Assembly: GCA_017852795.1 (NCBI GenBank)
Contig: JAFMKU010000002.1
Coordinates: forward strand, 9,221 to 73,220
DNA length: 64,000 nucleotides
Direction of reading: 5' to 3'
Source of the DNA: Candidatus Neomicrothrix sp.
GTDB lineage: Bacteria > Actinomycetota > Acidimicrobiia > Acidimicrobiales > Aldehydirespiratoraceae
Numbering within the stretch: position 1 is the stretch's first letter; each line of letters opens with the position of its first letter. Positions 1 through 64,000 of this stretch are shown here, in pieces. The position numbers and the translations under genes were made by a program. The notes beneath the pieces were generated by a model. That model was given only the letters and a program-made list of their open reading frames with translations. It did not search any database and had not been told where the DNA came from.

Positions 1-16
1 AGCGGCCCGAGGTTTC

Positions 17-601
17 ATGCCCCCCGACGAGGGTCAGGCGCTGTTCCGGGCTGCTTCCACGTTGTCGGTGGACGGACCGATGTTGGAGATCGGTAGCTAC
101 TGCGGCAAATCGGCGGTGTATCTCGGCGCGGCGGCGCAGGCCCAAAACCGACTGCTGTTCGCGCTTGACCACCATCGAGGCAGCGAAGAGAACCAGCAGG
201 GTTGGGAGCACCACGAACCCGATCTGGTTGATCCGGCAGTGAACCGACTCGACACCCTTCCGGTGTTTCGACGCACGATCCACGATGCCGGACTCGAAGG
301 CACGGTGGTTGCTCTGGTTGGCGACTCGCCGCAGATCGGTCGGGTTTGGCAAACCCCGCTGGCGTTGCTGTTCATCGACGGTGGGCACGGTCACGAACCG
401 GCACACCGGGACTATGAGATCTGGGTTCCGCATCTGACGATGGGAGCAACGCTGCTCATTCACGATGTGTTTCCTAACCCAGCCGACGGTGGTCGCCCGC
501 CGTACGAGATTTACTGCCGAGCCCTCGAATCGGGTGCGTTCGTCGAAGACGAGGCAACCGGTTCGTTGCGTCGACTCACTCGAGTTGCCGCCGGGATCTA
601 A
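17..601 (+). CDS. class I SAM-dependent methyltransferase (small O-methyltransferase-like, Methyltransf_24-type); probably 5'-truncated by the window edge
   Basis: ORF track 17..601. The frame stays open back to nt 2. Has LEIGSYCGKSAVYLG SAM-binding loop and LLFIDGGHGHE region. Confidence 0.7.
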   Translation: MPPDEGQALFRAASTLSVDGPMLEIGSYCGKSAVYLGAAAQAQNRLLFALDHHRGSEENQQGWEHHEPDLVDPAVNRLDTLPVFRRTIHDAGLEGTVVALVGDSPQIGRVWQTPLALLFIDGGHGHEPAHRDYEIWVPHLTMGATLLIHDVFPNPADGGRPPYEIYCRALESGAFVEDEATGSLRRLTRVAAGI

Positions 602-616
602 CCCGAAGCCCGGGAG

Positions 617-1696
617 TTAGTCGCCGATTCGAGATTCGGTTTCGGCCGGGTCGATGTCGATGATGGGCGGAAGGAAGCGATGGTCGGAGAACAGTCGGGC
701 CGCTGGGCTCGTTCCTTCCAACCCTTCGGCCGCGAGAACCACTGCGGCCGCGCTGTAGGTTGATCGCTCATCGGGGGGGAACAACGCACCGTCAGGGTGT
801 ACCTGACCGGTGATGTATCGGCCGTCGGGTTCGCGCAGGGCCTGAGCGGCGGCGAACAAGTCGCGGGCGGTTTGTTCACGGCCCACACTGAGGTAGGCCA
901 ACGCGCATTCGCAGGTTTCGGCCGCGGTCACCCACGGGCGGTCGTTGACGCAGCGGATTCCGTGATCATCGAGTTGAAACGCCGCGAGCCGGTCATCAAG
1001 GTGGGCTTCGCCGACGGCCCCACTCAACACGCCGGAGAGGACCGGGTAGTACCAGTCCATGGCCCACCGTCGTTTCGGAGAAAACGCTTCGTTGCGATGG
1101 TGACGGATGGCGTACGCCAATTGTCCGAGCGAAAGTTCCCAATCGGGTCGTTCCTGACCGAGTTCTTGGGCAATGGCGATAGCGCAGCGCAACGAGTGAG
1201 CGATCGACGATGAACCGGTGAGCAACGCGAACGGCCAAGGAGATCCGTCGGGGTGACGAGCCCAGAGAATCTCGCCTCGCGGTTGTTGGAGATCAAGCAC
1301 GAACTCGATGGCCCGATCCACGACTGGCCACATCGTTTCCAGAAAGCCTTGGTCGCGATATAGCAAGAAGTGATGCCAGGTTCCGGTCGCAAGGTAGGCG
1401 ATGACGTTGGCGTCGAGTTTGTCCTGTTCGACGCTGTTGGCCAGGTAGTACTGATGCCAGGAACCGTCGGGACGCTGGATGTCCACCAGCCACTGGTAGG
1501 CCGCTTCGGCGTCGGTTCGTCGTTCGCCGATAGCGAGCGCCATAGCTGCTTCGACATGGTTCCAAGGGTCGGCGTGCCCGCCCGGGAACCAGGGGATCAT
1601 CCCGTTCGGGAGCTGCCATTCGGCGATGCTGTCGGCGGTAAGCCGAATCTCGGCGGCGCTGATCAGTCCAGGAAGGTCAGGTGCCGACATGAGCAC
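617..1696 (-). CDS. prenyltransferase/squalene-oxidase repeat protein (terpenoid-cyclase-like alpha/alpha toroid)
   Basis: 359-aa ORF with repeated QW-like motifs (RPDGSW, HPDGSPW, EPDGRY, HPDGALF). No TM segment. Its 5' end overlaps the stop of the upstream methyltransferase gene by about 14-20 nt. Confidence 0.7.
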   Translation of the reverse strand: MLMSAPDLPGLISAAEIRLTADSIAEWQLPNGMIPWFPGGHADPWNHVEAAMALAIGERRTDAEAAYQWLVDIQRPDGSWHQYYLANSVEQDKLDANVIAYLATGTWHHFLLYRDQGFLETMWPVVDRAIEFVLDLQQPRGEILWARHPDGSPWPFALLTGSSSIAHSLRCAIAIAQELGQERPDWELSLGQLAYAIRHHRNEAFSPKRRWAMDWYYPVLSGVLSGAVGEAHLDDRLAAFQLDDHGIRCVNDRPWVTAAETCECALAYLSVGREQTARDLFAAAQALREPDGRYITGQVHPDGALFPPDERSTYSAAAVVLAAEGLEGTSPAARLFSDHRFLPPIIDIDPAETESRIGD

Positions 1697-2453
1697 GTCC
1701 TTTCGAGGATCCGGACCGTTCGGTACGCAACGGCGACTTCTGGGCCTGAACGATCAGGCTTTTGCCAAGCACCGGGTTGAGGAGTCGTTCGGCTGCGCGG
1801 GTGATCCAGGGGGCACTGACGATGTCCCATTCGAGCAGCTTGTGGTAGGTCCGTACGCTCCAGTTGTCTTCGATCGCGTTGTTGACCCCAACTTTGCAGC
1901 GAAGCCACCAGTACGGCGAATGCAGGGCATGGGCCCGGTAGGAGACCGTGGGGTCTAAACCAGCGCCTTGGAGTTTCTCCCGAAGCTCGGACTCGCGGTA
2001 GATCCGGACGTGTCCGCCTTGCGCCGCGGGGGCGTGATAGTCCGAACTGAGCTTCCAGCAGATTCGTTCCGGGAAGCGGGCCGGGATGGTGACCGCCAGC
2101 GTCCCACCAGGTTTGAGGACCCGAAAGAGTTCGTCGAGTGCCGCGGTGTCGTCAGGAATGTGCTCCATGACTTCGCTGGCGATGATCTTGTCAAAAGTGT
2201 TGTCGTCGAACGGCAGCTGGGTGGCGTCACCTTGAACTTGCTGGTGGAGGAGTTGCCCGTCGAACAAGCCGTCGGCGATCAACAACGGTGCAGTGTTGCG
2301 GATGGCTTCGAGTTCGGGTCGGGCCATGTCACAGCTCACGACTTTGGCTCCTCGAGCCAACGCCTCGTAGGTGTGGCGCCCGAAACCACAGCCGAGATCA
2401 AGCAGGAGATCTCCGGCCCGAAGGCCGAACCGGTCGTAGTCAACGGTGAGCAT
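1677..2453 (-). CDS. class I SAM-dependent methyltransferase (Methyltransf_11-like)
   Basis: Motif I LLDLGCGFGRH and post-I LKPGGTLAV. Its start at 2453 touches the GT4 stop. Confidence 0.82.
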   Translation of the reverse strand: MLTVDYDRFGLRAGDLLLDLGCGFGRHTYEALARGAKVVSCDMARPELEAIRNTAPLLIADGLFDGQLLHQQVQGDATQLPFDDNTFDKIIASEVMEHIPDDTAALDELFRVLKPGGTLAVTIPARFPERICWKLSSDYHAPAAQGGHVRIYRESELREKLQGAGLDPTVSYRAHALHSPYWWLRCKVGVNNAIEDNWSVRTYHKLLEWDIVSAPWITRAAERLLNPVLGKSLIVQAQKSPLRTERSGSSKGRAHVGT

Positions 2454-3721
2454 CAGCCGGCGCTTCCTTGATGGTGGTCAAGTACCGCCCGGTACTGCTC
2501 AACGGTGCGAAGCGCGGTGTGTCGCCACGACCAGTGATTGATGACCCGTTGGCGGCCCTGTTCTCCGACTTTGGCTCGAAGTTCAGGATGGTCGAGTGCT
2601 TCTCTGATGGTTCGGGCCAGCGCGTCGCTGTTTCCGGGTTCGGTCAGGAAGCAGGTTTCGCCGCTGATGCCGGCCACTTCAGGAAGGGCTCCACCGGTGG
2701 TTGCGACCAGCGGAATCCCGCACGACATGGCTTCGATCGCCGGTAGCGAGAAGCCTTCGTAAAGGGACGGAACCACGGCAAGTTCGGCTTCGCTGTACAA
2801 CTCCACGATGCGTTGGTCGGACACACCGCTCACGAAGTTGACGCAGTCGTCGAGTCCGAGTTCGGTCATGGTGCGACTGGCGTGACTGTCGGGGCGCCGT
2901 TTGCCGATGATGGTGAGTTCCATGTGGCGTTCGGTGCGGAGTTTGGCGACCGCTTCGAGCAGGTATTTGAGGCCTTTCATGGCCACGTCGGCGCTGGCGG
3001 TGGTGACGAGGTGGCCGGGGCGGCGTTCGATGCCAGGCACCGGCAGGAACAGTTCTGGGTCGACGCCGACCGGAACGACGTGGATTCGGTCCGGGTCAAC
3101 TCCGTGGTCGGCGGCGATGTCGGATTTGGATGATTCGGAGACCGACATGACACGGGGCATTCTGCGGGCCACCTGGGTCTGCATTTTGGTGAACGAATAC
3201 CAGCGGCGTTTCCCTAGCCGTTCCCGGAAGGTGCGAGCGTGTTCGAGTTCGAGGCGGCGGTCGACGGTGATCGGGTGATGGATCGTTTCGAGGATCGGCC
3301 AGCCTTCACGCTGGAGTTTGAGAATGCCCCAACCCAGCGTCTGGTTGTCGTGGATGAGATCGAACTCGTGGCGGCGGGGGCGGAGGTGGCGCCAGGCTCG
3401 GAGGCTGAACGCCATCGGTTCAGAAAAGGTGCCGGTGGAGAACGAGAGATGCTCAGCGGCGTCGATCCAGTCGTTCCATTCCCACAGGCGCGGCTTGCGC
3501 ATGGGGTGAGGATCGGCCCAGATCTCGAGGCTGGGGAGTTCGATCAGCGGGACCCGAGGGTCGAGTTCTGGGTAGGGCGGGCCGCCCAACACTTCGACGT
3601 GGTGTCCGAGGTCGACGAGCGCCTTGCTGAGGTGGCGAACGTAGACGCCTTGACCACCCACATGCGGTTTTCCGCGGTAGGTGAGGAGAGCGATTCGGAG
3701 AGATTCGGTGGTTTCGACCAT
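2453..3721 (-). CDS. glycosyltransferase family 4 (GT-B)
   Basis: ORF track runs to 3844, but homology begins at ATG 3721 (MVETTESLRIALLTYRGKPHVGGQGVYV). C-terminal E-x7-E region is EGFSLPAIEAMSCGIPLVATTGG. Confidence 0.85.
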   Translation of the reverse strand: MVETTESLRIALLTYRGKPHVGGQGVYVRHLSKALVDLGHHVEVLGGPPYPELDPRVPLIELPSLEIWADPHPMRKPRLWEWNDWIDAAEHLSFSTGTFSEPMAFSLRAWRHLRPRRHEFDLIHDNQTLGWGILKLQREGWPILETIHHPITVDRRLELEHARTFRERLGKRRWYSFTKMQTQVARRMPRVMSVSESSKSDIAADHGVDPDRIHVVPVGVDPELFLPVPGIERRPGHLVTTASADVAMKGLKYLLEAVAKLRTERHMELTIIGKRRPDSHASRTMTELGLDDCVNFVSGVSDQRIVELYSEAELAVVPSLYEGFSLPAIEAMSCGIPLVATTGGALPEVAGISGETCFLTEPGNSDALARTIREALDHPELRAKVGEQGRQRVINHWSWRHTALRTVEQYRAVLDHHQGSAG

Positions 3722-3865
3722 GGCGGGAGCAGTTCCCCTTGGGTTGCGGCCTGTAAAGGATGCCCGTTTTTGCGGTCGTTCCCCACCGTGGCCGATCCAT
3801 TGGCTAGCGCCTTGGTTGTGGCGTTGCGGGCCGGGTCGCAGCACCAGGTTTGCTGCACCACCCGC

Positions 3866-5347
3866 TTATGCCGGGAGCTGCGTTCTGCGCAGACGATGGC
3901 GCCAGGCCACGGCCAGCACGATGAGAGCCAAAGTGAGCGCCGGCCAGGCACCAAGGGCCACGGCCGGGGTTCGACCGGTTCGGAGCTCAACCGTGTCGTA
4001 GAGCACTGCGGTTTCACTCACCGCGGTTCGTTGCCGGACGGTTCCGTCGGGTTCGATCACCGCGGAGAACCCGGTAGGCGCGGCTTGAAGCACCCACCGT
4101 CCGGTCTCGACCGCCCGCAGTCGGCTGGACGCAATCTGTTGAGTTTGCACAACGGTTAGCCAGTAGCTCGACCCGTTGGTTGGGTTGAGGAGGAGTTGGC
4201 CTCCGTTACCGATCGCATCGCGAGCTCGGTGGTCAAAGAACACTTCCCAAGAGATCGCGACGCCGAGCGGCCCCACTGCGGTGTCAAGCACCGCCGGGGT
4301 GGTGCCGGGTCGCACGTCTCGGGCCGGGAGTAAATTGCTGAACTTCTCGATCAGCGAACGCAGCGGGACGTACTCGCCGAACGGCACCAACCGAACTTTT
4401 TCGTAGCGGTCGGTGATGGTCCCGTCGGGTGATTGTGCGATCGAATAGTTGCTGTTGCTGAGATCGTCGTCGTTTCGCCTGAACCATCCGCTCACCACCA
4501 CCGCGTCGAGGTTTTGGGCCAGTTCGGTGAGTCGGCTGGTGGCTTCGTCGAAGCTGAGAAGTTCCTGTTTGCAGTTGGCCGGTTCAAGAAGCGAGCCTGC
4601 CGCGGGATGGACGACATCTTCGGGCCAGAGCACGAGGTCTACGGGCCGGTCGATGGTTTGTGAGGCGGCCATGTGGCGTTCGAACACGTTGCGGTTCTCG
4701 CAGATTTTGGCCCGAGTGTTTTGTGGGCCACCACCTTGCACGACCGCCACGTCGAGGGTGCCGACCACGGTGGTAGTGGCCAGAGATGCTTGCCCGCTTA
4801 GGGATGCCACCAGCAAGACGGCGGCGATCCCGGCCGCTCGGCGGGCTTGACGTTCTCGCAGATCAGCAACACCCACCCCGGCTAGCCCGACCAGTCCGGC
4901 CAGCAACGGTGACCCGAACAGTCGAGCCGCTTCAGCCCACGGGGTGGACATCCCGATCATGGCGTAGCTGGCGATCGGTGTTCCCCCGAACGGGTAGTTC
5001 CAACGCACCATCTCGATCAGCATCAAGGCGGCAGGAAAGGCGATCCGTTGGGCCCACCGCCGCTCGGGTGGGGTCAACACGCCAACCGCTCCGGCGCACA
5101 GCGAAAACACCAGTACCGCGGCGGGCCATCCGGCGAGGCTGAAATCGGCCATCCAGATCGTGGCGGGCGCCGACCAGCCGAGTCCGACCAGCACCGAGAT
5201 GCGAAAACGGGTTCGGGTGGGTTGCCCGGTGAGCCGGCGGTACCAGATTGCCAGCCCGATCAGGCTGAGCGGCCACCAGCCCCAAGGCGGAAGGCCCGCG
5301 GTGATGAGCAGGCCAGGCCCGATCGAGGCGAGGATCCGTCGAATCAT
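3866..5347 (-). CDS. apolipoprotein N-acyltransferase (Lnt)-like membrane protein, CN-hydrolase domain; nucleophile position reads Ser
   Basis: N-terminal multi-TM region plus a nitrilase-type domain. LVLWPE aligns to E. coli Lnt E267 and YEKVRLVPFGEYVPL to K335. VAISWEVFF aligns to ICYE, where C387 is the nucleophile. A C-terminal TM is present. Start ATG overlaps the cyclase stop (ATGA). Confidence 0.75.
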   Translation of the reverse strand: MIRRILASIGPGLLITAGLPPWGWWPLSLIGLAIWYRRLTGQPTRTRFRISVLVGLGWSAPATIWMADFSLAGWPAAVLVFSLCAGAVGVLTPPERRWAQRIAFPAALMLIEMVRWNYPFGGTPIASYAMIGMSTPWAEAARLFGSPLLAGLVGLAGVGVADLRERQARRAAGIAAVLLVASLSGQASLATTTVVGTLDVAVVQGGGPQNTRAKICENRNVFERHMAASQTIDRPVDLVLWPEDVVHPAAGSLLEPANCKQELLSFDEATSRLTELAQNLDAVVVSGWFRRNDDDLSNSNYSIAQSPDGTITDRYEKVRLVPFGEYVPLRSLIEKFSNLLPARDVRPGTTPAVLDTAVGPLGVAISWEVFFDHRARDAIGNGGQLLLNPTNGSSYWLTVVQTQQIASSRLRAVETGRWVLQAAPTGFSAVIEPDGTVRQRTAVSETAVLYDTVELRTGRTPAVALGAWPALTLALIVLAVAWRHRLRRTQLPA

Positions 5348-6009
5348 GGAATGTCGAGTTGCAGGCGATGCACGCCGCCTACCGAACCCACTCCTTTGAT
5401 CCGCACAGCCACGTCACCGTCGGATCGCACCCAACCGGGAAGGTCTGCGAAGTCACAAACCGCCAACATTTCGCCGGGTTGAGCGGCGCTGCACAACTTG
5501 GCGGCAAGGTTGACCGGTTCGCCGATGTAGTCGTCGCCTTCGAACAGCAACGCGATTCCCGTAGCGATCCCGATACGCACCTCCATGGACGTGCCAGCGA
5601 AGTGGTGGATCAGGTGGGCGCCGGTAGCGATGGTCGGCGTTGGTTCAACCCCGACCAGCATGACCCCGTCCCCCAACCATTTGGCGACCCGAACCCCGCG
5701 CTTTGCCGCAATGTTTCGGGTGACCCGGCGGAACTCACCGAGTGCCTCAACCGCGGCGTGAGGGCCGAGGCTGCGGGTGTAGGCGGTGAACCCACTCAGG
5801 TCGGCAAAGCAGAAGGTTCGGGTGACGTTGAGGTGGGTGGCGTGGTCGTCGATGGTGGTCGGTGGGGCGACCTGATCGTGGCTGGCGGCCTCCGCCCATT
5901 CGCGGGCGGGACCGGTGTCGATGGCGACGAGTGGGATCAAGATCTCGCCGGTGGGTTCACCTACGGCGGCTGGTCCGTCGGCGTGTCGTCGGGACGTATC
6001 GTCGGTCAT
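5344..6009 (-). CDS. class III adenylate/guanylate cyclase, stand-alone catalytic domain
   Basis: FCFADLSGFTAYT (metal Asp), VAKWLGDGVMLV (Lys plus second metal Asp), RIGIATG, EPVNLAAKL. Confidence 0.8.
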   Translation of the reverse strand: MTDDTSRRHADGPAAVGEPTGEILIPLVAIDTGPAREWAEAASHDQVAPPTTIDDHATHLNVTRTFCFADLSGFTAYTRSLGPHAAVEALGEFRRVTRNIAAKRGVRVAKWLGDGVMLVGVEPTPTIATGAHLIHHFAGTSMEVRIGIATGIALLFEGDDYIGEPVNLAAKLCSAAQPGEMLAVCDFADLPGWVRSDGDVAVRIKGVGSVGGVHRLQLDIP

Positions 6010-6045
6010 GTCTGTGGAGTATTGCAGGTTGCGCGGGCCAAACCC

Positions 6046-6420
6046 TCAGACCCGTTTGCCGCAAACCGGCCAGGGCTGAGCTCCGCGTTCGCTCCAGAGG
6101 GCCCGAGCCATGGCGTCCTGCCACCAGGGTTCCACATCAACCGGGTCGCTTCCGATGAGCCACGGGTAGTGCCGGTTGGCTACACCATCCCAGGTCGGCT
6201 GGTTGAACTGGTAGGCGCCCCGGTAGGTGCCTGATGGGGAGACGGCCCGGTAGTTGTCGGTGGATTCGCAGATCCGTAGCCGGTGGAGTTCTTCATTGTT
6301 GAGTTCGTGCCGGGTTGGTTCGGTGATGTCAAGGAACCAGACAATCTGCTGTGGCGTACAGGCGGCTGAAACAACGGATAAACCGAATGCAATGGCAATG
6401 AGCCATGTTTTGTTCTTCAT
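6046..6420 (-). CDS. Rpf-like transglycosylase-domain lipoprotein
   Basis: Start moved to ATG 6420 (MKNKTWLIAIAFGLSVVSAAC, lipobox SAAC), preceded by SD GAGGAGGAAG. Domain motifs: LRICES (catalytic Glu), GAYQFNQPTWD, QPWPVCG. Confidence 0.8.
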   Translation of the reverse strand: MKNKTWLIAIAFGLSVVSAACTPQQIVWFLDITEPTRHELNNEELHRLRICESTDNYRAVSPSGTYRGAYQFNQPTWDGVANRHYPWLIGSDPVDVEPWWQDAMARALWSERGAQPWPVCGKRV

Positions 6421-6572
6421 GATGGAGTGCTTCCTCCTCGGGCAAGCCCGCATCTTGGATCTCGGGATGACTCGTTCTCACGACCGCTGGTCGTGGGCAA
6501 GGGAGCAGGCGAGTCACCGATCCTGATAAGCAAGCGAGAGAGTAGGCCACTTTCGTAACACAAATGCAACAT

Positions 6573-6588
6573 TGTGATACATGTCACC
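6573..6588. promoter_or_regulatory. CRP/GlxR-like operator candidate TGTGAtacatgTCACc
   Basis: 9 of 10 half-site positions match TGTGA-N6-TCACA. Lies in the 192-nt hemY/rpf-like intergenic region, about 150-170 nt upstream of the rpf-like start. Confidence 0.4.
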
Positions 6589-6612
6589 CCGGAGTCCGGG
6601 TCCGGTTTTGGC

Positions 6613-7974
6613 TTATCCGGAGATTGCGGAGCGGCCCTGCCCGACGCAGGCAGGGAGTCCAAGCCCTCGCATTTGAGCGCCGCTGGCGGTGATTCCGGGT
6701 GCTCGCTCGGCCAGTTCGGCGTCGATGGCGTCGCAGCGCTCGAAGTGTCCGGGCCGGTACTGGGGCAACGACTGTCTCCACGGGCTTACCCGTGTGATGG
6801 GCTGACCGGTAAGCCCGACGGTCACACGGAGTTCTTCGGTGAGTGCCGCCACCAGCTCATCGGGAGCCAAGGTCAACCAGCGTTGATCATCGGTACGTCC
6901 CGCCGAAACCCGAAGCACCGCGTGCACGCCGTCGTCGTAATGCTCCCATTTCGACGATGTCCACGAGCAGGCCGTCATCAACAACCCCTGATCCCTCGGG
7001 ACCAGGAACCCGGAGCCGTCCAAGTCGTGAGTGATGCCTTCTCGCTCGACCACAAACGTGACCAGCACCGCGTCGCCGTACCCAAGTTCGGTGAGCGTGT
7101 GCGCTGCGGTTGGACAATACGGTTCGATCAGTCGGGCCGTGACCGGAGCAGGGGTGGCTAGCACCACCCGATCGGCCGTGAACGGTCCACGGGCCGTTGC
7201 GACGGTCCAACCCTCGGCCGAGCGCTGCAATCCAGTGACCTCATGGCCGAGACGAAGGTTTGGCCCCAGCGTCGCCGCGAGTGCCTCGATAAGCCGGCCG
7301 TTGCCGCCGCGAATCCCGTTGAACACCGGACCGGCTGCTGCGGCCTGCGCCTCGGTTGCCTGCCGGCGCAGCGCCTCGTCGAACCGGCCACCGGTTGCGG
7401 CAGCCGCTGCGAGTTGCGGAGCCCCGGCAACAATCGAAAGTTGGTCTGCGTTGCCAGCGTTGATCCCCCCCAGCAACGGGTCCACGAGGCGTTCGAACAC
7501 TTCGTCTCCGAGCCGGGGACGAAGCACCTCACCTACTGATGCATCGCCGAGCAGCGGAGCGGCGTCACGGGTCAACCCGGCCCGCAATTCGGCCACCCCA
7601 GCTTCGCTGACCAAGCCAGACCCGGCCACGGCGTCTGGCTCCAACGGCACACCAAGCACCGAAGGGCTGGGGATGGCCCGAAGCTGCCCATCGACCCAGA
7701 GAAAAGCCCGGCTGGTGCGAGGGGCGACTAGTTCACCAGCGAGCCCGAGTTCTTCAACCAGCCCGACCACCTCGGGGCGACGGGCCAGGAACCCGTCAGC
7801 TGCGAGATCAACCGGAAACGGCAGATGTGTACCCTCCACCGTTTCGGTAGCGATCTTTCCACCGGCTCGCTCGGCCCGATCGAGCACCACGACTTCGTGA
7901 CCGTGACGCTGCGCCTCGTGACCAGCGGCCAGACCGGTGATTCCGGCTCCGACGATCACGATTCGTTGGTTCAT
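6613..7974 (-). CDS. hemY: protoporphyrinogen/coproporphyrinogen III oxidase (HemY/CgoX type, FAD)
   Basis: N-terminal IVIVGAGITGLAAG dinucleotide fold, 453 aa, ATGA overlap with the hemE stop. Confidence 0.85.
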   Translation of the reverse strand: MNQRIVIVGAGITGLAAGHEAQRHGHEVVVLDRAERAGGKIATETVEGTHLPFPVDLAADGFLARRPEVVGLVEELGLAGELVAPRTSRAFLWVDGQLRAIPSPSVLGVPLEPDAVAGSGLVSEAGVAELRAGLTRDAAPLLGDASVGEVLRPRLGDEVFERLVDPLLGGINAGNADQLSIVAGAPQLAAAAATGGRFDEALRRQATEAQAAAAGPVFNGIRGGNGRLIEALAATLGPNLRLGHEVTGLQRSAEGWTVATARGPFTADRVVLATPAPVTARLIEPYCPTAAHTLTELGYGDAVLVTFVVEREGITHDLDGSGFLVPRDQGLLMTACSWTSSKWEHYDDGVHAVLRVSAGRTDDQRWLTLAPDELVAALTEELRVTVGLTGQPITRVSPWRQSLPQYRPGHFERCDAIDAELAERAPGITASGAQMRGLGLPACVGQGRSAISG

Positions 7975-9050
7975 GTGCGGACAGTTCCCTCACGATGCAC
8001 AAGGCGGACGATTTCGGTGAGCACCTCCGGATCCGAAGCTGGCATGACGCCATGACCAAGGTTGAAGATGTGTCCCGGGTGTCCGTCGTTGTCGGCCAGT
8101 ACCTCCCGGGCGGCCTCGGTAGCGGCGTCAACCCCGGCCAGGATCGTGGTCGGGTCGAGGTTGCCTTGCAGCGAAATACCTGATCCGACCCGGTTCCGGG
8201 CCTCGCTCAGCGGCACCCGCCAGTCAACACCGACGACATCGGCACCGGTAGCAGCCAGTTGACCGAGTAGTTCGCCGGTGGTGACCCCGAAATGGATTCT
8301 GGGTATCCCCGCGTCGGCTAGTGCATCCATCACTTTGGTGCTGTGAGGGGCGGCGTATCGCTGATATTGGCGAGGACTCAGCGAACCGGCCCACGAGTCG
8401 AAAAGCTGAATTGCCGACGCGCCATGGTCGATCTGGCTCTGAAGCGAGGCGATGGCTAGGTCAGCCAGCCGATCGCAGAGGGCATGCCAGAGCGGTTCGT
8501 TGTTGAACATCATGGATTTGGTGATGGCGTGATCCCGAGAGGGCCGCCCTTCGACCAGATACGACGCCACGGTGAACGGCGCACCGGCAAACCCGATAAG
8601 GGGCCGATCGAGTTCTGCCACCAACTGGCGCACCGTCTCGAGCACATACGGTGTGTCGGCTTCCGGGTCGAGGGGCCGCAACCGGGCCAGATCGTCTTCG
8701 TGCCGGAACGGTTCGTCCACTTCCGGGCCGACCCCAGGGGTGATCGTCAGTCCGAAGCCGATGGCGTGGGCCGGTACCACGATGTCGGAATAGAGAATGG
8801 CGGCGTCGACATTGTGGCGCCGAACCGGCTGCAACGTGATCTCGGTTGAGAGGTCAGGGTCAGCGATGGCGTCCAGAATGGTCCCGGTGCCCCGGATGGC
8901 GCGGTACTCGGGGAGCGAACGGCCTGCTTGGCGCATGAACCACACCGGAACCCGGTCGTGGGGGAGACCGCGACAGGCACGAATGAAGGGATGGTCGTCG
9001 AATGCTCCGGACACGTCGCCGAGGTTATCGCTGCGACGGCCCCAGCCCAT
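7971..9050 (-). CDS. hemE: uroporphyrinogen decarboxylase
   Basis: PVWFMRQAGRSLPEYR signature; length 359 aa. Confidence 0.92.
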   Translation of the reverse strand: MGWGRRSDNLGDVSGAFDDHPFIRACRGLPHDRVPVWFMRQAGRSLPEYRAIRGTGTILDAIADPDLSTEITLQPVRRHNVDAAILYSDIVVPAHAIGFGLTITPGVGPEVDEPFRHEDDLARLRPLDPEADTPYVLETVRQLVAELDRPLIGFAGAPFTVASYLVEGRPSRDHAITKSMMFNNEPLWHALCDRLADLAIASLQSQIDHGASAIQLFDSWAGSLSPRQYQRYAAPHSTKVMDALADAGIPRIHFGVTTGELLGQLAATGADVVGVDWRVPLSEARNRVGSGISLQGNLDPTTILAGVDAATEAAREVLADNDGHPGHIFNLGHGVMPASDPEVLTEIVRLVHREGTVRT

Positions 9051-9071
9051 CGGCCGGGCTTCGGCTGACCC

Positions 9072-10013
9072 CTATCGGGTGGCAAGAATGTGGCGTAGCG
9101 CCTCGCCGTCATGACCGGCCAACAATCGTTCGGCGGCCGAGCGGCCGGCCTGCGCGGCGGCGGAACGGGCCCGGTCGGCGTCGCTGGTGAGGAGTTCGAG
9201 TTCGTCGCGGCCAGGTTCGACCACGACCACCGGGGTGCCTTTGCTGCGGATCAGCGAAACTTCGTTGTCGAGCTTGTTGGAGAACCACGACCGTTCGGCG
9301 TCTCGACGCCAGCTTCGAGCCTCCGGTGTGGCGGTCTTTACCGACGACACGATGACCAGATCAAACCCGAGCATGGCGACCAGGTCGGCGTTGGTTGACG
9401 AATGCACCGCACCGTCGATGTAGCGGCGTTCACCAATCGAAACCGGCGTGTAGTAGGTGGGGATAGCGCTCGAAGACTGGACCGCCTGACCGGGTGACCC
9501 TTTGACGTCGTCACGGCCAAACACCACTCGTTTGCCGTCGTTGGACCGCACCGCCACGATCCACATGGGGGCGGTGGGCCACCGTCCTTCTAAGAGTTCG
9601 TCGATCCGGAGGCTCATGGCCGCACCAGATCGGTTCCCGGCGGGGAGCATTCCGAACGCAAGACGGATCGGGTCGGCCTCCCAAGGCGGCCAGACGGCCC
9701 GGGCCGACATGGCCAGCGCCGATGGTCGGCGGGGGCGCGGCCCGATCGGCTCGGCGTAGGGCGTGGTGATTCGATCCAAAATGGCTTGACCAGCCGGGGT
9801 CACCGTTCGGTTCGTGAAGCGTGCGTCGGCGTCGCTGGCGCTGAGTCCGGCCCGCAGAGTGCTCGCGGTGAACGAACCCGCCGAGGTGCCAACCAGCAGA
9901 TTGGCTGACGATGCGTCCCAACCGGTTGCTTCGGCAATGGCGGCCACCACGCCGCTATGCCAAGGGTCGCCTTTGGCCCCTCCCGCGCTGAACACCACTC
10001 CGACAGAAACCAT
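9072..10013 (-). CDS. patatin-like phospholipase
   Basis: Start moved to ATG 10013 (MVSVGVVFSAGGAKG). The upstream extension is Arg/Pro-rich and overlaps helD. Has GTSAG nucleophile elbow and YIDGAV catalytic Asp motif. Confidence 0.8.
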   Translation of the reverse strand: MVSVGVVFSAGGAKGDPWHSGVVAAIAEATGWDASSANLLVGTSAGSFTASTLRAGLSASDADARFTNRTVTPAGQAILDRITTPYAEPIGPRPRRPSALAMSARAVWPPWEADPIRLAFGMLPAGNRSGAAMSLRIDELLEGRWPTAPMWIVAVRSNDGKRVVFGRDDVKGSPGQAVQSSSAIPTYYTPVSIGERRYIDGAVHSSTNADLVAMLGFDLVIVSSVKTATPEARSWRRDAERSWFSNKLDNEVSLIRSKGTPVVVVEPGRDELELLTSDADRARSAAAQAGRSAAERLLAGHDGEALRHILATR

Positions 10014-10114
10014 GAGCGGCAGGCTAGCGACGTAGAAGTGGGCCTGACGCCTCCCGTATGGCCTTTCGGAGCGGGGCCGGTAGGATTTTCTCTCCCTTCG
10101 TTGAGGTTTTTGTC

Positions 10115-12175
10115 GTGTCTGAGCGCCATCCCGAACTCGATACCGAGCAGGCGTATCTGGATTGGGCCTACGCCTGCCTTGAAGATTCTCGCCAGCGGGC
10201 GGTTCGGGTAGCAAGCGGCCATCAACCTCAATCCGGAGGGACCGAACAGGCCCGTCTGGAACGAGAAATCGCGGTCGATGGTGCCGTCAACCGGCTGACC
10301 CAACTGGATTTGGGTGACCGGTCGTTGGTGTTCGGACGGATCGACCCGATTGGTGGGGTTGAACGGTTCTATATCGGTCGTGTTGCGGTCTGGGATCGTG
10401 ATCAGGACCCGGTGGTGGTCGACTGGCGGGCCCCTATTGCCGAACCCTTCTACCGCGCTACCGGCCGCGAACCGATGGGTTTGGAACGTCGTCGCCACTT
10501 TGCTTCTCGGGGCCGCACCCTGCTGGGTCTTGACGATGAGCTTTTCGGTGACCTGATCAACGAAGCCGTCGACGGTGAGGTTCGTGGTCAGGGTGCGTTG
10601 ATCGCGGCGATCGAAGCCTCCCGTTCGGGACGGTTGGGCGACATCGTTGCGACCATCCAAGGGGAACAAGACGAGATCATTCGAGCACCACTGCCGGGAG
10701 TGCTGCTGGTGCAGGGCGGACCAGGAACCGGCAAGACCGTGGTGGCGCTCCATCGTGCTGCCTACCTGCTCTATACCCATCGCTTTCCGTTGGAAGGCCA
10801 AGGGGTGCTGGTCATCGGGCCGAACCGTCTTTTCCTCGCCTACATCGAGCAGGTTCTTCCCTCGCTGGGTGAAGCGGGCGTCGAGATCGCGGTACTCGGC
10901 GATCTGCTCCGACCCCGGGTTGCTGTCGATGGTCTCGATGAAGAGCCGATCGCCGCAGTGAAAGGCGACCTGCGCATCACTGAAGTGTTGGCTCGGGCGG
11001 TGCGGGATCGCCAGCGCCCGCTGCGGGAAGATTTCTCGGTCGGTTTCGGCGTGTTTCGGCTTCGGTTGACCGTTGAGGAGTCGGCGGCGATCATCACCGA
11101 GGCCCGGCGGCGGGCTCGGCGCCATAATGCGGGTCGCCGAATCGTGGAGGAATTGGTGTTTTCGCGCCTGGCGGCCAGCGCTCGTCGCCCGGTGGAACCC
11201 CAAGCGGTTCGTGAGCAACTTCGCGGCGAGTTGGCGATCCGTGAGTTGTTGGAGTGGATGTGGCCGGTGTTGACCCCGGCCCACCTTCTGCATGACCTTT
11301 TCGGTTCTCGGGCGCTGCTTCGGTCGGCCAATCGCGGGACCTTCAGCGAGGGCGAACTGGCGCAGTTGCATCGTCCCCGTTCGGTCCATGCCGACGAGGT
11401 GGTCTGGTCGTTTCACGATGTGCCGTTGCTTGACGAGGCTCGGGCGTTGTTAGGGGCCCGACCGGGCCGCCGTGACGTCGACGAGGTGCGCACCTACGGT
11501 CACATCTGCATTGACGAAGCGCAGGACCTTTCCCCGATGGAGCTGCGGATGGCGGTGCGGCGATCGCTGAACGGTTCGATGACCGTGGTCGGAGATATTG
11601 CTCAGGCCACCGGGGCGTGGGCTAACGCCGGTTGGGACCAGGTCATCGCTGAGCTTCCGGACCGCCGCGGAGTTTCCCGCCGTGAACTGACGGTGGGGTA
11701 TCGCATTCCGGGTCCGGCGATGGATCTGGCCAATCGGGTGCTGCCGTTCGCGGCGCCAGGGCTACGGCCCTCCCTGCCAGTTCGTCTCGATGGCGACCCA
11801 CCGCGGATTGTTCCGCTGCGTGACGTGGGGACGGAGTTGGTGGATCTTGCCTTGGAGGAACGAGCGGCGGTCGGGGAAGGCAACGTCGCGATCGTGGTGG
11901 CCGGCTCCATGTTCCGCGAGACGCTCGCGGCGTTTGCTGACCGCGGCGTACCGGTTGGTGGACCCAGTCGCCATGGGCTTGATCAGTCGATCACGGTTGT
12001 TCCGGTGTCGTTGGTCAAAGGGCTCGAGGTTGACGCCGTGGTGGTCCTAGAACCGGCCCGGATCCTTGCCGAAGGTTCACAGGGGGTTCGCTCGCTCTAT
12101 GTCGCCTTGACCCGGTCAACGAAGCGGGTCGCGGTCGCCCATCAGGAACCACTTCCGGAAATGTTGATCCCGTGA
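10115..12175 (+). CDS. helD: HelD-type UvrD-like ATPase (RNA polymerase recycling factor)
   Basis: Walker A QGGPGTGKT, motif II IDEAQDLSP, and an actinobacterial HelD-like N-terminus. ORF opens at 10058; GTG 10115 has GAGG 8 nt upstream and is preferred. Confidence 0.8.
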   Translation: MSERHPELDTEQAYLDWAYACLEDSRQRAVRVASGHQPQSGGTEQARLEREIAVDGAVNRLTQLDLGDRSLVFGRIDPIGGVERFYIGRVAVWDRDQDPVVVDWRAPIAEPFYRATGREPMGLERRRHFASRGRTLLGLDDELFGDLINEAVDGEVRGQGALIAAIEASRSGRLGDIVATIQGEQDEIIRAPLPGVLLVQGGPGTGKTVVALHRAAYLLYTHRFPLEGQGVLVIGPNRLFLAYIEQVLPSLGEAGVEIAVLGDLLRPRVAVDGLDEEPIAAVKGDLRITEVLARAVRDRQRPLREDFSVGFGVFRLRLTVEESAAIITEARRRARRHNAGRRIVEELVFSRLAASARRPVEPQAVREQLRGELAIRELLEWMWPVLTPAHLLHDLFGSRALLRSANRGTFSEGELAQLHRPRSVHADEVVWSFHDVPLLDEARALLGARPGRRDVDEVRTYGHICIDEAQDLSPMELRMAVRRSLNGSMTVVGDIAQATGAWANAGWDQVIAELPDRRGVSRRELTVGYRIPGPAMDLANRVLPFAAPGLRPSLPVRLDGDPPRIVPLRDVGTELVDLALEERAAVGEGNVAIVVAGSMFRETLAAFADRGVPVGGPSRHGLDQSITVVPVSLVKGLEVDAVVVLEPARILAEGSQGVRSLYVALTRSTKRVAVAHQEPLPEMLIP

Positions 12176-13146
12176 CCGAACGATTCATTGAACGAACCCT
12201 GCTGCCGGAGCCGTCGTTGGCTCCCCGTTGTTCGGAGTTTTCTGCCGAGATCGGACTTCGTCCGGCGGGCACCGCGCTGCGGGTCGATGAAGTGCTGGTG
12301 GTCGACGTGGCGCTTCCCTGGCCGAAACCAGTTTGGGATCTACCGGACTGGCGTTTCGTTCCCGGTGCGGTGGAGGCCTCGGGTCGTCGGGTTCGGGTGT
12401 TGGCCGCCCAACCCGTTGACGATGAAATGGGTCGGCTCGTGCACTATGTCCGCCCCGCCGGTGGAGCCGAATTTGAACGGGTCGACTACCAGACCTCGCC
12501 GGCGCAGGTCGCCAGCATGGCTGAGCGTCTGCTCCGGCACGGTCCGGAATCGTTGGCGGATCAGCGGGTCGAAACCCGCACCGGGCGGGAATTGCTGGTG
12601 TGCACGCAGGGCTCCCACGACATTTGTTGTGGCCGTGAAGGCAGTCGGGTGGCCGGAGAGTTGGCTGAGCGACGCCCTGACGTCTCGGTGCGTCGGGTGA
12701 GCCATCTCGGCGGTCACCGGTTTGCCCCCACCGCGATGAGCCTTCCCGACGGCCGGATGTGGGGGATGGCTAGCGCTGAGCAGCTCCTTGCCGTAGTGGA
12801 CCGAGGCGACGAACCGGTCGCGCTGGCTTCGTTGTGTCGGGGCCTGGTTGGTTTGAACCCAGTTGAGCAGGTCGCGGAGCTTGCGGTGTTTGCCGAACTC
12901 AACGATTGGACGGTTGACGAACAAACGCGGCACGTGCAAGTCAAACAAGACGATGACGGTTGGGAGTGTCTGGTTTGGGTCGCTGGTACTGGTTGGAAGG
13001 TGCGGGTTATCGAAGGCCGGACCGTACCAACGATTACCTGTCGCGCCGCGGGGGGCCTCCCGGTCTCGGCTGCGGTGGAATATCAGGCCGTAGGCCCGGT
13101 GGTTGCCGTTGACGATGGTCGCCGACAGGACCCACCGGTAGCGTGA
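12172..13146 (+). CDS. sucrase/ferredoxin-like (thioredoxin-like [2Fe-2S]) family protein
   Basis: CTQGSHDICCGREG and HLGGHRFAP motifs. GTGA overlaps at both ends. Confidence 0.7.
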   Translation: MTERFIERTLLPEPSLAPRCSEFSAEIGLRPAGTALRVDEVLVVDVALPWPKPVWDLPDWRFVPGAVEASGRRVRVLAAQPVDDEMGRLVHYVRPAGGAEFERVDYQTSPAQVASMAERLLRHGPESLADQRVETRTGRELLVCTQGSHDICCGREGSRVAGELAERRPDVSVRRVSHLGGHRFAPTAMSLPDGRMWGMASAEQLLAVVDRGDEPVALASLCRGLVGLNPVEQVAELAVFAELNDWTVDEQTRHVQVKQDDDGWECLVWVAGTGWKVRVIEGRTVPTITCRAAGGLPVSAAVEYQAVGPVVAVDDGRRQDPPVA

Positions 13147-14234
13147 TGGCCGTGACCGACCAATCCTTTTCGCCTCGTGGTGTTCATGTCGAAGACGTGC
13201 ACGTTGCGCTGGGTGGCGGGGTGGTGCTTGACGGGGTGTCGTTGGCCGCCGCGCCCGGTTCGCAGATCGCGGTGCTGGGCCCGTCGGGTTGTGGCAAGAC
13301 AACGCTGCTTCGGGCGTTGGCCGGGTTGCAGAGAATCGACGCCGGCCAGATCCGGATTGGAGACCGTACGGTGGCCGCAGCCGGTGTCCATGAGGCTCCG
13401 GAGCACCGCAGCGTCGGGTTGGTGTTTCAGGATTGGGCGTTGTTTCCGCACCTCAGCGTTGCCGCCAACGTCGCCTACGGATTACCGGCTGGCGAGCGGG
13501 GTGGCCGTCTTTCGTTCAAACGCCAGGAGCGACTTCGAGAATCAGTGATTGGTCTCTTGGAGATGGTTGGGGTCGGGGATCTTGCCGGTCGTTTCCCCGA
13601 GTCGTTGTCGGGAGGGCAGCGTCAACGGGTGGCGTTGGCCCGAGCGTTGGCCCCGCGGCCGTCGGTCCTGCTGCTTGACGAACCCTTTTCGAGTTTGGAC
13701 ACCAACCTGAGGGCCACGCTCCGAAAGGAAGTAGCCGACCTGCTTCGCGAGGTGGGGATCACTGCGGTGTACGTGACCCACGATCAGGACGAGGCGTTTG
13801 TTCTTGGTGAAGAAGTGGTGGTGCTCGATCGTGGCCGGGTGGTGCAGCAGGCCGCACCGGCTCAGATGTATGCCAAACCGGCCAGCACCTGGCTGGCACA
13901 GTTTGTCGGTGCTGCAGATGTGATTGCTGGCGAAGCCGACGGCCGAGTCGCCGAAACCGCCCTAGGTCGGATCCCGTTGGAAGAAGCAGCCAATGGTCCA
14001 GTTCAGGTCGTGGTTCGGCCCGAAGACGTGGTGCTGCAACCGGAGGGTGATGCGGTGGTGGTGGCGGTCGAATATTTCGGTCACGACACGATTACTTCGG
14101 TCTGTCTGATCGACGACGTTGTCGTCCGAGGCCGCACGATTGGTGCTCCGGTGTTTGCGGTCGGGGACCAGGTGACGGCTCGTCATTCGGGAGTCCCAGG
14201 GATTGCTTTTTCGGTGGCCGAACACGACCGGTGA
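13143..14234 (+). CDS. ABC transporter ATP-binding protein, Fe(III)/polyamine-importer type
   Basis: Walker A GPSGCGKTT, signature LSGGQRQRVALARAL, Walker B LLLDEPFS, and a C-terminal TOBE-like extension. Confidence 0.9.
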   Translation: MMAVTDQSFSPRGVHVEDVHVALGGGVVLDGVSLAAAPGSQIAVLGPSGCGKTTLLRALAGLQRIDAGQIRIGDRTVAAAGVHEAPEHRSVGLVFQDWALFPHLSVAANVAYGLPAGERGGRLSFKRQERLRESVIGLLEMVGVGDLAGRFPESLSGGQRQRVALARALAPRPSVLLLDEPFSSLDTNLRATLRKEVADLLREVGITAVYVTHDQDEAFVLGEEVVVLDRGRVVQQAAPAQMYAKPASTWLAQFVGAADVIAGEADGRVAETALGRIPLEEAANGPVQVVVRPEDVVLQPEGDAVVVAVEYFGHDTITSVCLIDDVVVRGRTIGAPVFAVGDQVTARHSGVPGIAFSVAEHDR

Positions 14235-14248
14235 CCTTCACCGAAAGA

Positions 14249-14264
14249 TGTGACACATGTCATG
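14249..14264. promoter_or_regulatory. second CRP-like motif TGTGAcacatgTCAtg, overlapping a perfect 7-1-7 palindrome ACACATG-T-CATGTGT (14253..14267)
   Basis: Lies in the 65-nt gap between the ATPase stop and the SBP start. TATCAT at 14288..14293 puts a predicted TSS at the A of ATG 14300. Confidence 0.3.
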
Positions 14265-14299
14265 TGTTAGGGAACACTAAGACTCGTTATCATCCGCAC

Positions 14300-15322
14300 A
14301 TGAGACTTCTTCGTACTGTTGGTTTGGCGCTTGTAGTTGCCGTCCTTGGAACGGTTGTGGTGTCCTGCGGGGACGGTGGTTCAGGTGACGGTTCGTCACT
14401 CACCGTGTACTCGGGTCGGACCGAAGACTTGATTGGCCCGCTGCTTGAACAGTTCAGTAACGAGACCGGTATTGACGTTGAGGTTCGGTACGGCGATTCG
14501 GCAGAGCTGGCGCTGCTTTTGCAGACCGAAGGTTCGAGTTCTCCCGCCGACGTCTTCATTTCGCAGAGCCCGGGAGCGTTGGGTTTGCTCGCCGGCGAAG
14601 GGATGCTGGCGGAGCTCCCCGATGACCTCACTGGTCGAGTTTCCGAAGGCTTTGCCGGTTCGGATCACACCTGGGTTGGCATCACCGGTCGAGTCCGGGT
14701 GCTGGTTTACAACAAGGATCTCGTCGATCCGGCCGACCTTCCCCAGACGGTGCTGGATCTGGCCAAGGATGCCTACTCGGGTCGGGTAGCGGTGGCTCCC
14801 ACCAACGGATCGTTCCAAGATTTTGTTACCGCCATGCGAAGCGAACTCGGCGATCAGGTCACGGTCGAATGGTTGGAAGGGTTGGCAGCCAACCAATCTC
14901 CGAACTACCCCAAGAACTCGGCGATTGTGGAAGCGGTTGCTCGTGGCGAGGTAGAGATGGGTCTGGTCAACCACTACTACAACCTGCGAGCGTTGGAAGC
15001 CGACCCGGCGCTGGCGTCGGTCAACTACTTCTTTCCGGCCGATGATGTTGGCTCGCTGGTGATCGTCACGGGTGGCTCGGTGCTGGCCTCGAGCGATAGC
15101 CAGTCGGCCGGTGAACAGTTGCTGGCGTGGTTGTTGTCTGAAGACGTGCAGGCCACGTTCGTTACCGAAACGCAGGAGTACTCGTTGCTTCCGGGTGCTG
15201 GCCGTCCTGAGGGTGTGCCGGAGCTGAGTGGTTTTGCTGCCGACACCATCGACTACGATGTGCTCGGTGGGGGACTCACCGCGACCATCGAAATCATCAG
15301 GGAAAGCGGTATCGAGCGCTAG
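14300..15322 (+). CDS. Fe(III)-type ABC transporter substrate-binding lipoprotein (FbpA/AfuA-like)
   Basis: Start moved to ATG 14300 (MRLLRTVGLALVVAVLGTVVVSCG, lipobox). LTVYSGRTEDLIGPLLEQFSNETGIDVEV is typical of FbpA-family proteins. Confidence 0.85.
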   Translation: MRLLRTVGLALVVAVLGTVVVSCGDGGSGDGSSLTVYSGRTEDLIGPLLEQFSNETGIDVEVRYGDSAELALLLQTEGSSSPADVFISQSPGALGLLAGEGMLAELPDDLTGRVSEGFAGSDHTWVGITGRVRVLVYNKDLVDPADLPQTVLDLAKDAYSGRVAVAPTNGSFQDFVTAMRSELGDQVTVEWLEGLAANQSPNYPKNSAIVEAVARGEVEMGLVNHYYNLRALEADPALASVNYFFPADDVGSLVIVTGGSVLASSDSQSAGEQLLAWLLSEDVQATFVTETQEYSLLPGAGRPEGVPELSGFAADTIDYDVLGGGLTATIEIIRESGIER

Positions 15323-15350
15323 CGGTCGCGCGGCCCGATCGGTAGCGGGC

Positions 15351-16943
15351 GTGTCGACCCGAGTCCGGCCTCCCGCGTTCTTATCGTTCGCGGTGCTGTT
15401 GGTGGGCCTGGTGTTTCTGGGTCCGCTGGCTTACGTGGTCTGGCGCAACGTCGAGCTCGGAACCGATCTCGTAGCAGTCATCTGGGACCGGGAGACGCTC
15501 GAACCGTTGGTTCGGAGTCTCTGGCTGGCGTCAACCGTGGCGGTTTCCTCGGCGGTAGTCGGCACCGCCTTGGCTTGGTTGACGGTGCGGTCCGACCTTC
15601 CGGCCCGCCGGTTCTGGAAACTGTTGGCACCGTTGCCGTTAGTGTTCCCGAGTTTCGTCGGAGCGACCGCGTTGATCGCCGGGTTTGCCCCCGGAGGCTT
15701 GGCTGAGGAACTTTTGTCGGTGGTGGGTGGCGGCTCGGTGCCTGACGTGCGCGGGTTTCGTGGGGCCTGGCTGGTGCTGACCTTGTTCACCTATCCCTAC
15801 GTCTACCTTCCGGTTGCGGCCCGGCTGGCCGCGTTGCCTCCGTCGCTGGAGGAATCGTCACGGTTGCTGGGTCGTTCTCCGTTCGGGGTGTTCCGGTCGG
15901 TGGTTCTTCCCCAGACCGCGCCCGCGGTGTGGGCCGGTTCGTTGGTGGTCTTTCTCTATGCGGTGAGCGATTTTGGCGCGGTGGCGTTGCTGGGATACGA
16001 CACGCTGGCCGAGCAGGTCTACGCCGATCGTCTGTTTAATCAGCCGCGGGCGATGGGTCTGTCACTGGTGTTGGCTGTGGTGGCCTTGATCGTGATCGCC
16101 GGGGAGCGAGCCTACGAGCGCCGCCACCGGGTTTCTGAGCTGGCCGCGCGGTCAGCGCATCCGCTGATTGTGCCGTTGGGCCGTTGGCGCCCAGTGGCTT
16201 TTGCTGGGGTTCTGGTGTTCCTCGGAAGTGCGTTGATCGGACCGTTGGCGGTGTTCGGGTTCTGGGCTTGGCGGGGGGTGACATCGACGAGTACGTCGGT
16301 GGGGGTCGCCACCGATTTCGGTGATCTGCTGGTGCCAACGTTGCATTCGGCTCAGGCCGGGTTGATCACTGCGGTGGTGGCTATCGCGGCGCTGTTGCCG
16401 CTGGCCTGGGCCATTGCCCGTTATCGCAGTCGCCGAGCCGGAGTCGCCAACGCCATGGTCGCGGCCGGGTTTGCTCTGCCTGGTGTGGTGGTGGCGTTGT
16501 CGTTGGTTTTCTGGGTGATCGACACGCCCGGGGTGTCGATTTGGTACCAGACCATGCCGTTGCTGATCACCGCCTATGTCCTGCATTTCGGTACGTTGGC
16601 GTCCCGGGTGACGCGGGTGGCGGTGGAGGCGGTGCCGGCCCAGTTGGGTGAGGCCGCGTCAACCCTCGGGGCCCGTCGGATTCGACGGTTCCTGACGGTT
16701 GAGTTGCCGTTGATGATGCCTGGCCTGCTGGCGGGTGGTGGTCTGGTGCTGCTTTCCACCATGAAAGAACTGCCGATCACCTTGTTGCTGGCGCCGATCG
16801 GTTTTGACACGCTGGCCACCAAGATCTGGGGGGCTGGCGAAGCCGGTGCGCTGGCCCAGGGCGCGCTAGCCAGCCTGCTGCTGGTGGCGTTGAGTGCCGT
16901 GCTGACCTGGGCCGTCGTTGTGCGACGGATCGAGGAGTTTTAG
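15351..16943 (+). CDS. iron ABC transporter permease, fused two-domain (FbpB-like)
   Basis: Two EAA-type loops (EESSRLLGRSPFGVFRSVVLP; GEAASTLGARRIRRFLTVELP) and about 12 hydrophobic segments. GTG 15351 chosen because the 15228 start would overlap the SBP gene by 95 nt. Confidence 0.8.
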   Translation: MSTRVRPPAFLSFAVLLVGLVFLGPLAYVVWRNVELGTDLVAVIWDRETLEPLVRSLWLASTVAVSSAVVGTALAWLTVRSDLPARRFWKLLAPLPLVFPSFVGATALIAGFAPGGLAEELLSVVGGGSVPDVRGFRGAWLVLTLFTYPYVYLPVAARLAALPPSLEESSRLLGRSPFGVFRSVVLPQTAPAVWAGSLVVFLYAVSDFGAVALLGYDTLAEQVYADRLFNQPRAMGLSLVLAVVALIVIAGERAYERRHRVSELAARSAHPLIVPLGRWRPVAFAGVLVFLGSALIGPLAVFGFWAWRGVTSTSTSVGVATDFGDLLVPTLHSAQAGLITAVVAIAALLPLAWAIARYRSRRAGVANAMVAAGFALPGVVVALSLVFWVIDTPGVSIWYQTMPLLITAYVLHFGTLASRVTRVAVEAVPAQLGEAASTLGARRIRRFLTVELPLMMPGLLAGGGLVLLSTMKELPITLLLAPIGFDTLATKIWGAGEAGALAQGALASLLLVALSAVLTWAVVVRRIEEF

Positions 16944-16979
16944 CCCCGTCGCACCGTCGCTGGTTGGCGAAAACCGGCG

Positions 16980-17651
16980 CTAGTTGTTGATGCTGACCAG
17001 GATGCGTTCGCTGGCGTACGCACCGATGGCGACCGCGGAGCCGCCCATGGTGACGCAGACCGCGCCGTCAGGAGAGGTGCTGGTCACGGTGCCACCGTTG
17101 CCGGGGGTCAGTTCGGAGGATTCGAGGAAGTCGAGCATGCCGTCGGCGAACTCAAGGGCTTCCGGGATTCGCTGCACGGTAAAGCTGGAACCAACCGCGA
17201 GGCTGGCGAGGCTCTCAAGATCAGGGGCGAGATAGTTGGTGCCGGGGATCGGGTTGCCGTGCGGGCAGGTGGTGGGGCTGTTGAGCCGTTTCATCATCGC
17301 CGCTTCGACCGGAGGTGAGATGATGTGTTCCCACTTGCCGGCTTCGCGATGGGCCTGAGCCCAGGTCAAGCCGAGTTCCTGAGTGAGGAAGCACTCGGCG
17401 AGCCGGTGACGACGCACCACGGTCTCGGCCAGCGCTCGACCTTTAGCGGTCAGGGTGATGGACCGGCCTTCTTTGATGAGCCCTTCGGCCGCGAGTCGTC
17501 GAACCATTTCGGAAACCGCGGGCCGGGAGACGTCAAGTCGCTCGGCGATACGAGCCTGGATCACCTGAACTTCGTCCTCGTCAAGGCCGTAGATGGTTTC
17601 GCAGTACTGCTCAAAAGCAGGATGCCATTCTGGTGTCTGATAGTCAGTCAT
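16980..17651 (-). CDS. DtxR/IdeR/MntR-family metal-dependent transcriptional regulator with C-terminal SH3/FeoA-like domain
   Basis: HTH region IAERLDVSRPAVSEMVRRLAAEGLI and metal-site region RRHRLAECFL...AHREAGKWEHIIS. SD AAGGA upstream of ATG 17651. Confidence 0.85.
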   Translation of the reverse strand: MTDYQTPEWHPAFEQYCETIYGLDEDEVQVIQARIAERLDVSRPAVSEMVRRLAAEGLIKEGRSITLTAKGRALAETVVRRHRLAECFLTQELGLTWAQAHREAGKWEHIISPPVEAAMMKRLNSPTTCPHGNPIPGTNYLAPDLESLASLAVGSSFTVQRIPEALEFADGMLDFLESSELTPGNGGTVTSTSPDGAVCVTMGGSAVAIGAYASERILVSINN

Positions 17652-17770
17652 GCCGCCGTTCCTTGTTGGTGATCATATGAAACCGAATCATGGTTACCTA
17701 AGAGTAATAGAAATTTATGCCATTGGCTAGGGGTAAATGCCGAACCATCGGTGCGCCAACTCGACCATCG

Positions 17771-19237
17771 ATGACCTATCGTGAGGTGATGAACGACGAG
17801 GTGCTTTCAGGTTCTGAAGCGCTCACCTTTGATGACGTGCTGGTTGTCCCGGGGTGGAGCGAGGTGCTGCCCCACGAGGTAAACACCGCAACCGAACTGG
17901 CGGGGATCCGTCTAGCGGTCCCGTTGCTGTCCGCCGCCATGGATACCGTTACCGAGTCGCCCTTGGCGATCGCCATCGCTCGCGCCGGTGGGATCGGGGT
18001 TCTTCACCGCAACCTCAGCATCGATGCTCAAGCCGAAGAAGTTGACCGGGTCAAGCGGGCCCAGGCTGGCATGATCTCCTCACCGATCAGCCTGCCCCCG
18101 ACCGCCACCCTCGACGATGCCGAAGCGCTCATGCATCGCCACAAGATCAGTGGCGTACCGATCTGTGAAGCCGACGGCCGACTGGTTGGCATCCTCACCA
18201 ACCGTGACGTTCGCTTCTGCACCTCCGAGCAGTACAACCGTCCGGTCACCGATTTCATGACCGCGTCTGGTTTGGTCACCGCGCCGGAAGGCACGAATCT
18301 TGAAGAAGCGGTCGCCATCTTGCATCAGCATCGGATCGAGAAACTTCCGCTGGTCGACGGTGACGGGATCCTCCGAGGGTTGATCACGGTCAAAGACATC
18401 GACAAACGCATTGAGCACCCCAACGCCTCGCTTGATGACGACGGTCGTCTCCGGGTGGCCGCCGCGGTGGGGGTTACCGACACCGAAGAACGAACCGCGG
18501 CACTGGCCGCCGCCGGTTTGGACATGGTGGTGATCGACACCGCACACGGCCACACCCGTGGGGTGGTCGACGCGGTGCGGTTGATCAAAGCCAACTGGCC
18601 GCATCTGGTGGTGGTTGGTGGCAACGTCGTCACCCGGGAAGGGGTCGAGACGTTGGCTGAAGCCGGCGCCGACGTGATCAAAGTCGGGGTGGGTGCCGGA
18701 AGCATCTGCACCACCCGGATCGTTGCCGGAGCTGGGATGCCACAGATGACCGCCATCCACGAATGCACCATCGCCGGTCGCGAACTCGGTGTGCCGATCA
18801 TCGCCGATGGCGGGATTGTCACCTCGGGTGACATTGTCAAAGCGTTCGTGGCGGGCGCGGACGCCGTGATGCTGGGCAACTTGCTGGCCGGCGTCGACGA
18901 AGCCCCTGGCGACCTTGAACTCGTCGAGGGAGCCATGTGGAAGACCTATCGCGGCATGGGTTCCTCAGGTGCCATGCGGGGCCGGGCCAGTGACCGTTAC
19001 GGCACCGGACAATCGGCAGGCAAGCATGTGGCCGAAGGTGTCGAGGGAAGGGTTCGCTACGCCGGGCCGATGGCAGAACTGATGGGTCAGATCATTGGGG
19101 GGCTGCGTTCGGGTATGGGTTACGCCGGTGCGGCCAACCTTGATGACCTTCGCCATCGAACCCGACTGGTTCGGATCACCGGTGCGGGCCTTCGAGAAAG
19201 CCACCCCCACGACATCACGGTTTTGAGAGACGAATGA
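17771..19237 (+). CDS. guaB: IMP dehydrogenase
   Basis: [12 protein letters not shown]-terminus, a CBS pair, and the catalytic loop [11 protein letters not shown]. Start ATG 17771, or alternatively 17789. Confidence 0.92.
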
Positions 19238-20283
19238 GCCTTCAGGACCGAATTGGCCGAGTGGTGGTGAGAGGACAGCGACGGCTGCCTCGCCGTTTGC
19301 TCAACCGCCGTCACGGCACCCCGCCCACCATCGACGGGTTCACTCTTGACCCCCACGTGCACGCCTATCAGGCGCTGATCACCGCCGCGCAGGCCAAGAA
19401 CGCTCCCGAGAACGTCACGGTTGAGGTGATCCGCGAAGGCTTCCGGCGCATGGTTGACGCCGGGAGCGCAACACCGGTCGCGTCAGTGTCGGTGCATGAT
19501 CGGATGATCCCTGGTCCCGCCGGTGAACTCCCGATCCGGCTCTACCATCCGCAACGCACCTCCGGTCGAGCTGACGCGATCGTCTGGTTCCATCAGGGTG
19601 GCGGGGTCATTGGCGACCTTGACACCGACCACACGCTGTGCACGTTGCTGGCCGACGAATGCGGCGCGGTGGTGGTTTCGGTGGAGTATCGACTAGCGCC
19701 AGAACATCCGTTCCCGGCTGATGTGGTTGACTCGCTGGCCGCCTACCAGTGGGTGATCGATCACGCCGACGGGTTAGGCATTGACGGCGAGCGGGTCGCG
19801 GTGGCTGGTACGTCTCAGGGTGGGAAATTGGCGGCGGTGGTTTCTCAGCAGCGTCGTCGTGACGGCTTGCGGCCGCCGTTGGCTCAGGTCCTGTTGTATC
19901 CGGGCCTTGATGCCACCTGGGAAGGCGGTTCGATCGAGTCGATGGCCGAGGCCTGGCCGTTGGGGGCATCGACGCTGTTGTTCTTTGGGGCCAGCGCCGA
20001 TGTGGCTGAGGATCGGGCCGTTGACCCGATGGCGAGCCCGGGTCTGGAGCAGCACTTGACCGGCCTCCCACCGGCAGTGGTGGTCACCGCCGGCTTTGAT
20101 CCGCTACGTGACCAAGGCAACGACTACGCCGACCGGTTGGCGGCGGCGGGAGTTCCGGTTCTGCACCGCTGCGAAACAACGCTTCCCCATTCGTTCACGT
20201 TGATGGGTGGAGTCTCAAAGGCCGCGGACAAGGCAACCAAGGCGATCGCTCGCGACGTTGCCCGGCTGCTGTCCAACTCCTGA
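19234..20283 (+). CDS. alpha/beta hydrolase, hormone-sensitive-lipase-like esterase (fold-3)
   Basis: HQGGG oxyanion motif and GTSQGG nucleophile elbow. ATGA overlap with the guaB stop. Confidence 0.8.
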
Positions 20284-20310
20284 CCGGTCGTTGATCAGCT
20301 CGGTGCGGGG

Positions 20311-22896
20311 TTATTCGTGGCTGATGGCATCCAGCACGTTGAGCCGTGACGCTCGCCGGGCCGGCAGGATAGCGGCGACGATTCCGGCGAACGCTGCTAC
20401 CACCACGTAGCTCAGCAGTTGGCCGTAGGGCACCGAAGCAGTGTTGATGAGCGAGTCGGGTATCGCGATCGCGGCGGCTACCCCGAACACCACACCCAAA
20501 ATGAGGCCCAGCAGGGCGCCGAACACCGCGATGATGACCGACTCCCAACGGATTGCCCGCCGGAGTTGACGCCGAGTCATGCCCACCGCTCGTAGGAGGC
20601 CGATCTCGCGGGTGCGCTCAAACACTGAGAGGGCCAAAGTGTTGGCGATGCCGATCAGGGCAATGACCAACGACAGGGCCAGCAACACGAAGATCACAGC
20701 CAGGAACGAGTTCAGCTGGTCCTGCTGGCTTTGACGGAACTCGACCCGGTTCTCGGCGATCACGGTGGGGAAGTGTTTGGTGACCGGTTCGATCGCCGCC
20801 GCGGCCTTGGCTAGAAGCTCCTGCTGCTGATCTTCGGGGAGGTCATCAGAAAAACCGGTGACGGTGGCGCTGGCAAACGACACACCGGTTCGAGTGAAAT
20901 GGCGTTCCCAGACGACGTTGTCGACCAGCCAGTTGCCGAACAGCGAATTGTCGAGAAACACCGCCTCCACCGTCAGGGTGTCGGTTTGCCCATCGGGGAA
21001 TGTGACTTCCACCGGGCTGCCGATCGTCAACCCCAGATCGTCGGCTTTGTCGCGGTGCACGGCGATGCCGTTGACCGGGTCGGCGTTGGTCAGGCTGCCC
21101 CGTTCGATGTCGGCGTCGAGGTGCAGTTCGACCTCGGCTAGGTCTGCGGTGAAGATGTCCTGAGTGTCGCCGTTGATCAGCAGTGAGCCCTGGCTGAACC
21201 GGTAGCGAACCACCGACTCGAACTCGGGGAGTGCCCGGATTTCTTCCACGACTTCTTCGCTGAACGTCACCGAAGGATCGAAGCCCGCGGACGTTGACTG
21301 GATGAAGTAGTCGGCTTCTACCGAATTGTCGAGGGTGGTGAGGAACGTCTTCGTCAACGATGACCCAACCACCCCGGCCATACCTACCAGCGCCAACCCG
21401 ATCATCAGCGCGCCCGCGGTTGAGGCGGTGCGGCGCGGGCTACGGGCGGCGTTCCCGCGGGCGATCGTGCAGGAGATCCCGAACAGCGTCAACGGCTTAC
21501 CGATGATCATCGCGGCTGGTCGGGCGAACGACGGGCTCAAGGTGTTGGTGCCGATGAACACCAGTACCGCGCCGAGGGCGACCAGCGTCAACACCGAACG
21601 GGTGGTGGAAGCCGCGAACAAACCGAGACCCAGCAGGATCGCCCCGGTCGCCGCCATCGCTCCACCGAGGTACAGACGGCGAGTCAGGCTCGCTCCGGCC
21701 AGCCGCTGATCGGAATGGATCGCGGCAATCGGGGCGATGGTTCGAGCACGGCGGGCGGGCACGATCGACGACAGCATGGTGACGCCAATACCGATCGCGG
21801 CGGCCCAGATAACCGTTCGAGGGCGCAATTCGATCGGACCGGAGGGCAACGAGAACCCCATGACGTTGAGGAGTTCTCGGAGGCCGTTACCGAGCAAGAC
21901 CCCCAAACCGATCCCGACCACGGTGCTGAACACCCCGACCAGCAGCGCTTCGAGATACACCGACCGGCTGATCTGGCGGCCGGTGGCGCCGATAGCCCGC
22001 AGCAGTCCCAGTTCCCGGATCCGTTGGCTCACCACGATCTGGAAGGTGTTGTTGATGATGAAGGTGGCGACGAACACGATGATGAACGCGAAGGCCAGCA
22101 GCACGTTGTTAAAGATGGAGATGACCGAGTTGAAATCGTCGGCCGTTTCTTCGCGGATCGCTTCGGCGGTGACCACCTCAAGGCCGGGCCCGACCGCCTG
22201 CTGAACGGCCTGCTGCACGCTGGCGATGTCGGTACCGGCCGTCACCGTCAGGCTGAGTTCGTTGTAGACCCCTTCAAGCCCGAAGAAGTCGCGAGCAGTT
22301 TCGAGTTCGAACGCGGCCATGGTCTGCCCGAGGCCGGAATGGCGTTCCGGCGAACCGAAACGAAAGATGCCGACCAACCGGAACGGTTCTTGACGCAACG
22401 GCCCGTCGATGTTGTAGATCTCGCCGACGATCAGATTGTTTTTGGCCGCGGTTTCGACATCGACCGCGAACTCGTCAGGAGCGGATGGTTCGGCGCCACC
22501 GTTGATCAAAAAGAACTGATCTGGCAGCCAACTGAATCCCAGTGCCGGCGGGCCGCTGGGCCGGATGGCGTTTCCTTCGCGGTCGATGACCACCACGTCG
22601 TTAAACGACGACACCACCGGGGTAACGAGTTGGACGCCGTCAACCGTCTCAACGACACCGGCAACGCCCTCATCGACCGGCTTCCGGTCGAATTCGTCCC
22701 CGAGATCCTGAACGCTGCGGACCGAAAGGTCGCTGGAGCCGGCGATGTCTTCAGCGAGACCTTCGAAGCTGGACCGGAGACTGTCGGTCATCGCGAAGAC
22801 TCCGACCACCATGGCCACACTGGCCACCACCGCCAACGTGGTTAGGGCGAAGCGAATCTTTTTGTCAAGCAGGTTCTTGAGGGTTAGCCGAAACAC
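20311..22896 (-). CDS. ABC transporter permease with two FtsX/MacB-type domains
   Basis: 861 aa. N-terminal TM, large extracytoplasmic domain and 3 TM, with the whole unit repeated. RELGLLRAIG and REIGLLRAVG loops. Confidence 0.85.
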   Translation of the reverse strand: MFRLTLKNLLDKKIRFALTTLAVVASVAMVVGVFAMTDSLRSSFEGLAEDIAGSSDLSVRSVQDLGDEFDRKPVDEGVAGVVETVDGVQLVTPVVSSFNDVVVIDREGNAIRPSGPPALGFSWLPDQFFLINGGAEPSAPDEFAVDVETAAKNNLIVGEIYNIDGPLRQEPFRLVGIFRFGSPERHSGLGQTMAAFELETARDFFGLEGVYNELSLTVTAGTDIASVQQAVQQAVGPGLEVVTAEAIREETADDFNSVISIFNNVLLAFAFIIVFVATFIINNTFQIVVSQRIRELGLLRAIGATGRQISRSVYLEALLVGVFSTVVGIGLGVLLGNGLRELLNVMGFSLPSGPIELRPRTVIWAAAIGIGVTMLSSIVPARRARTIAPIAAIHSDQRLAGASLTRRLYLGGAMAATGAILLGLGLFAASTTRSVLTLVALGAVLVFIGTNTLSPSFARPAAMIIGKPLTLFGISCTIARGNAARSPRRTASTAGALMIGLALVGMAGVVGSSLTKTFLTTLDNSVEADYFIQSTSAGFDPSVTFSEEVVEEIRALPEFESVVRYRFSQGSLLINGDTQDIFTADLAEVELHLDADIERGSLTNADPVNGIAVHRDKADDLGLTIGSPVEVTFPDGQTDTLTVEAVFLDNSLFGNWLVDNVVWERHFTRTGVSFASATVTGFSDDLPEDQQQELLAKAAAAIEPVTKHFPTVIAENRVEFRQSQQDQLNSFLAVIFVLLALSLVIALIGIANTLALSVFERTREIGLLRAVGMTRRQLRRAIRWESVIIAVFGALLGLILGVVFGVAAAIAIPDSLINTASVPYGQLLSYVVVAAFAGIVAAILPARRASRLNVLDAISHE

Positions 22897-22898
22897 GG

Positions 22899-23633
22899 TC
22901 AGCCGCCCAACGTCTTCATCCGGTCGATCACGGTGTCCGGGGTCGGGTCGGTGAGTTCGTCCACGATGCGGCCATCGACCAGAAACACCACCCGGTCGGC
23001 ATAGGACGCCGCGCTCGGGTCGTGGGTAACCATCACGATGGTCTGGCCGTAGTCGTCTACTGCTTTGCGCATGAAGCTGAGGATCTCGTTGCCGGTAACC
23101 GAATCGAGGTTGCCGGTTGGTTCGTCAGCGAAGATGATCGACGGTCGGGTAGCCAGTGCCCGGCTCACTGCGACCCGTTGCTGCTGGCCGCCGGACAGTT
23201 CGTTGGGGCGATGGTCGATCCGGTCGGCGAGACCTACGGTCGTGATGACTTCATTGATCCATTCCTGATCGGGTTCCCGGCCCGCCAAGGTCAGCGGAAG
23301 GGTGATGTTTTCGCCGGCGCTGAGGGTCGGGATCAGGTTGAAGGTTTGGAAGATGAAGCCGATGTTGTCGCGTCGCAGCAGGGTGAGTTTGCGTTCGCTC
23401 AGCGTTGAGAGGGCCTGGTCGCCGATGTAGGCCTCTCCGTCGGTGAGGGTGTCGAGACCAGCCATGCAATGCATCAGCGTGGATTTGCCTGAACCGGACG
23501 GCCCCATGATGGCGGTGTATTCACCGGCGGCAAAAGTAATGTTGATGCCGTCAAGCGCTCGAACTTCGGTATCGCCCGAGCCGTACACCTTGAAGGCGTT
23601 CTCGGCGCGTGCGGCAGTGGTTTTGGTGTCCAT
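22899..23633 (-). CDS. ABC transporter ATP-binding protein (MacB/LolD type)
   Basis: [35 protein letters not shown]. Confidence 0.92.
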
Positions 23634-23793
23634 TGGATCTCCGGGGGATAGCGACCGTGCAACCGTTGACTGTACTGGCCAGATGAGACGCTTGGATGTC
23701 GTGGGTATGCGGTGCCGGGAATGGTTCAGGTGGTCTACGGTGGGTCCGGGTACGGCGCGATCTGAGCCCGTAGGGATCTAGGAAAGGTTTGGC

Positions 23794-24327
23794 ATGACCG
23801 AGACCAGTCACGTTGGGGTGTTGCGCTCGGCTCGAGCCGATGACCTTCCCGCGGTACGGCAACTCAACAACGACGCGGTGCCGGCCGTCAACGCGCTGGA
23901 GCTGGCCGATCTCGAGGAGTTCCTGCGAGTGGGCCACACGTTTCTGGTTGCCGAACACGACGGTGTGCTGACCGGTGCTCTGGTTGGTTTGGGTCCAGGT
24001 CTGGACTATCCGAGCCTCAACTACCGATGGTTCTCGGCCCGCTACCAACAGTTCATTTACGTTGACCGGGTCGTGGTTTCTCAAACGGTGCGCTCCCGTG
24101 GGCTTGGCACCGAGCTGTACCGGCAGTTTGCCGAACGGGGACGGGCCGAAGGCGCGCCGGTGCTCCTGGCCGAGGTCAACATCCGACCTCGCAACGACGG
24201 GTCGCTGCGTTTCCACGAACGGTTTGGCTTCGTTTCGGTCGGGGAGCAAGACACCGAAGGCGGGAGCAAACGGGTGAGTTTGTTGGCCTGTAACCTAACC
24301 ACCGACCCGACCAGCGAGTCCCGATGA
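23794..24327 (+). CDS. GNAT family N-acetyltransferase
   Basis: 177 aa with acetyl-CoA loop VSQTVRSRGLGTELY. ATGA overlap with the downstream ABC ATPase. Confidence 0.75.
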   Translation: MTETSHVGVLRSARADDLPAVRQLNNDAVPAVNALELADLEEFLRVGHTFLVAEHDGVLTGALVGLGPGLDYPSLNYRWFSARYQQFIYVDRVVVSQTVRSRGLGTELYRQFAERGRAEGAPVLLAEVNIRPRNDGSLRFHERFGFVSVGEQDTEGGSKRVSLLACNLTTDPTSESR

Positions 24328-25247
24328 CGGCACTCGCGGCCCAAGACCTCACCGTTGCCTTTGGAGCCAACCTGGCCTTGGACGCAGTGACGTTCGACGT
24401 TCCGTCGGGGATCACCGGCCTGGTCGGAGCTAACGGTGCGGGCAAGACGACGCTGCTGTCGCTGGCGCTTGGGCTACGGGCACCCTCGGGGGGTTCGATC
24501 ACGGTGCTCGGCAAGAACCCGGCCGATCACGGACCCGAAGTGCGGTCGTTGATCGGGTACTCGCGCGAAAAATCGATCCTGCCTGATGACATGCCGGCGT
24601 TCGATTTCGTCAAACACCTCGCCCAGTTGCGGGGCATACCCCGAAACGAGGCGCGGCTTCGCAGCAGCGAAGTGCTCTGGCTGGTCGGGTTGGGTGAGGA
24701 ACGGTTCCGAGCGCTGGGCACCATGTCGACGGGTCAACGCCAACGAGTCAAACTGGCCCAGGCGGTTGCGTCGAGTCCGTCGCTGCTGCTGTTGGACGAA
24801 CCCACCGATGGGCTCGATCCGGTGCAGCGGGACGAGATGCTGGCCTTGATCGCCAAAGTCGCTACCGAGTTCTCGATCGACGTGATCCTGTCGTCGCATC
24901 TCTTGGAGGAAGTGGAGCGGATCTGTGACCATGTCGTTGCCCTTGACGCCGGTTCGTTGGTTGCCTGCGGTGGCCTCGATGAACTGGTCGGCACCATCGA
25001 AGGGATCGAGATGGAGTTGTTCGACCGCTCCGAAGGGCACCGCGAACGAGATGCGGTGGTGTCCACGCTGAGAGCTTCTGGGGTTCAGGTTGACGTTGAT
25101 GGGGTAGTGCTCACCTTGTCTGGGGCCGAACGGTCGGTGCTCGCCGATCAGGCTCGAGATTCGGTGGCCCAGCACGGGGCCCGGTTGCGCCGGATCTCAG
25201 ATCGGCGTCGGCGACTCGACGACCTCTTTCAAGGTGGTCCGCGATGA
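24324..25247 (+). CDS. ABC-2-type transporter ATP-binding protein (copy 1)
   Basis: GANGAGKTT, MSTGQRQRVKLAQAV, LLLDEPTDGLD, and a C-terminal accessory domain. Confidence 0.9.
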   Translation: MTALAAQDLTVAFGANLALDAVTFDVPSGITGLVGANGAGKTTLLSLALGLRAPSGGSITVLGKNPADHGPEVRSLIGYSREKSILPDDMPAFDFVKHLAQLRGIPRNEARLRSSEVLWLVGLGEERFRALGTMSTGQRQRVKLAQAVASSPSLLLLDEPTDGLDPVQRDEMLALIAKVATEFSIDVILSSHLLEEVERICDHVVALDAGSLVACGGLDELVGTIEGIEMELFDRSEGHRERDAVVSTLRASGVQVDVDGVVLTLSGAERSVLADQARDSVAQHGARLRRISDRRRRLDDLFQGGPR

Positions 25248-26107
25248 CCACGTCAGAGATTTACTCCGCTGGGTATCGCCCGTTCGAGGGCGAACGCACC
25301 GGCTGGTTCGCGGCGGTCTCAACGTTGACGTGGTCGGCGGTGCGGTCAATTCTGGGGTTGGGTCGTCCGGCCCGACACAAAGTGTTTCCGGTGATCGTTA
25401 TCGCGTTGGCCTTTCTCCCCGCGGTGGTTTTTGTTGGGTTGGCGCTGCTGTTTCCGGTGGACATGTTCGGTTCCGAAGCGGCCCCGAACTACTGGGAACT
25501 GCTGCGGTTCACTTGGCTTCCGGTGTTGGTCTTTTCAGCCATGGTGGTCCCCGAAGCGTTGGTTCGGGATCGCCGGAACGGCTTGTTCAGCTTGTACCTG
25601 ACCACTTCGCTGACCCGGGGCCGGTACCTGCTGGGCAAGGCGGTTGCCTCGGTGGTGGTGTTGGCAGTGGTGATCTCAGCCCCGGCAATCCTGTATCTGG
25701 TGGGGCTGACGGCCGAAGGAAGCGGTCCGGATAGCGTCCTGAATTGGTTGGGAACGCTTGGTGGAATCACGCTCAGCGGTGGGGCGATCGCCGCGTTGTT
25801 GATCGGGGTGGGGTTCGCGATTTCTAGCATGACCGACCGGCGGGCCTTTGCCAGCGTGGCTTTGGCGTTGCTGTTCTTGGTCGCCCCGATTGTGACGGTG
25901 GCCCTAACCGAAAGTGGCATGTCGGAGCACTGGCGATTGTTGGACCCGGCGGGGGTGGCGATGGAGTTCTCACCCCGGCTCTGGGGTGACACTTCCCCGG
26001 AGTATTGGGCCCTGTCGAATTTCAGCGTGTTCCTCGGGCAGATCCTCTGGCTGCTGGCCAGCTGGGCGTTCGTGGGGTACCGCTATCGAAAGGTGTCGGC
26101 GCTATGA
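25244..26107 (+). CDS. ABC-2-type transporter permease (copy 1)
   Basis: 287 aa with about 6 hydrophobic segments. 4-nt overlaps with both neighbours. Confidence 0.75.
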   Translation: MTTSEIYSAGYRPFEGERTGWFAAVSTLTWSAVRSILGLGRPARHKVFPVIVIALAFLPAVVFVGLALLFPVDMFGSEAAPNYWELLRFTWLPVLVFSAMVVPEALVRDRRNGLFSLYLTTSLTRGRYLLGKAVASVVVLAVVISAPAILYLVGLTAEGSGPDSVLNWLGTLGGITLSGGAIAALLIGVGFAISSMTDRRAFASVALALLFLVAPIVTVALTESGMSEHWRLLDPAGVAMEFSPRLWGDTSPEYWALSNFSVFLGQILWLLASWAFVGYRYRKVSAL

Positions 26108-27084
26108 GCGAGTCGTCGGTCGCGGCCGGTATCGGAGCAGATGCGGTGGCCGCCAGCCCACCACCGGCGCCGCCGATGGTGCAGGCATCCAACGTGAGCA
26201 AGGCGTTCGGGGACGTTGTTGCGGTCAGCGATGTGTCGTTCTCGGTGGGCTCGGGGGTGACGGCGTTGCTGGGCCCCAACGGCGCCGGTAAGAGCACGCT
26301 GTTCCGGATGCTTTGCGGGCTGACCCCGGCCACGTCGGGTTCGGTGCGGGTGCTGGGTCGTGAAACTCGCACCGACCGCGACATTCGGGGACGGATCGGG
26401 CTCGTTCCGCAACAAGAGTCGGTGTTCGACCGGCTCGATGCGCTGGCGTTCGTGGTGTTGGCCGCTCGAACCCACGGGGTCACCGATCCGGTGGACACCG
26501 CCCGTCGGTTCCTGCGGGAAGTAGAACTCGATCCCGACGACGGCCGGCCGGTCACCGCCTATTCCAAAGGTATGCGGCAGCGGGTCAAGTTGGCAGCGGC
26601 GCTCGTCAACAACCCTTCGGTGCTGATCCTCGACGAACCACTCAACGGTCTCGACCCGGTCCAGCGTCGGCGCATGATCGAATTGTTTCATCAGTTGGCC
26701 GACGAAGGGCGCTGCCTTCTGGTGTCTAGTCATGTGCTCGATGAGGTAGCTCGGATGGGTTCGGAGGTGCTGGTGATCGCACAAGGTCGCCTAGTGGCTC
26801 GCGGCGACTATCGAGATCTTCGAGATTTGATGGATGATCGTCCGCATCGCGTCCGGGTGGTTTCGGATCACCCTCGGCGCTTGGCGGCGGCGCTGGTCGC
26901 CGATGGCTTGGTCAACAGCGTTGCCCTGTCCGGTGATTCGCTGGTGATTGACACTGACGACATCGACCGGTTCGGCCGGGCGGTGGCTCCGCTGGCCTCC
27001 GGTTTGGGGGCGCGTCTGGATGCGTTAGCGCCGCTCGATGATGATCTGGAATCGGTGTTTCGTTATCTGGTGGAGCGACGATGA
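26104..27084 (+). CDS. ABC-2-type transporter ATP-binding protein (copy 2)
   Basis: Start moved to ATG 26104 (ATGA overlap). GPNGAGKST, YSKGMRQRVKLAAAL, LILDEPLNGLD. Confidence 0.9.
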   Translation: MSESSVAAGIGADAVAASPPPAPPMVQASNVSKAFGDVVAVSDVSFSVGSGVTALLGPNGAGKSTLFRMLCGLTPATSGSVRVLGRETRTDRDIRGRIGLVPQQESVFDRLDALAFVVLAARTHGVTDPVDTARRFLREVELDPDDGRPVTAYSKGMRQRVKLAAALVNNPSVLILDEPLNGLDPVQRRRMIELFHQLADEGRCLLVSSHVLDEVARMGSEVLVIAQGRLVARGDYRDLRDLMDDRPHRVRVVSDHPRRLAAALVADGLVNSVALSGDSLVIDTDDIDRFGRAVAPLASGLGARLDALAPLDDDLESVFRYLVERR

Positions 27085-27848
27085 GCGCCACCTCGAAGAA
27101 TCACGTGGGGGCAGGCACCGCCATCGCCGTCATCTACCGGCTACTCCTCGGCCAGTTGTTGACCACCGGTCGGGCCATCGGATTGGGACTGTTTGGCGCG
27201 GTGCTGGCGGTGGTGGCCTGGGCCGTCGAACGTTCCGAAAGCAGCGACGCGATGCTGGAGTTGGCGGCTCGTCGGGAGAGCGCGGCGATATTGCTGGCGC
27301 TGCTGGGTTTGGGTGCGGTGGTGCCGATCGTGACCTTGGCGTTCTCCGGTGGTGCGCTCGGTGATCTACGAGACGACCAGACGCTGGTGTACCTGTGGCT
27401 CCGGCCGATGGACCGCTGGCCGATCGTGGTCGGGGCGGTGCTGGCTGGGATTACGGTGAGCATTCCGTTCGCTACCTTGCCGGTCGTTGTCGCGGCCGCG
27501 GTACTCAACGTTGGTAGTCAGATGGTGGTGGCTGCGTTGCTTACGTCGCTGGTCGGGGTCGTCGCCTACGCCGCAGTTTTTGTCCTGCTGGGGTTGGTGG
27601 TTCGCAACTCGATCGTCTGGGGTTTGGCCTACGTGATCGTTTGGGAAGGGGTGGCGGCCACCTTCGGCAACCTTCCCGCTCGACTCTCGATCCGCGGTTA
27701 CACCACGTCGATCCTGAGCGATCAAACGTCGGTAGACCTTGAATTCGCGGATCTGGCCCAGTCGTCGGCGTTTGCCGTGTTGGCCCTGATAACGGTTGCC
27801 GCAGTGGTGTTGGCCACCCGCCGCCTACGCCGCATCGAAGTTCCGTAA
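27081..27848 (+). CDS. ABC-2-type transporter permease (copy 2)
   Basis: 255 aa, multi-TM, ATGA overlap with the upstream ATPase. Confidence 0.75.
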   Translation: MSATSKNHVGAGTAIAVIYRLLLGQLLTTGRAIGLGLFGAVLAVVAWAVERSESSDAMLELAARRESAAILLALLGLGAVVPIVTLAFSGGALGDLRDDQTLVYLWLRPMDRWPIVVGAVLAGITVSIPFATLPVVVAAAVLNVGSQMVVAALLTSLVGVVAYAAVFVLLGLVVRNSIVWGLAYVIVWEGVAATFGNLPARLSIRGYTTSILSDQTSVDLEFADLAQSSAFAVLALITVAAVVLATRRLRRIEVP

Positions 27849-27881
27849 CCGGTCGCTGGGTTTGCAGCCGGTCGCTGGGTT
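27849..27881. repeat. tandem direct repeat CCGGTCGCTGGGTT x2, 5-nt spacer
   Basis: Copies at 27849..27862 and 27868..27881. Together they fill the convergent intergenic gap. Confidence 0.6.
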
Positions 27882-28662
27882 AGCGTCCGGAGAAGTGAGC
27901 TTTGCCCGGTCCGTGTTCGAGGAATGACTGAACGCCGGTGGTGCAATCTTCGGTGGCAAAACAGGCCCCGAACATGGCGGCTTCAACCGCTACCGCCTCG
28001 CTGAGCGGCAGGTGCAGTCCGTCAAGGATCGCTCGTTTGGCCATCCGGAGCGCAGCCGGGCCGGAGGCGTAGTCGGCGGCTTTGGCCAGCGCCTCATCAA
28101 AAAGCAGGTCAGGGTCGTGCACCGACGACACGATCTGGTGGCTGCGTGCTTCTTCAGCCCCGACGTGGCGACCGCTGTACACCATGTCTTTGGCCATGGT
28201 GACTCCCGCCAACCGGCTCAGGCGTTGGGTACCGCCCCCGCCCGGGATCAAACCGAGCTGGATTTCGGGAACACCGATCCGCCCGTCGTCGGCCATCATC
28301 CGGAAATCGGTGGCGAGGGCCACTTCGAGCCCTCCTCCCAGCGCGAACCCGTTGATGGCTGAGATGGTGATCTGCGGGAGGTTTTCCAACGCCAGCAGCG
28401 CGTTGTTGAACAGGTGAGAGAACTCGGTTGCGGCCTTGGCGTCGAACGTAGGGAACTCGGAAATGTCGGCTCCCGCCGCGAAGTTCTTTCGTCCACCGGT
28501 GACGACCACGGCCCGGGTTTCTTCGTCGCTAGCGAGTTCGCCACAGATGGCACCGATGGCGACCATCATGTCGGTGCTGAGGGCGTTTACTTTGGGCCGG
28601 TCCAGTCGGATAACGGCAACGCCAGCGGTCACGTTTCGTTCAAGTTGTACATGCTCTGCCAT
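27880..28662 (-). CDS. enoyl-CoA hydratase/isomerase (crotonase family)
   Basis: NFAAGADISEF and AINGFALGGGLEVALATD oxyanion-hole motifs. Confidence 0.88.
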   Translation of the reverse strand: MAEHVQLERNVTAGVAVIRLDRPKVNALSTDMMVAIGAICGELASDEETRAVVVTGGRKNFAAGADISEFPTFDAKAATEFSHLFNNALLALENLPQITISAINGFALGGGLEVALATDFRMMADDGRIGVPEIQLGLIPGGGGTQRLSRLAGVTMAKDMVYSGRHVGAEEARSHQIVSSVHDPDLLFDEALAKAADYASGPAALRMAKRAILDGLHLPLSEAVAVEAAMFGACFATEDCTTGVQSFLEHGPGKAHFSGR

Positions 28663-28705
28663 GTCAGCAACCTAGCCGACACCGCAAAGCGGCCGAGCGG
28701 CAACC

Positions 28706-30163
28706 TTAGAGATACACGATCCCGCGTTCGAGGTGGACCTCAGCACCAATGAGTTCCCGGGAGGTGGCGGCGGTCATCGCCTCCGGGTCGGTGCTGGTGA
28801 CCCAGAGCCGGCCACCGTCGTTGCTTCGGGCAATAGCCACCAACCGTTCAGGCCCGTGATGACCGTATTCGACGGTGACCCCTTCAACGGTGCCGGCCCC
28901 GGTGAGGTCCGGATCGGCTCGTGGCACCACGGGTCGGCTGTGGTCGAAGTTGGTGATGTCGGCCATCTGGTCTGGGGGTGTTGTCGAGAACACCCCGAGG
29001 GCGTGTTTGGCGGTGTGCCCACCGTTGCCTTGCACCAGTCCCATCGCCCCCGGATTGTTGCGAAGCTGGCGAATCATGGCGATCAACGACTGGCCGGCGG
29101 CAAAGTTCAGGGGTGCCCCCATGAATCCGAGGCCTCCGCTGACCGTCAGCGGTCGAGTGCGATCAACTCCCATCACCGCGGTGCTGTAGCGGACGATCGA
29201 AGGGAAGCAGCCGTACAGGTCAATGTGGTCGAAATCGTTGATCGGACCCCAGCGGTGGGTCACTGCGTTAACGGCCGCGTCCAGCCCCGGTACCGACGGC
29301 AGCGCCGCTCGGGTCAACAACACGTCGGTGTCGGCGGCGGTCACGGTGCCGTGCAGATAGACGGCTTGTTCCGGAGCGAGTCCCAGCCTTTGGGCTGCTT
29401 CGAGGCTGGTCAGGATCACCGCACCGGCTTGATCCACCCGGTTGTTGGCACACATCGCCTTGGTGTACGGCCAGGCCACCATCCGGTTGGTCGCCGATGG
29501 GTTACGGATCTCAGCCGCGCTCGCCGCCGGGGTAGGGGGCAGGTCCGGGTTGCTGGCCGCCACCGACGCATAGCCCTCCCAGAGCGTCGCGGCGAGGTCT
29601 CGGGACGCATCAAGGGTTTCGTTGGCGGCCGCCCGCAGAATGCTCTCAAACACCGCGTAGGTGTTGCGGGGCAGATCACCACCGCGTTCTCGGTCGATGG
29701 GTGCATCCATGATCAACGGGGCACCCCAGGCTTCGGGCGGATCGTCGGCGGGATGGTCGGCTGGCTTCGGTCGGTCACGTCCGGCTTTGCGAAGTTCGTC
29801 TCGGCTGGCGTTGGCTTCACCACCGACCATCACGGCAACGTCAAGGTCCCCTCGACGAATACGGTCCCCGAGTTCGGCGATGAACGCCACCGGCGTGTTG
29901 CCACCCCAGGTGGTGAGCACGGAGGCGCATTCGGGGGCACCGACGGCTCGACCGATGACCTGGCCCGGGTTGGGATGAGAAAACAATCCGTTGCACACCC
30001 CGATCAGATCGATATTCGATCCGGCCAGTCCCGCATCGGCCAGAGCCGCCCGGACCGCGTCGATCATCAGGTCGACCGGCTGGTTTGGTTCTTCGGCTCG
30101 GGGGTGGGGGAGCACGACTTGGGACCGGCCGACGAGTACAGGAGTTCGGGGGGAAAGAGTCAC
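28706..30163 (-). CDS. thiolase-like protein (acetyl-CoA acetyltransferase/lipid-transfer-protein-like)
   Basis: Thiolase-fold-like segments VAVMVGGEA, DLYGCFPS and GGLGFMGAPLN. ORF opens at 30349, but its Arg-rich N-terminus would run through the divergent SDR start, so GTG 30163 is preferred. Confidence 0.6.
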   Translation of the reverse strand: MTLSPRTPVLVGRSQVVLPHPRAEEPNQPVDLMIDAVRAALADAGLAGSNIDLIGVCNGLFSHPNPGQVIGRAVGAPECASVLTTWGGNTPVAFIAELGDRIRRGDLDVAVMVGGEANASRDELRKAGRDRPKPADHPADDPPEAWGAPLIMDAPIDRERGGDLPRNTYAVFESILRAAANETLDASRDLAATLWEGYASVAASNPDLPPTPAASAAEIRNPSATNRMVAWPYTKAMCANNRVDQAGAVILTSLEAAQRLGLAPEQAVYLHGTVTAADTDVLLTRAALPSVPGLDAAVNAVTHRWGPINDFDHIDLYGCFPSIVRYSTAVMGVDRTRPLTVSGGLGFMGAPLNFAAGQSLIAMIRQLRNNPGAMGLVQGNGGHTAKHALGVFSTTPPDQMADITNFDHSRPVVPRADPDLTGAGTVEGVTVEYGHHGPERLVAIARSNDGGRLWVTSTDPEAMTAATSRELIGAEVHLERGIVYL

Positions 30164-30204
30164 CGGCGTAGGGTAGGGCCCGTTGACCGTTGAGAGGAAC
30201 ACCG

Positions 30205-31008
30205 ATGACTGTGAGCCCTGATCAAATTCTGTTGACCGACCGGGTTGCGGTCGTGACCGGCGCGGGTCAAGGAATTGGTGAAGCCGCGGCGCGAGCGCTG
30301 GCCCAGTTTGGTTGCCGAGTCGCGATCTGCGATTGGAACGCCGAAACACTGGCCACGACCGCCGAAACGATCCGGGCTTCGGGAGGCACCGTGCTCAGCT
30401 CAGTGCTCGACGTTCGCGACCCGGCGGCGGTCGAAGCGTTCATCGGTGAGGTGGCCGGGGAGTTCGGTTCGATCAACGTGCTGGTCAACAACGTGGGAGG
30501 TGGCTTTCACGCCGTGTTCCAAACCGTGTCCGCTAACGGCGAAGCCGCCCTGATCGCGGAGAACTTCGCCACCGTAACGAACTGTCTGCGTTCGGCGATT
30601 CCTCACCTTGCCGAGGGAGCGTCGATCGTGAACGTCACTTCGGTCGAAGCCCACCATGCGTCCCCTGGGTTCGGGGTGTACGGCGCCATGAAAGCCGCGG
30701 TGGAGCAGTTCACCAAGACGCTGGCGTTGGAACTCGCCGACCGCGGGGTGCGGGTCAACTGTGTCGCCCCCGACATGATCCCAACCCCCGGCGATGCTGG
30801 TCTGGCCGGTGACAGCAGCGCCATGTCCGACGAGCACTTCCCGACGCCGTTGCGGCGCATGGGTTCGGTTGACGAATGCGCTTCGGTGATCGTGTTTCTG
30901 GCTTCAGATTTGGCATCGTTCGTCACGGGTTCGTCCATTCCGGTCGATGGGGGAACCACCGCCGGCGCGGCCTGGAAAGTGGCGCGCGACGGCCACTTCA
31001 GGATGTGA
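30205..31008 (+). CDS. SDR family oxidoreductase
   Basis: VTGAGQGIGEAAA, NNVG and YGAMKAA motifs. SD GAGAGGA upstream of ATG 30205. Confidence 0.88.
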   Translation: MTVSPDQILLTDRVAVVTGAGQGIGEAAARALAQFGCRVAICDWNAETLATTAETIRASGGTVLSSVLDVRDPAAVEAFIGEVAGEFGSINVLVNNVGGGFHAVFQTVSANGEAALIAENFATVTNCLRSAIPHLAEGASIVNVTSVEAHHASPGFGVYGAMKAAVEQFTKTLALELADRGVRVNCVAPDMIPTPGDAGLAGDSSAMSDEHFPTPLRRMGSVDECASVIVFLASDLASFVTGSSIPVDGGTTAGAAWKVARDGHFRM

Positions 31009-31015
31009 TCGCCGG

Positions 31016-31825
31016 CTAGGCCGGGCGACGGTTACGCACCACCACCGACTGGCTCGCTACTGCTTGCAGGTTGCCTCGCTCGTCCCAGATCCGCAGTTGC
31101 CCGTGCCCGAAACCGTTGCGGATCCCGGCTGCTTCGATGTCGAGCAGATACCACTCGCTCGGATCGACGTTCATGATCCTCAGGGTGTTGTCGAGACTGT
31201 TTGAGGTGACCGGGGAGGAGACGATGGTGCCGATCCCCATTGGCACAAAATCGCCGAGCACCGAAAGGGTGGCGGCGCTGTTTTGCAGTTCGTCGGGCGG
31301 CCGGGCCCAGAGGCACACCCGGCCCGGTCCGTGACCGGTCGGCCCACCTCGGTCGTCGCCGGTGGTGCGAGCGAAGCGAAGGTCGATGTGTTTGCCGAGC
31401 GAATCGGCGTCGTAGTCGTACTCTCGGCTTTTGCATTCCGCGGGGGGTCGAGCGGTTGGTGCGAGCGGCCAGGTGGCATCAAGGGCCAGGTCTCGTTTCC
31501 CGAGGGCACCAATAACGGTGATGATCTCCCGATCACCGACTCGTCCAATGATCCGGGCCTGACTGGTTTGTTTGCCGGTAACCGACACATGCACGTCGAG
31601 ATCCATGATCTCTCCGACCGGTGCGAAGTCCAGATACTGGGCGGTAGCCCAGACCAGTGGGCGACCGGTGGTTTCTTCTAATGCGGTGGTGGCGGCGGCC
31701 AACCCGGCTCCACCGAACAGGAATCGTTCGCGAACGCTGATGTGGGGGCGGATCGGTAGATACCAACGGTTCGGGTTGTGGGTGGCTTCAAGCCCAAGCC
31801 ACTGCCTCGGTGAGATCGCGGTCAT
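31016..31825 (-). CDS. acyl-CoA thioesterase II-like (double hotdog)
   Basis: Start ATG 31825 (ATGA overlap with the upstream hydrolase). TesB-like FGGAGLAAATTALEETTGRPLVWATAQYL. Confidence 0.72.
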   Translation of the reverse strand: MTAISPRQWLGLEATHNPNRWYLPIRPHISVRERFLFGGAGLAAATTALEETTGRPLVWATAQYLDFAPVGEIMDLDVHVSVTGKQTSQARIIGRVGDREIITVIGALGKRDLALDATWPLAPTARPPAECKSREYDYDADSLGKHIDLRFARTTGDDRGGPTGHGPGRVCLWARPPDELQNSAATLSVLGDFVPMGIGTIVSSPVTSNSLDNTLRIMNVDPSEWYLLDIEAAGIRNGFGHGQLRIWDERGNLQAVASQSVVVRNRRPA

Positions 31826-32637
31826 TGGAGTACACGCCGGATCTCGTCGGCGGCCCGCTGCGGGTTGGTAAACGGCCCGAAGTGGGTGTCGTCGGTCCAC
31901 GCCACGAACTGACTGTGGGGGATTTGCTCAGCGATCATCGGGGCAAGCTGGGCTGGGTGGCCTCCGTCGCCGCTGCCCACGATCGTGACCGGTGCCTGGA
32001 TGGTTGGGAGTTGAGCGAACAGTTCCGGGTCCACCCCTTCGAACGTTCGGGCCTCGGTTTCTGGCGCGCATTTGAGCGTGACCTCATCACCGTCGGGTCG
32101 GAAACCGAACCTGACGTAGTCGTCGAGCACGGCCGGATCGATGGCATCAAAGGGGGGTCGTGACCCGTAGCGTTCCCGAGCCGCGGCGTAGTCATCGAAA
32201 CTGGGGCGTCGCCGCCGGGCCGATTCGGCGAGCGGGCTGGGGCGTTCTTCGGCGGTCGGGAGCACGATCGGTTCGTACAGCCAGGCTCGCCGGATGGTTC
32301 CGGGCCGCCGCAGTTCGGTAGCCAGCACGGTGGCACCTCCCATGGAGTGACCGACAAAGTCGATGGGGGTATCGATACCGAGATGGTCGAGGACGGCGCA
32401 GAGGTCGTCGGCCATACCAGCCCACGCGAACCGGCCGTTTTCGGGTATCGACGAATCGCCGTGGCCGCGCAGATCCGGGGCGTGGCAGGTTCGAAAATCG
32501 GCGAGGTGGTTGGCGATCTGTTGGTAGCAGCGGCCGTGGAATCCGGTGGCGTGGACGAACAGCAGCAGTGTTCCGGTGCCGCCGAGATCGTGGATGGCGA
32601 GCTCGACCTGATCGCTGGAACGGGTCGTTGTGGTCAC
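31822..32637 (-). CDS. alpha/beta hydrolase
   Basis: HATGFHG oxyanion region and GHSMGG nucleophile elbow. Confidence 0.8.
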   Translation of the reverse strand: MTTTTRSSDQVELAIHDLGGTGTLLLFVHATGFHGRCYQQIANHLADFRTCHAPDLRGHGDSSIPENGRFAWAGMADDLCAVLDHLGIDTPIDFVGHSMGGATVLATELRRPGTIRRAWLYEPIVLPTAEERPSPLAESARRRRPSFDDYAAARERYGSRPPFDAIDPAVLDDYVRFGFRPDGDEVTLKCAPETEARTFEGVDPELFAQLPTIQAPVTIVGSGDGGHPAQLAPMIAEQIPHSQFVAWTDDTHFGPFTNPQRAADEIRRVLQ

Positions 32638-33152
32638 GAGGACCCTTCGGGCAGGAGGTAGTAGCCGTCGTCGTCGGCTGCGACTCCAAGGACAGTCATA
32701 AACCGTCCATTTCCGAGGGTCATGGCACAGAGAGCGGCGAGTTCGATGATTTCGATGTCGCTGAAGTGGTCGCGGACCTCGGCCATGAAGTCGTCGTCGA
32801 TGGCGTGGTGTTGGTGGGCGAACCGGTCAGCGAACTCGGCGGCGAGTTGTTCTCGTTGGTCGAGTCCGTCAAGGCCCTGGGTGGCACCGACCGGGCAGCT
32901 CACGACCTCGTTCACTGACTGTTCGCTGAACCCGTCGGCATCGGCTCGGGGTGAGCGGGTGTTGAGACAGACCGGGCAACCGTTCGCGGCGGCGATCCGT
33001 AACCGGGCCACTTCACGCAGCCGAGCCGGTAGCGAAGTCTGTTCATAGATCGCGGTTGCGTAGGCCCCCATGCCGATCGCAACTTGGGGTTGCATCATCA
33101 GCAGTCGTTCTCGTTCGAGTCCGGAGCCGGCGGGGACGTCGATTCGTGCCAT
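32634..33152 (-). CDS. carboxymuconolactone decarboxylase (AhpD-like) family protein
   Basis: 172 aa with CPVC motif in an all-helical context. Confidence 0.7.
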   Translation of the reverse strand: MARIDVPAGSGLERERLLMMQPQVAIGMGAYATAIYEQTSLPARLREVARLRIAAANGCPVCLNTRSPRADADGFSEQSVNEVVSCPVGATQGLDGLDQREQLAAEFADRFAHQHHAIDDDFMAEVRDHFSDIEIIELAALCAMTLGNGRFMTVLGVAADDDGYYLLPEGSS

Positions 33153-33197
33153 ACGGTGATCCTAGGAGGCGTCGGTGGGCTCCGACGCATTTCGTGA

Positions 33198-33986
33198 TTA
33201 CCTGCTTCGGTTGGGATGGTCGAGTAGCAGCGCCGCCCAGTCACCTTCGGAGATCCGGTGGGTGATCGTGCGTTGATGGGCAGCAGCGGCCCGAGTTTCT
33301 TGGGCACCGGTTAGCACTCCGGCAACGATCAACCGGTCGGGAAGGAACGGTCGTAGGAGCGGACCGAGTTGTTCGTGAAGGTCGATGGTGACGTTCAACA
33401 CGGCGAGGTCGCAGCCGGTGATAGTCGCCGCGGTGTCTCGGAGGTCGCCGATCTGGGTCGTGACCCGGTCGGCAACGCCGTTGCGTCGGGCGTTCTCGGC
33501 GATGATCGCGGCGGCGTCCGGGTCGAGTTCGTAGGCGGCGGCGTAGCCCCCGAGCCGGGCGGCGGCTACCGACAACACCCCACTGCCGGCACCGAGGTCA
33601 GCCACCCGAATGTCGTGGCCGACCAGCTCGGACAGCATGGTGAGAGCCAACCGGGTCGAAGGGTGGCTGCCGCTGCCGAAGGTCCGGCCCGGGTCGATCC
33701 CGAGCGTGCGTTCGTCGCTGTCGGTCGTCCAGGCCGGGGCGAGCAGAAATCCTCCCGCCGAGGTGGTGGTAGCGAAGGCTCGCCATTGGTCGGCTCCTTC
33801 GTGGTCGTCCACTGCGGTGATGGTCCCACCAACTTCGGTGACGGCCCGCTCGGCCGCCAACCGGTCGGTGAACGCGGCCCGAAACAGCCCGTCGAGTTCT
33901 TCCACTCCTACGGCACCAAACTCCCAGAGGGCATCGGCGAGCAGTTCAGGGTTCGGCAAGACCGAAACCTCAACGAGGTAATGCAC
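33198..33986 (-). CDS. PrmA-like (ribosomal protein L11) methyltransferase
   Basis: GSGSHPST and VADLGAGSGVLSVAAARLG motifs. GTG 33986 chosen because the ORF-track extension to 34181 overlaps the PAC2 gene. Confidence 0.7.
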   Translation of the reverse strand: MHYLVEVSVLPNPELLADALWEFGAVGVEELDGLFRAAFTDRLAAERAVTEVGGTITAVDDHEGADQWRAFATTTSAGGFLLAPAWTTDSDERTLGIDPGRTFGSGSHPSTRLALTMLSELVGHDIRVADLGAGSGVLSVAAARLGGYAAAYELDPDAAAIIAENARRNGVADRVTTQIGDLRDTAATITGCDLAVLNVTIDLHEQLGPLLRPFLPDRLIVAGVLTGAQETRAAAAHQRTITHRISEGDWAALLLDHPNRSR

Positions 33987-33988
33987 CG

Positions 33989-34840
33989 CTACTCGCCCTG
34001 TTGACGCAGGAAACGTTCGAATTCGGCCGCTAACTCGTCGCCGTCGGGTAGTTGCGCTTCGGTTCGCCGGTCGTAGCGCTCTTCGAGTCGGCGCACGTAA
34101 CCCTGGATGTCGTCGTTGCCCATGGTGGCTTCGTTCACCCGTTGTTCCCAGGCTCGGGCTTCGTCGCTGAGATCCGCCCAACCAGTGGGCAGCCCGGTGA
34201 TCCGTTCGAAGCGTTCGAGCAGCGCCCTTGACGCTTTCGGGTTAGGCGATCCAGCCACGTAATGAGGAACCGATGCCCGCAGCGACACCGCAGGGACACC
34301 TCCTCGTTCAAGGCGTTCGTGGAGCACCCCGATCACACCGGTTGGGCCTTGATAGGAAGGTTGGTCGAGCCGCATGACGCTGGCCAGGTCGGCATCGGTG
34401 GTTGACCCGGTGATGGTCGGTGGTCGGGTGTGGGGGATTTCGGCCACCATCGCCCCGAAGGTCACCACCAACGCGGCGTCGACCACTTCGGCAACTTCGT
34501 TGATGATTTCGGAAAACGTGCGCCACAGCAGGTGAGGTTCGACCCCGTCGATCAGTACCAAATCGCGGGTTTGGTCGGGCAGGTTGAGGATGTGGATCCG
34601 GTGGTCGGGCCAGTCGATCACCCGGCTGCCTTGCTCATCGAACCCGATGGTGGGACGCCGTTCGCTGTAATCAAAAAAGGTGTCTCCGTCGATCTCACCA
34701 ACCTCAACGCTGCCGAACTGTCGCAGCATCTCCAGCGCGCCGGTGGCGGCACCACCAACATCGAACAGACCTTCGAAGGCGGTAACGAGAATGGGTGATC
34801 GCAGCGGTGGAAGTTCGCGGGTCCAGTGCAGCAAGGTCAC
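33989..34840 (-). CDS. PAC2 (proteasome assembly chaperone 2-like) family protein
   Basis: PILVTAFEGLFDVGGAA N-terminus, GPTGVIGVL, and an acidic C-terminal tail. GTG start. Confidence 0.75.
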   Translation of the reverse strand: MTLLHWTRELPPLRSPILVTAFEGLFDVGGAATGALEMLRQFGSVEVGEIDGDTFFDYSERRPTIGFDEQGSRVIDWPDHRIHILNLPDQTRDLVLIDGVEPHLLWRTFSEIINEVAEVVDAALVVTFGAMVAEIPHTRPPTITGSTTDADLASVMRLDQPSYQGPTGVIGVLHERLERGGVPAVSLRASVPHYVAGSPNPKASRALLERFERITGLPTGWADLSDEARAWEQRVNEATMGNDDIQGYVRRLEERYDRRTEAQLPDGDELAAEFERFLRQQGE

Positions 34841-34861
34841 GACGTCAGCATGCCCGAGCGG

Positions 34862-34884
34862 CCGGTGCTTTTGCGAGGCACCGG
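34862..34884 (-). terminator. candidate hairpin terminator after the amidohydrolase gene
   Basis: CCGGTGC-N9-GCACCGG begins 4 nt after the stop codon. No U-tract follows. Confidence 0.3.
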
Positions 34885-34888
34885 TGGT

Positions 34889-35791
34889 CTAGTTGAGGCG
34901 CAGAACCCGGCGGGCGTTGTCACGCAGGAACTTGGGCCAGACGTCATCGTTAAACGGCACGTCACGGAGTTCGGTGAAGATCCGGTCGAGCGACAGACCC
35001 ATCGGGAAGTAGCCGGCGTAGATGATCTTGTCGGCACCGCGAGTGTTGGCGTAATCGATGATGGCTTTCGGATAGTGCTTGGGGGAGAAAGCCGATGTCG
35101 AGTAGTGCAACCCGGGCCATTTGAGCATGAGCTTGACCGCGAGCGCTTCCCATGGCTCACAGCCGTGGCGGGTCACGAAGGTCAACTCCGGGAAGTCGTA
35201 CATGACTTGGTCGATGCGTTCGACGTGCTGAGGCCAGAACGGCACTCGAGGGCCAGGGATTCCGGCACAGCAGAAGATCGGGATGTCGAGTTCGCAGCAC
35301 AGGGCATACAGCGGGTACATCTGAGGGGCGTCGATCGCCACCTGAGGTACCCGGCCCGACGGGAACGCCGTGATGGCTTTCAGGCCGATCTCGTCGTGGA
35401 GCCGACGAACGGTCCGGATGGCGTTAACCCCTTCGTTGGGGTCGGGTTCGAAACAGGGAATGAACCGGTCGGGATGGTTGACGGCACAGTCCCAACCGTG
35501 GCCTTCTCCATCGGCGCGCACACCGACCATGGCCATCTCCACCCCACAGCGGTCCATGAACGGCAGCAGCAGCTCTGCGCCTTGCGGCGGGTCGATCAGG
35601 TCGCCTTCGGGACTACGGGCCTGATCAGAGAACGGCACGTCCTTGAACATGTATTGCGCCGGGAAGTTCATCTGGGACGATTCGGCGTCTTTGAGCGCCT
35701 GTTCGAGGAACTTGTAACGATCCTTGCCGTAGTTCCCTGCTGTCGTCCCCATCATGGTGTCAATGGCACCGATGTTGTCCGGAAAACCCAT
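34889..35791 (-). CDS. amidohydrolase-2 (TIM-barrel metal hydrolase/decarboxylase) family protein, paralog A
   Basis: 300 aa. Its C-terminal half is highly similar to the gene at 55757..56623. Confidence 0.75.
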   Translation of the reverse strand: MGFPDNIGAIDTMMGTTAGNYGKDRYKFLEQALKDAESSQMNFPAQYMFKDVPFSDQARSPEGDLIDPPQGAELLLPFMDRCGVEMAMVGVRADGEGHGWDCAVNHPDRFIPCFEPDPNEGVNAIRTVRRLHDEIGLKAITAFPSGRVPQVAIDAPQMYPLYALCCELDIPIFCCAGIPGPRVPFWPQHVERIDQVMYDFPELTFVTRHGCEPWEALAVKLMLKWPGLHYSTSAFSPKHYPKAIIDYANTRGADKIIYAGYFPMGLSLDRIFTELRDVPFNDDVWPKFLRDNARRVLRLN

Positions 35792-35854
35792 GCTTCCCCC
35801 TGCGTGTTGTGTCGGCCGAGACCCTAACCCAGGGGGCCGGAACCGGCGAAGTCG

Positions 35855-37318
35855 TCAGCGCAGGTAGAGGTATTGGGCGTCGACGAACAGATGGTCGACA
35901 CCGGCGTCGTGCAGGTGCCCGGACAGGTTGACGGTTTCTGATTCGCCATGGAACTGCATGCCGTGATCGGCGAGCAGCACCACCGCGGTCCGCTCCAAGC
36001 GTCCCGCTTGTTCGATGGCGTGCAGGATTTCACCGGTCCGGCCGTCGCTGTCGGCGATTGCTGCGCGGACCATGTCGCTGTGAGGGCCGCCTTCGTGGCC
36101 GGCGGCGTCGGTGAGGTTCAGCGTGAACCAGGAATAGCGGGGGAGTGCCCCGTACTCGCCTTGCCAGATGCGGCAGGCCTGCTTGGTTGAGTGAGCATCC
36201 CAGACGCTGGCTTGACGGTACGGCGTGACGTGAAGGAAGTCGTCGGTTCGGTGGCGGCGTCGGTCGTCGTCGGTGAGTTCGCCAAGACGCTCACCGGAAG
36301 CCATCTGTGCATAGGTGGAATAGTCGGCGCCCCGATCGGCGTATTCGTAGGTGGTGACCGTGAACGCATCAGGGTCGCTTCGTTTGATGGCCTCGTGCAG
36401 CGTTTCTACCCCAGGGGCGAGATGGTCACGACTGTTGATCATCTGCGGGTAGTCGAGCAGGTCGACGAGGGTGTCGGTGGCGCGTTCGTACCAGGTGTTG
36501 TGCAGGATCCCGGACCGACCGGGGAGCACACCGGTTCCCTGAGTGGTGTGGTTGGCCAGCGTTGCGGTGGGTAGCGCAGCAAGACAGCCATGCCGGTAGG
36601 CAGTGCCTCGTTCGATCAGCGAAGCCACGTGAGGGGCGAGCCCGTTCTCGGCTGCTTCGTGAAGGGCGTTGGCGTTGACCCCATCCCAGAGCAGGACCAC
36701 GACATGGTCGGGTCGGGTGTCGTAGTCGATCAGGTCGCGGACCTCGTTGCCGTCCTGCATGGCGAGACGGTTGCCGCCGCGTGGTCGATGCCGGCCGTCG
36801 ATGCCGTCGCTGACCGGTAGCTGTAACAGTGCGGCGAGCGTGGGGGCGACGTCAACGGACCGGAGATGTTCGGGAACGATTCCTTGAGCCCGAATACCGG
36901 GACCGGCAGCGATGAACGGTGCCCGAGCTTGGCTGGTGCCCAGCGATCCGTGGTCACCGGCGTTGCCGTGATAGCGGTACTCGGGTGAGTGCAACACGAC
37001 CAGATCAGGGGCGTGTGGCGAATCGAAATACTGGATGATCGATTCCATCGCCAGCGGTGTGGCGTGCCGGCCGAGCCGCTGGTCAGCACCGGTTTGTTCG
37101 TCTCGGGAATGCAGGCGTTGGTCGTGGGCCGGGTTGGTGAGCGGATGCTCACCGTGTTCGCTGACCACGACCGGTTCTCCGTCGACCCCTTCGACAAATT
37201 CGATGGCTCCCTGATGGCTGGCGACCCGGAACCCGGTGTTGGTTCGTCGAATGGTGGCGTCGACCACCGAAGTGAGTGACGGATCGGTCAGGACCGCTTC
37301 CGCGGTTTCGGCGCTCAT
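35855..37318 (-). CDS. alkaline phosphatase superfamily / nucleotide pyrophosphatase-phosphodiesterase-like protein
   Basis: VVVLLWDGVNA (metal Asp), LPTATLANHTTQGTG (nucleophile Thr region), LTDAAGHEGGP, LLADHGM. An N-terminal GDHGSLG...APFIAAGPG...DVAPTLAALL block is also present. Confidence 0.75.
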   Translation of the reverse strand: MSAETAEAVLTDPSLTSVVDATIRRTNTGFRVASHQGAIEFVEGVDGEPVVVSEHGEHPLTNPAHDQRLHSRDEQTGADQRLGRHATPLAMESIIQYFDSPHAPDLVVLHSPEYRYHGNAGDHGSLGTSQARAPFIAAGPGIRAQGIVPEHLRSVDVAPTLAALLQLPVSDGIDGRHRPRGGNRLAMQDGNEVRDLIDYDTRPDHVVVLLWDGVNANALHEAAENGLAPHVASLIERGTAYRHGCLAALPTATLANHTTQGTGVLPGRSGILHNTWYERATDTLVDLLDYPQMINSRDHLAPGVETLHEAIKRSDPDAFTVTTYEYADRGADYSTYAQMASGERLGELTDDDRRRHRTDDFLHVTPYRQASVWDAHSTKQACRIWQGEYGALPRYSWFTLNLTDAAGHEGGPHSDMVRAAIADSDGRTGEILHAIEQAGRLERTAVVLLADHGMQFHGESETVNLSGHLHDAGVDHLFVDAQYLYLR

Positions 37319-37343
37319 CGGCCGAACACTACTCCTCGTGCTG

Positions 37344-37371
37344 TTGACATTCGCTCCAACCGGGTTAGCGT
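37344..37371 (+). promoter_or_regulatory. candidate promoter of the leuA leader
   Basis: TTGACA (37344..37349), 16-nt spacer, TAGCGT (37366..37371, TAnnnT type). Predicted TSS about 37378. Confidence 0.4.
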
Positions 37372-37378
37372 GTTCTTC

Positions 37379-37413
37379 GTGAGTTGCTTCTCAACCCTTC
37401 TGCTTCTCGTGTA

Positions 37414-37414
<1 letters not shown>
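37379..37414 (+). CDS. putative leuA leader peptide V/M-SCFSTLLLLV (four consecutive Leu codons)
   Basis: GTG 37379 (in-frame alternative GTG 37370), CTT CTG CTT CTC at 37397..37408, TAG at 37412..37414. Too short for the ORF track. Confidence 0.45.
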
Positions 37415-39244
<1,830 letters not shown>

Positions 39245-39261
39245 CCCGTACGGTACCGAGC

Positions 39262-40230
39262 ATGACGTACTCGGTTTTTCGCCTCAACCACGTTCATCCC
39301 GATCCCCATGACGGTCACGAGCAGAGCGACCGGTATCGGGCTGCGCTTGACATGGTGGAGTTCCTTGACAAACGCGGGCTCAACGCGGTGCAGTTCGATG
39401 AGCATCACGTCAGCAGTGTGGCCTGGTCGCCGACCCCGATGCTCAACGCCGGGATGGTGCTGGCCCGCACCGAGAACGTGCTGTGCATGATCGGTGCGTT
39501 GCTGCTGCCGTTACATGACCCGATCCGGGTTGCGGAAGATCTCGCAGTGCTGGATTTGGTCAGCCGGGGACGGATCGTTGTCACCATGGGGTTGGGGTAC
39601 CGGCCGTTGGAGTACACCGCCATGGACAAGGAATGGTCCCGCCGGGGTCGCATCATGGACGAGTCGCTTGATGTGTTGATGAAAGCGTGGTCCGGTGAAC
39701 CTTTTGAGCATCACGGGGAGACGGTTCAGGTGCTGCCGAAACCGTTCACCAGCCCCCACCCGCAGATCATGATTGGTGGCTCCGCGAAGGCTTCGGCCCA
39801 GCGTGCCGCCCGACTTGGGCTGCCGTTGTACATGAACGGGAACCCACCAGGGATCAAAGAGTTGTACGAAGAACTCTGTGCCGAGAACGGTTCGGTGCCG
39901 TTCTGTATCGCCCCCGAAGAAGCCCCGCAGGTGCATGTGGTGGAGGACCCGGATCGGGCGTGGGCCGAGCTCGGTGAGCATTTCCTCCTCGAAGCCCGCA
40001 CCTATGCCGATTGGCAGCCGGAGGGTCAGAACTCACCGGTGCATTCTCATGCGGCAACGGTCGAGGATCTCCGGGCCGAAGGGATCTACCGGTTCTTGAC
40101 CCCGGATCAGGCCCGCGAGTTTGCGACGCAGAAAGGTTCGGTCACGATCCACCCGCTGGTCGGAGGGATGCCGGTTGACGAAGCTTGGCGGTCGGTCGAG
40201 TTGTTCGCTGACGCGGTGCTGACTGCGTGA
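39262..40230 (+). CDS. LLM-class (luciferase-like) flavin-dependent oxidoreductase
   Basis: 322 aa with a TIM-barrel LLM-like sequence (FDEHH, RIVVTMGLGYR). Confidence 0.78.
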   Translation: MTYSVFRLNHVHPDPHDGHEQSDRYRAALDMVEFLDKRGLNAVQFDEHHVSSVAWSPTPMLNAGMVLARTENVLCMIGALLLPLHDPIRVAEDLAVLDLVSRGRIVVTMGLGYRPLEYTAMDKEWSRRGRIMDESLDVLMKAWSGEPFEHHGETVQVLPKPFTSPHPQIMIGGSAKASAQRAARLGLPLYMNGNPPGIKELYEELCAENGSVPFCIAPEEAPQVHVVEDPDRAWAELGEHFLLEARTYADWQPEGQNSPVHSHAATVEDLRAEGIYRFLTPDQAREFATQKGSVTIHPLVGGMPVDEAWRSVELFADAVLTA

Positions 40231-41132
40231 ACCCCGACCCCGTCAGTGACCAGGATCTGCTGGCGTTGACCGCCCGGGCTGGTCTAGCCAGTCACGATCT
40301 GGTCGGTTGGATGATGTGGGATCCGCGGGCGCTTGCCGATTTCGAGGCGCTTGGGGTCACGGCTCCGAAAGTTTGGATCCTTGCCTGGCGGCTTGCCCCG
40401 TTGGGCAACGTGCCAGCAGCGGTGGCCGCCGCCACCACCTATTCGGTGCATCCGGCGGTGGTGGAGGCCGTGTTGGGTGTCGTGGGGGCTGCGACCACCC
40501 CCGACGAGGTGTTGCGGGTACGCGACGATGCGGTGCTGCCCGGTCTCGCTGAAGTGTCCGAGGATCTGGCTTCAGATCTGGGGTTGCTCGCTACTGACCT
40601 GTGGCGCGCCATAGACGCGGTCCATGCCGGGGCTCGACCGTTGTTCGCCGCTCATCGAGCTCGGGCCGAACGGGCTGAGGATCGTCCTGGCCTTTCGGCC
40701 TGGCTGGCCGTGAACTGCATTCGGGAGTTTCGGGGCGACAACCATTGGGCCTTGTGCGCGGCTGCGGATCTCAACGACGTCGAGGTTGGGTTGCTGCATT
40801 CGGTCATGGTCGATGTTGCCGAATACGGCGACGAGGAATGGATCGCTCGTAGCCGTGGCGCTGACGATGCCGCGATCGACACCGGTTGGCGGCGCCTCGC
40901 CGACAAAGGGTTGGCAACGGGTCAGGCAATCAACGACGAAGGCCGACGGTTCCGACGCGAGTTGGAGTTCCGTACTGATCAGTTGACGGCTCCGGTCTGG
41001 CGGGAGGCTGGGATTGCGACCACGCAGCGGTTCTGCGAGCTGGTGGAACCGCATCACGAGTCGTTTGTGGCTCGGATCGATGCCACCGCCGGGCCACGTT
41101 GGATGCCAGCGGTTCGGACCCGTCTCGCCTAG
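40227..41132 (+). CDS. hypothetical helical protein (resembles the SCO6745-type family)
   Basis: 301-aa ORF with coding-like composition and a 4-nt overlap with the upstream LLM gene. No catalytic motif recognised. Confidence 0.45.
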   Translation: MNPDPVSDQDLLALTARAGLASHDLVGWMMWDPRALADFEALGVTAPKVWILAWRLAPLGNVPAAVAAATTYSVHPAVVEAVLGVVGAATTPDEVLRVRDDAVLPGLAEVSEDLASDLGLLATDLWRAIDAVHAGARPLFAAHRARAERAEDRPGLSAWLAVNCIREFRGDNHWALCAAADLNDVEVGLLHSVMVDVAEYGDEEWIARSRGADDAAIDTGWRRLADKGLATGQAINDEGRRFRRELEFRTDQLTAPVWREAGIATTQRFCELVEPHHESFVARIDATAGPRWMPAVRTRLA

Positions 41133-41135
41133 CGG

Positions 41136-42341
41136 CTAGTTACCGGTCGTTGACCAGTGCCAGGGTTCGCCAGGCAGGTTGTAGAACCCGTAGTCGGCGG
41201 CGATGGCTCGCAGCGCCTGAAAGACCGCGCTCTGGGTGGAGCGAATGATCCGACCTTGATAGGTGAAGTCGATCGCTAATCCCACTTCGTGCTGACTGCG
41301 GCCGGGTCGGGCGGTCGGGGGCCGACATTGGCTGGCTGGCATTTCCCAGATGGCGTAGTCGGACGTGCCACAGTTTGAGCGTCGGAGTTCGATCTGTCGG
41401 TCCACGTTGCGGTACCCGCCACCGCCAAGTTCGAACCCGCGGGCCGACATGGCCGCAAGCAGCCCGCGAAGTTCGTCTTCGATGAGGGCGTTAACGAAGA
41501 ACCCTTGGACATTGACGATCTCGAAATCGCTTCCGGGTGGCACCGTGACCCCACCGTTGGAGGGGCGCCTGAGTCGGGCGAGCTCATCGGCGATCCGCTG
41601 CTCTTCCTGACGGATCTCTTCGGCGAGTTCGGCGTCGAGTTCGGCTAGCGCCGCTGCTTCGCCGAGCCGATGGTCTTGACGGTCGAGGGCGTCGTTGAGC
41701 AGGTCCTGTTGCACTGCGAGTGCGTTGGTGAGCTGGGCGAGCTGCTGTTCCATGGCGGCCTGAGCGGCGTCCGCTTCGATGGCGGCTGCGGCGGCGATGT
41801 CGCGTTGTTCGTCGAGCTCGCTGGAAATCTGGCGGAGTTGATCGATCGTTTCGAAACTCGATCCGGTTCCGATACTGGCCAGCGTTTCGGCCCGACTCGT
41901 GGCCCACGGATCACTGGTCAACGCCTCCACCGCGTCGAACCCTTGAAACGAAACGTACGACTCGACCGCCGCCATTTCTAGCTGCCGTTTCGTTTTGGCT
42001 TGTTCGGCTTCGAGGTTGACGATCTCGGCCTGTGACTGGGCGAGGGTTTCTTCGGCCACGACCACCGCTCGTTCCGCCGCTTCGGTCGCAGCCTGTTGCG
42101 CGTCGACGTTGGCTGACGCTGCGGTCAACGCCGCTTCGAGGTCGCCGATTTCGGCGGTGAGGGCGTCGACTTCGGCCGCGACTAGGGCTGCTTCTTCTTG
42201 CACCTGGCGTCGTTGGCGCCGAAGTTCGTTGGGGCTGGTTGCGGTCCCGGCGCTGGCCGAAAGCGCGACCGCCACGGTGAGGGCGAGGAACGTCAACCGG
42301 TATCGGCGCGGAACGGAGGGAGGCGGCGGCGTATGAGGCAT
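41136..42341 (-). CDS. secreted M15B (VanY-like) D,D-carboxypeptidase-family peptidase with a long N-terminal coiled coil
   Basis: Signal-like LTFLALTVAVALSASAG, about 230 aa of Ala/Glu/Gln-rich heptad-like sequence, then SQHEVGLAIDF and GEPWHWS zinc-peptidase motifs. Confidence 0.8.
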   Translation of the reverse strand: MPHTPPPPSVPRRYRLTFLALTVAVALSASAGTATSPNELRRQRRQVQEEAALVAAEVDALTAEIGDLEAALTAASANVDAQQAATEAAERAVVVAEETLAQSQAEIVNLEAEQAKTKRQLEMAAVESYVSFQGFDAVEALTSDPWATSRAETLASIGTGSSFETIDQLRQISSELDEQRDIAAAAAIEADAAQAAMEQQLAQLTNALAVQQDLLNDALDRQDHRLGEAAALAELDAELAEEIRQEEQRIADELARLRRPSNGGVTVPPGSDFEIVNVQGFFVNALIEDELRGLLAAMSARGFELGGGGYRNVDRQIELRRSNCGTSDYAIWEMPASQCRPPTARPGRSQHEVGLAIDFTYQGRIIRSTQSAVFQALRAIAADYGFYNLPGEPWHWSTTGN

Positions 42342-42421
42342 GGTTCGCGAAAAGCAAAACGTCGGAGTTGCTTCGGCACGAAACTAGCTGATCGAGCCCG
42401 GCTCTTGTCGGTTGGGGGGGG

Positions 42422-43687
42422 TTAGAGCGGTGGGGTTCCGGCGATGGTTGGTTCCGCGTTGTTGAGTTGTTCGATGGCGAAACCGGCCGCAGCCCGGTAG
42501 TCGGCCATGTACGCCTCAATGTCGGCGCCTGCGATGACATCGTTGATGTCGTCGAACTTTCCACCGCAGCGTTCGTCGACCACCCCAAGAATGCCGATGG
42601 GTCCGGCCCCCCGGTTTCGCAGGATCAGGGTGGAGATGTCGTCGCGCAGGGCGTCTTCGTAGGCGGTGAGCGCCTCCGGGGTTGGACCGTGGGTCACCAG
42701 CGCCGCACCGAGGACCCGTGCGTCGACGATGGCCTGGCTGGCACCGTTTGATCCGACCGGGTACATCACGTGGGCGGCGTCGCCCAACAACGCCATTCGC
42801 TGATCGCACCAGGTAGGGGCCGGATCGCGATCGACCATCGGGTACTCCCAGACCCCGTCGGCGCGGCCCACAAGATCGGCAACGTTGAGCCACCCGAAAT
42901 CCCAGTCGTGGAAAGCGGGGAGAAACGTGGACGGGTCAACTTGGCGGTTCCAACCGGCCTGATCCCATCCGCGATCCGGGTCAAAGGTCAGTTCGGCGAT
43001 CCAATTCTGGCGTTGCAGGCCAGTTCGGGGATCGGTCTGCCCGATGGGGTAATGGACGAACCGTTGGTTGAGGTTCCCAATAAGGGTGAACGAGGCTCCG
43101 GTGCGGATCGGAGGGCCAAGGGCGGTGCCTCTCCAGAGGACCGCTCCACCCCAGATCGGCTCACCTTCGTCGGGGAAAAGTTGCCGGCGGGCCGCTGAAT
43201 GAAGGCCGTCGGCGCCGATCAGCAAGTCGCCGTCGATGTCACGGTGGTTTCCGTCGCGGGTATCGAACCGGGCACGGATACGGGTGCCGGTCTGCTGGTA
43301 GCCAACCAGGCGGTGTCCGGTCATGACCCGGTCGGCCCCGCATCGTTTCCGGACTTCGGCGAGCAACATCATCTGGAGTTCGCCGCGGTGAACCGAATAT
43401 TGAGGCCATCGGTATCCGGCGCGGAGTCCTCGAGGCTCAGACCAGACCTCTCGTCCGTTGCTGGCCACCAGCGCCCATTCTTCGGTGGCGACACCGAGCC
43501 CTGCGAGTTGATCAGCGAGGCCGAGGTCAAACAGTTCTCTCACCGCGTTGGGTTGAAGGTTGATGCCGACCCCTAACGGCTGAAGTTCCTGAGCCGATTC
43601 GTACACCCAAACATCGACGCCGATCTGGTGGCAGGTCAGGGCGGTCACCAGCCCCCCGATCCCACCTCCGGCGACGATGACGGCCAC
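42422..43687 (-). CDS. FAD-dependent aromatic-ring monooxygenase (salicylate hydroxylase-like)
   Basis: VAGGGIGGL and LLGDAAHVMYPVGSNGASQAI motifs. Confidence 0.85.
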   Translation of the reverse strand: MAVIVAGGGIGGLVTALTCHQIGVDVWVYESAQELQPLGVGINLQPNAVRELFDLGLADQLAGLGVATEEWALVASNGREVWSEPRGLRAGYRWPQYSVHRGELQMMLLAEVRKRCGADRVMTGHRLVGYQQTGTRIRARFDTRDGNHRDIDGDLLIGADGLHSAARRQLFPDEGEPIWGGAVLWRGTALGPPIRTGASFTLIGNLNQRFVHYPIGQTDPRTGLQRQNWIAELTFDPDRGWDQAGWNRQVDPSTFLPAFHDWDFGWLNVADLVGRADGVWEYPMVDRDPAPTWCDQRMALLGDAAHVMYPVGSNGASQAIVDARVLGAALVTHGPTPEALTAYEDALRDDISTLILRNRGAGPIGILGVVDERCGGKFDDINDVIAGADIEAYMADYRAAAGFAIEQLNNAEPTIAGTPPL

Positions 43688-43691
43688 GGCG

Positions 43692-44474
43692 CTAGTCGTT
43701 CTTGGCGGTCAAGCCACCGTCGACGGGGATGATGGCACCGGTGATGTACGACGAGGCCGGCAGCGCTAAGTTGAGGGTCATGTGGGCCACTTCTTCGGGG
43801 TCGCCGTAACGCCGGAGGGCGGTTCGACGGCGGGCGAACTGGTCGCGCAAGTCCGGTGGGATCTCGTCGGTCATCCCGGTCAGGATCGGCCCCGGACAGA
43901 TGGCGTTGACCGTGATCTTGAACACGCCGAGGTTGACCGCCAACGAACGGGTGAGCCCGACGACCCCGTGTTTGGCCGCGGTGTAGGGGGTGGCGTTTCG
44001 TTGCGCGCTGATTCCTTCAGTGGAGGCGATGTTGATGATCCGGCCTTCACCGCTGGCTTTGAGATCGTCGAGGCAGGCTCGTACCAGCCGCTGTTGGGAG
44101 GTGAGCAGAACGTTGAGGGCGAGATCCCAAACCTGATCGAACGACGGGTCGTCGATGGGGCTCCCCGCGGTGATGCCTGCGTTGTTGACGAGAATGTCGA
44201 TCGGTCCGAGTTCGTGGCGGATTTCGGCGATGGCCTGCTCGATGGCGGTCGGGTCGGTGACATCAAGCACGGTGCCGTGAGCGGTTCCTCCGGCGGTGCG
44301 GATCTCGTCGACGACCGCCTGAACACCGTCTGGGTTGAGGTCGGTGACCGCTACTCGGGCTCCTTCGTCGGCAAACAGAAAAGCGGTGGCCCGTCCCATC
44401 CCGGATGCCGCTCCGGTGATGAGGACCACTTTGTTGGCAACGGAACGGCTGCGGTGGGTCAGGCGGTTGGTCAT
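43692..44474 (-). CDS. SDR family oxidoreductase (FabG-like)
   Basis: ITGAASGMGRA, NNAG, YTAAKHG. Confidence 0.9.
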   Translation of the reverse strand: MTNRLTHRSRSVANKVVLITGAASGMGRATAFLFADEGARVAVTDLNPDGVQAVVDEIRTAGGTAHGTVLDVTDPTAIEQAIAEIRHELGPIDILVNNAGITAGSPIDDPSFDQVWDLALNVLLTSQQRLVRACLDDLKASGEGRIINIASTEGISAQRNATPYTAAKHGVVGLTRSLAVNLGVFKITVNAICPGPILTGMTDEIPPDLRDQFARRRTALRRYGDPEEVAHMTLNLALPASSYITGAIIPVDGGLTAKND

Positions 44475-45490
44475 AGGTATTCCCTAGCAGTCGGTGAGGC
44501 GTCGGTTGAAAAGCGGTATTCGATTCGGTGGTGGTACTGCTGCCCGGGACGAAGTTCCGGGCTATGAGCCCACTCTTGATGGGGAGCATCGGGGGGATGT
44601 TGCGGTTCGAGGGCTAGCCCCGCGAACGGGCAGTGGTCCCGTCCGCCACCGTGGGTCCCCGGGAGATGCACACCGGTGTAGAACTGGATAGCTGGATGAT
44701 CGGACCAGACGTCAAGGATCCTTCCGCTCGTTGGGTTCTCGACCCGGGCATGGTGGCGGAAGCCGGAACCGTTGATCATCAGGCAGTGGTCGTAGCCGGT
44801 CTTGGTTCGTGGCGGTGTCCGATCGCCGATCCGCCGCCGGGTTCTGAAGTCAAGATCGTCGCTGACCGGCTCGGGGGCACCGCTGGGGATCAAGGCTTCG
44901 TCGACGGGGATCACCGTGTCGGCGTTGATGGTGATCAGATGGTCATCGATGGTCGGCTGCTGCTCGGCCAGATTCCAGTAGGTGTGGTTGGTGAGCGAAC
45001 AGATGGTGGGTTTGGTGGTGGTGGCGGTCAGGTCGAGCCGAAGGCTGGCCCCGCTGAGGTGGTAGCTGACGGTGGTTGTTTGTTCGCCAGGGAACCCCAT
45101 CTCGCCGTCGGGGCTTACGAGAGTGAACTGCACCGTGTCGGCTGCGGTCTGGGTCCCGGACCAGAGTTGCCGGCCGAGCCCGTGGTCGCCGCCGTGAAGA
45201 AGGTTCGGTCCTTCGTTGGCGTGGAGTTGGTGGGTGACGCCGTCGAGCGTGAACTGGGCCCCGGCGAGCCGGTTGGCGTAACGGCCAACGGTCACTCCGA
45301 GATACGGGTTTCGGATCGGGTCGTAGCGGTCGTCGTCGTGGTCGAGTCGGAGGGTGACGTTTCCGAGGTTGCCGTCGCGGTCAGTAACGAGCAGTTCTTC
45401 GAGCGCTGCTCCTAACGCCACCAACTCGGCCCGCACCGGTCCGTCGACGGTTGGGTTCTGGTTGACGAGCGTGAACCGGTCAAGCGGCAT
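44471..45490 (-). CDS. aldose 1-epimerase (galactose mutarotase-like)
   Basis: VGRYANRLAGAQFTLDG and NLLHGGDHG motifs. Confidence 0.8.
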   Translation of the reverse strand: MPLDRFTLVNQNPTVDGPVRAELVALGAALEELLVTDRDGNLGNVTLRLDHDDDRYDPIRNPYLGVTVGRYANRLAGAQFTLDGVTHQLHANEGPNLLHGGDHGLGRQLWSGTQTAADTVQFTLVSPDGEMGFPGEQTTTVSYHLSGASLRLDLTATTTKPTICSLTNHTYWNLAEQQPTIDDHLITINADTVIPVDEALIPSGAPEPVSDDLDFRTRRRIGDRTPPRTKTGYDHCLMINGSGFRHHARVENPTSGRILDVWSDHPAIQFYTGVHLPGTHGGGRDHCPFAGLALEPQHPPDAPHQEWAHSPELRPGQQYHHRIEYRFSTDASPTAREYL

Positions 45491-45545
45491 GGCCGAACCC
45501 TAGGCAGAATCGTCCGTTGAGGCGAGAGCGGCTACCGTCCTAGGC

Positions 45546-46553
45546 ATGCAATTGGGACTCACCTGGGGCTATTGGGGTCGGGGTATGCCCGACAATTTTG
45601 TGGAGATCACCGTGGCGGCCGAACAGGCCGGTTTTGACGCGGTGTGGTCCGCGGAATCTTGGGGTTCGGACGCGTTTTCTCCGCTGGTGCTTCTGGCTGC
45701 GCACACCGAGCGGATCCGGCTGGGCACCGGGGTGGCGCAGCTGTCGGCCCGGACACCGGCCGCCACCGCGATGCACGCCATCACGTTGGATCACATCTCG
45801 CAGGGGCGAACAATTCTGGGGTTGGGGGTGTCGGGTCCTCAGGTGGTCGAAGGATGGTACGGGATGCCGTCGAAACGCCCGCTGGCCCGCACCCGCGAAT
45901 ACGTCGAGATCCTTCGGCAGGTGTTCGCCCGGGAAGAACCGGTGGCGTTCGACGGAGACCATTATCAGTTGCCGTTCAGCGGTGAAGGTTCCGAAGGGTT
46001 GGGTCGCCCCTTGAAGGTGATGACTCACCCGCTGCGGGACATTCCGATCTGGATCGGGGCCGAAGGGCCCAAGAACGTGGCGCAGACCGTTGAGATCGCC
46101 GACGGCTGGTTTCCGCTGTACTACTCGCCGTGGCGGGCCGATGTGTATCACGACCAGATCAAAGACCGGAAGCTTGGTTTCGAGATCGCGGTCAATGTCT
46201 CGATGCGTGTCCACGACGACGTGGAGGAGGCGCTCTGGCCGACCAAAGCCATGCTCGGGTTCTACATCGGTGGGATGGGGGCAAAAGGCCAGAACTACCA
46301 CACCAAGCTGATGGCCCGGATGGGGTTTGAAGAAGAAGCGTTCCGTATTCAGGACCTGTTCATGGAAGGCCGCCGCGACGAAGCCATCGCCGCGGTGCCA
46401 ACCGAGTTCGCGGACGAAATTTCGATTGTCGGTTCGGTCGAACGGATCAAGGACCGGTTGCAGGCGTGGGAAGAAAGCGCGGTCACGATGCTCAACGTCG
46501 CTCCCCGGTCGGTTGACGAGGTTCGCCTGCTGGCCGAACTGGTAAAGGGCTAG
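45546..46553 (+). CDS. LLM-class oxidoreductase, probably F420-dependent
   Basis: MQLGLTWGYWG N-terminus, WSAESWGSDAF, LGLGVSGPQVVEGWYG. Confidence 0.78.
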   Translation: MQLGLTWGYWGRGMPDNFVEITVAAEQAGFDAVWSAESWGSDAFSPLVLLAAHTERIRLGTGVAQLSARTPAATAMHAITLDHISQGRTILGLGVSGPQVVEGWYGMPSKRPLARTREYVEILRQVFAREEPVAFDGDHYQLPFSGEGSEGLGRPLKVMTHPLRDIPIWIGAEGPKNVAQTVEIADGWFPLYYSPWRADVYHDQIKDRKLGFEIAVNVSMRVHDDVEEALWPTKAMLGFYIGGMGAKGQNYHTKLMARMGFEEEAFRIQDLFMEGRRDEAIAAVPTEFADEISIVGSVERIKDRLQAWEESAVTMLNVAPRSVDEVRLLAELVKG

Positions 46554-46557
46554 TTCG

Positions 46558-47148
46558 TTGAGTCGCTGGGCGGAGCACTCGTCGGCTCCGCGTGGCGACG
46601 ACTACGACGAACGTTGGCGGGCGCTCGCGGCTGCTGGCCAGTCGGTTCACGGCGAAGCCGATCTGCTCTGCACCCTGCGCGGGTCCGGTTCGATGCTTGA
46701 TGCCGGATGTGGCACCGGGCGGGTAGCGATCGAGATGGCCCGCCGAGGGTTTTCGGTGGCGGGAGTGGATCTGGATGAAGCGATGCTTTCCACCGCCCGA
46801 ACCAAAGCACCGGAACTCGAATGGCAGCTCGGCGACCTAGCCGACGTGGAGCTTCAACGACGGTTTGATCTGGTGGCCCTTCCCGGGAACGTGATGATCT
46901 TTTTGGCCCCCGGAACTGAAGCTTTGGTGGTAGCCAACCTTGAACGGCACCTCGCCGCGGACGGCCTGCTCGTCGCGGGTTTCCAACTCCGCCGGAGCCG
47001 TTTGTCGCTGGATCGTTACGACCAGTTGTGCGCCGACGTGGGGTTAGTGGTGGACCAGCGCTGGGCCACCTGGGATCAGGAACCGTTCAACGCGGACGGC
47101 GCCGAGTATGTCGTCTCGGTGCATCGACGTGCCACACTCAGCGGGTGA
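46558..47148 (+). CDS. class I SAM-dependent methyltransferase
   Basis: MLDAGCGTGRVAIEMA motif I. TTG start. Confidence 0.75.
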   Translation: MSRWAEHSSAPRGDDYDERWRALAAAGQSVHGEADLLCTLRGSGSMLDAGCGTGRVAIEMARRGFSVAGVDLDEAMLSTARTKAPELEWQLGDLADVELQRRFDLVALPGNVMIFLAPGTEALVVANLERHLAADGLLVAGFQLRRSRLSLDRYDQLCADVGLVVDQRWATWDQEPFNADGAEYVVSVHRRATLSG

Positions 47149-47915
47149 CTCCGGCCGGCCAGATTGACGATGACCATGCGGTGGCGGCCCGCGTGGCCCA
47201 TCAAGCGGGGGAGTTGCTGGTTGACCTCATCCGCAACCCGGTGCAGGACCGGCGTTGGAGTGGGTTGGAATACGAAGGCGATCGGCGCGCTCATCGGTTC
47301 ATCATCGACGAATTGCAGCGGCTTCGTCCCGACGACGTAGTGCTTTCCGAAGAAGGCCGCGATGACCCGATCCGGCTCGAACGAGACCGGGTCTGGATTG
47401 TGGACCCGCTCGATGGGTCGAGCGATTTTGGCTATTCGCCTCATTGGGCGGTGCATGTGGCGTTGGTCTCGAACGGTCAACCGGTGGCTGGTGCGGTGGC
47501 GGTACCGGGGTGGGAGACGACGTGGGCCACCGACCCGTCCCCTTCGCCAGTGGCTCGTCCGTTGGACGACGGGTCGAACCCTCGGGTCGTGGTCGCCCGT
47601 TCCCGGAGCCGGTTTGATGGTTTTCGTATCCAGCAGGCGTTGGGGGCCGAAATCTTTTCCATCGGTTCGGCCGGGGTGAAAGCCATGGCGGTGGTCCGAG
47701 GCGAGGTCGACGCCTACGTTCACGGCGGTGGACTCTACGAGTGGGATATTTGCGCGCCAGCCGCCGTGGCGGCATCGGCCGGTTTGGTGTGCTGCCACGC
47801 CGACGGTTCGCCGTTGTCGTTCAACAAACCCGACGTCTGGTCGCCGGGTCTGATCATCAGCCGGCCCGAACTGGTTGATTCGTTAGTGGCGGCGCTGGGG
47901 TTGGGTCTGCGCTGA
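47145..47915 (+). CDS. inositol monophosphatase family protein / 3'(2'),5'-bisphosphate nucleotidase (CysQ-like)
   Basis: SEEG and WIVDPLDGSSDF motifs. GTG 47145 forms a GTGA overlap with the upstream stop. Confidence 0.8.
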   Translation: MTPAGQIDDDHAVAARVAHQAGELLVDLIRNPVQDRRWSGLEYEGDRRAHRFIIDELQRLRPDDVVLSEEGRDDPIRLERDRVWIVDPLDGSSDFGYSPHWAVHVALVSNGQPVAGAVAVPGWETTWATDPSPSPVARPLDDGSNPRVVVARSRSRFDGFRIQQALGAEIFSIGSAGVKAMAVVRGEVDAYVHGGGLYEWDICAPAAVAASAGLVCCHADGSPLSFNKPDVWSPGLIISRPELVDSLVAALGLGLR

Positions 47916-47969
47916 TTGCCCCCGGTGGTGACTGCGAGTCTTGGTGGAGCAGCGGTCTAGTCTGGGCGG

Positions 47970-48320
47970 GTGGCTGTCAAGAAGGTCAGGTACCAATCTC
48001 GCTCGGTTGAACACCACGTCGCCGCGCCCCGGACCGATGTCTGGCCAGCGGTGACGGCTCTGCTCGGCAACGGCCACTGGTCGGTTCAGGACCTTTCGGT
48101 CGAACCGCCGTGGCGGATGGCCGTGGAACTGTCGCGCCACAACATCGACCTGGTGTTTCTGCAGTCAACCGTGCTGATACGCGACGACGGCGACTCCTGC
48201 CACGTGGCGTGGGCACTGGTGTTCGATCCGGAACCAAGCCAGGCCGGAATGGCCGTCGCCGAGCGACTGTTGGATGAGATGCGAGCCGAGTTGCAGGGGT
48301 TGGCCAAGCAATTCGGGTAG
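47970..48320 (+). CDS. hypothetical protein (possibly SRPBCC/START-like)
   Basis: 116-aa ORF with a GTG start and coding-like composition. No diagnostic motif. Confidence 0.4.
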   Translation: MAVKKVRYQSRSVEHHVAAPRTDVWPAVTALLGNGHWSVQDLSVEPPWRMAVELSRHNIDLVFLQSTVLIRDDGDSCHVAWALVFDPEPSQAGMAVAERLLDEMRAELQGLAKQFG

Positions 48321-48393
48321 CCGAGTTCTGGCGGGCAACCTTTCGGTCACGCTGCCATCCAAATCGCGCTGGTTGTGCGTACTATCTGCCTTC

Positions 48394-49656
48394 ATGCCCT
48401 CGTCTCTTGGTTCCTCGGTTAGTCGTCGTCTCCGGTTGCTTGTCGTTGCGTTGCTGTGCTCCGCGGTGGTGCTCGTAGGGGCCTGTGGTGGTGGCGGCGA
48501 TGACCCCGCCGAAGACGAGTCGGAAACGTCAGCGGAGTCGACGACCTCAACCACCTCCAAGGCTCCGGAACCTGAACTGCCGCCGGGACCGCCAACCACT
48601 CGCGGACCGGCCCCCGAGTTGGTCGTTGAACCGATCGGCTCGATGGGGTCGATCACGGTTATCGCCGGTGATCCGATCTACCACGGTGTGCTCGGTCAAC
48701 TCGCAACCGACCGAAACGTCGTCGCGGCGGCTGCGCTTCCTCCCGCCCCAGTCGCGAACGGTGTTTCCCCGCTGACCGGTCTACCGCTGGCCGATCCGTC
48801 GGTTGCGAGTCGCCCTGCGATCGTGGCCAAGGTTGACAACACCAACAAAGGCCGTCCGCAGGCGGCGCTGAGCATGGCCGACATCGTGTACGTGACCGAA
48901 ATCGAAGGGGGCAGCACGCGGCTGGCTGTGGTGTTCCATTCGCAAACTCCCGGCGAGATCGGTCCGATCCGCTCCGGTCGAACCACCGATCTGACCGTCA
49001 CCGGCTCGTTGAACTCACCGATTTTCATCTGGTCGGGTGGCAACTCGGTGCATCGCGAACTTCTGCGCCGGTCTCCGCTGGTTGACTTGGGAGCGCTTCG
49101 TCGCAACGAGTACTACCGGGCGCCGGGTCGTCCCGGCACCTACGACCTGATGACCTCCGCACCTGAAATGTGGCAGATCGCAGCCGAGGCCAACGATGGT
49201 GGCGCCCCTCCCACGCATTTTGAGTTCCGTACCGACAAAGTCACGCTTCCACCGAGCGCCACCCCGGTAGCTACCGCGTCGCTGAACTATCCGAGTGCTT
49301 CGGCTAGTTGGAGTTGGGATGCTGCGGCTCGGGTGTTCCGCCGCACCCAAAGCGACAAGGTGTACGTCGACGACGCGGGGGTGCAGATCGGTGCCGCCAA
49401 CGTGCTGATCGCCGAAGTGCCGTCGGTGTTCACCGGCATGATCGACTCAGCCGGCACTCGGGTCGACGAGCAGTTGTTTGTTGGATCGGGACGAGGTTGG
49501 GTCCTCTCCGACGGTCACAAGATTGAGGTGACCTGGACCAAACCTTCGTTGGGTTCGGTGGCGACCTGGACGACCGCCGATGGCATCCCGGTTGCGATGC
49601 TGCCGGGGCAGACCTGGATTGAACTGATCGGCGCGGACCGGACGACGTTCGGGTAG
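48394..49656 (+). CDS. DUF3048-family lipoprotein
   Basis: Start moved to ATG 48394 (lipobox LVGACGG). PLTGLPL...RPAIVAKVDN...GGSTRLAVVF...IRSGRTTD is typical of DUF3048 (YerB-like) proteins. Confidence 0.75.
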   Translation: MPSSLGSSVSRRLRLLVVALLCSAVVLVGACGGGGDDPAEDESETSAESTTSTTSKAPEPELPPGPPTTRGPAPELVVEPIGSMGSITVIAGDPIYHGVLGQLATDRNVVAAAALPPAPVANGVSPLTGLPLADPSVASRPAIVAKVDNTNKGRPQAALSMADIVYVTEIEGGSTRLAVVFHSQTPGEIGPIRSGRTTDLTVTGSLNSPIFIWSGGNSVHRELLRRSPLVDLGALRRNEYYRAPGRPGTYDLMTSAPEMWQIAAEANDGGAPPTHFEFRTDKVTLPPSATPVATASLNYPSASASWSWDAAARVFRRTQSDKVYVDDAGVQIGAANVLIAEVPSVFTGMIDSAGTRVDEQLFVGSGRGWVLSDGHKIEVTWTKPSLGSVATWTTADGIPVAMLPGQTWIELIGADRTTFG

Positions 49657-49680
49657 GTCGTCTGGTTGGGGGAGTCCCCC

Positions 49681-50877
49681 TTAGAGCCGTTCGATGAGGG
49701 TGCCGGTTCCGAGCCCTCCACCGCAGCACATCGACACGATGGCGTAGCGACCGTTGCGCCGTTGCAGTTCGTGAACCGCTTTGGTGGTGAGAATGGCGCC
49801 GGTGCCACCCAGCGGGTGACCGAGGGCGATGGCGCCACCGTTGGGGTTGACCCGGTCCGGGTCGGCTCCGAGTTCTTTCTGCCAGGCCAACACCACCGAC
49901 GCGAAGGCTTCGTTGATCTCGAATAGGTCGATGTCGTCGATGGTCAGGTGGTTGTCGGCCAACAGCTTCCGGGTGGCGTCGATCGGTCCGGTAAGCATCA
50001 GCACCGGGTCGGTGCCGACCAGACAAACGTCAACGATGCGGGCTTTGGGAGTGACGCCGAGCTGGTCGGCTTTTTCGCGGGTCATCATGAGCACCGCACC
50101 CGCCCCGTCCGATACCTGACTGGAGGAACCCGCAGTGTGAACCCCGTCTTCGCGGGCGACCGGTTTGAGCGTCGCTAAACCGTCTCGGGTGGTTTCGCGC
50201 AACCCGCCGTCACGGCTGACGCTGATGGTCTCTTCGGTGGGGTTGCCGTCGGCATCAAGCACCGGCACGTCGACGGGAATGATCTGGGTAGCAAACGCCG
50301 ACTGTTCCCAGGCTTGAGCCGCAAGTTGCTGGCTGCGGTACCCGTACTGGTCGGTGTCGTCGCGGGTGATGCCCCACTGGGTGGCGATTCGTTCGGCACC
50401 TTCGAACTGTGAGGTGAATTCGTAATGCTCCCAGTACCGCTTGTTGACCGGTCGTCCGAAGTCCTTGTTGGTGGTGGTTGCCCCCATCGGAACCCGGCTC
50501 ATCAGCTCAACCCCGCACCCAACCGCGACGTCCACCACTCCGGCTTTGACCATGGCGTACGCCAAGTTGGTGGCCTGCTGAGACGAGCCACATTGGGCGT
50601 CCACGGTGGTTGCCGCCACCTCAAGGGGCAGTCCGGCGGCAAGCCAAGCGTTGCGGGTGACGTTCATGGTTTGCATCCCCACTTGGTCGACGCATCCACC
50701 AACGACCTGACCCACCTCGGCGGGGTTCACGCCGGTTCGGTCAAACAAAGCCTTTTGTACATCGCCGAGGAGGTTGATGGCGTGGGTAGACGCGAGTTCA
50801 CCGTTGCGCCTCCCGACGGGGCTGCGGACGGCATCGACAATCACGACTTCGCGGGCGTTGCTGGCTGGTTCGGTCAT
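49681..50877 (-). CDS. acetyl-CoA C-acyltransferase (thiolase)
   Basis: Start ATG 50877 (MTEPAS...VVIVDAVRSPVGR). Acyl-Cys region DAQCGSSQQA and C-terminal MCCGGGLGTG. Confidence 0.9.
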   Translation of the reverse strand: MTEPASNAREVVIVDAVRSPVGRRNGELASTHAINLLGDVQKALFDRTGVNPAEVGQVVGGCVDQVGMQTMNVTRNAWLAAGLPLEVAATTVDAQCGSSQQATNLAYAMVKAGVVDVAVGCGVELMSRVPMGATTTNKDFGRPVNKRYWEHYEFTSQFEGAERIATQWGITRDDTDQYGYRSQQLAAQAWEQSAFATQIIPVDVPVLDADGNPTEETISVSRDGGLRETTRDGLATLKPVAREDGVHTAGSSSQVSDGAGAVLMMTREKADQLGVTPKARIVDVCLVGTDPVLMLTGPIDATRKLLADNHLTIDDIDLFEINEAFASVVLAWQKELGADPDRVNPNGGAIALGHPLGGTGAILTTKAVHELQRRNGRYAIVSMCCGGGLGTGTLIERL

Positions 50878-50965
50878 GGCGCTGAGGTTAGAGGAGAAGC
50901 GGTTCCGATGTGCAGCCTGAAGGGTTTGTTCGCGGTTCACCGCCCAGACCTGCCACCATGGTCAA

Positions 50966-53239
50966 ATGTCGAACTCCGCGAACCCTGTTGATCGTGTCGT
51001 TTTTCGGACTTGCCCGCTCTGCGAAGCGACCTGCGGCCTGCAGATAGAAGTTCGCGATGGTGCGGTGGCGCGGATCCGGGGCGACCGCGACGATGTGTTT
51101 TCGCATGGCTTTCTCTGCCCGAAAGGTTCGACGCTTAAACAACTCCACGAAGATCCGGACCGTTTGCGACGCCCGCTGGTGCGGACCGGGGTTGGTTCGG
51201 ACGGGGAACCGATCTTTGGCGAGGTGAGCTGGGATGAGGCCTACGCGGTGGTTGCCGAGCGGTTGGCCGACATCCGTAGCCGGTACGGCAACGAGTCGAT
51301 CGGGGTGTATCTCGGTAATCCCAACGTCCACAATCTGGGAGCAGGAACCCACAACCGACCGTTTCTGAAAGCGTTAGGCGCACGTTCGATGTTTTCGGCC
51401 AGCACCGTCGATCAGATGCCTCGCCATGTCGCCTCCGGATACCTGTACGGCAGCGGTGGCTCCATGCCGGTTCCCGACCTGGACCGAACCGACCTGCTGG
51501 TGATCCTCGGTTCAAACCCGCTGGTTTCCAACGGCAGTATCTGTACCGCCCCCGGTTTTGGTGATCGCATGAAAGCCATTCAGGCTCGGGGTGGTCGAGT
51601 GATCGTGATCGATCCCAGCCGAACCGCGACCGCGGCGACCGCCGATCTGCATCTGGCGATTCGACCCGGTACCGACGCGGTGCTGCTGGCTGCGGTGGTG
51701 CGCCTGCTGCTGGCGGCGGGGCCTCTCCCCGAGACGCGAGTGTTGGCGTTGGTCGATGGGGTTGCGGAGCTTCGTGAATCGGTCGAGCCGTTCACCCCCG
51801 AACTGGCGGCCACGGTCTGTGGTGTGGAGGCCGCGTCGATCGTTGCGTTGGCGGCCGAGATTGGCGGGGCGACCCGGGCTGCGGTCCACGGTCGGCTGGG
51901 TACGACCACGGTGGAGTTCGGGACGTTGACCACCTGGTTGATCGACGTGGTGTCGATCGTGACCGGCAACCTTGACGAACCGGGGGGCGCCATGTTCCCG
52001 CGGTCAGCGACCGAACGGGTTCGCGCCGCTCGGCCCGGCCGCGACTATCAGGTCGGACGGTGGACAAGTCGAGTCAACGGCAACCCGGAGGTTCAGGGTG
52101 AACTCCCTGCCGCCGACCTTCCGGACGAAATCTTGGTTCCCGGTGACGGCCAGCTTCGGATGATGTTTACGGTGGCTGGCAACCCGGTTTTGTCTTGTCC
52201 GGATAGTCGCCGGATGGATGAGGCGTTGGCTGATGTCGAGGCGATGGTCAGCGTCGACATTTACCTCAACGAAACCACCCGCCACGCCGACGTGATCCTT
52301 CCTCCAGCCGACGCGCTCGAAAAGAGCCATTACGACCTGGCTTTTTACGGGTTGTCGATCCGTAACGTGGCCAACTATTCGCCCCCGGTCTTTGCCTCGG
52401 ATCAGCCTGCCGAGGACGAGATCATGGCCCGGCTGACGTTGCTCGCCCTCGGGATGGACGCCACCGACCCGAAGGTGGTTGATGACCAGTTGGTCGACCA
52501 GTTGTTGGCCAGCGAAGTCATCGCACCTGGTTCTCCGGTGTTCGGTCGGGACCCGGAGGAGTTAGCAGCCATGGTCACCGGGGAACGGGGCAGCGACCGG
52601 GTGCTTGATGTGCTGGTCCGCACCGGCGCCTACGGTGACGGTTTCGGGGCGGTGCCCGACGGGTTGAGTTTGGAATGGCTCCTAGCCCATCCGCACGGCT
52701 GTGACCTGGGGGCGTTGGAACCTCGACTTCCGGAGCTGATCAGCACCGCCTCGGGACGCATCAACTTGTTTGCCGGCCCGTTCGGCCCGGAGTTGGAGCG
52801 TTTGGCGCTTCGGGTTGGGGACTGGGCCAACGATGATCGCCTGCTGCTGGTTGGGCGTCGCCACCTGCGGTCCAACAATTCTTGGATGCACAATCTGGAG
52901 GTGCTGGTGCGGGGCCGGTCGCGCTGCACCCTTCAGGTCAACCCGGTCGATGCCGCGAAGCTGGGTTTGGTAAATGCGGGACAGGCTCGAGTTCGTTCCG
53001 AAGTGGGTGAGGTGGCGGTCGAAGTGGAGGTCACCGATGTGGTGATGCCGGGTGTTGTTTCGCTCCCGCACGGCTGGGGGCATGGGGTGGCGGGGACGAA
53101 AATGGCGGTGGCGGCCCGCTACGCCGGTGTGAACTCCAACCTTTTGACCGACCCGAGTGCGTTAGATCCGCTTTCCGGCACCAGCGTGTTGAACGCCATA
53201 CCGGTCGAGGTGGAGCTGGCCCACGAGCCGGGTCGGTAG
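50966..53239 (+). CDS. molybdopterin (bis-MGD) oxidoreductase
   Basis: N-terminal 4Fe-4S motif CPLCEATCG. 757 aa with MopB-like and C-terminal molybdopterin dinucleotide-binding domain-like regions. Confidence 0.82.
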   Translation: MSNSANPVDRVVFRTCPLCEATCGLQIEVRDGAVARIRGDRDDVFSHGFLCPKGSTLKQLHEDPDRLRRPLVRTGVGSDGEPIFGEVSWDEAYAVVAERLADIRSRYGNESIGVYLGNPNVHNLGAGTHNRPFLKALGARSMFSASTVDQMPRHVASGYLYGSGGSMPVPDLDRTDLLVILGSNPLVSNGSICTAPGFGDRMKAIQARGGRVIVIDPSRTATAATADLHLAIRPGTDAVLLAAVVRLLLAAGPLPETRVLALVDGVAELRESVEPFTPELAATVCGVEAASIVALAAEIGGATRAAVHGRLGTTTVEFGTLTTWLIDVVSIVTGNLDEPGGAMFPRSATERVRAARPGRDYQVGRWTSRVNGNPEVQGELPAADLPDEILVPGDGQLRMMFTVAGNPVLSCPDSRRMDEALADVEAMVSVDIYLNETTRHADVILPPADALEKSHYDLAFYGLSIRNVANYSPPVFASDQPAEDEIMARLTLLALGMDATDPKVVDDQLVDQLLASEVIAPGSPVFGRDPEELAAMVTGERGSDRVLDVLVRTGAYGDGFGAVPDGLSLEWLLAHPHGCDLGALEPRLPELISTASGRINLFAGPFGPELERLALRVGDWANDDRLLLVGRRHLRSNNSWMHNLEVLVRGRSRCTLQVNPVDAAKLGLVNAGQARVRSEVGEVAVEVEVTDVVMPGVVSLPHGWGHGVAGTKMAVAARYAGVNSNLLTDPSALDPLSGTSVLNAIPVEVELAHEPGR

Positions 53240-53303
53240 AGGGCGACGGAATTCTGTTCGGTGTGGTTGGCGCGTTGATGGCCCGAACAGGCACGCTGTA
53301 CCC

Positions 53304-54098
53304 ATGATCGATCCGAACCTTGACTTGTCGCAGGACTTTGCCGAGCGGCCCGGAACCGCATTGGTGGTGGGTGGCAGCGGCGGATTGGGCGCATCGATCG
53401 TCGAGGCGTTGATCGCTCGAGGCAGCGACGTGGCCTTGACGTTCCGGTCCAACGGCGATGCTGCCGACCGCCTGGCTCGTCAGGCCGGAGATCATCAGCG
53501 TCGAGCGTGGACGGTTCAGTTGGATCTGCGCAACCATGCGGGCTGCCGAGCCGCGGTTGATTCGGTGAGCGAAGACGCGGGCGGGATTCACACGCTGGTG
53601 TACGCGGCGGGTCCTCATGTTCCTCAGCGCCACCTGAGTCTGGTCTCGCCCGAGGAGGTTCGTGACCAACTCGAAGCCGACGCCGCCGGGTTCTTCGCGG
53701 TGGCCGTCGCCTGCCTCCCGCATCTGCGCCGTAGCGAAGGCAGCATCGTGGCGGTCACCACCGCAGCTACCGACCGTTACCCGGTTCGTGACGGCCTGTC
53801 GTCCATTCCCAAAGCCGCGGTTCAGGCCGCAGTTCGGGGAATCGCCGCCGAGGAGGGACGGTTCGGGGTTCGAGCGAATTCGGTAGGACCCGGCATGTTG
53901 ACCGACGGAATGGCCGAACGGTTGATGGCGTCCGGCGATCTCGACGACGAAGCGCTGGAGGTGGCCCGCCGCAACATTCCGCTTCACCGGTTTGGAGTAG
54001 CCGCGGACATCGCCGAAGCCGTGTGTTTCCTGGCGTCGCCCCGAGCCGGTTTCGTAAGCGGTCAGCATCTCAATGTTGACGGGGGCTTCACGGTCTGA
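53304..54098 (+). CDS. SDR family oxidoreductase
   Basis: VVGGSGGLGASI dinucleotide motif; C-terminal GQHLNVDGG. Confidence 0.8.
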   Translation: MIDPNLDLSQDFAERPGTALVVGGSGGLGASIVEALIARGSDVALTFRSNGDAADRLARQAGDHQRRAWTVQLDLRNHAGCRAAVDSVSEDAGGIHTLVYAAGPHVPQRHLSLVSPEEVRDQLEADAAGFFAVAVACLPHLRRSEGSIVAVTTAATDRYPVRDGLSSIPKAAVQAAVRGIAAEEGRFGVRANSVGPGMLTDGMAERLMASGDLDDEALEVARRNIPLHRFGVAADIAEAVCFLASPRAGFVSGQHLNVDGGFTV

Positions 54099-54124
54099 CC
54101 GTCGACGGCTAGCGTCCTGTCGTC

Positions 54125-54153
54125 TCGCGTTTCCAAACAGTTTTCGCGTTTCC
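54125..54153. repeat. direct repeat TCGCGTTTCC x2 (19-nt period) upstream of the acyl-CoA synthetase gene
   Basis: Copies at 54125..54134 and 54144..54153, followed by SD AAGGAGG and GTG 54166. Confidence 0.5.
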
Positions 54154-54165
54154 TAAGGAGGAACT

Positions 54166-55716
54166 GTGTACCCAGGTGCTCACGCTGCAACCCGTCCCGA
54201 TCATCCGGCGATCGTCATGGCCGGTTCGGGTGAAACGATCACGTTTGCCGAGTTGGATGAAGAAGCGAACCGGCTGAGCAACCTGTTTCGCGGCATCGGT
54301 CTCGAACCCGGCGATCACGTGGCGTTCTGCTTAGAGAACCATCCTCGGTTTCTCGCGATCTGCTGGGGTGCGCACTACGCGGGGTTGATCTACACCGCGA
54401 TGAGCAGCCGGCTGACCACCGAAGAAATGGCGTACATCATCGAGAATTGTGAGGCGAAGGCGTTCATCACCTCGCCCTACAAGGCCGATCAGGCCGCGGT
54501 GTTGTTGGACCAGATGCCTGACGTGGAACTGCGGTTGATGGTCGATTCGGTGATCGACGGCTACGACAGTTACGAAGATGCGGTGGCGGCTGCGTCGCCG
54601 GACCCGCTACCGGACCGGGTTGCCGGGCGCGACATGCTGTACAGCTCGGGCACCACGGGCCGACCCAAAGGAGTGCTGCCCACGGTGGTTCCGGAGCCGT
54701 TGGAAACCGCCGGGAGTGGAGTTGGCGGGCTCGGGGCGTTGTTGTTCGGGTTCAACGAGAACTCGCGGTATCTGTCACCGGCTCCGCTGTACCACGCAGC
54801 TCCGTTGCGTTTCTGCATGGGGATCCACATGAGTGGCGGCACGGTGGTGGTGATGGAACGGTTCGATCCTGAGGAGTATTTGCAGCTGGTCGAGACCCAT
54901 CAGATCACGGTGTCTCAGGTGGTGCCGACCATGTTTGTGCGGATGCTCAAACTCGATGAGCAGCAGCGCACCCGCTACGACGTGTCCTCGTTGCAGGCCT
55001 GTATCCACGCCGCGGCGCCCTGCCCGGTGGAGGTGAAACACAAGATGATCGACTGGTGGGGTCCGATCATCCATGAGTACTACGCCGGTACTGAAGGCAA
55101 CGGGTTCGTGTACTGCAACAGCGAGCAATGGTTAGCCCATCCGGGAACGGTGGGGGCTGCGGTGCTTGGGGTCATCCATATCTGTGATGACGAAGGTCAA
55201 GAAGTTGCGGTTGGCCAAGAGGGCACCGTCTACTTCGAAAGCGACACGGCGTTTGAGTACCACGGCGACCCAGAAAAGACCGCCGGTTCTCGGTTGGCGA
55301 ACGGTTGGTCCACGCTGGGTGACGTCGGCCGGGTCGATGAGGACGGGTTCTTGTATCTAACCGACCGCAAGGCGTACATGATCATTTCTGGCGGGGTGAA
55401 CATTTACCCGCAGGAAGCGGAGAACGTGCTGACCATGCACCCCAAGGTCGCCGATGTGGCCGTGATCGGGGTTCCCAACGACGACTTCGGTGAGGAGGTC
55501 AAGGGGGTGGTTCAGCCGGTGGAGATGCCCGCCGATGACGCCGCCGCGTCCCGGCTTTCGGCCGAGTTGATCGCCTACTGCAAAGAACACTTGGCCGATG
55601 TCAAGTGCCCCCGCACCATCGATTTCCGGGCCGAGTTGCCTCGTCATCCGACCGGCAAGCTCTACAAGCGTCTACTCAAAGACGAATACTGGGCCGCCTC
55701 AGGTCGTTCGATCTGA
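54166..55716 (+). CDS. AMP-dependent acyl-CoA synthetase/ligase (FadD-like)
   Basis: YSSGTTGRPKGV, YYAGTEG, and a C-terminal GKLYKRLL motif. Confidence 0.9.
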   Translation: MYPGAHAATRPDHPAIVMAGSGETITFAELDEEANRLSNLFRGIGLEPGDHVAFCLENHPRFLAICWGAHYAGLIYTAMSSRLTTEEMAYIIENCEAKAFITSPYKADQAAVLLDQMPDVELRLMVDSVIDGYDSYEDAVAAASPDPLPDRVAGRDMLYSSGTTGRPKGVLPTVVPEPLETAGSGVGGLGALLFGFNENSRYLSPAPLYHAAPLRFCMGIHMSGGTVVVMERFDPEEYLQLVETHQITVSQVVPTMFVRMLKLDEQQRTRYDVSSLQACIHAAAPCPVEVKHKMIDWWGPIIHEYYAGTEGNGFVYCNSEQWLAHPGTVGAAVLGVIHICDDEGQEVAVGQEGTVYFESDTAFEYHGDPEKTAGSRLANGWSTLGDVGRVDEDGFLYLTDRKAYMIISGGVNIYPQEAENVLTMHPKVADVAVIGVPNDDFGEEVKGVVQPVEMPADDAAASRLSAELIAYCKEHLADVKCPRTIDFRAELPRHPTGKLYKRLLKDEYWAASGRSI

Positions 55717-55756
55717 TTAAGGATGGGTGACCGGTTGACAACACCGGCACGGTTCC

Positions 55757-56623
55757 TTAGCCGTCGAGACCAAGCAGTCGAGCCGCGTTGCCGCGCAGGA
55801 ACTTGGGCCAGACGTCGTCGTTGAAGCCGACGTTGGTCATGTCGGTAAAGATCCGTTCCAGCGAAAGCCCCATCGGGAAGTAACCGGCGTACAGGACCTT
55901 GTCGGCACCTCGAGTGTTGGCGTAGTTGATGATCGCCTTGGGGTAATGCTTCGGAGCGAACGCCGACGTTGAGTAATGCAGCCCTGGCCATTTCAGCATC
56001 AACTTCACCATCAGGTTCTCCCACGGCTCGCAGCCATGCCGGGTGACCAGCGTGAGCTCAGGGAAGTCGTACATGACCTGATCAATACGTTCAACGAACT
56101 GGGGGCTCATCGGGAGTCGAGGTCCAGGGACACCAGCGCAGATGAAGATCGGAATGTCGAGCTCACAGCAGGTCGAGTAGATCGGGTAGAACTTCGGGTC
56201 GTCGATCGGCACCTGCGGAACGCATCCGGCTGGGAACGCGCCAACCGCACGAATATCCCATTCTTCTTTTTGGCGGCGGAGTTTGGCGACCTCACCGACC
56301 ACGTCGTTGGGGTCAACGTTGGCGGACGGAATGAACCGTTCCGGGTGTTGACGTAGCGCCCGCTGCGAAAGTTCCCCCTCGCATCCGATCAGTCCGTATT
56401 CGATGCCGAACCGGTCCATTTCTCCAAGGGTGACCGCGATCGGGTCGGAGTCGGTCCCGTAGAGCTCTTTGGGCACGTTTTTGAACATGTACTCAACCGG
56501 AAACTCGAAATCGGTTGACTCGGTGTCTTTGAGTTGGCCCCGGATGAAGTCGTACACCGCGAAGTCAGGTTCGGGGAATCCGATCATGCAGTCGATAGCC
56601 CCGATGTCTTTTGGCATGCCCAT
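55757..56623 (-). CDS. amidohydrolase-2 family protein, paralog B
   Basis: Start ATG 56623 (MGMPKDIGAIDCM, compare MGFPDNIGAIDTM in paralog A). Shared block VERIDQVMYDFPEL..VTRHGCEPWE...KLMLKWPGLHYSTSAF. Confidence 0.75.
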   Translation of the reverse strand: MGMPKDIGAIDCMIGFPEPDFAVYDFIRGQLKDTESTDFEFPVEYMFKNVPKELYGTDSDPIAVTLGEMDRFGIEYGLIGCEGELSQRALRQHPERFIPSANVDPNDVVGEVAKLRRQKEEWDIRAVGAFPAGCVPQVPIDDPKFYPIYSTCCELDIPIFICAGVPGPRLPMSPQFVERIDQVMYDFPELTLVTRHGCEPWENLMVKLMLKWPGLHYSTSAFAPKHYPKAIINYANTRGADKVLYAGYFPMGLSLERIFTDMTNVGFNDDVWPKFLRGNAARLLGLDG

Positions 56624-56685
56624 GGTCTGACCGTAACCGAGGTACGGGCTGTAGGACCAAAACGATGTGCCTCTACAGTGTTGGC

Positions 56686-58464
56686 ATGACTGCTTCCGAC
56701 TTCCGGTTCGACCCGGCAGAACCACCGGCCACCGAGGAAGATTGGCGTGAACTTGTCGATGGGGTGCTCAAGGGGCGCTCGTTCGATTCGGTGTTGGTGT
56801 CGTCAACCGCGGGTGGCCTTTCGATCGACCCGTTGTATGTCCCGGATGGTTCGTCTTCGGTTTCTGGGGTAGCCGACGATCACCGCCTGCGGTTTGGTTG
56901 GGATCTTCGCCAGCAGCACCGTGTCGGTGACCCAGCCGCAGTCTCGGTGGCGGTGCTCGACGATCTCAACGGTGGGGTGACTTCGATTGAGTTGTCGAGC
57001 GAGGAACCGCTCGACGTTTCGGTTTTGGCCGCGTGCCTTGACGGAGTGCTGCTTGATGTGGCGCCGGTTGCGCTTGCTCCTCACACCAACCGAGAGTCGG
57101 CTCACGCCCTGCTTGACTTGTTGGACAACGCCGGCGTTTCGGCCACGGCCGGGGCCTGGTTGGGGCTGGACCCGCTAGGTGAGTTCGCCCGCTCCGGTCA
57201 GCTTGGCGATGTGGACGCCGCCGCTGAGCTTGCGGTCGCGGCTCGGGCCGCAGCCCCGAACGTGGTGGCGTTCACGGTCGATACCTGCCGCTACGCCGAT
57301 GCCGGTGCGAGCGAAGTGGACGAGGTGGCCTGGATGCTGGCGACCGGTGTGGCCTACCTACGGGCCTTGGAATCGGCGGGTTGTTCGGTCGCCGACGCCG
57401 CGGCCACGATCGGGTTCCGCCTGTCAGCCGACGCTGATCAGTTCGTGACCATGGCGCGCCTTCGGGCGGCTCGTCAGCAGTGGTCGGCGGTGCTAACCGC
57501 CTGCGGGGTGGACCCGTCGGTGTCCCGGTTTCAGGCGGTCACGTCGGCTGCCATGTTCAGCCGCTGCAATCCGGCGGTCAACATTTTGCGAGCGACTTCT
57601 GCGACCTTTGCTGCGGGAGTCGCCGGGGTTGATGCGGTGACGGTGCTGCCGTTCGATGGCAGTGCCGACCCGCTCGCTCGACGGGTAGCCCGCAACCTGC
57701 AACACCTGCTGATCGACGAGTCGGGAATCAACCGGCTGGTCGACCCGGCGGGTGGTTCGGCGTTCATCGAGTCGTTGACGGCTCGCATCGCTGACGCGGC
57801 GTGGGCGGCGTTTCAACAAATCGAGTCCACTGGTGGCATGGCTTCGGCACTCACCGATGGCCGGGTCCGGGCTGCGGTGGACGAGGCTTGGAGTCGGGAG
57901 TTCCACGCGGTGGCTACCCGCCGCCAGGTGGTGACTGGCGTCTCGGAGTTCCCCGACCGCGAACCGGTGGGGCCGCATTGGGGGTCACCGGTCGATGCCG
58001 GGTTTCCGCTTCGTCGGCCCGCCGCCGTTTTTGAAGATCTGCGAAACGCGGCGGACACCGCCCGAGCTGTTGGCGCCACGGTGGCGGTGCAGGTTGTTGC
58101 ACTGGGGTCACTCGCTGAGCACACCGCCCGGTCCACTTGGGTGCAGAACCTGTTAGCGGTCGGTGGGATTGATGCGGTCGATAGCGAACACGACGGTGCC
58201 TCGTCGCCGCTGGAAGCCGCCGCTCGATATAGCGCGGGGGGTTTGTCGCTCGCCGTGATCTGTTCCAGCGACGAGGTGTACGACCAGCGAGCCGCAGCGA
58301 CCGCCACCGCGCTGAAACAAGCAGGGGCAACTTGGGTTGCCCTTGCCGGTCGTCGAGCCGACGCCGATGCGTTGCGAGCCGCGGGGGTTGACGCCTTCTG
58401 GCATGTTGGCGTCGACGTGGTGGACGTTTTGACCGATGTGCAACGACGGTTGGGGGTGCGCTGA
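56686..58464 (+). CDS. mutA: methylmalonyl-CoA mutase small (beta) subunit
   Basis: Start ATG 56686. MCM-fold sequence that lacks the DxHxxG B12 motif. Sits immediately upstream of mutB. Confidence 0.8.
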   Translation: MTASDFRFDPAEPPATEEDWRELVDGVLKGRSFDSVLVSSTAGGLSIDPLYVPDGSSSVSGVADDHRLRFGWDLRQQHRVGDPAAVSVAVLDDLNGGVTSIELSSEEPLDVSVLAACLDGVLLDVAPVALAPHTNRESAHALLDLLDNAGVSATAGAWLGLDPLGEFARSGQLGDVDAAAELAVAARAAAPNVVAFTVDTCRYADAGASEVDEVAWMLATGVAYLRALESAGCSVADAAATIGFRLSADADQFVTMARLRAARQQWSAVLTACGVDPSVSRFQAVTSAAMFSRCNPAVNILRATSATFAAGVAGVDAVTVLPFDGSADPLARRVARNLQHLLIDESGINRLVDPAGGSAFIESLTARIADAAWAAFQQIESTGGMASALTDGRVRAAVDEAWSREFHAVATRRQVVTGVSEFPDREPVGPHWGSPVDAGFPLRRPAAVFEDLRNAADTARAVGATVAVQVVALGSLAEHTARSTWVQNLLAVGGIDAVDSEHDGASSPLEAAARYSAGGLSLAVICSSDEVYDQRAAATATALKQAGATWVALAGRRADADALRAAGVDAFWHVGVDVVDVLTDVQRRLGVR

Positions 58465-58631
58465 TGCAAAAGCTGGAACAACTTGGCTGGCTGCTGTTTG
58501 TCGCCGGTTCAGCCGTGTTTGTGGCGGTTGGTGTGGTCAACGGTGATCTGCTCACGTTGACCGGTGGGCTGCTGTATCTGGTTGGTTGTATGGCGTTATT
58601 GAAGTCGTCACAGTTGGGGGGCCAGTCATGA
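58464..58631 (+). CDS. unannotated small membrane protein, 55 aa ([55 protein letters not shown])
   Basis: Its ATG overlaps the mutA stop (ATGA at 58462..58466), and its stop overlaps the mutB ATG (ATGA at 58628..58631). Two hydrophobic helices. Below the ORF-track size cutoff. Confidence 0.5.
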
Positions 58632-60757
58632 GTGCGATTCCGGATTTCTCGACCGTTTCACCGGCACCGGTGCTTGCGGCCAACGCTTCGGAGCTTCCGG
58701 CCTGGTCAACCCCGGAAGGGATCGACGTTCCAGCCTCGTTGGGGTCCTTGGCGGTTCACGACCTGGCGTTCCCGCAGTCGTTTCCGGGGTTACCGCCCTA
58801 CGTGCGGGGCCCGTATCCGACCATGTACGTCAACCAACCGTGGACGATCCGTCAATACGCCGGGTTCTCCACTGCGGAAGCATCGAACGCCTTCTACCGC
58901 CGCAATTTGGCGGCCGGGCAGAAGGGGTTGTCGATCGCGTTCGATCTGGCCACCCACCGCGGGTACGACTCGGACAACCCTCGGGTGACCGGTGATGTGG
59001 GCATGGCCGGTGTGGCAATCGATTCGATCCTGGACATGCGTCAACTGTTCGCGGGGATCCCGTTGGATCAGATGACGGTTTCGATGACCATGAACGGTGC
59101 GGTCCTACCGGTGTTGGCTCTCTACGTGGTGGCCGCTGAGGAGCAGGGGGTGGAGCCCAGTCAGCTGGCCGGCACGATCCAGAACGACATTCTCAAAGAG
59201 TTCATGGTCCGCAACACCTACATCTACCCACCGGCGCCGAGCATGCGGATCATTTCGGACATCTTTGCGTTCACCAGCACCGAGATGCCGCGCTTCAACT
59301 CGATTTCGATCTCTGGCTATCACATGCAGGAAGCGGGAGCGACCGCTGATCTTGAATTGGCCTACACGCTGGCCGACGGGGTGGAGTACGTGCGGGCTGG
59401 GGTTGACGCCGGGCTGGACGTGGACGCGTTCGCGCCGCGGCTGAGTTTCTTTTGGGCGATCGGCATGAACTTCTTCATGGAGGTCGCAAAGCTGCGGGCG
59501 GCCCGGCTCCTGTGGTCACAGTTGATGGCGCAGTTCGGGCCGACCAACCCGAAATCGTCGTCGTTGCGGACCCACAGCCAAACCAGCGGCTGGTCGTTGA
59601 CCGCACAAGACGTGTACAACAACGTCACCCGAACCTGTGTGGAGGCCATGGCCGCGACTCAGGGGCACACCCAGTCGTTGCACACCAACGCGTTGGATGA
59701 GGCGTTGGCGCTTCCGACCGACTACTCGGCGCAGATCGCCCGCAACACGCAACTGTTTTTGCAGCAGGAGAGCGGCACCACCCGCACGGTTGACCCGTGG
59801 GGCGGGAGCTATCACGTCGAGTGGTTGACTCAGCAGTTAGCGGCAAAAGCCTGGGCTCATATCAGCGAGGTTGAGTCGATGGGGGGCATGGCCGCTGCGA
59901 TCGAGGCCGGGATTCCTAAACTTCGGATCGAAGAAGCAGCCGCTCGTACCCAAGCCCGAATCGATTCAGGGCAGCAGGCCGTGATCGGTGTCAACCGGTA
60001 TCGCCTAGACCCAGGGGTGGAAGACCCGATTGAGGTGCTGCGGATCGACAACGCCGAGGTTCGGGCGGCTCAGTTGGCCAAACTCGACCAGCTTCGAGCC
60101 GAGCGCGACAGCGAACGGGTGACGGTGGCCTTGGATGCGTTGACTGCCGCTGCCGAACGCGGTGACGGCAATCTGCTGGCCTTGTCGATCGACGCAGCCC
60201 GAGCCATGGCGACGGTCGGGGAGATCAGCGATGCGCTGGAGAAGGTCTATGGTCGTCATGTTGCGACGATCCGAACAATCGAAGGGGTGTACCGGTCCGA
60301 AGTGGGAAATGATGCGGGTGTTGTAGAAGCGGTTCGGTCCCGGGTTGAGGCGTTTGCCGAGGCGCACGGGCGTCGGCCCAGGATTTTGGTGGCCAAAATG
60401 GGTCAGGACGGTCACGACCGGGGCCAGAAAGTGATCGCAACCGCGTTTGCCGATCTTGGCTTTGATGTGGACATCGGGCCGTTGTTCCAGACGCCAGCCG
60501 AAGTGGCTCGTCAAGCCGTTGAGGCCGATGTGCACGTGGTTGGGGCCTCATCGTTGGCGGCTGGCCATCTGACGCTGGTTCCCGAACTACGAGCCGAGCT
60601 GGCCGCGTTGGGGCGTCCCGACATCAAGATCACCGTGGGTGGAGTGATCCCGCCCGATGACGTTCCGACCTTGCTGGAGTTGGGCGCGGTTGCGGTGTAT
60701 CCGCCGGGAACGGTCATTCCTGAAGCGGCCGCCGAGCTGCTCGACCTGTTGAGCTAA
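58628..60757 (+). CDS. mutB: methylmalonyl-CoA mutase large (alpha) subunit
   Basis: [30 protein letters not shown] and the B12-binding GQDGHDRG motif. Start ATG 58628 (MSAIPDF), not 58586. Confidence 0.93.
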
Positions 60758-60762
60758 TCAAG

Positions 60763-60804
60763 CTGATCCGCCGGAGTATGGCGAGCCGGGCTTTGGCGGA
60801 TCAG
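60763..60804. terminator. long-stem inverted repeat CTGATCCGCC-N22-GGCGGATCAG between convergent mutB and the Dabb gene
   Basis: Perfect 10-bp arms at 60763..60772 and 60795..60804. The 3' arm overlaps the Dabb stop codon. Confidence 0.35.
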
Positions 60805-61091
60805 ATCTGCGTCTGGCAGCGCAACAACTGCGCAGCGTTGGGGGCGATCAGACGGTTGATGATGTCAACGTGGTCTTGGTCGGTGGCGTAAGCCCGATAT
60901 CCGGCAACGTCATCAAACTCGGCGACCACCGCAACATCGGCAGCCCCTTCGGTGATACCGGCGTCCCGTCCGACCTGATAGCTGCGGATGTGTGCACAGG
61001 TCGGGGCGTACGCGGCGAGCTCGGCGACGATCTGGTCGGCGACCGCTTTGGCGTCGTTGTTGAGCACGATAAGGACGTGATGACGGATCAT
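60801..61091 (-). CDS. Dabb (stress-responsive alpha/beta barrel) family protein
   Basis: About 96 aa from ATG 61091 (MIRHHVLIVL...). Typical Dabb N-terminus and a FDDVAGYRAY..H motif. Confidence 0.7.
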   Translation of the reverse strand: MIRHHVLIVLNNDAKAVADQIVAELAAYAPTCAHIRSYQVGRDAGITEGAADVAVVAEFDDVAGYRAYATDQDHVDIINRLIAPNAAQLLRCQTQI

Positions 61092-61118
61092 GGGCCTCAT
61101 CATAGGTAGCGTCAAGGG

Positions 61119-62135
61119 GTGCCATCAGAACTAGCTGCCGGTGTACTTGCCGGTGACCGCACGGCGATTGGTCGGGCGATCACCTTGGTTGAGTCGACCC
61201 ATCCCGATCATCGGGCCGATGCGGCGGCGTTGCTGGACGAACTGCTGCCCCATGCGGGTGCGGCGTTGCGGGTAGGGATCACCGGGGTACCGGGGGTTGG
61301 CAAATCGACGTTCATTGAGGCGTTGGGGTTGATGCTGGTGGAGCGAGGCCACCGGGTAGCAGTCATCGCGGTAGACCCGTCGAGTTCTCGAACCGGTGGT
61401 TCGATTTTGGGTGACAAAACCCGGATGGCCCGCCTGTCGGTGTCCCCTTCGGCCTTTATCCGCCCATCCCCGTCGGCCGGGAGTCTCGGTGGAGTTGCCC
61501 GGGCAACTCGCGAGGCGATGATCGTGTTGGAAGCAGCCGGGTATGACCGGGTGCTGGTCGAGACGGTCGGGGTTGGCCAGAGCGAAACCGTCGTTCACGG
61601 CATGGTCGATGTGTTTTTGGTGTTGATGCTTTCCGGGGCCGGCGACGAGTTGCAGGGCATCAAGAAAGGTGTGTTGGAGCTCGCCGATGTGGTGGCGGTC
61701 AACAAAGCCGACGGGTCGAACCGGGAGCGAGCCCAGCAGGCCGCCTTGGACTATCAGCGGGCCCTGCATCTGGTTCAACCCCCCGACGCCGCTTGGGAAC
61801 CTCCGGTACTGACCTGTTCTTCGCTGGAAGGTTCCGGGCTGCCAGAATTGTGGGCTGAGATCGAACGCCACCAGGCGGTGATGGTGGCCAACGGTGGTCG
61901 AGACGCCCGTCGGCAGGCCCAACAGTTGAGCTGGATGCGGACCATGTTGCAGGAACGCCTGCTGGCCCGGATGGACGCGGATCCGGTGTTTGCTGCCGCA
62001 CGCGCCAAAGCGGAGGCGGCGGTGATGTCCGGGGTCAGCACCCCGGCGGTAGCTGTTGACCGTCTGCTGGAATCCCGAGATTTTGGTTTCATCTCCGGTC
62101 TTGCTGACCAAGGCGAAGCTTCTGACCCCAACTGA
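61119..62135 (+). CDS. meaB: methylmalonyl-CoA mutase-associated GTPase
   Basis: GVPGVGKST P-loop, ETVGVGQSE, VNKAD. GTG start. Confidence 0.9.
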   Translation: MPSELAAGVLAGDRTAIGRAITLVESTHPDHRADAAALLDELLPHAGAALRVGITGVPGVGKSTFIEALGLMLVERGHRVAVIAVDPSSSRTGGSILGDKTRMARLSVSPSAFIRPSPSAGSLGGVARATREAMIVLEAAGYDRVLVETVGVGQSETVVHGMVDVFLVLMLSGAGDELQGIKKGVLELADVVAVNKADGSNRERAQQAALDYQRALHLVQPPDAAWEPPVLTCSSLEGSGLPELWAEIERHQAVMVANGGRDARRQAQQLSWMRTMLQERLLARMDADPVFAAARAKAEAAVMSGVSTPAVAVDRLLESRDFGFISGLADQGEASDPN

Positions 62136-62198
62136 AATAGGAACCGGCAGGCACCTGATCTAGGGTTGGGCCCGCAGGAAGAGAGTGAGGAGTCGGAT

Positions 62199-63509
62199 AT
62201 GGCTTTTGATGTCGATCTTTGGGATTTCGATGCGTTCCAACGCCAGGAGCATCACGACATGCTGGCCCAGTTCCGTGAGACCGATCCCGGTATCCACTGG
62301 TATGACGAAGGTGACAAAGGCCCTGGCTTCTGGGTGATTACTCGCCTCGCTCACCTCAAAGAGGTGAACCGTCAACCTGATGTGTTCTCGTCGAACAAGG
62401 GCGGCACGCAGATGGCTGAGATGGACCGTGAGAGCGGCACCACCTCGGCGATCAACGACGGAATCATGTTGGAGATGGATCCGCCGAAGCACACCCGGTA
62501 CCGCCGGATCGTGTCCCGTGGGTTCACTCCCCGAATGATCGCGCTGCTTGAGGATTACCTTGAGAACCGCACCGACATGATCATCGACAAGGTGTGTGAG
62601 CGGGGCACCGCCGAGTTCGTCACCGAACTGTCGGCCGAGTTGCCGTTGCAGGCCATCGCCGAGATGGTCGGTATCCCGCTCGAAGACCGATCCAAGATCT
62701 TCGACTGGACCAACGCCATGATCGGCTCCAACGATCCGGATTTCATCAACGATCCCGATCAGGTGATGCACGCTTCGGCCGAGTTGTTCATGTACAGCCG
62801 AGAGCTTCAGACCGAGCGACGTGACAAACCCGCCGACGACATCATCACCACCTTGCTGTCAGCCGATGTGGACGGTTCGGCCCTCACCGAAGACGAGTTC
62901 GACATGTTCTTCCTGCTGCTTTGCGTAGCTGGGAACGAGACGACCCGTAACTCGATCACCCACGGCATGAAGGGCTTCTTTGATTTCCCCGAGCAGTGGG
63001 AGAAGTACCGCAGCGACCCGGCCCGTTACGAAGACACCATGGTCGACGAGGTAGTTCGGTGGGCCACACCGGTGTTGAACTTCCGTCGCCAGGCCATGCA
63101 GGACTACGACCTCGACGGGGTGAAGATCAAAGAAGGCGACAAAGTCGTGATGTGGCACATCGCCGCTAACCGCGACCCACGGGCCTTTACCGATCCGTGG
63201 GTGTTCGACATTGAGCGCACCCCGAACGACCACGTCGGGTTCGGTGGTGGTGGCCCGCATTTCTGTCTCGGCGCCAACCTGGCTCGCATGGAGATCCGGA
63301 TGATGTTCCGGGAGATCGCCAAACGGCTTCCCGACATTCGTCTCGATGGTGAGGTTCGGTACCTCCGTTCCAACTTCATCGGGGGCATCAAGGAGATGCC
63401 GGTGGCGTTCTCGCCGACCGTTTCGCTGGAAACAACCCCGATGGATCGGCTCGGTTCGGCGGCTGGCGCGTCGGGTACGACCGGCTTCGGTGGCCGGGTT
63501 GACCGCTAG
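62199..63509 (+). CDS. cytochrome P450
   Basis: Start ATG 62199 after SD GAGGAG. I-helix AGNETT, ExxR, and heme loop FGGGGPHFCLGANLAR. Confidence 0.9.
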   Translation: MAFDVDLWDFDAFQRQEHHDMLAQFRETDPGIHWYDEGDKGPGFWVITRLAHLKEVNRQPDVFSSNKGGTQMAEMDRESGTTSAINDGIMLEMDPPKHTRYRRIVSRGFTPRMIALLEDYLENRTDMIIDKVCERGTAEFVTELSAELPLQAIAEMVGIPLEDRSKIFDWTNAMIGSNDPDFINDPDQVMHASAELFMYSRELQTERRDKPADDIITTLLSADVDGSALTEDEFDMFFLLLCVAGNETTRNSITHGMKGFFDFPEQWEKYRSDPARYEDTMVDEVVRWATPVLNFRRQAMQDYDLDGVKIKEGDKVVMWHIAANRDPRAFTDPWVFDIERTPNDHVGFGGGGPHFCLGANLARMEIRMMFREIAKRLPDIRLDGEVRYLRSNFIGGIKEMPVAFSPTVSLETTPMDRLGSAAGASGTTGFGGRVDR

Positions 63510-63563
63510 TTCTCTGGCCGTCTAGGTCCTTCAGGCAACGGCGGTGCGGTCCTCTAAGGTTCC

Positions 63564-64000
63564 GGTGCGTTGCCGCGAGTTGCTACAGATCGTGGTGGGC
63601 CTGTGGCTGTTCGGTGTTGGCCTGGCCTTTGTGGTTCGGGGCGGCAACGGCCAGGGCGCCTGGACGGTGTTTCACGACGGACTTTCGCAGCATTCTCGTT
63701 TGAGCATTGGTGGGGCGACCGTGTTGACCGGTCTGGTGGTGCTGTTGCTCGTGGTGGCGTTGCGGGTCCGTATTGGGCTGGGGACGGTGCTGAACGTGGC
63801 CATTATCGGGCCGTCCACCGATCTGACCTTGTGGCTGCTTGACCAACCCGACCCGACCTGGCTGCGGGCGTCGTTGACGTTGCTGTCGCCGTTTGTGGTG
63901 GCGTTGGGTTCCAGCCTCTATTTGGGGGTGCATTGGGGGCCTGGTCCGCGTGATGGTTTGATGACGGGTCTGCACGACCGTGGGGTGTCGATTCGTCTCG
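63564..64000 (+). CDS. YczE/YitT-like integral membrane protein, 3'-truncated by the window edge
   Basis: Hand-translated frame from GTG 63564 stays open to the window end (VRCRELLQIVVGLWLFGVGLAFVV...GPGPRDGLMTGL). It is hydrophobic. The ORF-track entry 63570..63842 is in a different frame. Confidence 0.5.

Follow-up and report, generated by a model that had tools for sequence, protein, structure and literature searches.

A conserved Crp/GlxR-type operator candidate at an rpf-like promoter in Acidimicrobiales

Introduction

Rpf proteins have been used to bring uncultured actinobacteria into growth, which gives practical value to knowing what turns on Rpf in abundant aquatic lineages. Activators of rpf genes are documented for Mycobacterium tuberculosis, where CRP (Rv3676) acts at rpfA, for Corynebacterium glutamicum, where GlxR acts at rpf2, as the initial annotation of the present locus had noted, and also for Streptomyces coelicolor, where Crp acts at rpfA. 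The locus lies in a 64-kb stretch of DNA (hereafter, the window) from the class Acidimicrobiia, in which a palindrome resembling a CRP site precedes a gene string for an Rpf-like protein, a nucleotidyl cyclase and an Lnt-like protein. Is this palindrome an operator, which regulator would read it, and do the genes behind it constitute an autoregulatory cAMP/envelope module, as the initial annotation proposed?

Results and discussion

Gene order and predicted transcription unit

The sequence and the list of open reading frames give the order hemE, hemY, operator, rpf-like gene, cyclase and Lnt-like gene on the gene strand, and on re-reading the initial description proved correct in every gene coordinate, in the ATGA overlap and in the two leader hairpins.

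3866..5347, minus strand: Lnt-like membrane protein, 493 aa (LNT_N and CN_hydrolase; TIGR00546 score 185.8, cut-off 132.9)
5344..6009, minus strand: stand-alone class III nucleotidyl cyclase, 221 aa (Pfam PF00211, Guanylate_cyc, 25.8 bits, cut-off 21.9)
6046..6420, minus strand: rpf-like lipoprotein, 124 aa (Pfam PF06737, Transglycosylas, 41.4 bits against 27)
6573..6588, no strand assigned: candidate operator, 16 bp, GGTGACATGTATCACA on the gene strand (6588..6573) and TGTGATACATGTCACC on the plus strand
6589..6605, minus strand: small hairpin CCGGA-ccCGGAC-TCCGG, immediately 3' of the hemY stop
6613..7974, minus strand: hemY/CgoX-like protoporphyrinogen/coproporphyrinogen oxidase (Pfam Amino_oxidase, 2.8e-40)
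7971..9050: hemE, overlapping the hemY-like gene (URO-D, 1.5e-117)

The stop codon of the hemY-like gene (TAA, 6615..6613) is separated by 192 nt from the rpf-like ATG (6420), the rpf-like stop by 36 nt from the cyclase start (9–77 nt in relatives), and the cyclase TGA overlaps the Lnt-like ATG as ATGA at 5347..5344. Because of the short gap, the overlap and the absence of any minus-strand terminator within 5300..6800 in the terminator scan, the three genes look co-transcribed and are predicted to form one transcript in the source genome. On the gene strand no U-tract accompanies the hairpin at 6589..6605, which the scan lists for the plus strand only, so that transcription reading through from hemEY into the rpf region is possible.

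The rpf-like product combines a signal peptide and a lipobox (VSAA/C) with an Rpf catalytic domain containing the CES Glu and a Cys pair; alignment to the M. tuberculosis RpfC structures 2N5Z and 4OW1 shows the CES, QF..TW and WP.CG motifs, and the protein fits the definition of an Rpf muralytic domain as predicted from its sequence. An identical 124-aa start is called in public contigs; the ATG at 6453, further upstream, lacks conservation among relatives.

A palindrome conserved across Acidimicrobiales

The palindrome begins 24 nt past the hemY stop, 168 nt before the rpf-like ATG, and matches TGTGA-N6-TCACA at nine of ten core positions. It is the single occurrence with at most one mismatch in the 64-kb window; shuffled windows yield 1.45 such matches on average and at least one in 77 of 100 shuffles, so the consensus match alone is not beyond chance. 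Similarly, with a matrix built from other genomes the site scores 10.6 bits, simulated windows yield matches of at least 15 bits 0.64 times each, and the scan of the window is overall no better than chance.

That the CRP/GlxR-type palindrome nevertheless appears to be real follows from its conservation in orthologous promoters, from a second conserved copy and from its fit to the Streptomyces Crp consensus. Alignment of the orthologous hemY/rpf intergenic regions, which the initial annotation had called for, shows that 11 further species-level genomes of Acidimicrobiales (L011, L012, L013, L015, L017, L018, L043, L076, L123, L163 and L190) carry the operator, at -166 to -174 relative to the rpf ATG. 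Alignable sequence begins at the 5' edge of the operator, the region upstream being unalignable, and in a relative with a 1023-aa gene between rpf and hemY the operator remains beside rpf. Sites scoring at least 9/10 number 11 in 776 kb of related loci, and six of these are rpf sites.

We compared 17 operator copies, namely, the 12 rpf sites and five sites before genes for a substrate-binding protein (SBP; see below). Their half-sites are conserved and positions 9–10 are free: G2, T3, G4, C13 and C15 are kept in 13–17 of the 17 copies, position 6 is C in 16 and position 11 is G in 15, giving the family consensus TGTGAC-N4-GTCACA. The DNase-footprint consensus of S. coelicolor Crp is GTG(N6)GNCAC, with one half better conserved, and every one of the 17 copies lies within one mismatch of it.

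A second operator copy at an iron-type transporter promoter

The second copy lies 7.7 kb from the first and agrees with the rpf operator exactly at 13 specified bases.

14249..14264, no strand assigned: second candidate operator, TGTGACACATGTCATG, near-identical to the rpf site
14267..14293, plus strand: TTAGGGAACACTAAG box, an IdeR/DtxR-like half-match, followed by a -10 element; the box is conserved in L211–L214
14300..15322, plus strand: gene for an iron(III)-type ABC substrate-binding protein

The word TGACATGTNTCACA occurs exactly twice in the window, against a mean of 0.07 in shuffles, none of 100 of which contains two. The second copy, 36 nt before the SBP ATG, is conserved in the orthologous ATPase–SBP spacers of four relatives (L211–L214), among them one 10/10 site; both copies in the window are intergenic and both are conserved, which amounts to two promoters in 64 kb. 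The -10 element, TATCAT at 14288..14293, lies 6 nt before the SBP ATG in a leaderless arrangement, and each of the five SBP promoters (window and L211–L214) has a TAnnnT 6–7 nt ahead of its start codon. The neighbouring box is conserved in L211–L214 as TGTTAGGnATACyTAAC and, counted by hand, agrees at 10–12 of 19 positions with what we take to be the iron-box consensus. In L213, an IdeR-family gene adjoins the transporter operon.

These observations also bear on whether the palindrome might act as RNA, that is, as a 3' hairpin stabilizing or weakly terminating the hemE–hemY transcript, or be a passenger in a conserved promoter region. Its place 24 nt past the stop of hemY, or of whichever gene precedes rpf, the roughly 70% identity of the 190 nt downstream of it and a symmetric double change in L011 (GTGGC...GCCAC) are what such a role would predict, but the stem is merely 5–6 bp, no U-tract follows it, the arms of relatives are often non-complementary (GTGAC...GTCTCA, GTGAC...GTCGCA, ATGAC...GTCACA), and the palindrome recurs at a second locus, before a leaderless promoter, in five genomes. 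We therefore consider a function in RNA, or mere passage, to be very improbable. The palindrome behaves, instead, as a conserved Crp/GlxR-type operator that adjoins the rpf core promoter on its upstream side, and is a candidate binding site.

The rpf core promoter and its adjacent repeat block

A consensus sigma-70 scan found no canonical promoter at rpf; alignment of the orthologous promoters delineates the following elements.

6551..6570, minus strand: conserved 20-nt block, GTTGCATTTGTGTTACGAAA, between operator and -10
6539..6544, minus strand: -10-like hexamer TACTCT (TAnnnT), from the alignment of clade-1 promoters

Of the 12 clade-1 promoters in the alignment, ten have the pattern (C/G)TAnnnT; the -10 column reads TTAGGG in L190 and GTAGGG in L123, where the T comes one base later. 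Transcription of rpf is predicted to start at about 6531..6535, which would place the operator centre at approximately -45.5 to -49.5. At the second promoter the centre would lie at approximately -43.5 or -55.5 from the predicted start. The operator lies 36.5 nt from the predicted -10 element at rpf, the corresponding distance for the SBP gene being 31.5 or 42.5 nt, and the spacing fits canonical class I or class II at neither promoter.

The 20-nt block, unique in the window (0.03 expected), is a direct repeat of 11-bp period, GTTGCA/GTKACG, that ends 9 nt before the -10 element, and may be a -35 substitute or a box for a response regulator of the MtrA type. Could the GTGAC words of the operator itself be half-sites of such an OmpR-family regulator, with the left arm and the downstream block forming direct repeats and the palindromy being secondary? 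The sites of MtrA are degenerate GTnAC direct repeats of 11-bp period, and its ChIP targets include all five rpf genes of M. tuberculosis; the unit GTTGCA-n5-GTGACG has this period and the -10 spacing of pho-box-type sites; and a clade that lacks the palindrome keeps the block as ATTACAGTTATGTGACAAAC, with ATTACA-n5-GTGACA and a third GTTACA 21 nt upstream, and has three TGTGAC direct repeats before the cyclase start. Yet in clade 1 the distance from the left arm to the following repeat, 17 nt, breaks the phase; 12 rpf and five SBP sites conserve the right arm (G-Y-CAC-A) in inverted orientation, and at the SBP promoter the palindrome occurs with no such block. It follows that MtrA-type binding explains the neighbouring block better than the palindrome, for which we consider it improbable.

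A lineage-specific leader

6421..6538, minus strand: conserved 5' leader, about 113 nt (RNAalifold, pair counts and covariance model)
6479..6495, minus strand: hairpin P2, CACGACC-agc-GGTCGTG
6439..6450, minus strand: hairpin P3, CGGGC-tt-GCCCG, abutting the Shine–Dalgarno sequence
6433..6439, minus strand: Shine–Dalgarno sequence GAGGAGG, 12 nt before the rpf-like ATG

RNAalifold and pair counts show 94% of cells paired, with compensatory changes in three P2 pairs and two P3 pairs, and a covariance model of the leader (R1) matches solely before clade-1 rpf genes, at 13 loci in 857 kb. The leader thus appears to be a lineage-specific element with two covarying hairpins. The Rfam search suggested initially was run: no family matched within 5900..6800 at E-values up to 10, and at gathering score neither the window nor 13 related loci gave a leader match. 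A ydaO/c-di-AMP riboswitch was ruled out, no Rfam covariance model having matched.

Which regulator?

A crp/glxR homologue, whose presence the initial annotation proposed to confirm, was not found: neither the window nor 90 related loci contain a Crp/Fnr-family gene, and protein searches returned CRP-like representatives in public data, none of them tied to Acidimicrobiales. This result would suit a genuine operator that is read by another dimeric helix-turn-helix protein, responding, for example, to redox state, metal or development, with the half-site shared by coincidence. The position of the two targets, after heme genes and in an iron-type transporter operon beside an IdeR-like box, would suit an iron, heme or redox regulator, and GTGA/TCAC cores like those of the palindrome occur in the operator of Rex (TTGTGAA-N4-TTCACAA) and in the box of BldD (AGTGA-Nm-TCACC). 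Rex, however, requires A at position 6 and T at position 11, where 16 of the 17 sites have C and 15 have G, respectively; moreover, the Crp consensus fits all 17, and rpf genes are recurrent CRP targets. A regulator independent of cAMP is therefore unlikely. We favour a Crp/GlxR-type protein, a dimeric helix-turn-helix regulator, as the one for which the palindrome at the rpf core promoter serves as operator, at a probability of roughly 0.55.

The cyclase and the Lnt-like protein

The cyclase retains five of the six canonical class III catalytic residues (D70, K110, D114, D160 and N167); the sixth, the transition-state Arg, is replaced by Lys171, which is invariant in 23 homologues. With Lys in place of the catalytic Arg the output of the enzyme is uncertain, and cyclase activity is no more than plausible. 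Its relatives in the PDB are Rv1264, Rv1900c (LipJ), Ma1120 and CyaB, the best being the Rv1264 catalytic domain.

In the Lnt-like protein, WPE and YEKvrLVPFGEY are present and the E-K-C triad (Glu267-Lys335-Cys387 in Escherichia coli numbering) appears as an E-K-S variant with Ser366 (ISWE); Ser occupies the catalytic Cys position in all 68 orthologous copies. The closest PDB match is the C387S mutant 5VRH, and C387S kills Lnt activity in E. coli. A Ser-type mycobacterial paralogue, BCG_2279c, coexists with a Cys-type Lnt and cannot complement it. Lacking the catalytic Cys, the protein cannot safely be labelled a lipoprotein-acylation-like enzyme, as had been done initially.

Origin of the gene string

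The ancestral string appears to be hemE-hemY-cyclase-lnt-GT4: in about 45 relatives hemY, cyclase and lnt follow one another, and both rpf and operator are missing. The adjacency rpf-cyclase-lnt is kept throughout clade 1 except in L123 and L190, where operator, rpf and lnt occur without the cyclase, and a second, sister clade bears rpf without the palindrome. To judge from this gene order, rpf, operator and leader are an insertion in a subclade, the operator travels with rpf rather than with the cyclase, and the coupling of operator and cyclase is recent, not general. Of the proposed autoregulatory cAMP/envelope module, the operator and the link to rpf stand and co-transcription is predicted; given the approximately 45 genomes without operator and rpf and the two without cyclase, it is not a conserved design, its cyclase coupling is recent and its Lnt lacks the catalytic Cys.

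Concluding remarks

In the scenario that we prefer, the regulator, probably bound to cAMP, would sit centred about 46–49 bp upstream of the predicted rpf start and help RNA polymerase where the -10 element is good and a proper -35 is missing, the activating role that CRP, GlxR and Crp have at rpfA/rpf2 in Mycobacterium, Corynebacterium and Streptomyces, with a second factor probably on the adjacent direct-repeat block. The transcript would open with the conserved, structured leader, about 113 nt long, in which the final hairpin abuts the Shine–Dalgarno sequence; it would then most likely cross the 36 nt to the class III cyclase and reach the Ser-type Lnt paralogue by translational coupling at the ATGA. 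Control of a cAMP-producing enzyme by cAMP is, accordingly, conceivable in the source genome, and such feedback would be a by-product of the insertion of rpf, together with its control region, between hemY and a pre-existing cyclase–lnt pair.

A far bolder interpretation takes the operator, the leader and the whole string in this subclade for a self-reinforcing switch: cAMP–Crp would turn on a muralytic lipoprotein and additional cyclase, and this positive feedback would suit the exit from dormancy; in place of the ydaO riboswitch, the lineage-specific leader would act as a new riboregulator responsive to a ligand or a protein, and cyclase(Lys171)-Lnt(Ser366)-GT4 an order-wide, undescribed envelope-lipid signalling unit. 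We regard this as improbable. The Ser-type Lnt paralogue always beside a Lys-variant cyclase, the lineage-specific rpf leader RNA and the iron-transporter operator are leads for the envelope biology of the order. Should the regulator be Crp, the deep-branching, largely uncultured Acidimicrobiia would join the Actinomycetes (Mycobacterium, Corynebacterium, Streptomyces) in linking cAMP to Rpf, and the link would be either ancient or repeatedly selected in the phylum.

Comparison with known systems

As in the three known systems, a TGTGA-N6-TCACA-type palindrome lies upstream of an rpf gene, and the pattern in the window equals that of Streptomyces Crp sites, GTG(N6)GNCAC, with the same asymmetry of one stronger half. 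A second factor probably takes part in control, as do MtrA at M. tuberculosis rpf genes and RamA/RamB at rpf2; the block at 6551..6570, with GTnnCn repeats of 11-bp period ending 9 nt before the -10 element, resembles promoters of PhoB/OmpR-type regulators such as MtrA, although its fit to published MtrA motifs is loose (four to five of six positions per unit, counted by hand). The ydaO/c-di-AMP riboswitch forms the leader of rpfA in Streptomyces and Mycobacterium, whereas the leader in the window has no match to it. The cyclase aligns with the Rv1264 catalytic domain at the two metal-binding Asp residues, at the Lys and Asp that specify adenine and at the Asn of the transition state; it differs in lacking the N-terminal pH-sensing domain, in a conserved 60-residue extension, in the invariant Lys at the transition-state Arg position and in a Pfam score barely over the cut-off. 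The Lnt-like protein shares with BCG_2279c/Rv2262c-2261c, the second Lnt homologue of slow-growing mycobacteria, the replacement of the catalytic Cys387 by Ser; the likeness consists in this change, the mycobacterial protein having a Cys-type Lnt in the same cell. Also unlike the known systems, the host class is Acidimicrobiia, for which metagenome-assembled genomes are the sole source, the Rpf, at 124 aa, is a minimal lipoprotein, and a cyclase and an Lnt paralogue follow it in the string. The operator–rpf arrangement itself repeats a link already known in Mycobacterium, Corynebacterium and Streptomyces, and current understanding is not overturned.

Layout of the rpf locus

The palindrome of the TGTGA-N6-TCACA type lies in the spacer between a hemY/CgoX-like gene and an rpf-like gene. 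Read directly from the sequence, the coordinates of the initial annotation, those of both leader hairpins included, are all correct. Contigs of several aquatic metagenomes, as well as a single NCBI MAG, GCA_040262815.1, encode proteins identical to window proteins; among the named relatives, the nearest are MAGs of Acidimicrobiales that carry the label Candidatus Microthrix or Aldehydirespiratoraceae. The codes beginning with L denote fetched loci of relatives.

Features of the window discussed here (coordinates, strand, description)
7971..9050, minus: hemE, overlapping the hemY/CgoX-like gene
6613..7974, minus: hemY/CgoX-like gene, followed by a 192-nt spacer
6588..6573, minus: palindrome GGTGACATGTATCACA, 24 nt past the hemY stop and 168 nt ahead of the rpf ATG
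6570..6551, minus: 20-nt block GTTGCATTTGTGTTACGAAA, 3 nt after the palindrome
6544..6539, minus: TACTCT, a (C/G)TAnnnT element kept in 10 of 12 aligned promoters
6046..6420, minus: rpf-like gene (124 aa), with the cyclase 36 nt further on
5344..6009, minus: class III cyclase gene (221 aa), its TGA overlapping the Lnt-like ATG
3866..5347, minus: Lnt-like gene (493 aa)
downstream of the Lnt-like gene, minus: genes for a GT4 glycosyltransferase and a UbiE/MenG-type methyltransferase
14249..14264, plus: second operator copy, flanked by genes for an ABC ATPase and for a substrate-binding protein (SBP) of the iron(III) type

Conservation and recurrence of the operator

Taken alone, the motif match is not more than chance: with at most one mismatch allowed, TGTGA-N6-TCACA turns up by chance 1.45 times per window on average, and in 77 of 100 shuffled sequences at least once. 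We therefore mapped the neighbouring genes in 80 species-level genomes encoding the cyclase. An rpf gene precedes the cyclase in 17 loci; in eight of these (L011, L012, L013, L015, L017, L018, L043 and L076) a site matching at 8/10 positions or more is centred on the same stretch, -166 to -174 relative to the rpf start codon. The same holds for L123, L163 and L190, retrieved by a metagenome scan with a 16-mer proximal to the Shine-Dalgarno sequence (SD), in which the matches listed were mostly random and three of the 120 loci listed were useful. The motif that had been proposed as a CRP-like operator is thus kept at this distance in 11 other genomes. In the alignment, sequence upstream of the palindrome is unalignable and conservation begins at the first GTG; across the 12 rpf promoters, T3, G4, C13 and A16 are conserved in all, G2, A5, C6 and G11 in 11 of 12, and positions 9-10 are free. 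Across 776 kb of DNA from relatives, 11 sites reach 9/10 or better, and six of these are the rpf sites.

The window has exactly two copies of the 13 specified bases, TGACATGTnTCACA, compared with 0.07 in shuffles, none of 100 having two. The second copy precedes the SBP gene, and all four orthologous ATPase-SBP spacers (L211-L214) hold an operator in the same place: TGTGACGAATGTCTCT, TGTGACGAACATCACA (a 10/10 match), TGTGACGAATGTCATC and AGTGACGAAAGTCTCA. A conserved TGTTAGGnATACyTAAC box lies 2 nt past this second operator (window 14249-14300, plus strand; about 1438-1501 in L211-L214), which we take to be akin to half of an IdeR/DtxR iron box. A TAnnnT element 6-7 nt ahead of the SBP start codon, in the window as in L211-L214, points to a leaderless mRNA, and in L213 an IdeR-family gene adjoins the transporter operon.

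A matrix built from the other genomes only gives the rpf site of the window 10.6 bits and the second site 16.3 bits, matches of at least 15 bits arising 0.64 times per simulated window, and a scan of the window with it found no further site above chance level apart from that at 14249. With scores so near chance, it is its conservation and its recurrence, and not its score, that make the case for the operator. L015 (7249) and L078 (7240) each have another CRP-like match of 9/10 shortly after lnt, at near-equal coordinates; these may be chance.

All 17 operator copies, from 12 rpf and five SBP promoters, are within one mismatch of GTG(N6)GNCAC, the consensus from DNase footprints of Streptomyces coelicolor Crp, whose sites likewise show better conservation of one half than of the other (PMC3520106). 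Neither tblastn nor phmmer with Escherichia coli and Mycobacterium tuberculosis CRP queries, which were approximate (the latter 95-97% identical to database CRPs), found a Crp/Fnr gene in the window or in L001-L090; a protein database search returned CRP-like clusters from Mycobacteriales, Propionibacteriaceae, Frankiaceae, Micrococcales or without a name, and a literature search for a Crp gene in Acidimicrobiales found none. Rex, BldD or IdeR might read the palindrome instead, but this has a low probability, given that Crp is the better fit to the C and G at positions 6 and 11 and to the 16-bp geometry. On balance, we favour a genuine operator, with Crp as the most likely type, at slightly better than even odds (about 0.55).

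Core promoter and direct-repeat block

The (C/G)TAnnnT element, one base off in L190 and L123, is the putative -10, which would put the transcription start at about 6531..6535 and centre the operator at about -46 to -49, directly upstream of the would-be -35 position. A consensus scan of the gene strand found neither a canonical sigma-70 promoter, as expected of an activator-dependent promoter, nor a terminator. The distance from operator to -10 is 36.5 nt at rpf vs 31.5 or 42.5 nt at the second promoter; since neither is canonical, a role of the operator in activation would be argued by analogy only.

The 20-nt block is as well conserved as the palindrome, is unique in the window and forms a direct repeat with an 11-bp period (GTTGCA-n5-GTKACG) that ends 9 nt ahead of the -10. 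In a sister clade (L019, L023, L025, L026 and L036), rpf is present without the palindrome; the block there reads ATTACA-n5-GTGACA, and a third unit, GTTACA, lies 21 nt upstream. The block, kept even in this clade, resembles MtrA/OmpR-type boxes replacing a -35. The MtrA motifs in the literature consist of degenerate direct repeats of GTnAC at an 11-bp period, and MtrA ChIP targets include all five M. tuberculosis rpf genes (PMC6265350, PMC5650626). Because of this shared period, these targets and its retention without the palindrome, we see in the block a candidate box for a response regulator, distinct from the palindrome.

In the sister clade (L019-L026 and L036; about 4885-4935), three TGTGAC direct repeats with spacings of 10 and 16 nt stand right before the GTG start codon of the cyclase and overlap it, which suggests a separate, possibly leaderless, cyclase promoter.

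Leader RNA

Between the -10 and the ATG, 12 genomes share about 70% identity, the leader being about 113 nt long (window 6421-6538, minus strand). RNAalifold predicts four helices, and by pair counts 94% of cells are paired vs 89% in shuffles. Compensatory changes affect three pairs of the CACGAC/GTCGTG hairpin and two of the CGGGC/GCCCG hairpin abutting the SD, in few lineages, whereas the long-range helix of CUGCC with GGCAG just after the SD never varies and is therefore neither supported nor refuted. A covariance model, R1, places the leader solely before rpf genes of clade 1, the relatives with operator and rpf (13 loci in 857 kb); no match below E = 0.3 occurs elsewhere in these 857 kb, and it is absent from the sister-clade rpf genes. 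The Rfam comparison suggested for 6421..6572 matched no family, with nothing at E up to 10 in 5900..6800 and nothing at gathering score in the whole window and 13 related loci. In other actinobacteria, a ydaO riboswitch precedes rpfA; as the leader of the present gene it was rejected for want of an Rfam match.

An insertion into a conserved gene string

The string hemE-hemY-cyclase-lnt-GT4 occurs without rpf in about 45 of the 80 genomes, and rpf, operator, block and leader are an insertion present in a minority of genomes. An operator ahead of the cyclase in rpf-less genomes was considered and rejected, no CRP-like site being found in their hemY-cyclase gaps (about 45 genomes; few to about 200 nt). 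In L015 and, by position, in L011, an extra 3.7 kb lies between hemY and rpf, which in L015 corresponds to a gene for a 1023-aa membrane protein; the operator is still 168 nt ahead of rpf. L123 (3853-5166) and L190 (3006-5009) have operator, leader and rpf, followed by lnt after about 180 nt, without the cyclase. The operator is therefore a part of the rpf unit. That it also reaches the cyclase in this genome is plausible, being predicted from gene order (the 36-nt gap, the ATGA overlap and no terminator), and would be lineage-specific. The autoregulatory cAMP/envelope module proposed by the initial annotation is thus supported in part: the gene order would let the operator reach the cyclase, but the operator is tied to rpf, and about 45 of the 80 genomes have the string without rpf.

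The inserted gene of L015 (1300-4371, between hemY and the rpf control region) encodes an MMPL/RND-like protein with a poly-Thr tract. The order hemE-hemY-cyclase-lnt(Ser)-GT4 is kept in most of the 80 species-level Acidimicrobiales genomes, without obvious rationale.

Proteins of the string

The Rpf-like protein has a signal peptide with the lipobox VSAA/C (cleavage before Cys; inspection against the PROSITE rule) and, aligned to RpfC structures, the catalytic Glu of CES and the Cys pair. The cyclase aligns best with the catalytic domain of Rv1264 and keeps D70 and D114 (metal), K110 and D160 (adenine specificity) and N167, with Lys171, invariant in 23 homologues, at the transition-state Arg position. 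This stand-alone enzyme is 60-78% identical across Acidimicrobiales and has a conserved N-terminal extension of 60 residues (PLxAxDTGPAREWAEAA).

The Lnt-like protein scores above the NCBIfam lnt cut-off, and its Ser366 occupies the position of the catalytic Cys387 of E. coli Lnt, so that 5VRH, the C387S mutant, is the PDB entry it matches best; ISWE, not ICYE, is found in 68 of 68 orthologous copies (L001-L078 and L190). C387S abolishes E. coli Lnt activity, and BCG_2279c/Rv2262c, a second mycobacterial Lnt homologue with the same substitution, does not complement true Lnt loss (PMC3850990). The label of a lipoprotein-acylation-like enzyme should therefore not be taken for granted.

Comparison with known CRP-rpf links

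The regulatory precedents given in the initial annotation agree with the literature on CRP/GlxR and rpf (PMC4477654, PMC4448153): rpfA is under CRP control in M. tuberculosis (PMC4477654), and Corynebacterium glutamicum rpf2 is activated by GlxR together with RamA and RamB, according to PMC4448153, which cites Jungwirth 2008. Streptomyces rpfA is under Crp control, according to PMC5693915, which cites St-Onge 2015. The operator described here would be a new instance of this CRP-rpf link, in a different class.

What the first reader, a model, noticed from the sequence alone, without database searches (positions are those of the whole stretch)
3866..5347. Lnt homolog whose catalytic Cys position reads Ser
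Seen: the CN-hydrolase domain aligns by eye to E. coli Lnt. LVLWPE matches the Glu267 region and YEKVRLVPFGEYVPL the Lys335 region. The ICYE nucleophile motif (Cys387) reads ISWE, giving Ser366 (codon TCT at 4250..4252, one substitution from TGT). Established: Lnt uses an E-K-C triad and a thioester acyl-enzyme, and as I recall, Cys-to-Ser variants of E. coli Lnt are defective. Inference: this may be a Ser-nucleophile (oxyester) N-acyltransferase, a protein with a different acyl-transfer role, or an inactive paralog. The window encodes at least three lipobox proteins (6420, 14300, 48394) as potential substrates.
Basis: partly seen in the sequence, partly recalled or inferred. Interest (0 to 1): 0.55.

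Follow-up and report, generated by a model that had tools for sequence, protein, structure and literature searches.

The report
Order-wide serine-nucleophile Lnt acyltransferase
The gene encodes a full-length lipoprotein N-acyltransferase (Lnt) homolog whose catalytic cysteine is a serine, and this is the conserved state across a whole bacterial order (Acidimicrobiales) rather than a sequencing error, so it may be a natural serine-based version of an enzyme family defined by a cysteine.

Summary
ORF 3866..5347(-) is a 493-aa Lnt-family protein: it scores above the TIGR00546 cutoff, has LNT_N plus CN_hydrolase domains, and its AF2 model matches E. coli Lnt at TM about 0.8. Ser366 (TCT, 4250..4252) aligns with Cys387, and Glu267, Lys335, Glu343 and Glu389 are all kept.

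It is not an error. All 120 closest homologs have Ser, as do 143 of 151 sequences in the 50%-identity representative alignment. All 30 Acidimicrobiales genome loci have Ser, encoded by six different Ser codons.

The Ser clade is monophyletic and sister to actinobacterial Cys-type Lnts. It carries co-conserved active-site-shell changes (QGGG, PTN, PTG, loss of Trp148). A few nested lineages have Cys on the Ser-type scaffold, so the two residues interchange as a nucleophile would.

Four complete or near-complete Acidimicrobiales chromosomes showed no second Lnt, so this is probably the only copy.

The best reading is an active Lnt that forms an oxyester acyl-enzyme. Its acceptor, most likely lipoproteins, is unproven.

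The known precedent is mycobacterial BCG_2279c (Ser, uncharacterised), which has a different residue signature.

The adjacent glycosyltransferase belongs to a methylmannose-polysaccharide cluster and is probably unrelated.

Verdict: a new variant of a known kind, of moderate to high interest.

The parts
3866..5347 (-). Ser-type Lnt gene (493 aa, stop codon included).
   Evidence: ORF. TIGR00546 scores 185.8 bits against a cutoff of 132.9. Full-length fold match to Lnt structures, TM 0.76-0.82.
4880..5314 (-). LNT_N polytopic membrane domain (aa 12-156).
   Evidence: PF20154, E 3e-14. The AF2 model is helical through about aa 190.
3980..4750 (-). CN-hydrolase (nitrilase-like) catalytic domain (aa 200-456).
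   Evidence: PF00795, E 1.4e-24.
4250..4252 (-). Codon TCT = Ser366, at the position of the nucleophile Cys387 of E. coli Lnt.
   Evidence: The column is invariant in the 45-sequence alignment A1.
4619..4621 (-). Glu243, equivalent to the general base Glu267.
   Evidence: Invariant in A1 and 100% conserved in both Ser-type and Cys-type sets.
4397..4399 (-). Lys317, equivalent to Lys335.
   Evidence: Invariant.
4373..4375 (-). Glu325, equivalent to Glu343, the fourth member of the catalytic tetrad.
   Evidence: Invariant.
4244..4249 (-). Trp367-Glu368, equivalent to Tyr388-Glu389.
   Evidence: Glu is invariant. Position 367 is W, Y or F across the clade.
4727..4732 (-). Gly206-Gly207 of the 'VQGGG' motif. 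This is a Ser-clade-specific shell change; Cys-type actinobacterial Lnts have 'QGND'.
   Evidence: 99% and 98% Gly in the Ser type, against N 86% and D 62% in the Cys type.
4073..4078 (-). Pro424-Thr425 of the 'APTG' motif. This is a Ser-clade-specific shell change; the Cys type has I-S.
4973..4975 (-). Ile125 at the position of E. coli Trp148. The position is 100% Trp in Cys-type actinobacterial Lnts and L, M or I in the Ser clade.
5344..6009 (-). Upstream cyclase-homology-domain gene whose stop overlaps the Lnt start by 4 nt (ATGA). It is context only. It is conserved only in close relatives.
   Evidence: PF00211, E 9.5e-6. Present in L001-L004 and absent from more distant loci.

Best explanation
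This is the Lnt of an Acidimicrobiales bacterium. It is a membrane acyltransferase with an outward-facing nitrilase-type domain in which Ser366 has replaced the usual Cys as nucleophile.

The proposed mechanism follows the known ping-pong scheme of Lnt:
- Glu243, with Lys317 and Glu325, activates Ser366.
- Ser366 attacks the sn-1 ester of a membrane phospholipid and forms an oxyester acyl-enzyme in place of the usual thioester.
- The acyl chain then passes to an amine acceptor, most likely the alpha-amino group of the diacylglyceryl-cysteine of lipoproteins.

Shown here:
- Family membership and fold.
- Ser at the nucleophile position.
- Order-wide conservation of the Ser together with the rest of the tetrad.
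- A co-conserved, remodelled active-site shell.
- Occasional Ser-to-Cys exchange on the same scaffold.

Inferred:
- That the enzyme is catalytically active.
- That the intermediate is an oxyester.
- That the acceptor is still the lipoprotein N-terminus.
For: (1) It is a full Lnt by sequence and fold.

(2) Ser is fixed: 120/120 close homologs, 143 of 151 sequences in the 50%-identity representative alignment down to about 30% identity, and 30/30 genome loci from Acidimicrobiales, Ilumatobacteraceae, Acidimicrobiaceae, Ca. Aldehydirespirator, Ca. Poriferisodalis and Sva0996. Six synonymous Ser codons are used. This is long-term purifying selection for Ser.

(3) The Glu267, Lys335, Glu343 and Glu389 equivalents are invariant in the clade. 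A dead enzyme would not be expected to keep them.

(4) Positions next to the catalytic residues are changed relative to Cys-type actinobacterial Lnts and then conserved: QGGG, E-[DN]-V-V, K-V-x-R, S-[YWF]-E-V-F-F, P-T-N, P-T-G. This looks like retuning and not decay.

(5) Cys reappears in at least three or four small lineages nested in the Ser clade that keep the Ser-type shell: P0243/P0398/P0399, P0403 and P0194. P0243 also sits at the Ser-type syntenic position. Ser and Cys interchange as expected only if the position acts as the nucleophile.

(6) E. coli C387S still forms an acyl-enzyme (PMC3850990, citing earlier work) and has low activity (PMC10313180). The first half-reaction is therefore feasible with Ser even on an untuned scaffold.

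(7) It is probably the only Lnt in these genomes. The four complete or near-complete chromosomes hit in the genome scan (OZ241894.1, NZ_OZ241968.1, CBDBZP010000005.1, CAVSET010000006.1) each gave one locus only. The scan pattern matches 66% of Acidimicrobiia Cys-type Lnts. The scan returned 30 Ser-type loci against at most 3 possible Acidimicrobiia Cys-type loci. No contig lengths are shared between the Ser and Cys hit lists.

(8) Candidate substrates exist: three lipobox proteins lie in the window.
Against: - No biochemical data exist for any member of the clade.
- In E. coli the Cys-to-Ser change nearly abolishes activity.
- The mycobacterial Ser-type homolog BCG_2279c could not N-acylate four lipoproteins (PMC3850990).
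- Trp148 and Phe146, which are conserved in Cys-type actinobacterial Lnts, are lost in the Ser clade. This may signal a different acceptor.
- The gene sits at a different locus (hemE-hemY side) from the ancestral actinobacterial Lnt position (tatC-helY...Lnt...gcvP). That ancestral position is still used by Cys-type Lnts of MAGs labelled 'Acidimicrobiia bacterium' and of Nanopelagicales. The Ser type could therefore be an old paralog.
Confidence: 0.5

Rival explanations
1. The enzyme is an active Ser-nucleophile acyltransferase or acyl hydrolase with a different acceptor. [quoted passage not shown] Candidates are another envelope lipid or glycolipid, a different protein N-terminus (as the Lnt paralog AatD does with glycine), or water (phospholipase A1-like).
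For: - The arguments for catalytic competence are the same as for the best explanation.
- Trp148 and Phe146 in the L1 lid of the membrane domain, and several cavity positions, differ systematically from Cys-type Lnts (structural role in PMC5500888).
- The locus differs from the ancestral Lnt locus.
- BCG_2279c, another Ser-type homolog, does not act on four tested lipoproteins (PMC3850990).
- Lnt-family paralogs with other acceptors are known (bioRxiv 10.1101/2020.09.23.310854, also held as PMC7943197).
Against: - No conserved partner gene points to another substrate.
- The adjacent GT4, methyltransferase and hydrolase genes are a cytoplasmic methylmannose-polysaccharide cluster (PMC9883506). 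That cluster is missing from many Ser-type loci.
- If this is the only Lnt homolog, and lipoproteins are triacylated as in other Actinomycetota, something must N-acylate them.
Confidence: 0.3
2. The protein is a catalytically dead pseudoenzyme kept for a structural or scaffolding role, for example organising envelope biosynthetic enzymes. This is the suggestion made for BCG_2279c.
For: - E. coli C387S is almost inactive (PMC10313180, PMC3850990).
- The Lnt protein diverges faster than its neighbours: 59% identity against 75-87% for flanking genes between the window and L001.
Against: - Ser and all four other catalytic residues are invariant over a clade reaching down to about 30% identity.
- The nucleophile position takes only Ser or, rarely, Cys among the full-length sequences.
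- The active-site shell residues are newly fixed and not relaxed.
Confidence: 0.12
3. The Ser is a sequencing or assembly error, or the gene is a decaying pseudogene.
For: TCT is one substitution away from TGT.
Against: - The ORF is intact and full length.
- An identical protein is on record with four member sequences on two contigs.
- Ser is present in hundreds of independent assemblies and is encoded by six different codons.
Confidence: 0.01

Closest known systems
Canonical apolipoprotein N-acyltransferase Lnt (E. coli, P. aeruginosa; actinobacterial MSMEG_3860, Rv2051c/BCG_2070c)
   Same: - Eight-helix membrane domain plus extracytoplasmic nitrilase-like domain, with a full-length fold match at TM about 0.8.
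- Scores above the TIGR00546 cutoff.
- The Glu267, Lys335, Glu343 and Glu389 equivalents are conserved.
- Trp after the nucleophile, as in the functional M. tuberculosis Lnt (Table S1 of PMC3850990).
   Different: - The nucleophile is Ser and not Cys.
- Trp148 and Phe146 are lost.
- QGGG, PTN and PTG shell motifs replace the Cys-type residues.
- The genomic position is different.
- It is neither fused nor adjacent to a Ppm1-type GT2 in the window.
BCG_2279c / Rv2262c-Rv2261c, the second Lnt homolog of the M. tuberculosis complex
   Same: It is an actinobacterial Lnt homolog with Cys387 replaced by Ser and with Glu267, Lys335, Glu343 and Glu389 kept. Its function is unknown (PMC3850990).
   Different: - BCG_2279c co-exists with a functional Cys-type Lnt and does not replace it.
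- Its residue signature differs: Pro266 to Gly, Trp74 to Phe, Trp148 kept, Tyr249 to Thr. The Ser clade here has Pro (96%), Trp (93%), Leu/Met/Ile and His at these positions.
- The change in BCG_2279c is therefore probably independent.
Engineered E. coli / P. aeruginosa Lnt C387S (PDB 5vrh, 8b0m)
   Same: The same E-K-E-S active-site chemistry. It is the best PDB sequence hit.
   Different: It is a laboratory mutant with low or undetectable activity on a Cys-tuned scaffold (PMC10313180, PMC3850990). The natural clade carries about ten co-conserved shell substitutions.
AatD-type Lnt paralogs (glycine N-acyltransferase of the Aat system)
   Same: An Lnt-family protein with a possibly non-canonical acceptor.
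   Different: There are no Aat-type neighbours. The comparison is by analogy only and was not tested by alignment (one search lists the papers).

Membership tests
Lnt (TIGR00546; PF20154 + PF00795) | Whole-protein score above the curated equivalog cutoff. | tested here: met
   185.8 bits against a cutoff of 132.9.
Lnt (TIGR00546; PF20154 + PF00795) | N-terminal polytopic membrane domain followed by a CN-hydrolase domain, with the Lnt fold over the full length. | tested here: met
   PF20154 covers aa 12-156 and PF00795 covers aa 200-456. The AF2 model has pLDDT 87. Foldseek gives TM 0.76-0.82 to 24 Lnt chains.
Lnt (TIGR00546; PF20154 + PF00795) | Catalytic Glu267-Lys335-Cys387 triad, plus Glu343. 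| tested here: not met
   Glu243, Lys317 and Glu325 are present. The Cys position is Ser366.
Lnt (TIGR00546; PF20154 + PF00795) | Other residues essential in E. coli: Trp237, Tyr388, Glu389, Trp148, Phe146. | tested here: inconclusive
   Glu389 is kept. Tyr388 is Trp, as in the functional M. tuberculosis Lnt. The Trp237 loop is absent in all actinobacterial Lnts. Trp148 and Phe146 are lost only in the Ser clade.
Lnt (TIGR00546; PF20154 + PF00795) | [quoted passage not shown] | not testable with these tools
   This needs lipoprotein mass spectrometry, complementation or an in vitro assay.
Nitrilase (CN-hydrolase) superfamily | Invariant Glu-Lys-Cys catalytic triad with a thioacyl intermediate. 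| tested here: not met
   The fold and the Glu and Lys residues are met. Cys is replaced by Ser throughout the clade.
BCG_2279c-like second Lnt homologs of mycobacteria | Ser at the nucleophile position. | tested here: met
BCG_2279c-like second Lnt homologs of mycobacteria | The same residue signature at the 23 E. coli-essential positions, which would indicate orthology. | tested here: not met
   They differ at the Trp74, Trp148, Tyr249 and Pro266 equivalents. This is an indirect comparison from a published table.
BCG_2279c-like second Lnt homologs of mycobacteria | Co-occurs as an extra copy beside a functional Cys-type Lnt. | tested here: inconclusive
   No second Lnt locus was returned for four complete or near-complete Acidimicrobiales chromosomes. 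No contigs are shared between the Ser and Cys hit lists. The window has only one Lnt. Whole genomes could not be searched.

The most novel reading that the evidence does not exclude
The Acidimicrobiales Lnt clade would be the first natural serine-nucleophile branch of the nitrilase superfamily. It would be an order-wide enzyme working through an oxyester acyl-enzyme on a retuned active site, as the sole lipoprotein N-acyltransferase of these bacteria. It shows that Cys and Ser can be exchanged in both directions on this fold.
Probability: 0.45. Interest if true: 0.72.

Novelty: new variant of a known kind. Interest (0 to 1): 0.6.

Why it matters
The nitrilase superfamily, Lnt included, is defined by a Glu-Lys-Cys triad and a thioester intermediate. 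Cys-to-Ser mutants are the standard 'dead or nearly dead' controls. A whole bacterial order that has fixed Ser, keeps every other catalytic residue and occasionally flips back to Cys offers three things.

- It is a natural experiment on how this fold can be retuned for an oxyester intermediate. The candidate compensating positions are already listed here.
- It makes a specific question testable: are lipoproteins of Acidimicrobiales triacylated, and by this enzyme?
- It flags an annotation problem. The equivalog model TIGR00546 matches these proteins above its cutoff, and source annotations name them 'apolipoprotein N-acyltransferase', although the defining nucleophile is missing.

It also puts the unexplained mycobacterial BCG_2279c in a wider setting, because Cys-to-Ser replacement in actinobacterial Lnt homologs appears to have happened more than once.

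Tried and rejected
1. Sequencing error or pseudogene. Rejected, because Ser is clade-wide and encoded by six codons.

2. A functional operon with the downstream GT4 glycosyltransferase (glycolipid or lipoglycan acylation). Rejected as the main reading. The downstream genes are a complete methylmannose-polysaccharide cluster: MmpH matches 7qsj at E 5e-102 and MeT1 matches 6g7d at E 4e-61 (PMC9883506). That product is cytoplasmic. The cluster is absent from many Ser-type loci, where Lnt directly abuts GtrA and 4HBT_3. The equally conserved hemE-hemY neighbours show that synteny in this order is not evidence of function.

3. Orthology with BCG_2279c. Its sequence could not be obtained, because the supplements hold only legends and a residue table. 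The table argues against orthology.

4. A direct co-occurrence test for a Cys-type Lnt in the same genomes.
- Whole genomes cannot be fetched.
- I also searched the window with the thyX-DUF4193-Lnt(Cys) neighbourhood genes; only the Lnt query hit, and it hit the Ser-type gene.
- All results were negative for a second copy, but they are not exhaustive.

5. Domain fusions as functional hints. An LMW phosphatase and a DUF998 were each seen in a single representative cluster (50%-identity representatives). They are too sporadic to interpret.

6. Cluster-member look-up for taxonomy. It gave no organism names.

7. Literature searches for a described natural Ser-type Lnt clade, or for Acidimicrobiia Lnt, found only PMC3850990. 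PMC3100165 (Buddelmeijer & Young 2010) is not held.

8. One MAFFT run timed out and was repeated with faster settings.
Full report
**The observation**

The minus-strand ORF 3866..5347 encodes 493 aa.
- It matches Pfam LNT_N (aa 12-156) and CN_hydrolase (aa 200-456).
- It scores 185.8 bits on the NCBIfam equivalog TIGR00546 'lnt', above the 132.9 cutoff.
- phmmer against the PDB aligns it over its whole length with E. coli and P. aeruginosa Lnt. The best hit is the engineered C387S mutant 5vrh, because 'GVAISWEVFF' lies over 'TAAICYEIIL'.
- Codon 366 is TCT at 4250..4252.
- The equivalents of Glu267, Lys335, Glu343 and Glu389 are Glu243, Lys317, Glu325 and Glu368.
- An AlphaFold2 model built on 62 homologs (pLDDT 87, pTM 0.89) matches 24 Lnt chains over the full length, with TM 0.76-0.82. 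It matches soluble nitrilases only over the C-terminal domain.

**Not an error, and not a singleton**

- All 120 closest database homologs (52-100% identity, from MAGs named Acidimicrobiales or Actinomycetota) have Ser at this column.
- A search of 1.84 billion 50%-identity representatives found 337 clusters at E <= 1e-30. In the 151-sequence alignment of the best 150 representatives plus the window protein, 143 have Ser and 3 have Cys. The other five are mostly fragments lacking the column.
- In a 45-sequence alignment reaching down to 29% identity, Ser366, Glu243, Lys317, Glu325 and Glu368 are invariant.
- A scan of one genome per GTDB species returned 80 loci. The 27 loci with E <= 1e-57 come from assemblies mostly labelled Acidimicrobiales, Ilumatobacteraceae, Acidimicrobiaceae, Ca. 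Aldehydirespirator, Ca. Poriferisodalis or Sva0996. With three loci fetched earlier, that makes 30 Ser-type loci, and all 30 have Ser.
- Every locus from other taxa has Cys. These include Nocardioides, Streptomyces, Amycolatopsis, Nanopelagicales, proteobacteria and Omnitrophota.
- The Ser codons in these loci are TCC (15), TCG (10), TCT (2), TCA (1), AGT (1) and AGC (1). The codon has turned over repeatedly while the amino acid stayed.

**Place in the family**

A neighbour-joining tree puts the Ser-bearing proteins in one clade, sister to the Cys-type Lnts of other Actinomycetota. The tree is rough and is not a maximum-likelihood analysis.

Comparing 105 Ser-type with 37 actinobacterial Cys-type sequences shows changes beyond the nucleophile that are themselves conserved in the Ser clade:

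| Position (E. coli numbering) | Ser clade | Cys-type actinobacterial Lnts |
|---|---|---|
| 228-231 | Q-G-G-G | Q-G-N-D |
| After the general base (267) | E-[DN]-V-V | E-S-[SA]-L |
| After the lysine (335) | K-V-x-R | K-[RQ]-H-L |
| Nucleophile region (387) | S-[YWF]-E-V-F-F | C-F-E-S-A-F |
| 410-413 | P-T-N-[AG] | S-T-N-N |
| 445-446 | P-T | I-S |
| Trp148 | Leu, Met or Ile | 100% Trp |
| Phe146 | Val, Leu or Thr | Phe |

This pattern is a remodelled, selected active-site shell. It is not relaxed constraint.

**Ser and Cys interchange on this scaffold**

A few lineages nested inside the Ser clade carry Cys.
- P0243 has two further 90%-identity clusters, at 88% and 74% identity, from independent samples. 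P0403 and P0194 are also Cys-bearing.
- These proteins keep the Ser-type shell: VQGGG, PFGGxP[LV], C-Y-E-x-F-F and, where it could be read, PTG.
- P0243 sits at the Ser-type syntenic position, next to GtrA, 4HBT_3, citrate synthase and GNAT genes as in L087.
- Among 120 relatives of P0243, 116 have Ser and 4 have Cys.

Among full-length sequences the position accepts only Ser or Cys. That is what is expected of a nucleophile and not of a vestigial residue.

**Is it the only Lnt?**

A separate Cys-type Lnt family exists in MAGs labelled 'Acidimicrobiia bacterium'; all 120 listed relatives of L033 have Cys. That family lies at another locus, tatC-helY...thyX-DUF4193-Lnt-hyp-GNAT...gcvP-MerR. Parts of this context recur around the Cys-type Lnt of a Nanopelagicales MAG, so it looks like the ancestral actinobacterial position. 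The Ser type lies after hemE-hemY instead.

I could not search whole genomes. The indirect evidence is as follows.
- The window has one Lnt only.
- The four complete or near-complete chromosomes in the genome scan each returned a single locus. The scan pattern matches 66% of the Cys-type family and 85% of the Ser type.
- The scan returned 30 Ser-type loci against at most three possible Acidimicrobiia Cys-type loci.
- No contig length is shared between the Ser-type and Cys-type hit lists, which include about 25 contigs longer than 0.4 Mb.
- Source names partition cleanly: Ser-type hits are labelled 'Acidimicrobiales' and Cys-type hits 'Acidimicrobiia bacterium'.

I read this as 'probably the sole Lnt homolog in Acidimicrobiales'. 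My confidence in that is about 0.7.

**Surroundings**

The gene upstream (5344..6009) encodes a cyclase-homology-domain protein. Its stop overlaps the Lnt start codon by 4 nt. It is found only in close relatives.

Downstream lies a complete four-gene methylmannose-polysaccharide cluster of the kind described in mycobacteria (PMC9883506):
- a ManT-like GT4 (2453..3721);
- a pMeT3-like methyltransferase (1677..2453);
- MmpH (617..1696; PDB 7qsj, E 4.6e-102);
- MeT1 (17..601, plus strand; PDB 6g7d/6g80/6h40, E 4.3e-61).

MMP is a cytoplasmic polysaccharide. The cluster is present beside the Ser-type Lnt in roughly 60% of loci and missing in others, where Lnt directly abuts GtrA and an acyl-CoA thioesterase gene. 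I therefore treat it as a neighbour and not a partner. The almost universal hemE-hemY neighbours show that conserved synteny in this order does not imply shared function.

**Mechanism**

The established Lnt scheme is as follows (PMC8048626, PMC5500890). Glu267 deprotonates Cys387. Cys387 attacks the sn-1 ester of a phospholipid. Lys335 and the oxyanion hole stabilise the tetrahedral intermediate. The thioacyl-enzyme is then resolved by the alpha-amine of the diacylglyceryl-cysteine.

For the Ser clade I infer the same ping-pong route through an acyl-O-Ser366 ester. Two published facts make this plausible:
- E. coli C387S still forms an acyl-enzyme (PMC3850990, citing Vidal-Ingigliardi 2007 and Buddelmeijer & Young 2010).
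- The same mutant retains low activity (PMC10313180).

From general enzymology, aminolysis of Ser acyl-enzymes is routine, for example in transpeptidases. This point is my own knowledge and was not tested here.

The acceptor cannot be shown here. Lipoproteins are the default. Three lipobox proteins lie in the window, and there is probably no other Lnt. The loss of Trp148 and Phe146 and the separate locus keep a different acceptor open.

**Comparison with what is known**

The only described natural Ser variant I found is BCG_2279c (Rv2262c/2261c). It is a second mycobacterial Lnt homolog that co-exists with the functional Cys-type BCG_2070c and could not N-acylate four lipoproteins (PMC3850990).

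Its published residue table is Trp74 to Phe, Trp148 kept, Tyr249 to Thr and Pro266 to Gly. This differs from the Ser-clade signature of Trp, Leu/Met/Ile, His and Pro. The two Ser replacements are therefore probably independent. I could not align the sequence itself.

No paper in the library describes the Acidimicrobiales clade.

**Verdict**

This is an order-wide, selected Cys-to-Ser variant of Lnt and is most likely an active enzyme. It is a new variant of a known kind.

My confidence is about 0.8 that it is catalytically active with Ser as nucleophile. It is about 0.5 for the full statement that it is the lipoprotein N-acyltransferase of these organisms.

Noticed in passing
window 17..3721: A complete four-gene methylmannose-polysaccharide (MMP) cluster in the mycobacterial arrangement. 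It comprises MeT1 (17..601 +; PDB 6g7d, E 4e-61), MmpH (617..1696 -; PDB 7qsj, E 5e-102), a pMeT3-like methyltransferase (1677..2453 -) and a ManT-like GT4 (2453..3721 -). It suggests that Acidimicrobiales make MMP-like polymethylated polysaccharides, so far studied in mycobacteria and Streptomyces.
   Followed up: partly
window 5344..6009 (-): A small cyclase-homology-domain protein (PF00211, E 9.5e-6) whose stop overlaps the Lnt start codon (ATGA). It is conserved at 63-75% identity only in the closest relatives (L001-L004).
   Followed up: partly
P0243/P0398/P0399, P0403, P0194; locus L089 810..2627: Small lineages inside the Ser clade carry Cys at the nucleophile position while keeping the Ser-type shell motifs. 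P0243 lies at the Ser-type syntenic position. P0140 is a further Cys-bearing singleton in a different context (PNT transhydrogenase, creatininase neighbours; L088).
   Followed up: partly
L084 10001..11539, L085 10001..11551, L033 4079..5680: A separate Cys-type Lnt family occurs in MAGs labelled 'Acidimicrobiia bacterium'. It lies in a tatC-helY...thyX-DUF4193-Lnt-hyp-GNAT...gcvP-MerR neighbourhood that is partly shared with Nanopelagicales (L030). This is likely the ancestral actinobacterial Lnt locus.
   Followed up: partly
L016 (labelled Bifidobacterium breve MAG) and L017 (labelled Acidobacteria bacterium): Both carry the Acidimicrobiales-type hemE-hemY-Lnt(Ser)-MMP locus, with 46-63% identity to the window genes. 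They are probably mis-binned or mislabelled contigs.
   Followed up: no
P0235 (L086 8001..10202), P0225: Ser-type Lnt is fused C-terminally to a low-molecular-weight phosphotyrosine phosphatase domain (P0235, inside a large glycosyltransferase/EPS cluster) or to DUF998 (P0225).
   Followed up: no
window 6046..6420 (-), 14300..15322 (+), 48394..49656 (+): Three predicted lipoproteins with lipoboxes VSAAC, VVSC and VGAC. They are an Rpf-like transglycosylase, an ABC solute-binding protein and a 420-aa protein. They are possible Lnt substrates.
   Followed up: partly
window 4700..4702 and 4571..4573 (Cys216, Cys259 of the Lnt): Two cysteines in the extracytoplasmic domain are invariant among the 62 close homologs (alignment A2) but not across the whole clade. 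The protein is therefore not simply Cys-depleted. A disulfide is possible but was not checked.
   Followed up: no
window 9072..10214 (-): A patatin-like phospholipase gene is conserved in the same syntenic block (UvrD-patatin-hemE-hemY-...-Lnt) in L001 and L003. No link to Lnt was examined.
   Followed up: no

Follow-up and report, generated by a model that had tools for sequence, protein, structure and literature searches.

Methylmalonyl-CoA mutase (MCM) is a soluble enzyme and ranks among the best-studied B12 enzymes. To our knowledge its helpers, MeaB and the adenosyltransferase, are all soluble, and we know of no studied organism in which the mutase needs a small membrane protein. In the canonical operon of Actinomycetota (Streptomyces, Mycobacterium and others) mutA is followed by mutB with meaB nearby, and the mutA stop overlaps the mutB start directly, in many loci as ATGA at -4 nt. 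Such adjacency had been named as usual in a first-pass annotation of the DNA studied here, and it was borne out by the loci with an upstream mutA, in 34 of 75 of which the mutA stop lies within -10 to +8 nt of the MutB start. Alphaproteobacteria carry GFA, DUF817 or BioY genes at the mutA-mutB junction, which likewise show that it can take up further genes, membrane-protein genes among them. Tiny hydrophobic proteins which are encoded within the operon of a complex, often with overlapping codons, and are made together with their partner are exemplified by KdpF of KdpFABC and CydX of cytochrome bd. For MCM operons no report of a small membrane protein was found in the literature, the one co-occurrence of terms concerning mctC and not MCM.

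The locus described here lies in a window of 64,000 nucleotides, by which the whole stretch of DNA analysed is meant. It resembles the canonical operon in gene order, in the nearby meaB and in coupling by overlapping codons, but a third gene is spliced into the junction and both overlaps are rebuilt. The gene mutA (56665 to 58464, + strand) encodes the small (beta) MCM subunit of 599 amino acids, which matches PF01642 (E 9e-78) and TIGR00642; its start at 56665 is that of public gene callers on identical contigs, with alternatives at 56611 (TTG) and 56686 (ATG, 592 amino acids). The large (alpha) subunit with its B12-binding domain is encoded by mutB (58628 to 60757, + strand; 709 amino acids) and matches PF01642 (E 3e-228), PF02310 and NF006944 (1258.8 bits). 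Further downstream follow a gene on the - strand for a Dabb (stress-responsive A/B barrel) protein (60801 to 61091; PF07876), which many orthologous loci, though not all, have 3' of mutB and which is missing there in L114 and L117, and meaB on the + strand for the G-protein chaperone of MCM (61119 to 62135; PF03308, E 2e-116). MutA, MutB and MeaB match soluble-enzyme families and none of them matches a membrane-protein family above cutoff.

Between mutA and mutB the first-pass annotation had claimed an ORF of 55 amino acids, and 55 codons plus a stop were indeed found at positions 58464 to 58631 of the + strand, with a translation identical to the peptide quoted there. One ORF fills the spacer, as had been said, but the stretch left untranslated by mutA and mutB measures 163 nt from the mutA stop to the mutB ATG and not 165 nt; nor is the ORF hidden, since public gene callers already annotate a hypothetical protein. 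Its 5' junction reads gcgcTGATGcaa. The mutA stop TGA (58462-58464) and the ATG of the small ORF (58464-58466) have one base in common, which makes the overlap TGATG (58462 to 58466, + strand) and not ATGA as first described, whereas the ATGA claimed for the other end (58628 to 58631, + strand) is present, made up of the mutB ATG at 58628-58630 and the TGA of the small ORF at 58629-58631. TGATG is kept in every mutA-linked ortholog examined (L091, L100-L107, L114, L116 and L117), and it is also found at the junction of a dehydrogenase (SDR) gene with the small ORF in L096 and L115. ATGA is kept in eight of ten orthologous loci, the exceptions being L095 with a gap of about 50 nt and L115 with an inserted gene. 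Each start is preceded by a run which is Shine-Dalgarno-like by its resemblance to the consensus. A GGGGG run (58452 to 58456, + strand) lies 7 nt 5' of the ATG of the small ORF within the last mutA codons (..RLGVR*), and orthologous loci have ctgggggt, ctggggct or ctggaggt at the equivalent spot; a GGGGGG run (58616 to 58621, + strand) lies 6 nt 5' of the mutB ATG, within the codons for the variable C-terminal tail of the small protein. At equal distance from mutB a purine run was seen in nine of the ten orthologous loci (GAGGGGAG, GGAG, GGGAGAG, GGGGGG, GGGAG or GGTGGA), L100 being the one of the ten without a clear run. The placement for translational coupling between mutA and mutB, as proposed in the first-pass annotation, is supported by the two overlaps, and with overlapping stop and start codons at both ends the small ORF is, on sequence grounds, quite probably coupled to its neighbours.

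The mere presence of a 55-codon ORF at this place is not significant, as 74 ORFs of at least 40 amino acids, mostly spurious, were counted in 8.5 kb of this GC-rich DNA. The small ORF stands above chance because it is conserved in relatives. Calculation of synonymous and nonsynonymous differences by the Nei-Gojobori method, a check of the kind that had been suggested, yielded a mean pN of 0.268 and a mean pS of 0.605 in its frame, with pN below pS in 28 of 28 pairs, while the shifted frames had pN equal to or above pS and contained stops. Mean pairwise differences were 0.32, 0.25 and 0.50 at the first, second and third codon position. By these comparisons the small ORF is under purifying selection in its own frame, and the constraint is comparable to that on MutA, a bona fide subunit (pN 0.211; MutB, 0.080). 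No indels occur in the small ORF among the mutA-linked lineages examined, in which its nucleotide identity is about 55% and MutA is 52-59% identical to that of the window. Ten metagenome contigs (L001-L010) are at least 99.4% identical, show one synonymous CAA>CAG change and, having been chosen by exact protein match, are uninformative on selection. The T-rich third positions which had raised doubt about coding were confirmed as such (T3 0.24 against a mean of 0.16 in the neighbours), but 12% of the 55-codon windows of neighbouring genes are equally T3-rich, and the argument against coding was rejected as the value is within their range.

That the spacer is non-coding, a chance frame in GC-rich DNA which is intergenic or a structured regulatory RNA such as a cobalamin-responsive element before mutB, would agree with the local frequency of ORFs of this size and with a GC3 of 0.64, somewhat below the 0.76 of neighbouring genes (9th percentile). 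It is contradicted by the codon analysis, in which changes are biased to the third position, by a frame that stays open at exactly 55 codons across the diverged lineages, and by homologous proteins elsewhere, and it is very improbable. Rfam covariance models gave no match at E<=1 on either strand of 58200-58900 (no cobalamin riboswitch or other cis-regulatory RNA), the RNA fold energy of the spacer is not unusual (z-score -1.03), and a promoter and terminator scan of the spacer returned no internal promoter-like site and no terminator-like site on the + strand. Even less credible is a reading in which the 3' third of the spacer is the N-terminus of MutB, starting from the in-frame TTG at 58586 upstream of the mutB ATG (an ORF of 723 amino acids), an outcome which the first-pass annotation had named as one that would overturn its claim. 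In the 80 species listed, the alignments of MutB homologs begin at the ATG at 58628 (from query residue 1 to 4 in many loci), the start MS[SANV]IP is conserved in the clade, and the upstream translation in the mutB frame is unconserved and interrupted by a stop in L106, so the start at 58586 was rejected. With orthologs and frame-specific selection both in favour of the small ORF, we are highly confident that 58464-58631 is a real protein-coding gene.

Relatives were collected by an exhaustive phmmer search against 1.84 billion representatives, which returned 47 matches at E<=1e-3; apart from P0003 (2996 amino acids) these are small proteins, and they align gap-free across the two helices, over residues ~2-48. 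The nearest of them, P0002, has 55 amino acids and is 57% identical to the window peptide; a single-sequence word-indexed protein search found the identical peptide only, the method being too insensitive. By profile search 36 ortholog clusters were obtained, nearly all of exactly 55 amino acids, in which G8, W9, F12, G15, G23, G34, G35, L37 and G41 are invariant. The synteny check proposed at the outset was run on about ten diverged lineages, and in all of them the small ORF lies just upstream of mutB, with the overlaps usually kept. The carriers, in which the gene sits directly 5' of mutB, form a clade of uncultured Acidimicrobiia-like Actinomycetota from marine and estuarine waters, with MutB 83-87% identical; relatives are labelled Ca. 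Aldehydirespiratoraceae or Actinomycetota bacterium. The window copy conforms to this mutB-linked subfamily (51-55 amino acids, directly 5' of mutB, on one strand) with its 55 amino acids, its ATGA overlap and the same arrangement as in the orthologous loci. The order mutA, small ORF, mutB with both overlaps was found in L091, L100-L107, L114, L116 and L117, and in a subclade a dehydrogenase (SDR) gene takes the place of mutA (L096-L099, L108 and L095). The conserved link is thus from the small ORF to mutB and not the mutA-mutB junction. Downstream of mutB the neighbourhood is variable too, with Dabb/meaB in some loci and PAD_porph in others. Since the genes on both sides vary, the small ORF is the sole neighbour never absent from the side of mutB, and among the neighbourhood links this pair alone was never seen without its partner. 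In L115 a 437-amino-acid gene is inserted between the two, and the small ORF is still intact. The overlap with mutB is lost in L095.

Outside this clade the picture is different. In the contrast set of 80 mutB loci listed from species-representative genomes of other species, a set which does not define the taxonomic limits of the clade, neither tblastn, as had been advised, nor profile search found a relative of the peptide, and none lies within 3 kb of mutB; the orthologs came from the phmmer and profile searches. The first-pass annotation was right that the arrangement is unexpected, as it is unusual against other Actinomycetota. The alphaproteobacterial insertions are larger than the small ORF, unrelated to it in sequence and vary between genera; not all of them are joined to both neighbours by overlapping codons, and the DUF817 genes are on the opposite strand.

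The two hydrophobic helices that had been noticed in the peptide are supported by an AlphaFold2 prediction of a helical hairpin with helices at residues 3-26 and 29-51 (pLDDT 89.2) and by a 19-residue hydropathy which peaks at 2.35 and stays at 1.1-2.35 over residues 2-50. Predicted helix 1 (58470 to 58541, + strand) has a hydrophobic core at about residues 7-25 and holds the invariant G8, W9, F12, G15 and G23. The turn N26-G27-D28 (58539 to 58547, + strand), with a nearly invariant Asp in the alignment, would lie on the outer side of the membrane because, by the positive-inside rule, the charge counts of the clade place 0.08 Lys/Arg and 1.14 Asp/Glu in the loop and about 1.1 Lys/Arg at each end (3.2 at each end in the wider family). 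Predicted helix 2 (58548 to 58616, + strand) contains G34, G35, L37 and G41, all invariant, as well as C42, A44 and L45, which are nearly so, and it is in register with helix 1 (GxxLFxxG[SC]xxF; hhalign of helix 1 against helix 2, probability 79%, E 1.7e-5). Across the protein, variability is greatest in the C-terminal tail.

Profile comparison assigns the small protein to a large two-TM family which matches no curated model above cutoff (alignment A1; motif GWxLF..GD..GGxLF..GC, at least 1077 clusters). The window protein has the family residues G8, W9, F12, D28 and G34 and a short turn between its predicted TM helices; position 38, Phe in at least 90% of the members, is Tyr in it as in most of the mutB-linked clade. 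This clade (alignment A4) is a distinct subfamily with conserved residues of its own (DWW, GCxALL), with a profile that gives clade members 62 bits or more and the rest of the family 40 bits or less. Six of the seven clade residues S16, V18, F19, W30, C42, A44 and L45 are present in the window protein, which lacks the near-invariant W30 (L29 L30, D-L-L in place of D-W-W). Four sampled distant members (L093, L110, L111/L112 and L113) stand alone in unrelated neighbourhoods and not near MCM genes, so the basic function of the family is not MCM-specific.

Pfam and NCBIfam gave sub-threshold matches only for the window protein and its relatives. YrhK-like proteins (PF14145), named after Bacillus subtilis YrhK, are alike in being a small, hydrophobic two-helix unit with small-residue and Phe motifs, and 20 of 45 family members match the model weakly (best E 1.5e-5). 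In the window protein the match is confined to helix 1, which corresponds to the second half of the model, and at 17.8 bits (E 0.0029) it is below the gathering cutoff of 26.1 bits, so that membership by the Pfam criterion was rejected and the protein may be called weakly YrhK-like; titles and abstracts of the literature on YrhK gave no link to methylmalonyl-CoA mutase. Weak matches to the C-terminal region of Rv1678 family membrane proteins (NF049986) in 16 of 45 family members (best E 6.9e-7) suggest a common hairpin module, but the Rv1678-type proteins are larger and multi-pass, and membership was rejected because NCBIfam yielded no match at E<=1 for the window protein itself. The partners of KdpF and CydX are membrane complexes and these microproteins have one helix, whereas here a soluble B12 enzyme is accompanied by two helices; no sequence similarity to KdpF or CydX was found, and with MutA, MutB and MeaB in soluble families the small ORF does not fit a type defined by a membrane-embedded partner complex. 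Searches of the PDB were uninformative, as the best sequence match was a SemiSWEET at E 0.099 and the fold matches were generic helical hairpins with E>0.6 throughout.

For the expression of the small protein, termination-reinitiation along the chain from mutA through the small ORF to mutB is proposed because of the TGATG and ATGA overlaps and the G-rich Shine-Dalgarno-like run in each preceding gene. Its amount would therefore stand in a roughly constant ratio to that of the mutase subunits, and the variable tail of the protein may at the same time provide the ribosome-binding site of mutB. The predicted topology is a helical hairpin in the cytoplasmic membrane, N-in/C-in and with the short N-G-D turn facing outwards, in which the small-residue motifs of each helix would suit helix packing or oligomerisation. 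As the weakest step, we infer that selection maintains its co-expression with MutB. The most likely role would then be that of a small accessory partner which retains part of the mutase, MutB and perhaps MeaB with it, at the inner face of the membrane or organises it there.

Such a partner of MutB, in line with the tether or modulator of the mutase suggested in the first-pass annotation, is plausible, and whether the small ORF is functionally tied to MCM at all we regard as nearly balanced, with the scale tipping slightly towards doubt. It is favoured by a pair with mutB that is the sole neighbourhood link never found broken. A co-transcribed passenger is nearly as likely. On that reading the gene encodes a genuine small membrane protein with a task unrelated to the mutase, maybe a general membrane function common to the family, and it landed 5' of mutB in the ancestor of the clade; the overlaps and the embedded ribosome-binding site of mutB would hinder its removal, and co-expression would be tolerated or incidentally useful. 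The suggestion of unrelated cargo thus is still a live alternative because distant family members, in a family of this size, occupy unrelated neighbourhoods. The confinement of the arrangement to one clade and the lack of a family member within 3 kb of mutB in the 80 loci listed from other species argue in the same direction and against a partner, as do the intact small ORF behind the insertion of L115 and the lost overlap of L095. Tight overlaps are hard to separate, so adjacency within one clade with so similar a MutB may partly be inertia; the window copy, moreover, lacks W30 and is slightly low in GC3, and Alphaproteobacteria tolerate unrelated genes at the junction. Against a passenger stand the survival of the pair through the swaps upstream (mutA or SDR) and downstream (Dabb/meaB or PAD_porph), with synonymous sites near saturation, and the distinctness of the clade as a subfamily.

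If only the act of translation mattered, the small ORF would be a coupling spacer or leader which hands ribosomes on from mutA to mutB or adjusts the MutA:MutB ratio, and its peptide would be functionless. Conserved overlaps at both junctions, the Shine-Dalgarno-like run of mutB within the ORF and the variability of the tail are what such a device would be expected to display, but the amino acids are constrained, with nine invariant residues over both helices, stand-alone genes of a large family encode homologs of the protein, most other Actinomycetota join mutA to mutB by a 4-nt overlap with no need of a spacer, and the small ORF is kept also where the upstream gene is not mutA. We therefore consider this improbable. 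The MutB-partner reading can be taken one step further, in that the MCM of a clade of marine Acidimicrobiia may have gained a dedicated third component, a two-helix membrane microprotein made stoichiometrically with MutB, which would dock the mutase or MeaB-assisted cofactor loading at the cytoplasmic membrane, e.g., near cobalamin import or membrane-bound steps of lipid or propionate catabolism. In this specific form it is unlikely.

Even if the gene should be a passenger, it belongs to a family that merits a name, being made up of small two-TM proteins which share a sharp motif but lack a curated model, it shows cleanly how a gene can be spliced into a translationally coupled junction and both couplings be rebuilt, and it is a well-supported case of a real ORF of less than 60 amino acids. 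If a tie to the mutase holds true, a conserved membrane microprotein that overlapping codons build into the operon would suggest that abundant, uncultured marine actinobacteria organise the mutase or the delivery of its cofactor in space, and a third component that docks the enzyme would be the first described case of a membrane anchor among the subunits of adenosylcobalamin-dependent isomerases.

An open reading frame of 55 codons and a stop, read from the sequence, occupies positions 58464-58631 of the forward strand between two genes of the same strand, mutA for the small subunit of methylmalonyl-CoA mutase (MCM; PF01642, E 9e-78; TIGR00642) and mutB for the large subunit (PF01642, E 3e-228; B12-binding domain; NF006944, 1258.8 bits), the latter followed by a minus-strand Dabb gene and by meaB. 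Its translation is the peptide quoted in the first-pass annotation, which had proposed a small ORF (sORF) joined to both neighbours by ATGA overlaps. The overlap of the sORF stop with the mutB start is indeed present in the 3' junction sequence; the 5' junction is different and reads gcgcTGATGcaa, a TGATG in which the mutA stop and the sORF start have one common base and not four. Such a frame proves nothing alone, because ORFs of at least 40 aa abound in this GC-rich DNA (74 within 8.5 kb, the majority in impossible frames). The T-richness of its third codon positions, which had been taken as a reason for doubt, is real (T3 0.24 versus a mean of 0.16) but of minor weight, as 12% of 55-codon windows in neighbouring genes are as T3-rich and its GC3 (0.64 versus a mean of 0.76) lies at the 9th percentile of such windows.

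Evidence for coding came from orthologs. A word-indexed protein search with the peptide yielded the identical peptide only, on over 20 almost identical metagenome contigs of unchanged gene order; these differ too little to be of use as evidence. Run exhaustively against 1.84 billion representatives, phmmer (E<=1e-3) gave 47 matches, all small proteins except one. The top match, P0002, has 55 aa and 57% identity, and on its contig mutA, the 55-codon ORF and the mutB start follow each other, joined by TGATG and ATGA as in the window, the MutA proteins being 59% identical. The two sORFs are 55% identical in DNA with zero indels; 21 codons carry only synonymous changes and 24 carry non-synonymous ones, and the first, second, and third codon positions differ at 22, 16, and 37 sites. 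A metagenome scan and a profile search extended the set to 36 ortholog clusters, nearly all of exactly 55 aa, in which G8, W9, F12, G15, G23, G34, G35, L37, and G41 are invariant. In a comparison of the dN/dS type, as the first-pass annotation had proposed, pN was below pS in all 28 pairs of eight 55-codon orthologs (means 0.268 and 0.605), which shows constraint in the coding frame; the other two frames gave pN>=pS and contained stop codons. By pN the sORF is about as constrained as MutA (0.211) and less so than MutB (0.080). The sORF is thus almost certainly a real gene. The window copy is the most divergent among the mutA-linked copies, and its codons 29-30 (58548-58553), immediately beyond the turn, encode Leu-Leu versus Trp-Trp in most orthologs (Trp30 in at least 90%). 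Two public predictions are artefacts: P0020 (195 aa) starts out sORF-like, continues through out-of-frame sequence and enters the MutB N-terminus, which points to a frameshift or misassembly, and P0017 (49 aa) ends in LSLIHISEPTRP, which looks like translated sequencing adapter.

A non-coding spacer was ruled out, as the region matched no Rfam family at E<=1, its RNA fold was ordinary (z -1.03), and no promoter-like sites or plus strand terminator-like sites were found inside the operon. A MutB start at the TTG at 58586, named in the first-pass annotation as the finding that would turn the region into the MutB N-terminus, was likewise rejected: homologs align from the ATG at 58628, the start MS[SANV]IP is conserved within the mutB-linked clade, and the mutB frame ahead of that start shows no conservation and is broken by a stop in one ortholog locus (L106). 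Taken together these two readings are barely credible.

Gene neighbourhoods were read in about ten diverged lineages, and the sORF was kept in the relatives, in most with both overlaps in the order mutA-sORF-mutB (the window, L091, L100-L107, L114, L116, and L117). In the subclade with the 53-aa form (L096-L099, L108) a short-chain dehydrogenase gene (SDR) replaces mutA upstream while the ATGA overlap with mutB is kept; in L095 an SDR and the sORF are followed by a gap of about 50 nt and then mutB. In L115, a low-coverage long-read contig, an intact 51-aa sORF is parted from mutB by a 437-aa ORF on the opposite strand (518-1831, minus), which has zero Pfam matches and could be a mobile element. 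The gene directly 5' of the sORF-mutB pair is the SDR in all of these, L115 included. In L097 and L098 the SDR differs from that of L096 and L099 by a TAC>TAG nonsense polymorphism (around 3948-3950), through which its product is cut from 244 to 227 aa and its TGATG overlap with the sORF is lost. The genes 3' of mutB vary as well, being Dabb and meaB in some loci and PAD_porph in others. The window (54166-63509) and the distant locus L116 have a wider order in common, namely acyl-CoA synthetase, Amidohydro_2 (minus), mutA, sORF, mutB, Dabb (minus), meaB, and P450, the last directly 3' of meaB in the window and separated from it by two citrate synthase genes in L116; the genes may form a conserved catabolic island.

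Of the ten orthologous loci examined, nine have a G-rich Shine-Dalgarno-like run 6-12 nt upstream of the mutB ATG, within the codons of the variable sORF tail, the purine run not being clear in L100; mutA contains a comparable run ahead of the sORF. These runs and the overlaps point, as far as sequence can, to a chain of termination-reinitiation from mutA via the sORF to mutB. If so, the microprotein would be made in step with the mutase subunits.

The two hydrophobic helices of the original description are borne out by prediction: AlphaFold2 with the family alignment placed helices at 3-26 and 29-51 with an N-G-D link (mean pLDDT 89.2), and the 19-residue hydropathy reaches 2.35. Positive charges at both ends and a nearly invariant Asp in the turn suggest, by the positive-inside rule, an N-in/C-in topology; this charge bias is slight in the clade and pronounced in the family at large. 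The helices align in register with each other as GxxLFxxG[SC]xxF (hhalign probability 79%, E 1.7e-5; window 58482-58604), so that the hairpin resembles an internal repeat; its wealth of small residues looks suited to helix packing, and the hairpin may have arisen by duplication of a single helix. A profile built from 45 members collected at least 1077 clusters at E<=1e-3, of 50-130 aa and with the motif GWxLF..GD..GGxLF..GC. The gene is conserved and belongs to a large family which no curated entry in Pfam or NCBIfam covers. The best Pfam match, YrhK (PF14145), scored 17.8 bits versus a cutoff of 26.1 and matched 20 of the 45 relatives weakly; the microprotein resembles YrhK-like hairpins but, being below threshold, was not filed under them. 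NCBIfam gave zero matches for the window protein and weak ones to the Rv1678 C-terminal region in 16 of the 45 relatives only, and PDB matches by sequence and by fold were non-significant. Public names of members are 'hypothetical protein' or inconsistent guesses, and relatives are labelled as Actinomycetota MAGs only, one of them Candidatus Aldehydirespiratoraceae (Acidimicrobiales). Four hairpin-like stretches (E 2e-8) occur in the 2996-aa match P0003, which has zero Pfam domains; the unit may serve as a repeat in large proteins.

As neighbours on both sides vary, the sORF alone among them is never missing beside mutB, and the pair is kept at divergences with synonymous sites near saturation. 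Such conservation is classically read as a sign of a functional link, and a tie of the microprotein to MCM is quite possible, if tentative. The product would be a small inner-membrane hairpin, its coding demonstrated and its insertion predicted, translated by coupling between mutA and mutB and maintained by selection for co-production with MutB; most probably, though speculatively, it would be an accessory or tether bringing part of the mutase system to the membrane, and modulation of the mutase is plausible. A passenger gene with an unrelated job is a somewhat doubtful but serious alternative, and several observations speak against a functional tie. Four sampled distant family members stand in unrelated neighbourhoods, and among 80 mutB loci listed from other species, including other Acidimicrobiia, none has a family member within 3 kb. 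The mutase clearly has no general need of the microprotein, since 34 of the 75 listed loci with an upstream mutA have its stop at most about 10 nt from the mutB start. The junction can also accept passengers, as Alphaproteobacteria carry quite different insertions there. These fill gaps of 390-1670 nt with a gene of the GFA family (PF04828), one for a DUF817 membrane protein in opposite orientation or one for the biotin-transporter component BioY (PF02632), in L036, L051, L053, and L066 (around 2490-2960), in L030, L071, and L080, and in L032 (1664-2236). Overlapping genes are moreover not easily parted, and with MutB identities of 83-87% the clade is rather narrow. Against a passenger stands the constancy of the sORF beside mutB while the genes on either side of the pair vary. 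That it is purely a coupling spacer is improbable.

The observation of the first-pass annotation is confirmed and considerably strengthened. For comparison we take the operon-encoded microproteins of the KdpF/CydX type, which the sORF product presumably resembles in its way of working; their partners, unlike MCM, are membrane complexes, and they have no sequence relationship to the sORF. The searchable literature yielded no description of a small membrane protein encoded within an MCM operon. While operon-embedded microproteins themselves are already known, the new aspect is one attached to a soluble B12 enzyme.
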